A stretch of 26,722 bases of DNA from positions 1 through 26,722 of the IMG/VR virus record IMGVR_UViG_3300005512_000281. One strand, 5' to 3'. Origin of the DNA: a virus (Duplodnaviria; Caudoviricetes). A program made the translations under genes and the position numbers. Shown piece by piece: positions 1-26,722 of this stretch; within the stretch, counting starts at the first letter, position 1, and every line of letters starts with the position of its first letter. The notes under the pieces were generated by a model. It did no database searches, was not told where the DNA came from, and saw only the letters and a program-made list of their open reading frames with translations.

Positions 1-72
1 TATCAATTATGTTATAGTCCATTACAGCGATTCAGTGTTACAAAATTATACTACAAATCTAGACAAAGAAAA
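1..72 (+). repeat. Direct repeat identical to 1027-1098; partial copy of the end-repeat family
   Basis: TATCAATTATGTTATAGTCC...AGACAAAGAAAA matches 1027-1098 over 72 nt; 1-28 is also the reverse complement of 26552-26579. Confidence 0.95.
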
Positions 73-96
73 CCCCCTAGGGGTTAACCTAGAGGG
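65..96 (-). terminator. Intrinsic terminator of ORF 114-785
   Basis: Minus strand reads CCCUCUAGG-UUAACC-CCUAGGGGG (9-bp stem, one G-U) followed by UUUUCUUU, just after the stop. Confidence 0.8.
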
Positions 97-113
97 TAAT
101 TGTTTAGATAGGG

Positions 114-785
114 CTAGAATAGTTCGGGATATGCTTCTTGAATCACGTCATAGGCTTTTGCCTCCCGTTCCCCTCGATTTGCTACTTCAGCCATCTGCTG
201 GTAAAACATTTTACGCTGACTTTTACTATAAAGCTTGGGCCGCTTGATTTTTTCGCATTTTTCACGGAAATAAGACAGACGCACACCATACATAAACTCT
301 TCATGGTTGTCAACGTCACTGGTTTCAATGTACTGGGGGTTAAAGGTTTTAGGGTCTATAGGTAAAGACATGATTAAATCTTTGACTTTCTCATAATCAA
401 CCCGTAACCGCTCTTCCCGTACCTCTACCGCTTTGCCTAGGCCGTGCGCCTCTTCAACCCGGTTTAACAGGTTTTCTTTGGCACTGGCACGTAATAAGGC
501 AATGCTAGGCTTGTGACCTAGCTCAGCCCAGTAGCCATAAATTTCACTGATGGTATCTACTGGATAAGCAGGGAATTTACGCTTTGCACCTTGCCCTATA
601 ACAACGGTAACCAGAACTTTGCAGAAACTGTGCTCAGGATAGGCTTTAAAAAAGTCTCGCACGTTTTGGTCGGTACGATTCAAGCCTTTAGCAATGGAAC
701 CAGTAGTGATGAAACAGTTTCCCTCGCTGTCTGAGAAAGTATCAAGCTCAATTCCAGCATAAGTTAGTTTAACGTGTTTGTACAC
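114..785 (-). CDS. Putative DNA-binding protein, P63C/antirepressor-like family seen in cyanobacterial mobile elements
   Basis: 223 aa; GTG start with GAGG RBS and TG-n-TATACT -10; motifs GIELDTF..EGNCFIT...IAKGL and YWAELG...ALLRASAKENLLNRVEEAHG. Family assigned from recall. Confidence 0.55.
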   Translation of the reverse strand: MYKHVKLTYAGIELDTFSDSEGNCFITTGSIAKGLNRTDQNVRDFFKAYPEHSFCKVLVTVVIGQGAKRKFPAYPVDTISEIYGYWAELGHKPSIALLRASAKENLLNRVEEAHGLGKAVEVREERLRVDYEKVKDLIMSLPIDPKTFNPQYIETSDVDNHEEFMYGVRLSYFREKCEKIKRPKLYSKSQRKMFYQQMAEVANRGEREAKAYDVIQEAYPELF

Positions 786-883
786 TGTATATTCCTCGTA
801 TTTGGTTGTCTATGTGCAGTATAGCAGTTTCTTTGTTTTCTGCTATTGTGTCTATCATAGCTCACGGTTTTAGAAAGTGTCTA

Positions 884-1080
884 TACTACTTTGCTAAAAT
901 CGCTGTAATTTTTGGCTGAAAATTTGAGCCTATTTTATTTTTTCAATTTCTTGGTTGTTCAAACTCCTTTTACCTGGTACTTTGAGCCTATTTTATTTTC
1001 TCAATTCCCCTGTAGTTCAAATGTACTATCAATTATGTTATAGTCCATTACAGCGATTCAGTGTTACAAAATTATACTAC
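884..1080 (+). repeat. Left copy of a long inverted repeat (pairs with 26526-26722)
   Basis: 884-1054 is the reverse complement of 26552-26722 with 6 mismatches in 171 nt; weaker similarity continues to 1080/26526. Contains two 41-bp sub-repeats (923-963, 981-1021). Confidence 0.95.
1016..1044 (+). promoter_or_regulatory. Possible sigma70-type promoter inside the repeat, firing inward
   Basis: TTCAAA-N17-TATAGT with extended TG; the same element lies on the minus strand of the right copy. Confidence 0.4.
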
Positions 1081-1323
1081 AAATCTAGACAAAGAAAAGC
1101 CCCGTAGCCGTGCCTCTCTTGAGCCTCTTCAACCCGGTGTAGCACTAGCAGCCAGTTGTCTACTATCCCTACTTGCCTAGTTTTACAACTTAGCGGAGTC
1201 TAGAGAAGTGTTCTACCTACCTACCTATTGTCTAGCGATAGCAATTACCGTCACGGTCAGCGTAATTCACTGATTAACCACACCTGAATTCATACAAGGT
1301 CAGATGCTAGGTATATCTATGAA

Positions 1324-1373
1324 AGTGATTCAAATCACACACATTTATATAATAATGTGTTATGTGCTATAAT
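1324..1373 (+). promoter_or_regulatory. Promoter of the left operon with a CRP-like site
   Basis: AGTGA-N6-TCACA (1324-1339), palindrome ACACATT-N8-AATGTGT (1339-1360), extended -10 TG-C-TATAAT (hexamer 1368-1373). Confidence 0.55.
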
Positions 1374-1402
1374 TTTAACTAGAACACAAGTAGAGAGCAG
1401 CT

Positions 1403-1861
1403 ATGAAAATAGACTATGACCGTGTCAATCTAGCCGCCAATGCCCTTTCCCTGCGTATAACAGAGAGAGTAGACAACGGAGAATTCATAGACTACCCATA
1501 CCTAGCGTGGCTCATAACCAAACTAGAAACCGAAGGGGTAATCAACTTAGACCTCAAGCGGAAACTGGGTAAAAAAGAAAATCCATTTGCCAAAGCAGTA
1601 TGTGCCAAAGAGTACCTAGGTGAGAGTACCTTCACCTCTATTGTCAGAAAACCGCTAGGCGTGTGGAATAAGTGTATATTCGATTATCTGGGCATAGCTG
1701 TATTTGCTGCGGCCTATCAGTTATTTAGCCGTCACATCACAAGATGGTATTGTTCCAGATTCAATATAGACCCCGAACTAATGAAAGACTTTAACCGGGA
1801 TGAGTTTCTGGAGACCATAAATTTAGCCTGGGTGGGTAGCATACTGGGTAAACCACAATAG
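1403..1861 (+). CDS. Hypothetical protein
   Basis: 152-aa ORF, first gene after the promoter; no motif recognised. Confidence 0.7.
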   Translation: MKIDYDRVNLAANALSLRITERVDNGEFIDYPYLAWLITKLETEGVINLDLKRKLGKKENPFAKAVCAKEYLGESTFTSIVRKPLGVWNKCIFDYLGIAVFAAAYQLFSRHITRWYCSRFNIDPELMKDFNRDEFLETINLAWVGSILGKPQ

Positions 1862-1879
1862 ACAGGATGTAAAGACACT

Positions 1880-2410
1880 ATGCTAGAAGAAATTTATAAG
1901 CTAAAGATAGGTGACCGTCTAAATGAAGAGCAGACAAAATGGCTATTAGAGAAGATGTCTAAAATTTCTAGGTATCGCAAGCTAGCTCTTACTATAGACT
2001 ACTTCAAGATGTGTTATTATAGGAAGTATGGTAGGGTTCATAAAATGATTTATGCCTTCCGTCATGGGAAGAGCTACAGCGGTATACCTATCCCTAAGAA
2101 CCAACTCAGGTGTAACAAGAACCCTAGGACACGATTATATGAGAGGTTAAGGAAACAAATTAGTTATCAAGTTGAGAAACTAAGGAAACCAGGGTATCAT
2201 TTAGACCATGTCTATCCTTTCTCTAGGATAGTAGATGATTGGTTAGAGGAAAGGGGTTTAACTGTACCCAGAGTTCGTAGCTACCACTATAAGGACTTCT
2301 GTGAGTACCATGAGAGGGTAGCCGAATACCAATACCTAACTCCACAAGAAAACATGAGTAAAGGAAACAAAGTCCATGACAATACCATTTCACAATATTT
2401 ACAAAGCTAA
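1880..2410 (+). CDS. HNH endonuclease-like protein
   Basis: Basic protein with YHLDHVYPF...YLTPQENMSKG, an HNH signature. Confidence 0.65.
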   Translation: MLEEIYKLKIGDRLNEEQTKWLLEKMSKISRYRKLALTIDYFKMCYYRKYGRVHKMIYAFRHGKSYSGIPIPKNQLRCNKNPRTRLYERLRKQISYQVEKLRKPGYHLDHVYPFSRIVDDWLEERGLTVPRVRSYHYKDFCEYHERVAEYQYLTPQENMSKGNKVHDNTISQYLQS

Positions 2411-2654
2411 ACACTCTTCCATTAAAAAGGATTTAGAGGATAGAGGACTTCAGTCTACTGGAGATTTAAACACTGATAGACGGATTTTACAGCGCTCCCA
2501 AATTAGTATGATAGGGGGTGGTAAGATATACACCTGGGATGAAGTAGATAAAATTGAAAACCAGCGGGTTTTGATTACCCTTTATGAAAACGGCAGTCTT
2601 CTAGGTACGATGACAGTGTCTACTGTAAAAGCCCTTTATGGGATTGAGGGTTAA
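2376..2654 (+). CDS. Hypothetical protein with SAP/HeH-like motif
   Basis: KKDLEDRGLQSTGDLNTDRRIL; operon position. Confidence 0.55.
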   Translation: MTIPFHNIYKAKHSSIKKDLEDRGLQSTGDLNTDRRILQRSQISMIGGGKIYTWDEVDKIENQRVLITLYENGSLLGTMTVSTVKALYGIEG

Positions 2655-2656
2655 AA

Positions 2657-2983
2657 ATGGATTCCACTATAGAAGACTATGTAAATGGTAAGCTACCTCG
2701 AGCTAGGTCACGGAATATCGCTACCCAGCTTCAGATACTAAATCTCCCTTCTAAAGGAGACCTAGAGCAGGATAAGGTTCAAATTATCCAATTCTTTATA
2801 GATGAGTTTAGAAGTAGTCTAATACGTAGCTATGGTACGTCCTTGACTCATAGGATTAAGTATGGTAAACTCCATTCCAAGTTCTATAAAGACGGGTCAA
2901 AGCCTATACCCTGCTATCTAAAGGGGTCTGATTCAGAGATAGAGCAGATTGTACACAACCCTATACAGGTAATAAGAAAATGA
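2657..2983 (+). CDS. Hypothetical protein with a related SAP/HeH-like motif
   Basis: QLQILNLPSKGDLEQDKVQI; GAGG RBS; stop overlaps the next ATG (ATGA). Confidence 0.6.
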   Translation: MDSTIEDYVNGKLPRARSRNIATQLQILNLPSKGDLEQDKVQIIQFFIDEFRSSLIRSYGTSLTHRIKYGKLHSKFYKDGSKPIPCYLKGSDSEIEQIVHNPIQVIRK

Positions 2984-3189
2984 AACAATGTCCAGTATGT
3001 CAGGTAAAGATGGGGCCACGGGGAGAGGTCTATTTTTCTCATGGTAAGCAAGGTACCCGGGCTAGATTACATGCTAGAGTTTGTCAGTACGCTAGCCGTC
3101 CAGGGTGTATCAATGAATTCGAGGGTGAGATTCCTGAAAAAGATTTTTACAGACCCCTTGACACTTTGAATATTAATCTGCTAGACTAA
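2980..3189 (+). CDS. Small Cys-rich protein of a cyanobacterial/cyanophage conserved family
   Basis: CPVC...VYFSHGKQGTRARLHARVCQY...GCIN resembles a small family I recall from cyanobacteria; translationally coupled. Confidence 0.65.
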   Translation: MKQCPVCQVKMGPRGEVYFSHGKQGTRARLHARVCQYASRPGCINEFEGEIPEKDFYRPLDTLNINLLD

Positions 3190-3218
3190 TAGTATTCCAA
3201 ACAAAGGAGAAAAGGATT

Positions 3219-3926
3219 ATGCAACTATCAGTTCACTCATTGCGTGGGTTAGCGGGTCGGAAGTACGATAAGGACGGCTATAACCAAATTGAGTTAACCA
3301 GTCTCGATAGTGGTCTAGCTGAGAAGTTTACTGAAGCCTATATGGCTATTAGTGATACACCCCCTATCCATGCCCCGTTTACAGTCCGGGTAAGCGATGG
3401 TTTCTTTGAGGATATTTCAGTATCATTACTCTGTAAGCGTCCTGACGGTACATATCAGGTAACTTGGGGAACCCCAGATGAATGGTTACAGGTTGAGCTA
3501 GATGAGATTGAATTTGATGTTCTGGACGTTGGTGAGGATGTACCTGAAATTGTAGCCTATATTAAAGGTCATCCAGATGTCACCTTCAAAGTCTACCGAG
3601 AGGATTTAAATAAGAATAAATTCTCAGTTAAGGGGATTGAGGATAATATTGGAACTCTGAAACAATCCCAACGTAAACTCAAATTGAAAGATTTGGAGAT
3701 TGGCTTATCTTACCAGATTGTTTCATATTTCCCAGATAAGTATGGATACACTCTTACTTTAAGAGTACCTGACAGTGACAAAGACATTCAATCCTATTCT
3801 AATGGGGCAATTAATAAAGCCATTAAAAATGGGTTGTTAAAAGAGGGTGACTCATTCACTGTGTTAGACCATGAGCAATGCGAGATGGGTACTATTGTTA
3901 AAGTAGCGTTTCGTCCTGTAGTTTAA
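3219..3926 (+). CDS. Hypothetical acidic protein (possibly ssDNA-binding/replication accessory)
   Basis: 235 aa, AGGA RBS, followed by a terminator; function guessed from context only. Confidence 0.6.
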   Translation: MQLSVHSLRGLAGRKYDKDGYNQIELTSLDSGLAEKFTEAYMAISDTPPIHAPFTVRVSDGFFEDISVSLLCKRPDGTYQVTWGTPDEWLQVELDEIEFDVLDVGEDVPEIVAYIKGHPDVTFKVYREDLNKNKFSVKGIEDNIGTLKQSQRKLKLKDLEIGLSYQIVSYFPDKYGYTLTLRVPDSDKDIQSYSNGAINKAIKNGLLKEGDSFTVLDHEQCEMGTIVKVAFRPVV

Positions 3927-3935
3927 ACCATTATA

Positions 3936-3961
3936 GGGCTAGGCGTTAAGCCTAGCCTTTT
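3936..3961 (+). terminator. Intrinsic terminator
   Basis: GGCTAGGC-GTTAA-GCCTAGCC followed by TTTT. Confidence 0.75.
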
Positions 3962-3967
3962 AGTCAA

Positions 3968-4459
3968 ATGAGAATAGTAATCGAAGGTATCGATGGCGCA
4001 GGGAAAACTTCACTAGCTAAAAGGCTATTAACGAATCATAGAACATCTTTGATGTATATCCACTATCCTGTCAATATTGACTTTAGCCTAGAGGGAATTA
4101 AATTCCATCAGGCAGTAAAACAGGATATGATAGACCATCAAGCCCCGGATAACTGCATTATAGACAGGTATTGGCAAAGCTCCTATGCTTACGGTATGCC
4201 GTCTTACATGCTAAAAGATTTAAAGCAAGCCATTAACTTGGATACTTACAACATTTTTCTAGATGTATCCCCAGTTAACGCTTATCAACGATGCATGGAT
4301 AATAAGGGTAAGACCTCACGATGGGATATAATGTCAATTCAAGAGAGGGCTAAGCTCCGTGAAAGATATCTTGAATTAGATTGCTGGCATTGTATAATTG
4401 ATGCCAACCAATCTTTTGATTCAGTCCTACACAGTTATTTCAATAGCTTTAGAGTATGA
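3968..4459 (+). CDS. tmk: Thymidylate (dNMP) kinase
   Basis: P-loop IEGIDGAGKT, IIDRYWQSSYAY and FLDVSP motifs. Confidence 0.85.
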   Translation: MRIVIEGIDGAGKTSLAKRLLTNHRTSLMYIHYPVNIDFSLEGIKFHQAVKQDMIDHQAPDNCIIDRYWQSSYAYGMPSYMLKDLKQAINLDTYNIFLDVSPVNAYQRCMDNKGKTSRWDIMSIQERAKLRERYLELDCWHCIIDANQSFDSVLHSYFNSFRV

Positions 4460-6333
4460 CAGTACCTGAAATAAAAGAAAAACAAGCAGAAAATAAGACC
4501 TATTTACCAGTACCATGTGAAGTGACTTCTGAGAACTCTGGATATCAGTATGTCCTACCTTACACAGAGCCAGGACAAACCGAGAGCTTAGTAGGTAGTC
4601 CATCGGACATGTCTAGGGTTCCGCCGGAAGTGATGGCAGGTTTTATGTTAGATGTAAACAGAAATTGGTGGTGTATTCAGGACAGGTTAGAGCGGAATGG
4701 GTTTCATATAAATCTAGATGACTGCTCAGTAGTAAAGATTGCACCTCCGGAATACCCTAAAGGTATTCAGCCTGACAGTAACCAGTTAATTTACCAGCCA
4801 CTGCACAAGTTTGGTGCTGAGGTTAGAAGGCAGTTGATTGGTGTTTTAGCTGATGACCGTGATGTCTTTTGCAACCCCTATCAGGTTGAGATAACCCGTG
4901 GTTTGTATAACCCTGACAACAATCTATTTAAACTAAAGGCACTCGCTGAGCAAGTAAAACTGTGGACTGACCCAGATAAAAGGGAAGGTGAAATCAACTA
5001 CCGAGGGGAAGTAGGTAAAGCAACTCGGGCTATGATACCCCGCGCAGACCAATTCTGTGAACAAATTCGGAAACTAAGTTTTGGTGACATCTTTACCATT
5101 TTCCAAGGCTCTGAACTAGAGAGATTTAAGCTTGCCCTGGGGCGTTCCTGTGTTGGACAGACTGGAAGTATAGACCCGTTTACCGGAGAAAAGCTAATTC
5201 ATACCTACCGGCTCATAAACGTTATCGATGGGCAGTTTGCTGGTCAGGGAAAATCTACTCTCATGAGGTATCTGATTGACGCCTTAAGGATGGTAGGGTT
5301 TAATATAGCAGACTCAGCCCCACCGTTGAACTCCAGATTTAATTTAGCTGGGCCTCTGGGTTCTGATATACTTTTTAGAGATGACACTACTACCGATGAC
5401 CTAGCTAAAGAGGTAGCTACATCCTTAGCTAAGATTATGGCTACAGGTGGAACAGTGGCTACAGAGGAGAAAGGGAAAGATGCTGAAAGTACCCGATGTA
5501 CCGCCGCTGTAATTTGTCTAGCCAACCGTCTTGACCAGAGATTCTTTTGGGGGTTAGATGATGGTTCGCGTAGCCGGGTATCTATAATTGAGACAGTACC
5601 TGAGGGTTCTATCCCTTCTAACAAACTCCCCCTAGAATGGATTCCCAGCCTATCAAAAGAGCTAGGTGTAGATACAGAGGCTATTATGCTATGGGCATGC
5701 CGATTAGCAGTTGATGAGTTCCTAAAATATACTGGTAATAATGCCTATGACCTAGAAGACCGTTGTAAGTCCCTCGAATCAGCAGGGAATAAAACAAATG
5801 CAGACCCATTGGATGGCATACTAGCGAGTATAGTGATAGGGTACAAGCTAGCTAACCCTGATAAGAGTGTTCCCCGTAAGATTAATACTAATATTCTGGC
5901 TGAGGCACTGCTAGTTATGGCTAGGTTGAAGCAAGATGAACACTATCAAGCGGTATCTGTTGCCCTATTAGACACTCTAGATACCCTAGATGGTCACTTA
6001 GTAGTCCCGGCATGGCATCCAGTACAAGGGCTGAAACGGGTCGACCCGGCTAGTATTCAATTAGCCTATGATATCGCTGCAAATCAGTCCCGCGCTGTCA
6101 ATCCTAACGAAAAGATTAAATTAATTTTCAGCAGCTTATCACTAGAGGATGGTAACCAGTGCCAGGGTTCCCCGGGGACTATCCGTCCTAGATTTAACAG
6201 TCTAGTTAGCAATGAGTTCACCTTTAACCGGTTGATGTCCCTGTATGACAAAATTAAGCACGCAGTCCCTAGTACTAAGCCTATGATGCCTACTACTGTG
6301 GACTATAGCACAGATTTGTTCTGGAATCTCTAG
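4456..6333 (+). CDS. D5-like superfamily 3 replicative helicase
   Basis: Walker A GQFAGQGKST, Walker B ILFRDD, EEKGKD, motif C CLAN, DDGSRSR; no primase motif recognised in the N-terminus. Confidence 0.75.
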   Translation: MTVPEIKEKQAENKTYLPVPCEVTSENSGYQYVLPYTEPGQTESLVGSPSDMSRVPPEVMAGFMLDVNRNWWCIQDRLERNGFHINLDDCSVVKIAPPEYPKGIQPDSNQLIYQPLHKFGAEVRRQLIGVLADDRDVFCNPYQVEITRGLYNPDNNLFKLKALAEQVKLWTDPDKREGEINYRGEVGKATRAMIPRADQFCEQIRKLSFGDIFTIFQGSELERFKLALGRSCVGQTGSIDPFTGEKLIHTYRLINVIDGQFAGQGKSTLMRYLIDALRMVGFNIADSAPPLNSRFNLAGPLGSDILFRDDTTTDDLAKEVATSLAKIMATGGTVATEEKGKDAESTRCTAAVICLANRLDQRFFWGLDDGSRSRVSIIETVPEGSIPSNKLPLEWIPSLSKELGVDTEAIMLWACRLAVDEFLKYTGNNAYDLEDRCKSLESAGNKTNADPLDGILASIVIGYKLANPDKSVPRKINTNILAEALLVMARLKQDEHYQAVSVALLDTLDTLDGHLVVPAWHPVQGLKRVDPASIQLAYDIAANQSRAVNPNEKIKLIFSSLSLEDGNQCQGSPGTIRPRFNSLVSNEFTFNRLMSLYDKIKHAVPSTKPMMPTTVDYSTDLFWNL

Positions 6334-6336
6334 CCT

Positions 6337-6406
6337 TGTGCCAGTTAGAAAAGTGTCACAACCCCCTTGCACAGATTAGCAGACTGAGTTACTATAGGAG
6401 TATAGA
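6337..6406 (+). promoter_or_regulatory. Palindromic-operator promoter, copy 1
   Basis: TGTGCCAGT-N6-AGTGTCACA (6337-6360), TTGCAC-N17-TACTAT (6367-6395), then N4-GTATAGA. Confidence 0.85.
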
Positions 6407-6440
6407 GAGCAAGGGAGCTTTCAACCCTCCCCCTCTATAC
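6400..6440 (+). other. 5' leader hairpin
   Basis: GTATAGAG/CTCTATAC outer stem and GGGAG/CTCCC inner stem, starting at the predicted transcription start. Confidence 0.5.
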
Positions 6441-6467
6441 TTGAACAAACAAATTTAGGAGTTTCCC

Positions 6468-7112
6468 ATGGTTCAACAAAAATGGCTTGAGCAACGGTTT
6501 GACCAAATGTTCACCAAGTTTGACCAGTTCGAGCAGAAAATTGAGGCTCAGTCTCAAGATATTAAATCCCTGAAGACTGACCTAAAAGAACAAAAAGTCA
6601 TTAACAAAGAACAACAAGCCGTTATTAAAGAGTTAACCACCAAAGTTCAAGAGCAAGGAATTATCATTCAAGAGTTAACAGCCAAAGTAGCAACCCTAGC
6701 AGCTAAAATCGAAACTCTAGCAGCTAAAGTCGAAACTCTAGAAGCTAAAGTTGAGATAATTTGCAACCAGTTGAAAACTATAGCCCCATTATTCCGTCAT
6801 CCTCTAGAGTCAGATAACAGCTTACTGCTAGACCCTGACTATAAGGAAGAGTTACGGGACACACTTGATGAAATAGAATTCCACAGTGCTAATGACATTG
6901 TAACAAGCTTGCCAGAGTATGAAGAAATCCTTGGCAACTACAAAAATGCTCATGGTTTAGCAAGTGGTTCTGGAAAAGCCCTATCGGGTTTCTATGTCCA
7001 AGTTTTAGGATACAAACCTCGTAAGATTCAGTATAAAGCTGGATATCACAAGGACATTGAGAAGCCTATCTATGACTGTGTAAGCAAACTATACCAAGCA
7101 GGGGTCTCATAG
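6468..7112 (+). CDS. Coiled-coil plus putative DNA-binding domain protein, paralog 1 (214 aa)
   Basis: AGGAG RBS; heptad repeats; C-terminal GKALSGFYVQVLGYKPRK..Y resembles antirepressor-associated domains. Confidence 0.8.
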   Translation: MVQQKWLEQRFDQMFTKFDQFEQKIEAQSQDIKSLKTDLKEQKVINKEQQAVIKELTTKVQEQGIIIQELTAKVATLAAKIETLAAKVETLEAKVEIICNQLKTIAPLFRHPLESDNSLLLDPDYKEELRDTLDEIEFHSANDIVTSLPEYEEILGNYKNAHGLASGSGKALSGFYVQVLGYKPRKIQYKAGYHKDIEKPIYDCVSKLYQAGVS

Positions 7113-7126
7113 ATAGTCTCTAGCTT

Positions 7127-7195
7127 TGTGACAGTCTGTAAACTGTCACATTGTCTAGAGAATCAACCTAGCCCATGCTATGATAGTTGTATAAA
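7127..7195 (+). promoter_or_regulatory. Palindromic-operator promoter, copy 2
   Basis: Perfect TGTGACAGT-N6-ACTGTCACA (7127-7150); TG-C-TATGAT (hexamer 7179-7184); N4-GTATAAA. Confidence 0.85.
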
Positions 7196-7214
7196 CACCA
7201 ATCGGAGAAATAAC

Positions 7215-7838
7215 ATGGTATCACAGAAATGGCTTGAGCAACGATTTGACCAAATGTTCACCATGATTGAGGCTCAGTCTCAAGATATTAAATCCCTGAA
7301 GACTGACCTAAAAGAACAAAAAGTCATTAACAAAGAACAACAAGCCGTTATTAAAGAGTTAACCACCAAAGTTCAAGAGCAAGGAATTATCATTCAAGAG
7401 TTAACAGCCAAAGTAGCAACCCTAGCAGCTAAAATCGAAACTCTAGCAGCTAAAGTCGAAACTCTAGAAGCTAAAGTTGAGATAATTTGCAACCAGTTGA
7501 AAACTATAGCCCCATTATTCCGTCATCCTCTAGAGTCAGATAACAGCTTACTGCTAGACCCTGACTATAAGGAAGAGTTACGGGACACACTTGATGAAAT
7601 AGAATTCCACAGTGCTAATGACATTGTAACAAGCTTGCCAGAGTATGAAGAAATCCTTGGCAACTACAAAAATGCTCATGGTTTAGCAAGTGGTTCTGGA
7701 AAAGCCCTATCGGGTTTCTATGTCCAAGTTTTAGGATACAAACCTCGTAAGATTCAGTATAAAGCTGGATATCACAAGGACATTGAGAAGCCTATCTATG
7801 ACTGTGTAAGCAAACTATACCAAGCAGGGGTCTCATAG
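7215..7838 (+). CDS. Coiled-coil/DNA-binding paralog 2 (207 aa)
   Basis: Start moved from 7128 to ATG 7215: GGAG RBS, MVSQKWLEQRF matches the paralog N-termini, and the upstream extension is promoter DNA. Confidence 0.85.
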   Translation: MVSQKWLEQRFDQMFTMIEAQSQDIKSLKTDLKEQKVINKEQQAVIKELTTKVQEQGIIIQELTAKVATLAAKIETLAAKVETLEAKVEIICNQLKTIAPLFRHPLESDNSLLLDPDYKEELRDTLDEIEFHSANDIVTSLPEYEEILGNYKNAHGLASGSGKALSGFYVQVLGYKPRKIQYKAGYHKDIEKPIYDCVSKLYQAGVS

Positions 7839-7852
7839 ATAGTCTCTAGCTT

Positions 7853-7921
7853 TGTGACAGTCTGTAAACTGTCACATTGTCTAGAGAATCAACCTAGCCC
7901 ATGCTATGATAGTTGTATAAA
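7853..7921 (+). promoter_or_regulatory. Palindromic-operator promoter, copy 3
   Basis: Identical to copy 2 at +726. Confidence 0.85.
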
Positions 7922-7940
7922 CACCAATCGGAGAAATAAC

Positions 7941-8522
7941 ATGGTATCACAGAAATGGCTTGAGCAACGATTTGACCAAATGTTCACCATGATTGAGGCT
8001 CAGTCTCAAGATATTAAATCCCTCACGAAAAAAGTTCAAGAGCAAGAAAATATCATTCAAGAGCAAGGAATTATCATTCAAGAGCAAGGAATTATCATTC
8101 AAGAGCAAGGAATTATCATTAAAGAGTTAACAGCCAAAGTAGCAACTTTGGAAGCTAAAGTAGACATAATTTGCAAGCAATTAGAAACTATTGCGCCTTT
8201 GCTCCGTCATCTGCTAGAGTCCGAAAACAGTTTGCTGCTAGACCCTGACTATAAGGAAGAGCTACGGGATACACTTGATGCAATGGAGTTTTACAGTGCT
8301 AATGATATTGTAAAAAGCTTACCGGAGTATGAAGAAATCCTTAGCAACTACAAAAATCCCCATGGTTTAGCGAGTGGTTTTGGTAAAGCCCTATCGGGTT
8401 TCTATGTCCAAGTTTTAGGATACAAACCTCGTAAGATTCAGTATAAAGCTGGATATCACAAGGACATTGAGAAGCCTATCTATGACTGTGTAAGCAAACT
8501 ATACCAGACTGGACTGGCATGA
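7941..8522 (+). CDS. Coiled-coil/DNA-binding paralog 3 (193 aa)
   Basis: Start moved to ATG 7941 for the same reasons; QEQGIII repeats. Confidence 0.85.
   Translation: MVSQKWLEQRFDQMFTMIEAQSQDIKSLTKKVQEQENIIQEQGIIIQEQGIIIQEQGIIIKELTAKVATLEAKVDIICKQLETIAPLLRHLLESENSLLLDPDYKEELRDTLDAMEFYSANDIVKSLPEYEEILSNYKNPHGLASGFGKALSGFYVQVLGYKPRKIQYKAGYHKDIEKPIYDCVSKLYQTGLA
8037..8120 (+). repeat. 21-bp tandem repeat x4 encoding heptads
   Basis: CAAGAGCAAGGAATTATCATT x3, preceded by one variant unit. Confidence 0.95.
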
Positions 8523-8719
8523 AATTTGACTGTGACGACCTGGATGTGGTCTCTTGGGAGTTTCCATCCTTTGGGTTAGCTTGCAGGTTCGCGCAAGAGA
8601 CCTGGGATAATAATCAATGTGAGGATTATCAGGTAACTGGAAATATAGTCCTCCTAAAAAATCCAACTCAGTTTGACGTTATAATGGAACGGTACAGCCG
8701 TTTAACAGAGGATGAATGA
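8519..8719 (+). CDS. Hypothetical acidic protein
   Basis: 66 aa, ATGA-coupled to paralog 3. Confidence 0.6.
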   Translation: MKFDCDDLDVVSWEFPSFGLACRFAQETWDNNQCEDYQVTGNIVLLKNPTQFDVIMERYSRLTEDE

Positions 8720-8924
8720 ATACACCAGAATAGAGGTTCTAGAAAACACGCTAGCTAAATACCAGAAACTGTTTATCCAGTTGCAGCCCGTGTTATCAAT
8801 GTTAGTCCGCAAGTATGCCGATGATGGACGAATATCTATAGAGGATTATAACACCATCAGTGATATGCTTATCGATTTATACTTTGACCGTCCAATTACG
8901 GAGACCAATAATTATGATGAGTAA
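8712..8924 (+). CDS. Hypothetical protein
   Basis: 70 aa, overlaps both neighbours in the operon. Confidence 0.6.
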   Translation: MNEYTRIEVLENTLAKYQKLFIQLQPVLSMLVRKYADDGRISIEDYNTISDMLIDLYFDRPITETNNYDE

Positions 8925-9054
8925 AGATTTCTGGACAATGTTTCTAGCTTTCTTTCTAGCAACATCTACAGTCTGGGGAATAGTGTTAACAGTGGAGCAC
9001 TATCACCCGAGAAAAACAGACTGTATCATTGATGGATTTCACCTAAGAAGGTAA
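8914..9054 (+). CDS. Small membrane protein
   Basis: GGAG RBS before ATG 8914; hydrophobic FWTMFLAFFLATSTVWGIVLTV. Confidence 0.55.
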   Translation: MMSKDFWTMFLAFFLATSTVWGIVLTVEHYHPRKTDCIIDGFHLRR

Positions 9055-9062
9055 TCAGGATT

Positions 9063-9087
9063 GACCTGGGCAAGTCTATAAACTGCC
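9063..9087 (+). repeat. 25-bp direct repeat A (putative RNA pseudoknot)
   Basis: GACCTGGGCAAGTCTATAAACTGCC, identical at 9737-9761. Confidence 0.9.
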
Positions 9088-9090
9088 TAG

Positions 9091-9160
9091 TGTTACAGTC
9101 TGGAAACTGGCACAACCTCTTTGCAGGAACTCGTAAGATACGCTATATTGGTAGTATAGA
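9091..9160 (+). promoter_or_regulatory. Palindromic-operator promoter, copy 4
   Basis: TGTTACAGT-N6-ACTGGCACA (9091-9114), TTGCAG-N17-TATATT (9121-9149), N4-GTATAGA. Confidence 0.85.
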
Positions 9161-9175
9161 AATTAGGAGAATCAC

Positions 9176-9727
9176 ATGGTATCACAAAAATGGCTAGAAC
9201 AACGCTTTGACCAAATGCTCACAAGGTTTGACGGTCTTGAGACAGAAGTCCGTGAACTTAAAACTGAAAATAAATTTCTTCGCTCCCAAGTGGAAAAACA
9301 GGGATTAATTATCCAAGAGCAGGGACTACTCATTCAAGAGCTATCCGCAAAAGTCGAAACTCTAGAAGCTAAAGTTGAGATAATTTGCAACCAGTTGAAA
9401 ACTATAGCCCCATTATTCCGTCATCTTCTAGAGTCAGATAACAGCTTACTGCTAGACCCTAACTATAAGGACGAGTTGCGGGATACATTAGACGCTATGG
9501 AGTTCTACAGTGCTAACGATATTGTAACAAGCTCGCCAGAGTATGAAGAAATCCTCAGTAACTACAAAAACGCTCACGGTTTTGGAAAGGCCCTATCGGG
9601 TGTTCTAAGTTTTCAACCACGAAAAATCCGTAACAAGGCAGGGTATCACTCGGAACTTGAAAAGCCGATCTACGATTGCGTTAGTAAACTATATCAATCC
9701 GGATTGTCAACATACAAGGTAGGGTAA
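9176..9727 (+). CDS. Coiled-coil/DNA-binding paralog 4 (183 aa, most diverged)
   Basis: AGGAG RBS; same N-terminus and C-domain, with short deletions. Confidence 0.85.
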   Translation: MVSQKWLEQRFDQMLTRFDGLETEVRELKTENKFLRSQVEKQGLIIQEQGLLIQELSAKVETLEAKVEIICNQLKTIAPLFRHLLESDNSLLLDPNYKDELRDTLDAMEFYSANDIVTSSPEYEEILSNYKNAHGFGKALSGVLSFQPRKIRNKAGYHSELEKPIYDCVSKLYQSGLSTYKVG

Positions 9728-9736
9728 GACTAGATA

Positions 9737-9761
9737 GACCTGGGCAAGTCTATAAACTGCC
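9737..9761 (+). repeat. 25-bp direct repeat B (putative RNA pseudoknot)
   Basis: Identical to 9063-9087. Confidence 0.9.
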
Positions 9762-9789
9762 CATTGCTGTCTTTACAAAAATATAGCCA

Positions 9790-11379
9790 ATGAGTATTGT
9801 TACATTCCCGGAACGTGTCCAAACTTACCTAAATAAGCCTAATTCTAAAAGATTACCATTTAGCTGCACATTAGGGGTTTTGTCAGGTACGTCTAAAGTA
9901 TCAGAGATATTGGAATTTGCCACTCACTCATTGAAAGCGGGCGCAGGGGTTAAAATTGTAATTGATGAAACATACAGACTCCCCAAGCCTAATGATAACC
10001 TAAACCTAATGGTAATTCTAGACCCTGACCATTCTGACTGGAATTTTCTAGAACAAGATACAGGGGGCAATGTCTGGGGAGAAAATTATATTGACTCAGC
10101 CCTTAAAATAACCGTAAAAGACAATATCACATCTATTGCAGCCAGTTTCCGGGCTATTGAGAACGCTGTAGTAAACGGGTATAAGGATATTGCAATCGAC
10201 CTATCGGAACTACGACCAAGAGATAGTGTAAACTCTGATGGCATAATAGCCAGTGGCCCATCCCAATTTATAGATATTTATCATGCTTTAGAGTATTACC
10301 TTAGTCATGGCAGCATTCACTCTCTGCTTAGGTTATTAGGTGTTTTAAATGATGTTATCCTGCGAGGAGGTCAGAAAAAAGGTATTATCACAAGTGCTAT
10401 ACATAGTGCTAGCCCTTATCTAGAAGATTATCTAGATGTCCCATTAGTCTCATTGCGAGGTTCCCATAAGAAAGGGGTTATTCTCCACAAGGAGTGGCTT
10501 GGTGATGATATTATGCAGAAAATCTTCGACAAGATTAATACTGAGTCTATGTTTATTCAGAAAGAGAATGAGGATTCCGAGCTATACAGTAATGTATGTA
10601 TGGGAATTAGTCTAAGGGATAAGGGTACTTGTTTAATTGGGCGTGTCAACCTGGGTCAGGTTACGGAATTTAGTCAGATAGTCCAGGCTTATAAAATGGC
10701 TACTTATAAGACAATGGAAATCATGCTATCGTGGCGCAAGACCAGCTCTAAAGCTAGCACCTGGGCAAGTATTGAGGATGACTTACAGGTAGCTATTGAC
10801 CCTATGGGGCTAGCTAATCTATTAGCAAGATTTGAGTATTCCTATGAATATTTTGTTAATGAGATGTCTAGTCCTAATACCACTGACAGCCTAATTCTAG
10901 CACTACGGGAAGCATATAAGGAGTCTACAAAGGTAGCTGATTTGTTCTGCGAGGAGAATGGGCTACCAAAGATGGAGCGAATTCATTGTGTTGAGCCAGC
11001 TCAAACCCATAGTTACCGGACAGTAGATGTAGACGGGTATACAACCTGTCGGGGAATCTGGCCACCTTTCTCACGTATTGTAAACCGTATGTCAGACAGG
11101 GAAGAAATTTCTACTTTTGACCATGGGCCAGTAGAAACAAAGATTTCCCCTGAGCTACATTTTGAACTCTGTAACCAGTGGCAAAAAATGATGGATACCT
11201 ATGGCCGCCCTCACACAATTAGTTACGATACTTGGGAAAATTTTAATGCTAAAGTCTACAAAAAGTGGTATAATAGTTACTTAAGAACACTTTACTACAA
11301 CTTCACTGACACCTACAATGACGACTATGCCCGTAAACGGGTAAAACAAGTTAGCTTGTGTAGTGTATGTGAAGCATAG
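9790..11379 (+). CDS. nrdA: Ribonucleotide reductase alpha subunit, compact cyanophage-type class I
   Basis: RLPFSCT, DLSELRP..ASGP, RGG, NVC, GTCL..VNLG, LYY radical-relay pair, C-terminal CSVC; a ferritin-like beta gene lies downstream. Confidence 0.8.
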   Translation: MSIVTFPERVQTYLNKPNSKRLPFSCTLGVLSGTSKVSEILEFATHSLKAGAGVKIVIDETYRLPKPNDNLNLMVILDPDHSDWNFLEQDTGGNVWGENYIDSALKITVKDNITSIAASFRAIENAVVNGYKDIAIDLSELRPRDSVNSDGIIASGPSQFIDIYHALEYYLSHGSIHSLLRLLGVLNDVILRGGQKKGIITSAIHSASPYLEDYLDVPLVSLRGSHKKGVILHKEWLGDDIMQKIFDKINTESMFIQKENEDSELYSNVCMGISLRDKGTCLIGRVNLGQVTEFSQIVQAYKMATYKTMEIMLSWRKTSSKASTWASIEDDLQVAIDPMGLANLLARFEYSYEYFVNEMSSPNTTDSLILALREAYKESTKVADLFCEENGLPKMERIHCVEPAQTHSYRTVDVDGYTTCRGIWPPFSRIVNRMSDREEISTFDHGPVETKISPELHFELCNQWQKMMDTYGRPHTISYDTWENFNAKVYKKWYNSYLRTLYYNFTDTYNDDYARKRVKQVSLCSVCEA

Positions 11380-11392
11380 ACCATACTATCTA

Positions 11393-11409
11393 AGGGGGCT
11401 AGTCCCCCT
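11393..11409. promoter_or_regulatory. GC-rich palindrome (RNA hairpin or HetR-like box)
   Basis: AGGGGG-CTAGT-CCCCCT between the nrdA stop and the next ATG, with no U-tract. Confidence 0.4.
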
Positions 11410-11413
11410 AACC

Positions 11414-11821
11414 ATGATGAAATTATTAGACCAATTGATTGAAAAGTTCCCCAACAACCCAGATATATACAGTCGATATCTGGGAGAGCCTAGTCTGCAA
11501 GAACTCGTTTGGCGTTTAATTGAGTCCTACCAGATGCCAGAAGATTTCCTATTAGGAATGAGTATCCGGCAACAGTTGTCAGCTATGATGGAAGCATTGA
11601 CAATTGCTCCCGAATTATACAAAGACTATCAAACCGAGTACTATCTCACAATAGATGAGCACATATTAAAGGCTCGAGTAGCTGGTACAGGGCTAGATGA
11701 TGTCCCAGCAGAAGAATTAAAGTTAAGTGTAGTAACTTCAATTATCCAATTAGACTTAGCCTCATGGCTAGAATTGCAATTAGATGCCATTTCAACTCTC
11801 TACGGTAGAGCCATTACCTAG
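11414..11821 (+). CDS. Hypothetical protein
   Basis: Track ORF 11363-11821; in-frame ATG 11414 after the palindrome preferred. Confidence 0.65.
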   Translation: MMKLLDQLIEKFPNNPDIYSRYLGEPSLQELVWRLIESYQMPEDFLLGMSIRQQLSAMMEALTIAPELYKDYQTEYYLTIDEHILKARVAGTGLDDVPAEELKLSVVTSIIQLDLASWLELQLDAISTLYGRAIT

Positions 11822-11987
11822 CATTGCTTCTAGTAATAGAAGTGTAAAGGTAACCCATACAACAAACCTAGCTACTTCTGACCCGGTTCGAGTAGCTTTT
11901 TTAACGTCCCCCCTAGAGTATGAAGCTAGGCTACTTATCCAGAAAATATTAGATTTAGAAATTCAGACACGATATGACCTCTATTAA
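11784..11987 (+). CDS. Hypothetical protein
   Basis: 67 aa, fills the gap before nrdB. Confidence 0.45.
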   Translation: MPFQLSTVEPLPSIASSNRSVKVTHTTNLATSDPVRVAFLTSPLEYEARLLIQKILDLEIQTRYDLY

Positions 11988-12783
11988 CGATTTATATGTA
12001 TCACGCTGTCACAAAATTGGTGACCGTTTTGTGCCCCATTTCTGGAATCCAGAACCAGTTAATTACTATCAACCGTGCCTGTACGGAGATTCTAGAAAAC
12101 CAGCTAACCAAGATGAGATAGGAATTCTAAGGAGAATTATTGGCATAGGACTAGAACTGGAAATAGAAGCAGGTAAGCTTGTTTTAGCGGGTTTAAATAA
12201 GGAGCTACCTACCGCTGATAGTGCACTAAAGCCGTTACTGAAAAGCAATGCAGCCGATGAGTCCCGACACTATAAGGGGTTTCAGAATGCAGCGAAAACT
12301 TATGGTAGTGATACCCAGGGTCTAGGTGAAATAGTTAAAGAGTGGTTAGACCTAGCGGATAAAACCCATCCTATCTATGTTACTGCTGTTCTTGAATCTA
12401 GTCTATTTTTAGTGACCTTAGGATTAATGAGGATAGCAGGGTCACCTTCAATTACACGTCTATCATTTGAGATAGCCAAAGATGAGTATCGACACGCTGC
12501 CACTAACGTTGCAGTTAGCAAGGCATTAGGTTTGTGGGAATACCAAGACCTTCTAGAATCATCCTTAGAGTGGTTATTTCAGAATAAATCCATAAGACTA
12601 CATAATAACAAAAAACTCACGTTAGACGATGGATTAAGGTACTCTAGAGAGCTATTTTATAACTTAGAGTCACCGGAGTTAGACAGCTTATCGACTTACT
12701 CCACTCATAACCTTCCTTTTGAGCTAAGAAATGATTATATGTACACAGAGAGAGTTGTAGATGAGAACTATAGCATTGCCTAA
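11974..12783 (+). CDS. nrdB: Ribonucleotide reductase beta subunit (ferritin-like)
   Basis: Dimetal ligands ELEIE, DESRH, VLES, DEYRH; WNP near the N-terminus. Confidence 0.75.
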   Translation: MTSINDLYVSRCHKIGDRFVPHFWNPEPVNYYQPCLYGDSRKPANQDEIGILRRIIGIGLELEIEAGKLVLAGLNKELPTADSALKPLLKSNAADESRHYKGFQNAAKTYGSDTQGLGEIVKEWLDLADKTHPIYVTAVLESSLFLVTLGLMRIAGSPSITRLSFEIAKDEYRHAATNVAVSKALGLWEYQDLLESSLEWLFQNKSIRLHNNKKLTLDDGLRYSRELFYNLESPELDSLSTYSTHNLPFELRNDYMYTERVVDENYSIA

Positions 12784-13246
12784 ATCCGTTCTCGAGAGTA
12801 TTAGAACTATCCCTGAGGGAATTATGTGTAGAACTATCCGACAGTTTGAACCAACTGGGAAGGAAGGGTTTCTCAAGACATTTCCCCAGGGGTATTCCTT
12901 ATCCAAGGATTTACTTCTAGAGTACAGTGATAGCCACCTCCAGACCCTGATGAGGCTGCTTTTTACTAAAACATCACCAGAGCACTGTTATAGGGATTAT
13001 CTGTACCACACCTATCCAACAGCGGAGATGGAGGTACACCTAGAGTGCGGTATCGTGGATATTATGACCAGCTCCCACTGCATAGAGGTAAAAAGGGCTA
13101 AAACCTGGAAGCATAGCCTAGGTCAAGTCCTAAGCTATGCTTTTTGTAGTGGTAAATTACCTGCTGTGGCTTTAATAGGGGAGATACCGCCAATAGCCCG
13201 GGATATACTATCTTATTACCAGGTAGACATCATAGCGTTACCCTAA
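12761..13246 (+). CDS. PD-(D/E)XK nuclease-like protein
   Basis: EVHLECGIVDIMT..CIEVK..WKHSLGQVLSY. Confidence 0.65.
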   Translation: MRTIALPKSVLESIRTIPEGIMCRTIRQFEPTGKEGFLKTFPQGYSLSKDLLLEYSDSHLQTLMRLLFTKTSPEHCYRDYLYHTYPTAEMEVHLECGIVDIMTSSHCIEVKRAKTWKHSLGQVLSYAFCSGKLPAVALIGEIPPIARDILSYYQVDIIALP

Positions 13247-13418
13247 GTATACATATCATTCGTACTGCCACTAAGATGCAGATAAAAAGTACCAACGTAG
13301 GCGGGAGGTAAGTAAATAATAAGTACCAGAGGAAAATTCTCAATAAGAGAACTATCGTCTTTAGACCCCACTCAAAAGGTTCCCGGATAAACAAATAGTC
13401 AATAGTTTTTTCTAGCAT
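13230..13418 (-). CDS. Possible small two-TM membrane protein
   Basis: 62 hydrophobic aa exactly filling the gap between two + genes; its ATG overlaps the thyA ATG. Confidence 0.45.
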   Translation of the reverse strand: MLEKTIDYLFIREPFEWGLKTIVLLLRIFLWYLLFTYLPPTLVLFICILVAVRMICILRVTL

Positions 13419-14538
13419 GGATTATCTCGATAACTACCCTAATTCTAGCATAGACTTAAACCAAAATGCAATACCCAGCAACATTGGAACCTATTCAGCC
13501 ATAGTAACTGGGTGGACTGACCCCTCAAAAGTACCATGGGAACTGTTCCCTAACTCCCTAGTCAGAGGGCATCTGTACTCTGTAGCAGGGGTTGAGAGGC
13601 TAATAGTCAACTTGAGTCATAACCCTCAGGTGGACAGAGTGTATCTGCTAAAACTTTCAATATACGATAGTAACAGTGGGTCTATAGACTTAGCTAGTCA
13701 ACGCCTGAATGATATTGGGTTTCCCTATAGTGTAATCACTGACCTGTCTGAGGTTCAAAAGCTAGATTATGGTAACAGACCTAAACTTGAACCTCTAAAG
13801 CCCCTGACTAGTGTAACATCGTCTGATACCAGCATGGATGGACTAATAGTAAAAGGTAGTAACCTAGACCTGATGCAAGCCAAGATAATGGATTATATTT
13901 TAAGGCTGGGGGAGTATAACCCTGTTAGAGGTTTCACTGCATTACCTTGCATCACATCCGTACTACACCCTTTACCTGTACCGGAATATCACCCGTACTT
14001 TGACCAGTGGACAAGACCACGCCCAGATAACACTGTGGAGTACACCTATGGTGACTTCTTAGCGAATAATCTAGATATTCTCGCTACGCTGGACAATAGT
14101 ACACAACGTGTGATACACCTAGAATTAGACTCAAAACATCCACCTTGCCTTGCCATGGTACAGCGGTATAGAGACCGCCTTATAGCAACATTCCGGAGCC
14201 ATGACATTGGGCAAGCCTATAAACCAAACCTAGAGGCACTCTGTTACCTAGCATCCAAACTAGCAGATATCAAGACACTGATAGTAGTGTCTAACGTGCC
14301 ACACCTATATGACTGGGATAGACCAAACCTTGCTGCTGGGTTTGTTCCTGACCCTATAGGGAATTTCACAGTTTATTACCTAGATGGTAAGTTCTGTATA
14401 GAACAGGACGGGTCTTTGATTGTTCAGGCAAAAAGTAGAAGGGGGATAGTCCGAAAACTAGCCCGATTATACCCACAAATGGATTTAGAGCATTCGTTCT
14501 ACCTATTTAGCCAAATTGCTGCGAGTAAAAAGTGTTGA
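13417..14538 (+). CDS. thyA: Thymidylate synthase, cyanobacterial-type fusion (MtrA-like N-domain, TS core, DUF4346-like C-domain)
   Basis: TGWT..GHLYS..G...L..NP; YTYG; PPCL catalytic Cys; FRSHD....PN; DPIGNF. Confidence 0.7.
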   Translation: MDYLDNYPNSSIDLNQNAIPSNIGTYSAIVTGWTDPSKVPWELFPNSLVRGHLYSVAGVERLIVNLSHNPQVDRVYLLKLSIYDSNSGSIDLASQRLNDIGFPYSVITDLSEVQKLDYGNRPKLEPLKPLTSVTSSDTSMDGLIVKGSNLDLMQAKIMDYILRLGEYNPVRGFTALPCITSVLHPLPVPEYHPYFDQWTRPRPDNTVEYTYGDFLANNLDILATLDNSTQRVIHLELDSKHPPCLAMVQRYRDRLIATFRSHDIGQAYKPNLEALCYLASKLADIKTLIVVSNVPHLYDWDRPNLAAGFVPDPIGNFTVYYLDGKFCIEQDGSLIVQAKSRRGIVRKLARLYPQMDLEHSFYLFSQIAASKKC

Positions 14539-14800
14539 CATAGTCCTCAGTCCAGAGGGCATGTATAGCTGGTTCGTAAAAGTTAACCAGTCTATCTACG
14601 CAGTCTTGGTCTAGAACAGAACCGTCGGAGGATAGGGCTTGAACTAGGTCTAAATTAGCAGTGGGAGGGACAGTAACACGCCAGATTTCAGGGCTGCCTA
14701 TAGGCTCACCGTTTGGTTTAAACCATTGACAAGAACGACAGAACCCTAAGCTCCCATTACTACAAAAGGTTATTGAATTCAGATTATATTTGTAATCCAT
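14507..14800 (-). CDS. Hypothetical protein, possible tail-fibre chaperone
   Basis: 97 aa immediately downstream of the tail fibre on the same strand. Confidence 0.55.
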   Translation of the reverse strand: MDYKYNLNSITFCSNGSLGFCRSCQWFKPNGEPIGSPEIWRVTVPPTANLDLVQALSSDGSVLDQDCVDRLVNFYEPAIHALWTEDYVNTFYSQQFG

Positions 14801-14805
14801 TTTGA

Positions 14806-16551
14806 TTATATGTCAGTAGTTACATATGTTCCAGAAATCCGCATCTCCATATTGTCAGCCATCTGATTATTGGTCACACTGGCGAATGACATAGTACTTC
14901 CAATAGTAACTTGTAATCTTAGGTTACCATCTGCTGCACTATACATAGTCAGATGCGAGTTCAGGGGGAATCCGACCGTATTTCTTAACCGGATGCTCCA
15001 GTTCCAGTCACCCGCCGCAGGCGGAAAAGGGAGGCCCCCTATCGTGACTGCATTTGTTGTATTGTCAGCAGCGGATATAGAGATTGTTGTATTATAGATA
15101 TGAACTAAACCTCCAATTCGGCTATAAGCCCCAATTTGGGATGTATAAGTCCACCCTGTCCCCATTGTAAAGTAAGGAGTCCAGGAACCCTCCTCTACTG
15201 GGATAGTGGCTTCAGTGTGAATCTGCTGACCAAACACTCGCCCTATTTGTGTACTAGAGGATAATTGTAAGGGGTGTGGTGCACTCCATGACCCACTACC
15301 GTCTCCGTAATTAGTTAAAATATACCAATGACCTCCGCCAGCCATGGGCCACCAACTATCAAAACCATCATCATCCTTGAATCTAATGCTAGGGCTAGCG
15401 CCGTACAATACAAGGCCATCTGTAGATGTTTGAATTTTTGTGATATTCCCTGCTAAGGTAAAATCACCTGATGTCTGAACAACAGAACTAGGTAATACAG
15501 AGGTGGCTAATGTGCCGCTAGTAATCTGGCTAGCCGGGAGACTAGGGATTCTAGCCGTACCAAATACTCCAGATGAAATTTTACTAGCATCTAGATTTGG
15601 TATTTGACTAGCAGTCCAGACTGTACCAGTGTGTATATGGTTATTGAAGGTAGTAGATAGACTATCCACCTGTGTCTGACTAGCCTTACCCGTAATGTCT
15701 GAGGAATTAGTGCTAATCTGGTTTGCATTTAAGGTAACTTGACTCTGGATACCATCAACTTTAGCGGTCTCTACTTCTGCACTAGTTAATCGAGTGTCCA
15801 GGGATTCAATATTAGCTAGATTTGTGGTAGTAATAGACCTGAGACCAGGTATGTTATCAACTTCACCTATACCATCCTCTAGGACTGTAACCCTGTTATC
15901 TACTATATCTAAATCAGCTTGGTCAGCCTTATTACCAATATCAGATTGAAGACTTGATATCTGACTATTATTGGAACTAACTGAACTAGTCAAAGTATCA
16001 ATATCGCTAGAGTTATCACTAGCCACTATCTCAACAGCAGCTACATCAGATTCAATCCCAGGTATTTTACCTACTGCCGTACTATGACTCTGAGTTAAGA
16101 TATCTAAGGCTGTAATATTGGACTGGATATCTTCAATTAATAAATCTTGAGCTGCTTGAGAGATTTCCAAAGCATCTACCTTAGGTTGTAAGACAATAGG
16201 AGATGTATTCTCTAAAGCTTCTAACCTGACTAGTACCCCGGGGCTTAGGTCAATATCTTCAAATATAATATAATCAGCATAGTCCCCAGTTACGGTGTCA
16301 CCGGGTATAGACAGACGGTACTTTATCCCCCCTGGATGCTCTACTTGATATAAAGCAACATTGTCCGCCTCTAGATTATTCCATAGGTCAATAGTAAAGT
16401 CACCGTTCTCATCTGGGGTTACTTCCCATTGAGAGCCTAAGTAGATTTTATTCTCAGCCTGTACAATTCCAATAGAATATAGAGTAATACTAAAGGCATC
16501 AGTTACAGGCTCATTTTTAGCATTAACTAGTTTTCCTGTTAAATTTGCCAT
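14806..16551 (-). CDS. Tail fibre / receptor-binding protein
   Basis: N-terminal beta module (LTGKLVNAKNEPV..TPDENGDFTIDL), long Ser/Thr-rich coiled coil, IPxLxASxIxSG repeats (about 15490-15612), C-terminal EGSWTP..GAYSRIGGLVH..GLPF head. Confidence 0.8.
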   Translation of the reverse strand: MANLTGKLVNAKNEPVTDAFSITLYSIGIVQAENKIYLGSQWEVTPDENGDFTIDLWNNLEADNVALYQVEHPGGIKYRLSIPGDTVTGDYADYIIFEDIDLSPGVLVRLEALENTSPIVLQPKVDALEISQAAQDLLIEDIQSNITALDILTQSHSTAVGKIPGIESDVAAVEIVASDNSSDIDTLTSSVSSNNSQISSLQSDIGNKADQADLDIVDNRVTVLEDGIGEVDNIPGLRSITTTNLANIESLDTRLTSAEVETAKVDGIQSQVTLNANQISTNSSDITGKASQTQVDSLSTTFNNHIHTGTVWTASQIPNLDASKISSGVFGTARIPSLPASQITSGTLATSVLPSSVVQTSGDFTLAGNITKIQTSTDGLVLYGASPSIRFKDDDGFDSWWPMAGGGHWYILTNYGDGSGSWSAPHPLQLSSSTQIGRVFGQQIHTEATIPVEEGSWTPYFTMGTGWTYTSQIGAYSRIGGLVHIYNTTISISAADNTTNAVTIGGLPFPPAAGDWNWSIRLRNTVGFPLNSHLTMYSAADGNLRLQVTIGSTMSFASVTNNQMADNMEMRISGTYVTTDI

Positions 16552-16552
16552 T

Positions 16553-16996
16553 TTAGAAAATTACTAAATTGTTCCCATCTAAAGAATAAGAGTTACCTGT
16601 ATATACGCCTTGTGGTAGCCAAGTGGTTTCCCCACTGGAGAAAGTATAGCTCCCATCAGACCCATTTTCGTTAAATGGTACAGGGTATCCTACCACTACC
16701 TCTAGCTCATCAGTATTGATAATGCGATAGTACTCACTAAGAGTACCATACATAGTTAGATGAACATCCCCATTCCCACTAGCCAACAAACTATGTCCAT
16801 ACCCTAAACCCTTCCCTATGAGGTCACCAGATATTACCATAGTCCCACCTCCATTAGGGGCTTGAATTTTGAAGCTGATTCCTATGCTAGCGCTGGCTGT
16901 GAAAATTAATCCCTCAGTACCAGCGGTAAATAGATTAATATCGGTTGCATTTATATTAAAGTTTGAATATGTTAATATCTGTTTCATTTTGTACAC
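16553..16996 (-). CDS. Putative structural protein
   Basis: Gly/Ser/Thr-rich beta-type ORF coupled to the tail fibre; the start may be ATG 16987. Confidence 0.6.
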   Translation of the reverse strand: MYKMKQILTYSNFNINATDINLFTAGTEGLIFTASASIGISFKIQAPNGGGTMVISGDLIGKGLGYGHSLLASGNGDVHLTMYGTLSEYYRIINTDELEVVVGYPVPFNENGSDGSYTFSSGETTWLPQGVYTGNSYSLDGNNLVIF

Positions 16997-17010
16997 GGGC
17001 TACTTACTTA

Positions 17011-17044
17011 AAAAGTAATACCCCCTAGTTGGGGAACTAAGGGG
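17011..17044 (-). terminator. Intrinsic terminator of ORF 17053-17223
   Basis: Minus strand CCCCUUAGUU-CCCC-AACUAGGGGG, then UAUUACUUUU. Confidence 0.65.
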
Positions 17045-17052
17045 TCTGATAA

Positions 17053-17223
17053 TTAGATAGGATAGGTGTTTAATAGGAACTTAGCAACCTCATCAGGGAT
17101 ATCGTTAGATTTGATATCAATCTCCCCTTCCCCCCACAGAGGGTTTTTAGCAAGACGGGTCAGAGTAGAGTCTAACTCTGCTTCTGTGAGTGTTATCCGG
17201 GGAATCAGTAGGTTACGTTTCAT
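17053..17223 (-). CDS. 56-aa hypothetical protein (not in the ORF track)
   Basis: MKRNLLIPRITLTEAELDSTLTRLAKNPLWGEGEIDIKSNDIPDEVAKFLLNTYPI; AAGGA RBS, own promoter and terminator. Confidence 0.75.
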   Translation of the reverse strand: MKRNLLIPRITLTEAELDSTLTRLAKNPLWGEGEIDIKSNDIPDEVAKFLLNTYPI

Positions 17224-17241
17224 TAGAATCTGTCCTTGGTT

Positions 17242-17312
17242 TCTATACTGCTACTATAACTTTCATATAGCTAAAAATCTAAGGAGTGTGTGCCAATTTT
17301 TTAACTGTCACA
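17242..17312 (-). promoter_or_regulatory. Palindromic-operator promoter, copy 5
   Basis: Minus strand TGTGACAGT-N6-ATTGGCACA (17312-17289), 30 nt, TATAGT (17258-17253), N4-GTATAGA. Confidence 0.8.
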
Positions 17313-17400
17313 TTACATAGTATACTAGTAGTAATACTGCCCCGGAAGTTTCAGCAGGCTGTGGTAGATACAATAAGGTATAAAGGAGAGACTTACCAAT

Positions 17401-17700
17401 ATGGAGACTATGATAAAAATAAATGGCTCAAAATATGAAGTGCACCAAGATTATACAGGAAAATGGTACATATCCAGGGAAACACTAGCTAAAGTATTAG
17501 ACCTTGAGATAGGGTTTGAGTCTTTAGAACCTGATATAGTGAAACAGGGTGTCGAGTATTACCACCTTAGTACATTAGCCAGACTTATTACTGTGAAATC
17601 ACTGAGAGATTCAGAAGTGTTTAATCTTTCAAATGCCCTGATTCTAGAAAGCCTTACGATGAGATGTGAAAGGATGTCTCCTATACCTAGCATATTCTAG
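17401..17700 (+). CDS. Putative DNA-binding protein, distant paralog of 114-785
   Basis: AGGAG RBS, TACAAT -10; GKWYISRETLAKVL and ALILESLTMRCE align with GNCFITTGSIAKGL and ASAKENLLNRVE. Confidence 0.6.
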   Translation: METMIKINGSKYEVHQDYTGKWYISRETLAKVLDLEIGFESLEPDIVKQGVEYYHLSTLARLITVKSLRDSEVFNLSNALILESLTMRCERMSPIPSIF

Positions 17701-17702
17701 GG

Positions 17703-19193
17703 TCACCCTAGGTCAAACTGACGATTGAAATAGTCCCAAACTTCTTTCTGCATAGCCGGTGTCAGTGATTTTAAATCTGGGACTGGCTTACCTAGTCTAG
17801 CCCATGTCCATTGTGCCTTGGACAAGCGCTCTTTAGGCATTGTCTGAGTATTTTTTCTCTCATACAGGTAATAGCGGATTTTATCTGGCATAGTTTCGGG
17901 AGGTCTGGTAGCCTGCAGTCTGTCTACAATTCTATGCATTTCTGAATCAGTCATCTCATTAAAAGATTTGCGCTTTTTAAAGATAGACTTCATAGCTTTA
18001 TTAGTAGAGATTTTCTTCATCTGGGTTTGTGCTGCATCTACCCCGTACTTAGCTACAATAGCCAAATTCTCGACAGATGCCTTAGCCAAATCCAAGTTAT
18101 CGTTCATACTCTTAAGTACACCTTTAGCAATTTTATTTAAAGTCTCAGGCTTTAACTTCTCTAGTTTAGAAGTACTCTTAAGTGCCCCAATATCTCTAGC
18201 AGCTTTTAGAACGGCTAGACTTTGGTCTTTCTTAGTAAAAGTATCAACAATCTCTGGTTTAGGGATAGTAGGGGGTGGTGGTGGGTCTTGAAGACCAAAC
18301 CAGACCTTAAGGGATTCAGCAGTTTCATCTCTAAACTTAAGAAGTGGCCCTTTGTTATTAAGGTAATCATCCACCAGTTCATCTAGGGCGGCGTTGTAAC
18401 CATTTATACCCTCGGTCTCATGCTTAACAAGAGCCTTTACAGTATCATGGATGTCCCTGTCTTTCTTATAGTTTCTATTTACTTCAGGGGAAGTCCATAC
18501 CCAGTTCTCAGACCGATACTGACCATTTGCCTTTTGCCCTGCCTTAGCAACTCCGTGTCCCCCGCCTTTTGCTAAAGGGACAATATGGTCTAAATCCGCA
18601 GGCATTCTTAATTCCTTACCAGACCAAGGGTCTATAATAGTACCGTCATCTTGAGACTGTTCTAGTAAAGTTTTGAGCATTGAACGACGCATAGCATCAG
18701 TATCCTTATCCCACTCATCCTTGACTCTATCACCCTCACCTCTACCTGGTGCACCAGCACTTGCAGGTAAAAGCAAATCCTTTTGCTGGGTTGACAGAGC
18801 ATCATAAATAGAGTCTACCTCTTGGTCAGACACCTGTCTAAGCTTCATTCTATCTAGCTTATAGACCCCTTTAGAATCATCAGATAGTCCAAAGTCTTTA
18901 ATAGTCTTCCCAGGTTCAATCTCAGACTCTAAAATCTCCTTGATACGGTCAGGAGGTAGCCGTACGGACATAGCTGAAATAATTTTCCGGCGCTCATCAG
19001 CAGAGTTAGTAGATTCTAGGGCAGATATATATTTTCTTGTCTCATCATTTCTAACCTGATTCTGTTCCTTTAGACTAGCGCCTAGAGACAGAGTATTTAA
19101 CAGATTTGCAGCTACAGCAGATAACTGGCAATCATCATTCTTATCTATACAGGTATCTCCACACGGTTTACCTTTTGAGCAGTTCTTAGCCAT
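17703..19193 (-). CDS. HNH-domain protein with N-terminal Cys-rich motif
   Basis: NCSKGKPCGDTCIDKNDDC at the N-terminus; DPWSG..DLDHIVPLAKGG..NWVWTSPEVN HNH core. Confidence 0.75.
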   Translation of the reverse strand: MAKNCSKGKPCGDTCIDKNDDCQLSAVAANLLNTLSLGASLKEQNQVRNDETRKYISALESTNSADERRKIISAMSVRLPPDRIKEILESEIEPGKTIKDFGLSDDSKGVYKLDRMKLRQVSDQEVDSIYDALSTQQKDLLLPASAGAPGRGEGDRVKDEWDKDTDAMRRSMLKTLLEQSQDDGTIIDPWSGKELRMPADLDHIVPLAKGGGHGVAKAGQKANGQYRSENWVWTSPEVNRNYKKDRDIHDTVKALVKHETEGINGYNAALDELVDDYLNNKGPLLKFRDETAESLKVWFGLQDPPPPPTIPKPEIVDTFTKKDQSLAVLKAARDIGALKSTSKLEKLKPETLNKIAKGVLKSMNDNLDLAKASVENLAIVAKYGVDAAQTQMKKISTNKAMKSIFKKRKSFNEMTDSEMHRIVDRLQATRPPETMPDKIRYYLYERKNTQTMPKERLSKAQWTWARLGKPVPDLKSLTPAMQKEVWDYFNRQFDLG

Positions 19194-19248
19194 CTATAAA
19201 CAAAAAAAAAAGTGGTATGTCTAGATATACCCTACTAGAAGTAATTAT

Positions 19249-19905
19249 ATGGAGCTATCAGGAGTTAGACTTATTAAAACCAAAGTTGAGCCAGACCTAG
19301 GACTAGAAGTTGACATTATAGACTCAGCTACTAATGAAACAATAGGGGAGGTTCTAAATACCTACCTTATAGATGATTGGTTATATGCTGATATAAATGT
19401 TAACAAAACTGTGGACTTCTCAGAATGGAGAGTAGTCCAGGAAGATGGCTTTATATCCAGAGTTTTCACAGGCCCAAAACCGGTTGAACTAGCAGAAGAT
19501 GTCCTTTTTACCCAGTACACGCTAGACATAGGGGAAGTTGAATCGATAGCACTATATGCTTTGAGTGAGGTTTTACCAGGTGTAGCTAAAAAGGACTTTA
19601 AAGAGAAGCCTAAATTTGATTCTAATAGCCATATCAAAGGTCATGTACAGCTTGATGGGCAACAGTACTATTACGATATATTTAAGCACCCTACTAAGGG
19701 GTGGGTAGTTGATGCAGACTTGACTAATAAGCTAGTCGTAGAGCTTTCCGACCGGATAAAGAAGTTAGAAGCTAAAATGCTACTGCCGTTATATAATAAC
19801 AAGCTGATTAGTGATACCATGAGCCAAGAAGAATTTCTAGACCTGACGGAAAACCCGTCATTTGTAAAGCTATGTAAAAGATTATCAAAGGGTAAACCTA
19901 GGTAG
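19249..19905 (+). CDS. Degenerate paralog of the prohead protease/scaffold
   Basis: Aligns with 25521-26450 (LYAD.., ALY.LSE.LPG, V.LS.R...LE) but lacks GHP and RSVSF. Confidence 0.75.
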   Translation: MELSGVRLIKTKVEPDLGLEVDIIDSATNETIGEVLNTYLIDDWLYADINVNKTVDFSEWRVVQEDGFISRVFTGPKPVELAEDVLFTQYTLDIGEVESIALYALSEVLPGVAKKDFKEKPKFDSNSHIKGHVQLDGQQYYYDIFKHPTKGWVVDADLTNKLVVELSDRIKKLEAKMLLPLYNNKLISDTMSQEEFLDLTENPSFVKLCKRLSKGKPR

Positions 19906-19932
19906 GATATTGTAATACATTTAAATACAACT

Positions 19933-20649
19933 ATGGATACCCTAGCGTTAAGAAGACAGAATGAGGCTTATTTTGGGAATACTGATATTGCCATCTATCT
20001 CCCCGAGACTGAGGAAAGCCTATTAGCCACCTATCAGATAGATGATACAACAGAAGGTGTCCTAGTCACCATAAGTGCAGCCTATCAGCCCAGTACTAGT
20101 CAGTTAATTAGGGAAATCCAAGTTTTAGAAAAAGCTTACGATATCCCCACGGTTTATAACGTAGTGTGGCAAGGTCTAGATACCTGCACCCTAACCCCTA
20201 GTCCTGTAGGTATAGTAAACCCTGGGGATATCTTTAGTATTGATGGTAGTAATTATGAGGTTTCTAGTATTAACGGTAGTGACGTAACTTTTACTACACC
20301 AGTTAGTGAATTAAATGTATTCTATGCCTCTGTAGCCGTACCTAATGTAGCCTATCAATGGGAACTATCGGAAGATGGTGGTTCTACATGGTCTGTCATC
20401 CCCGGTGCTACTGATAGAAGTTACGCCCCTGTAGTAGATGATGTAGGTGATAAAATTCGTGTTATAATAACGTATGAGGATGGACAGGGAACTGTAGAGA
20501 GTCCGGCTTTAGCACCCCCAGAAAGTCAACCGCTTGTCATTTATCCTGTATTCCCGGTTATAGCTAATATAGCTTTAGATTTAAACCGGACTTATCAGGC
20601 TAATGTGCTAGCCACTTTATCAGTTGTACTGGAGTTTTCAGAGTCATAA
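19933..20649 (+). CDS. Putative virion protein with an Ig-like domain
   Basis: YQWELSEDGGSTWSVIPGATDRSYAPVVDDVGDKIRVIITYEDGQGTVES, a repeat type typical of surface proteins. Confidence 0.65.
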   Translation: MDTLALRRQNEAYFGNTDIAIYLPETEESLLATYQIDDTTEGVLVTISAAYQPSTSQLIREIQVLEKAYDIPTVYNVVWQGLDTCTLTPSPVGIVNPGDIFSIDGSNYEVSSINGSDVTFTTPVSELNVFYASVAVPNVAYQWELSEDGGSTWSVIPGATDRSYAPVVDDVGDKIRVIITYEDGQGTVESPALAPPESQPLVIYPVFPVIANIALDLNRTYQANVLATLSVVLEFSES

Positions 20650-20669
20650 TAGCATAGGACTAGGTTCAC

Positions 20670-21068
20670 ATGGATGAATTCACCTTTAAACGGGAATTTG
20701 AAGATATTGCCTCTAGACGGAGAAATGCTAAACTTCAAAAAGCCAGAATAGGACTAGAACGGGACGAACTAGCCGTTAAAGCCGAAAATCTAAATTTAAC
20801 TAATGATACCCTAAAGCTCGAAGGTTTAGATTTTGCTATACAACAAACTAGATTTACCAATGATGTAGCGAGAGAAAGGGTTAATCAGACTGAGGATTTG
20901 CTACAGTTTGAACAGGGGATGACCTCTCTGAAACAACAAGAGTACATGACTCAAGCTAAGCAAATCATGCTGAAAATAGAGTCATCTAATGCGGAGTTAA
21001 CCGAACAAACCCAGCTAATAGCGGGTAAATACGGAATCACACCGCAGTTAAGGGGGTATGATGCTTAA
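20670..21068 (+). CDS. Coiled-coil protein coupled to the ATPase gene
   Basis: 132 aa, helical and E/Q/K-rich; overlaps the next gene. Confidence 0.7.
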   Translation: MDEFTFKREFEDIASRRRNAKLQKARIGLERDELAVKAENLNLTNDTLKLEGLDFAIQQTRFTNDVARERVNQTEDLLQFEQGMTSLKQQEYMTQAKQIMLKIESSNAELTEQTQLIAGKYGITPQLRGYDA

Positions 21069-23112
21069 ACTATTCTCCCATGTTGGCTCAGAACAAACTT
21101 GGCTTCACAATATTGAAGGTGATGTTGTCAACACATCTATGGAGCACTACCTAGACCAGCGTTCTAGGAGAGACATAGTTGATGAGTTATCACGGTATGA
21201 TAATACAATATGGATACCGCGTAATGGCTATTTTGATAAAGTTCAACCAAATCACGGCTATGAATGGTTTAAAGGTGTTGACTTGGAAGTTATTATCATA
21301 AATTTAGCTTTGTGGTATGACTACATCTCTAAGGATGTCCCTGAGCTATTCCAGCAAGCAAGTCGTACTACAGAGTTATATAAGGAAGTAGCCGAATACA
21401 AAACCAAGTTACTAAACACAAACCAGTATTATAGTAAGTGGCTAGGCTCTGAGAAACGAATTGAACTACTGACCCGAGGTATCAATGCCAAAGAGCTTGA
21501 AATCACTGATTTAAAATCAGAACATAAGCGCCAGTTAGATGCTAAGGATGAAGAAATAGCAGAGCTAGAGAAAAAATTGGTTGATGCCCGCAGGGATACC
21601 AAAAGCTATGAGCTGCAAGTTAGTGAGCTTATGAGACTTAGAGACCAAATCTCTAGAGAAAAACTAGAGTTAGCACATCAGAGAGCTGAAATGGCCACTC
21701 TAAACCCTGAACAGATGCGACGGGACATAGAGACTCTAACCATGGCGAATACTCAGCTAAAGGCTAATCAAGATGCCCTAATTAAGGAATTAGCCGAAGT
21801 AGATAAAAAACATCAAGAGGTATCAGAACTACTAGGGGACTCCCAAGCCGATATCAAAAAAGTAATTCTAGTTTACCAAAATGAGGGGGTACATCTCAGG
21901 TTTATTAAGGAAACGGAACTGGAAGGGGTTACTACCTGGGTATTTAGGAATCTAGGGTTAGGGATATCACCCCAAAGGGTGGAATCAGTAGCAGCTCAAT
22001 TGCCATCTGTAATTACCTGGCTAGAGGATGTACCTAAGACCAGGGTTAGTAAGGGGTGTGTGGAAATTGTTGTGGACGGTAGACTAATTGAAGAAAAACT
22101 AGATTACCAGCAAAAGGAATGGTTGGTGGAACTGGCAAAATCTGAAGAGAATTTAGCCATATTTGCTCCCAAAGGTTCTGGTAAAACTGAGCTTGCTATT
22201 AACTATCTAGGTTTAGTAGCTAGCCAGGTTCCTAACTGCATAATTGAGTTTTTACAACCAAAGCCAGATGAGGTGTCCTATATTGACCTAGGTGGCTATA
22301 TATTTCAGCCTACCTATATAGGGTTTGATGATTGTTATGCTGGGCTTAATAGGTTAGTTGAAGTTTATACCCAGAGAAACCAAGAAAAGGAACAAGCTAT
22401 GAAATCCGGGGTGAAAATACCTAAACACCCTCCGATGTTTTGGATTATAGATGAATTCCAAGCCCTTGTAATGCATCTTGAGCAAAAAGAGGCTAAGGCA
22501 TTGTGTAAAGATGTTATGAATGCAGTATCATTAGGCAGAAGTCTAGGTATTAATATCCTAATTATTGGGCAATTAGCAAACGTTACTACCTACCCAGGAT
22601 GGACTAAAGCAGGCTTAAGTCAGTTTAACTGCGTCTATCTACAAGATGCTATACAGGTTGGTATAGATTATTCTAGGACATCTGGTGAGAAAAGTGCACT
22701 TGAGAAACAGTGGAATGAATACCTGAACTCAAACAGAAAATACTATGCCCTAGTTAGAAGTGCTGCTAGAAATGGTGTAATTTACGACTTGCCTAAACCT
22801 AGACAATACACTAACGCCCTAGAGGTTCCTCAACTCCCCCAACCTATAGAGGTAAGACTTGATAAATTTATTAGTTTAGACATGCCCAGAGGAACAGCTA
22901 AACTAAGACAGTCTGAAAACTCAAGCCTAGATACTAACGAAGACGGATTGGCAAAATGTAAAAAATGTGGTTCAACTAACTTTAAGGCTAAAAATGGGTA
23001 CAGATTAAATCGCCACAACCAAATTAAGGTTGCTTGCCGTAATTGCAGTGCTGAGCCTATACTAGTAACAATAGACCCTACCTTAGATACTAACGGGGAA
23101 TTGCTCGATTAG
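21058..23112 (+). CDS. FtsK/HerA-family ATPase with N-terminal coiled coil and C-terminal zinc ribbon
   Basis: Walker A APKGSGKT, Walker B WIIDEFQ, GRSLGINILIIGQ; CKKC...CRNC. Confidence 0.75.
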   Translation: MMLKLFSHVGSEQTWLHNIEGDVVNTSMEHYLDQRSRRDIVDELSRYDNTIWIPRNGYFDKVQPNHGYEWFKGVDLEVIIINLALWYDYISKDVPELFQQASRTTELYKEVAEYKTKLLNTNQYYSKWLGSEKRIELLTRGINAKELEITDLKSEHKRQLDAKDEEIAELEKKLVDARRDTKSYELQVSELMRLRDQISREKLELAHQRAEMATLNPEQMRRDIETLTMANTQLKANQDALIKELAEVDKKHQEVSELLGDSQADIKKVILVYQNEGVHLRFIKETELEGVTTWVFRNLGLGISPQRVESVAAQLPSVITWLEDVPKTRVSKGCVEIVVDGRLIEEKLDYQQKEWLVELAKSEENLAIFAPKGSGKTELAINYLGLVASQVPNCIIEFLQPKPDEVSYIDLGGYIFQPTYIGFDDCYAGLNRLVEVYTQRNQEKEQAMKSGVKIPKHPPMFWIIDEFQALVMHLEQKEAKALCKDVMNAVSLGRSLGINILIIGQLANVTTYPGWTKAGLSQFNCVYLQDAIQVGIDYSRTSGEKSALEKQWNEYLNSNRKYYALVRSAARNGVIYDLPKPRQYTNALEVPQLPQPIEVRLDKFISLDMPRGTAKLRQSENSSLDTNEDGLAKCKKCGSTNFKAKNGYRLNRHNQIKVACRNCSAEPILVTIDPTLDTNGELLD

Positions 23113-23403
23113 AAATTTCTTATTTCTATCCTCAATTAGCTTAAGACTATCCAGATAACCTGTTTTTACTTTCTCACGGCTAGTGTGAGGGTCTAATAGG
23201 TATCTGGTTATTCTTTTATGGCAGAGATTATACAGGGGCCAGTCCGGAGCTACTCTTAAGTCTAAAATGCTAGCCGCATCGTCTAGAACAGATTGAAGCA
23301 TAGCAGTATCTACCGTGTCTACATCAGGGTCGTCTATACGGGTTAACTCAATAGCCTCCCTACGTCCAACAAAGGAAATAAATTGCTCTACTGTTATAGC
23401 CAT
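23083..23403 (-). CDS. Head-tail adaptor, DUF1320/Mu gp36-like
   Basis: T.EQF...G..E..ELT..VD..L..LDDAASILD..C..ITRY.L pattern. Confidence 0.75.
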   Translation of the reverse strand: MAITVEQFISFVGRREAIELTRIDDPDVDTVDTAMLQSVLDDAASILDLRVAPDWPLYNLCHKRITRYLLDPHTSREKVKTGYLDSLKLIEDRNKKFLIEQFPVSI

Positions 23404-23465
23404 TTCTGTGATAATAATATTATTATATGGGTATACCCAGTTAAGGTCAATTTTTTTAGTTAACT

Positions 23466-23627
23466 ATGATTATAGAACTGGCTCTAACTTTGATGTTAAA
23501 TTCTGAACCAATTCCTAACCCTGAGCCAGATGAGCGAGGTTCAGGTCGTATATATATGAGAGGCTCTGGTGGAACCGGGGAAGGTATCGCAGATGGGACA
23601 GGACAGCCCAGTGGTAGGGGCAGGTAA
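23466..23627 (+). CDS. PatS/PatX-like RGSGR peptide precursor (53 aa, not in the ORF track)
   Basis: MIIELALTLMLNSEPIPNPEPDERGSGRIYMRGSGGTGEGIADGTGQPSGRGR; fills the intergenic gap; ACTATG start context as at 1880, 19933 and 26450. Confidence 0.75.
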   Translation: MIIELALTLMLNSEPIPNPEPDERGSGRIYMRGSGGTGEGIADGTGQPSGRGR

Positions 23628-23697
23628 TGTGCCAATTTATAAACTGTCACAGTCTGGAGTAAAATCTAGACTGTGTTTTCTATAATAGGGGTATAGA
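23628..23697 (+). promoter_or_regulatory. Palindromic-operator promoter, copy 6
   Basis: TGTGCCAAT-N6-ACTGTCACA (23628-23651), 29 nt, TATAAT (23681-23686), N4-GTATAGA; overlapping 11-bp inverted repeat 23648-23675. Confidence 0.85.
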
Positions 23698-23718
23698 CAG
23701 AAAACAGAGGATAGTGCC

Positions 23719-24111
23719 ATGAACCAACTACCTAAGAAAGACGTATCACAAATTTTGCTCGATGGGTTTTTTAATTACCCTGATAAAGTTTTCTTACCTG
23801 CTACTGTGGGAATAGATAGCATCCTAATAGGCTCATCTGGGAAGTACAAAGTTAGCCATATAGTACAGGATAACGATAAATATATGGTTGTGGCTAATAA
23901 ATTTATAGAACAGCCAATGTGGTACCATGTGGATAATCTACTACTAGACGGCTATGAAATAGATTTAAACTATGTTGACATAAATGATACAGACTATGTC
24001 ATACTAGGGAGTATGGTTCCGGGTTTTAAGGGTTTCCAAATCTACCGTATAGCAAAACACAGTCCAGATAAGGGGTTGACAGTATATGCGACATCTCAAT
24101 ACAAAAAATGA
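23719..24111 (+). CDS. Hypothetical protein
   Basis: 130 aa, GAGGA RBS, own promoter and terminator. Confidence 0.75.
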   Translation: MNQLPKKDVSQILLDGFFNYPDKVFLPATVGIDSILIGSSGKYKVSHIVQDNDKYMVVANKFIEQPMWYHVDNLLLDGYEIDLNYVDINDTDYVILGSMVPGFKGFQIYRIAKHSPDKGLTVYATSQYKK

Positions 24112-24155
24112 TAGACTCCCACTAATGTAAGAGCCTACCAATAGAATCGAACTCT

Positions 24156-24190
24156 ACTAAGCTTAGTACTACACTAGGCTTAGTTTTATT
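24156..24190 (+). terminator. Terminator between convergent genes
   Basis: ACUAAGCUUAGU-ACUAC-ACUAGGCUUAGU (12 bp, one G-U), then UUUAUU. Confidence 0.6.
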
Positions 24191-25172
24191 ATGTAAGTAA
24201 GTCAGTAAACAGGAAACCACCACCTACTTTACCAGTAGCCCCTAACCCTGTCAAAACTGGGCTTTGTTCAATGATAACTGGTGCAGTATACGTCTGGTTA
24301 TCCTCATTAAACATAAATTTCTTAACTTTAGGATACCCCTCTAAGACATACTGATAGGCAAAGGACATATCAAAACGAGAGAAAGGATTACCTGAACCCG
24401 ACATAGAACCTAAGCTTTGGGCAGAAGGTGCATAGAATAACAGTGCCTCTTCATCCATTAAATCAGCCAGCAAACCTGTGGTTTCATCTAGATAAACACG
24501 CTCAGCAACTCGAATACCTCTAGATAGTCGGAAATACCGGGCTAACATGGTGTCGTCTAGCATTTCATTGGTAGTAGGGTTATAATGGGATTTTATCTCA
24601 TCATTATTAACCAATGCATTATAAACTTTTGGACTAACTACCATACTATTCGGCATTGCCCCAATCTGAGCACGAACAGCCTCCTTAGCTGCTAGAACAT
24701 CTGCTAAAGGAGTACTATTAGCAGCATTCCATTTAGTGCTAACTGTACCTGTACAAGATGTCTCATAAAGGCTTGAGTCAGAGATTAAATCAATAACTGC
24801 TTTTTCACGTCCTAAAGCTAGCTTATCTAGAACTACACGAATAGCGCTCAATTGTAAGCCATTTAGTCCTACAGCTTCACTCTCCTCAACATGTTCAATG
24901 GGAATTGACGCTGCTAAAGCATCTTGGGTTAAAGAGTAGCCTGTGAAATCATACTGGGGAGTATAGGATAAAATGTTTGAGCCAGGAGTACGCTTAGTTT
25001 CTTCAATAGCAAAACTATCTTTACCAAACGTTACAACTTGACCTGCTCTGACAGGGGTTGGTACTGTAGGGGCAATAAACTCAGCTACCATAGCACCTTG
25101 CGGGATATACCCTTGTGCGAATTTGGTAAAAATCGGGTCTATACCCCGGACTTGTTTTAAATTAAGTGACAT
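24189..25172 (-). CDS. Major capsid protein (HK97 fold, capsid E-like)
   Basis: IDPIFTKFAQGY..IAPTVP..FGKDSF, KW..ANSTPLADV..IGAMPNSMV; gene order protease-cement-capsid. Confidence 0.85.
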   Translation of the reverse strand: MSLNLKQVRGIDPIFTKFAQGYIPQGAMVAEFIAPTVPTPVRAGQVVTFGKDSFAIEETKRTPGSNILSYTPQYDFTGYSLTQDALAASIPIEHVEESEAVGLNGLQLSAIRVVLDKLALGREKAVIDLISDSSLYETSCTGTVSTKWNAANSTPLADVLAAKEAVRAQIGAMPNSMVVSPKVYNALVNNDEIKSHYNPTTNEMLDDTMLARYFRLSRGIRVAERVYLDETTGLLADLMDEEALLFYAPSAQSLGSMSGSGNPFSRFDMSFAYQYVLEGYPKVKKFMFNEDNQTYTAPVIIEQSPVLTGLGATGKVGGGFLFTDLLT

Positions 25173-25181
25173 AGATTTAAA

Positions 25182-25517
25182 TTATACAATTACTAGGGCA
25201 TATCCATCTGCACTGGTCTTAAGTACAGGTAACCAGGTTAGAATAGCGTCTACAGAGTTTGAGGCTGTTCCCATCCCTGCAGCATCCACTCCTAAGAGTT
25301 CACCGACAGCAACGGTCTCACTGTCAGCCATTTTTACTGCTAAAATACCTTTTAAGTGTACTGTAACTAATTCCCCGCTAGCCGCATCAAAATCGACTAC
25401 GCCTAGAAGGTTTTCTGTATCAGCATTGGCATAGGAACCGCCAAACGCTACAACTGTATTAGCGGTTAGTGCTTCGCCTGCTGTAATAGTGTAACTAAGT
25501 GTAGGTTTTTGTAACAT
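25182..25517 (-). CDS. Capsid cement/decoration protein, DUF2190-like
   Basis: A.EAL..LLGV..FDAASGELVTVHLKGI..VGELL..DAAG; lies between protease and MCP. Confidence 0.75.
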   Translation of the reverse strand: MLQKPTLSYTITAGEALTANTVVAFGGSYANADTENLLGVVDFDAASGELVTVHLKGILAVKMADSETVAVGELLGVDAAGMGTASNSVDAILTWLPVLKTSADGYALVIV

Positions 25518-25520
25518 TGT

Positions 25521-26450
25521 TTAGCGGTATTGGGTGATTAATTTTTTTGCGAAAGTAATCGGGTCAGAGTCATCTGGAGCGACCTCCTCAGTTTCAGCTT
25601 CAGACATATCAACGATTTCAGGGAGGTTTTGCACCAACTTTAGGGCTAATCCTGTTGTATCAGACTCTACTAAATCTACTAACTCTCCTAAAGAAATGAT
25701 TTTAGGGGTGAGTCGGGATTCGTGTAAAGGTGTAACCTTGGATACAGTCTCTTGTCTAGAAATAACGCCCTCAAGTTCGCGTACACGCTCTGATAAGCTG
25801 ACGACTTCGCCATTTACTAATTTAGTATCTACCGTGTAGTTATCATCATTAACCTGGGTTAGGGTGTAAGTATACTCTTTATCTCCTAAGGAGACAATAC
25901 CGGAAATATTCCCGTTACCATCTTTTTCAGGCTCTCTTTTAAAGGATGAGGCAGTAATGCCTGGCAATGACTCAGACAGATTATATAGTGCTACGTGTTT
26001 TAAGTTCATAGTTTCAATCGGAACAATATTTGTTTCCTTAATTTGTTCTACCCCAGTTTCAATAGTAACTACCTCCGAGTCAGACTCAGCTAATGTAATA
26101 TCTTCTAACCCCTTAACCTGAGGAGGGATACCACCTAATAGCCCTAAGTGACGGAATAGAGGGGGTTCGGACATATAGAACGATACTGAACGTTTAGGGT
26201 AAATTTTTCTCTCAATCAAGTCAACTAGACTATCTTGTACTTCTAGGTCAGCATAAAGGTTACCATCCTCCTCTCTCAAGGACTTTACCCACCCATAAGC
26301 CGGAGAGTTATCTTTTGGGTGACCTATAACTACAGGGGCATCATGACCGCTCTCTTTATAGGAACTGGCTAAAGCTTTAATAGTATCAAGAGAAGCCTCC
26401 GGACATGGCTTTAGTACATGGACATTTGAAATTGTCTTCATTGTGGTCAT
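25521..26450 (-). CDS. Prohead protease/scaffold, Mu I-like
   Basis: HDAPVVIGHPKDNSPAYGWV..LYAD..YPKRSVSFY..RHLGLLG..PP.VKGL. Confidence 0.85.
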   Translation of the reverse strand: MTTMKTISNVHVLKPCPEASLDTIKALASSYKESGHDAPVVIGHPKDNSPAYGWVKSLREEDGNLYADLEVQDSLVDLIERKIYPKRSVSFYMSEPPLFRHLGLLGGIPPQVKGLEDITLAESDSEVVTIETGVEQIKETNIVPIETMNLKHVALYNLSESLPGITASSFKREPEKDGNGNISGIVSLGDKEYTYTLTQVNDDNYTVDTKLVNGEVVSLSERVRELEGVISRQETVSKVTPLHESRLTPKIISLGELVDLVESDTTGLALKLVQNLPEIVDMSEAETEEVAPDDSDPITFAKKLITQYR

Positions 26451-26500
26451 AGTATTTCATCTGCTTAGTCATACCCAAACTATAATCTGGAATCTAGACA

Positions 26501-26542
26501 ATAGTAGGTAGATAACTGCACCTGCGTAGTATAATCTTGTAC
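26501..26542 (-). promoter_or_regulatory. NtcA-type class II promoter upstream of the head operon
   Basis: Minus strand GTA-CAAGATTA-TAC (26542-26529), exactly 22 nt, TACTAT (26506-26501), 50 nt before the protease ATG. Confidence 0.55.
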
Positions 26543-26722
26543 TATGAAATGGCTGTAATGGACTATAACATAATTGATAGTACATTTGAACTACCGGGGA
26601 ATTGAGAAAATAAAATAGGCTCAAAGTACCAGGTAAAAGGAGTTTGAACTACCGGGGAATTGAGAAAATAAAATAGGCTCAAATTTTCAGCCAAAAATTA
26701 CAGCGATTTTAGCAAAGTAGTA
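26526..26722 (-). repeat. Right copy of the long inverted repeat, running off the window end
   Basis: Reverse complement of 884-1080; contains identical 41-bp direct repeats at 26585-26625 and 26643-26683. Confidence 0.95.

Follow-up and report, generated by a model that had tools for sequence, protein, structure and literature searches.

The DNA analysed here, a linear virus record of 26,722 nucleotides (hereafter the window) with an estimated completeness of 48%, codes for a capsid protein, a protease, an adaptor, a primase, a ribonucleotide reductase and a thymidylate kinase. A preliminary description of its sequence had pointed to a 53-codon open reading frame (ORF) carrying the heptapeptide DERGSGR, and translation of the plus strand returns both. 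As also described, this ORF fills the gap beside the adaptor gene, which is read divergently from it; a 130-aa gene without assigned function closes the gap on the other side, followed by the major capsid gene (Table 1). Profile matches of the neighbours gave no recognisable receptor-like or regulator gene adjoining the ORF. No other-frame ORF of 100 aa or more overlaps it, and its GC content by codon position is 0.56/0.56/0.33, the third-position value being 0.29-0.40 in eight other genes of the window.

Table 1. Features of the ORF and its surroundings, and the NblD-like gene, in window coordinates.
Feature	Position	Strand	Basis
NblD-like gene, cyanobacterial-host marker	2980-3189	+	NF053522, E 4e-20, 71.1 bits against a cut-off of 80
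Head-tail adaptor (Mu gp36-like), divergent neighbour	23083-23403	-	phrog_195, PF07030
Promoter-like element (-10-like hexamer plus GGGTATA)	23421-23440	+	family D1; 80% identical to 23681-23700
Candidate PatS/PatX-like peptide precursor ORF, 53 codons	23466-23627	+	translation; homolog P0003; strain in run X1
Residues 1-11, short hydrophobic N-terminus	23466-23498	+	simple Sec rule; relatives
Residues 12-21, acidic Pro-rich linker, strain-variable	23499-23528	+	comparison with P0003 and X1
DERGSGR	23529-23549	+	same in P0003; no listed X1 difference in 23526-23551
ERGSGR, the PatS-6 hexapeptide that binds HetR	23532-23549	+	PMC4649674 (available part)
Gly-rich tail with degenerate echoes	23550-23627	+	dispensable in one relative
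Echo RGSGG	23559-23573	+	
Echo SGRGR	23610-23624	+	
Intrinsic-terminator-like hairpin, 20 nt past the ORF stop codon	23648-23675	+	scan of 23000-24300
Second copy of the promoter-like element, before the 130-aa gene	23681-23700	+	
130-aa gene, no assigned function	23719-24111	+	other DNA here in X1; loose ends at 23667, 24106 and 24111
Major capsid protein	24189-25172	-	phrog_1005; 31-36% identical to cyanophages S-TIM5 and S-CBWM1

Signals compatible with a separate transcription unit were sought around the ORF. Three terminator-like sites were found in 23000-24300, against 0.7 +/- 0.8 in shuffled sequences, while sigma-70 matches near the ORF do not exceed those in shuffles and are weak alone. 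The heptamer GGGTATA occurs 13 times in the window (5.7 expected), several times just 5′ of genes (23429-23438, 23689-23695, 19226-19232 and others), and may serve the phage as a promoter or operator. HetR binding at the promoter-like element before the ORF was considered and rejected, the palindrome at 23429-23438 having 4 bases, not 5, between GGG and CCC; GGG-N5-CCC stands at chance level in the window. No DIF1 element (TCCGGA) lies within 120 nt of the ORF; the nearest of the five copies in the window is 223 nt upstream, at 23243 inside the adaptor gene.

The occurrence of DERGSGR was then compared with chance expectation. In 300 simulated windows the heptapeptide did not appear and ERG[ST]GR appeared once. 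A looser DNA pattern, DERG[STRCW]GR, gave 4 matches in 20 cyanobacterial genomes (~118 Mb) and 7 with the reversed control; from this 20-genome count, a match of seven residues is expected by chance about 0.001-0.002 times per 27-kb window. This figure speaks against DERGSGR being a coincidence in some small phage protein of another kind, be it membrane-associated, a virion component or an RG-rich binder of nucleic acids. The tail of the peptide is, however, rich in Gly and Arg, and the pentapeptide RG[ST]GR is not rare: it occurs by chance twice more in the window, as out-of-frame copies inside other genes on the minus strand (near 426 and 16703). With the evidence from relatives and from other viruses presented below, we consider such a coincidence quite unlikely.

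Protein searches recovered one independent homolog of the ORF peptide, P0003. Its contig count (4) and longest contig (57062 nt) agree with those of a 94% identical capsid and of an 80% identical NblD, so that P0003 probably comes from the same related phage as these two. Seven changes separate it from the ORF in residues 1-28: residues 1-7 are identical, 4 of the 10 linker residues are changed, and none is in residues 21-28, which leaves PDERGSGR intact. The similarity stops exactly at the final R of the motif. The Gly-rich tail is missing from P0003 and replaced by an unrelated one, in which 14 of 18 residues agree with what 23629-23685, behind the ORF stop codon, would encode; the frame enters the terminator region. 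This boundary of conservation, with the RG-rich tail as the lost portion, argues against a chance match in an RG-rich protein.

A second diverged strain was detected in run X1 (labelled marine metagenome), which covers 23463-23609 (147 nt) with 18 differences and no gaps. The eight differences that were listed give M10V, N18S, E20V and G36E plus three synonymous changes, and none falls between 23526 and 23551; the other ten are near the ends of contig matches and may include the start codon. Beyond 23609, two altered residues are followed by RGR and a stop in frame, all four codons being synonymously changed, and frame, length and stop position are thus those of the ORF. The X1 contigs pass into unlike DNA upstream of 23463 and downstream of 23667, and the gene therefore persists in a slot with changing neighbours; 23828-24035 is without cover in X1, which is no evidence by itself. 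Run X2 gave no cover of the ORF.

Conservation of the motif against variable flanks, a test set beforehand, held in both P0003 and X1. These alignments argue that the ORF is a real gene under selection, since synonymous changes leave frame, motif and RGR-stop intact and the flanks differ, although the 21-nt unchanged stretch is modest evidence alone because only two diverged strains, both close relatives, were available. The two echoes of the motif noted in the preliminary description are present, but they are dispensable: they are missing in one relative and RGSGG is changed in the other. Met1 is favoured as the start, since the next Met, residue 10, is replaced by L in P0003 and by V in X1. 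Three further candidates were set aside: L001 and L024, at 99.6-99.8% identity to the window, represent the same phage, and L025 is a chance match in a portal-like protein. No match to the ORF peptide was found in cultured phages, PDB sequences or the ESM Atlas; more distant homologs may exist. A search of 301 cyanobacterial genomes with the N-terminus gave no homolog (best E 0.014), so the gene is not a recent copy of any host gene sampled.

These comparisons also bear on whether a host-derived patX- or patS-like gene is carried as near-neutral cargo in the variable slot between adaptor and capsid genes. The replacement of DNA in X1, directly upstream of the ORF and at the place of the downstream gene, is what such cargo would predict, and the run of the P0003 frame into the terminator region resembles a relaxed constraint on the tail. 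Yet X1 keeps frame, length, motif and RGR-stop through synonymous changes, and the motif recurs in unrelated phage genes (see below), which makes neutral carriage distinctly unlikely.

The assignment of the gene to a cyanobacterial virus was borne out by two kinds of matches. The closest cultured relatives of the capsid (31-36% identity) and of the primase (25-33%) are cyanophage proteins, albeit at low identity, and the window carries the NblD-like gene of Table 1, whose confirmed genome matches were all in cyanobacteria (20 of 20) and which therefore indicates a cyanobacterial host. Members of this phycobilisome degradation factor family were also seen in three other viral records; none of the three has a PatS-like ORF, the fragments yielding a single unconvincing RGSGR ORF. 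On NblD in cyanophages, the literature searched gave nothing beyond a review.

A more precise host was sought by several routes. An insensitive DNA-match search, in which two candidates were scored per genome and no CRISPR array was found, gave no spacer-like match to the virus in 401 cyanobacterial genomes. No close prophage was found in 301 cyanobacterial genomes, the nearest capsid being 34% identical, and the capsid, NblD and plasmid matches did not converge on a single host lineage. The best NblD matches span genomes with hetR and genomes without detected hetR (G002 and G412). Because no host could be assigned, the earlier proposal that the phage suppresses heterocysts in a heterocyst-forming host is left unsupported. 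The evidence on host type is mixed and, on sequence grounds, leans towards a non-heterocystous filament.

The ORF peptide was compared with the known RGSGR-bearing inhibitors of cyanobacteria. Against the PatS model NF047415 it scores 13.1 bits (cut-off 30), DERGSGR aligning to model positions 7-13. Like PatS of Anabaena/Nostoc PCC 7120, it is the product of a stand-alone small gene and combines DERGSGR with a short hydrophobic N-terminus without a Sec signal. However, PatS has 13-17 aa and a C-terminal motif, whereas the 53-aa phage peptide has an internal motif followed by 25 residues; the acidic Pro linker, the missing DIF1 promoter and its being encoded by a phage also set it apart. HetN of Anabaena PCC 7120 likewise holds an internal (E)RGSGR, which according to the available part of PMC7761841 must be released or displayed, but HetN is a full-size reductase-like protein and the phage product a 53-aa peptide.

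As for PatX, the model NF047413 gave no match to the ORF peptide at E <= 1. This is a narrow model, which passes its cut-off in 55 of 301 cyanobacterial genomes and in none of a set of five genomes, four of them with hetR. A hydrophobic N-terminus, a Pro-rich stretch, an internal RGSGR and a variable C-terminal tail are common to the phage peptide and PatX of the Asl2332 type, which this model describes. The best 30 PatX-model loci of the 301 genomes, presumably from heterocyst formers, served for a closer comparison. These host proteins have 67-84 aa, a basic start and an uncharged run of 12-18 residues, none of which applies to the phage peptide; they have H before the motif in 28 of 30 cases and R or K after it in 29 of 30, and the phage peptide has neither; and DIF1 lies upstream of 29 of the 30 loci, in contrast to the phage gene. 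The hydrophobic N-terminus given in the preliminary description is indeed present, its best 9-residue hydropathy (2.21) falling within the host PatX range (2.03-2.48), but it is short and unlike the signal peptides of host PatX. By a simple rule combining the charge of the first five residues with the length of the uncharged run, it is no canonical Sec signal (net charge -1, run 7; host PatX +1, 12-18). In the wide sense of PatX, as papers citing the definition render it in their available parts, the name covers small proteins with a hydrophobic N-terminus and RG(S/T)GR, all of which the phage peptide has. Overall, the phage peptide falls outside PatS and PatX as modelled, yet most likely works like them.

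Small RGSGR genes in the vicinity of hetR were surveyed in a non-random set of 45 genomes, namely 15 from the NblD search and 30 mid-sized ones without a PatX-model match. hetR was present in 20 of them, and 17 of 28 hetR-family loci had a small RG[ST]GR ORF within 1.5 kb. Among these hetR-linked peptides are short forms, with 17-33 residues before the motif, and forms with two to four motifs in tandem; I, L, V or F follows the motif in 15 of 24 copies. With 23 residues before the motif, I or L behind it and the echoes, the phage peptide lies within this range. It shares no homology with the hetR-linked peptides of non-heterocystous cyanobacteria outside the motif, and its gene is not linked to hetR. 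Furthermore, E precedes the motif in just 1 of the 24 host copies, the DE prefix of the phage peptide being PatS-like; an acidic form, DD(E)RGSGR-IT, is found in Leptolyngbya sp. JSC-1 (L147 and L175). The phage peptide is closest to the RGSGR genes, short or with tandem motifs, that lie next to hetR in non-heterocystous cyanobacteria.

Some of these host loci deserve mention in their own right. L147 and L175 (genome G001) are small ORFs about 14 kb apart that combine a hydrophobic stretch and an acidic linker with RGSGR-IT; one of them adjoins a hetR paralog, and both are possibly unannotated PatX/PatS paralogs. L155, L164 and L165 are hetR-adjacent PatX-like ORFs with 2-4 tandem RG(S/T)GR motifs and do not pass the NF047413 cut-off.

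The preliminary description had proposed looking for the motif in related viruses, and DERGSGR does recur in cyanophage genes unrelated to this one. IMG/VR was scanned twice with restricted codons, which gives a lower bound, and copies inside a long ORF of another frame were dropped. The first scan yielded 115 copies of DERGSGR, of which 107 were dropped (35 loci are only about 600 nt) and eight were left: this phage, a 103-aa gene, one 271-aa gene and five without a plausible gene. The second gave 66 loci with 24 true copies, of which 15 were dropped; eight of the remaining nine belong to one family of 270-280 aa and the ninth is L464. That most viral copies lie inside the long ORF of another frame is in favour of coincidence, as is the 271-aa gene (L305/L513), whose phage shows no cyanobacterial sign among the neighbouring ORFs, so that the motif also arises outside cyanophages. 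On the other hand, the in-gene matches surviving the filter are mostly in cyanophages.

Beyond the ORF, DERGSGR is thus present in three phage gene families unrelated to it, of which two belong to clear cyanophages. The 103-aa gene (L439:16107-16418, minus strand) has a good ribosome-binding site and no homolog among cultured phages; its DERGSGR lies 12 residues from the start. It belongs to G425, a temperate cyanobacterial phage with a complete genome of 89.5 kb. This genome carries DUF3854, DUF6464, Uma2, pentapeptide-repeat and sigma factor genes, and its replication protein is 41-45% identical to cyanobacterial CyRepA1. The members of the 270-280-aa family (L443:2422-3249, L450:2431-3237, L499:2419-3261, L469, L487, L488, L497 and L505) carry an internal (D)DERGSGR followed by I or V, sit behind a DnaB helicase and have no PHROG match; nblA is found in two of four tested genomes, the other two being small fragments. 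By analogy, this family is possibly an embedded inhibitor in the style of HetN. Finally, L464 (2904-3098, minus strand; genome G426) is a 64-aa ORF with a Gly-rich tail ending in GTGTR-stop; its start is basic, it has an uncharged run of 19 residues, and the predicted signal peptide ends in VQA immediately before DDERGSGR. It would be the clearest exported PatX-like phage gene among those found, a pentapeptide-repeat gene being the sole hint at its host.

Other forms of the motif were scanned as well. PHRGSGR, the host PatX type, was never in a small hydrophobic ORF among 120 sampled viral matches (of about 370). PxPDERGSGR was found at 10 viral loci, with a plausible gene in this phage only, and a single match in 401 cyanobacterial genomes did not hold on inspection.

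The known biochemistry gives these observations a possible meaning. According to the available part of PMC4649674, ERGSGR binds HetR with a Kd of 7 nM in a cleft of the hood domain and releases it from DNA; HetR grips the free N-terminal amino group of the hexapeptide, and peptides of seven residues or more have lower affinity. Maturation of PatX involves export and the peptidase PatP, and in Nostoc full activity requires export; for PatS and HetN, cleavage is assumed to be cytoplasmic (PMC12756182, part available). Unrestrained HetR leads to heterocysts, necridia, fragmentation and lysis, and an ancestral role of HetR in forming necridia is a conjecture of the authors (PMC7761841, same part).

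We favour the interpretation, with a probability of about 0.6, that the phage gene encodes a precursor trimmed by host proteases to a HetR inhibitor. The 53-residue peptide would be made in the infected cell of a filamentous host bearing hetR, and host proteases would trim it to free ERGSGR; a cut just before E23 would be needed, because N-terminal extension past six residues hinders HetR binding. In the absence of a canonical signal peptide, cytoplasmic processing of the PatS kind seems likelier. The freed hexapeptide would then bind and silence HetR, probably at first within the cell where it was made. That cell, and perhaps neighbouring ones, would be held vegetative and attached to the filament, and the terminal fates driven by HetR would be blocked, i.e., necridia and filament breakage, and heterocysts if the host forms them. 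It is thus likely, as far as sequence can tell, that the virus interferes with differentiation of its host cell.

The identity of the peptide as a PatS/PatX-like HetR inhibitor, put forward in the preliminary description, therefore stands in part: the exact high-affinity ligand ERGSGR and the conserved motif speak for it, but the PatS and PatX models failed and DIF1 is lacking. Diffusion of the peptide along the filament, also proposed there, is not supported, since the ORF peptide has no canonical export signal. We counted in favour of an inhibitor the residue conservation, the hetR-linked look-alikes, the recurrence in phages and the known binding of ERGSGR to HetR, and against it the unassigned host, the failed models, the lack of a Sec signal and of DIF1, and the HetR-independent effects of PatX. 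A complex prediction of the HetR hood dimer with residues 12-45 (score 0.01, mark 0.32) is evidence for neither side.

Alternatively, the peptide could be a working RGSGR signal with a target other than HetR, acting in a HetR-independent PatX pathway of a non-heterocystous host or between infected cells. Mutant transcriptomes of Leptolyngbya BL0902 indicate that PatX effects are largely independent of HetR there (PMC11298460, available part), the residue after the phage motif resembles the non-heterocystous type, and L464 has DERGSGR right behind a predicted signal peptide. Nevertheless, HetR is the sole receptor with measured binding in the available parts of PMC12756182 and PMC4649674; the ORF peptide is without a canonical export signal, and no candidate receptor gene was recognised beside it. 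We regard such a target as unlikely.

The recurrence of the motif invites a broader interpretation of HetR inhibition, which we offer tentatively and would sooner doubt than assert: phages of filamentous cyanobacteria may repeatedly and independently have evolved genes delivering DERGSGR to shut off HetR, so that the filament could not sever the infected cell through necridia or terminal differentiation. The motif might then be delivered in four forms, an equally tentative division: a short precursor as in this phage, a signal peptide (L464), a 103-aa protein N-terminus (G425) and the 270-aa family.

The PatS/PatX-HetR system is the standard bacterial example of Turing-type patterning. In the full-text literature searched, mostly open-access, neither a phage-encoded PatS or PatX nor any viral inhibitor of this system was found, and the available parts of PMC7761841, PMC10811720 and PMC13342950 mention phages only in other contexts. 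If true, a HetR inhibitor made by a phage would mean that viruses steer multicellular development and nitrogen fixation in their hosts, and would provide a handle on what HetR and PatX do in filamentous cyanobacteria without heterocysts. Should the motif have evolved repeatedly for this purpose, viruses would have hijacked a signal of bacterial patterning, a hint that cell death driven by HetR defends against them.

Elsewhere in the window, four tandem coiled-coil paralogs of about 180-236 aa (6468-8522 and 9176-9727, plus strand) were seen, the first two nearly identical and the family matching only generic coiled-coil proteins. They are followed at 9790-12783 (plus strand) by short ribonucleotide reductase alpha (529 aa) and beta (269 aa) genes with two small ORFs between them, and at 13417-14538 by a thymidylate-synthase-like gene with an archaeal-type model match. 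Finally, a repeated element lies at both ends of the record (1-54 and about 26470-26720) and near 1000 (about 910-1100). In L001 and L024 the right end of the window is joined, reversed, to position 1080, pointing to either an inversion or a differing assembly at the repeat.
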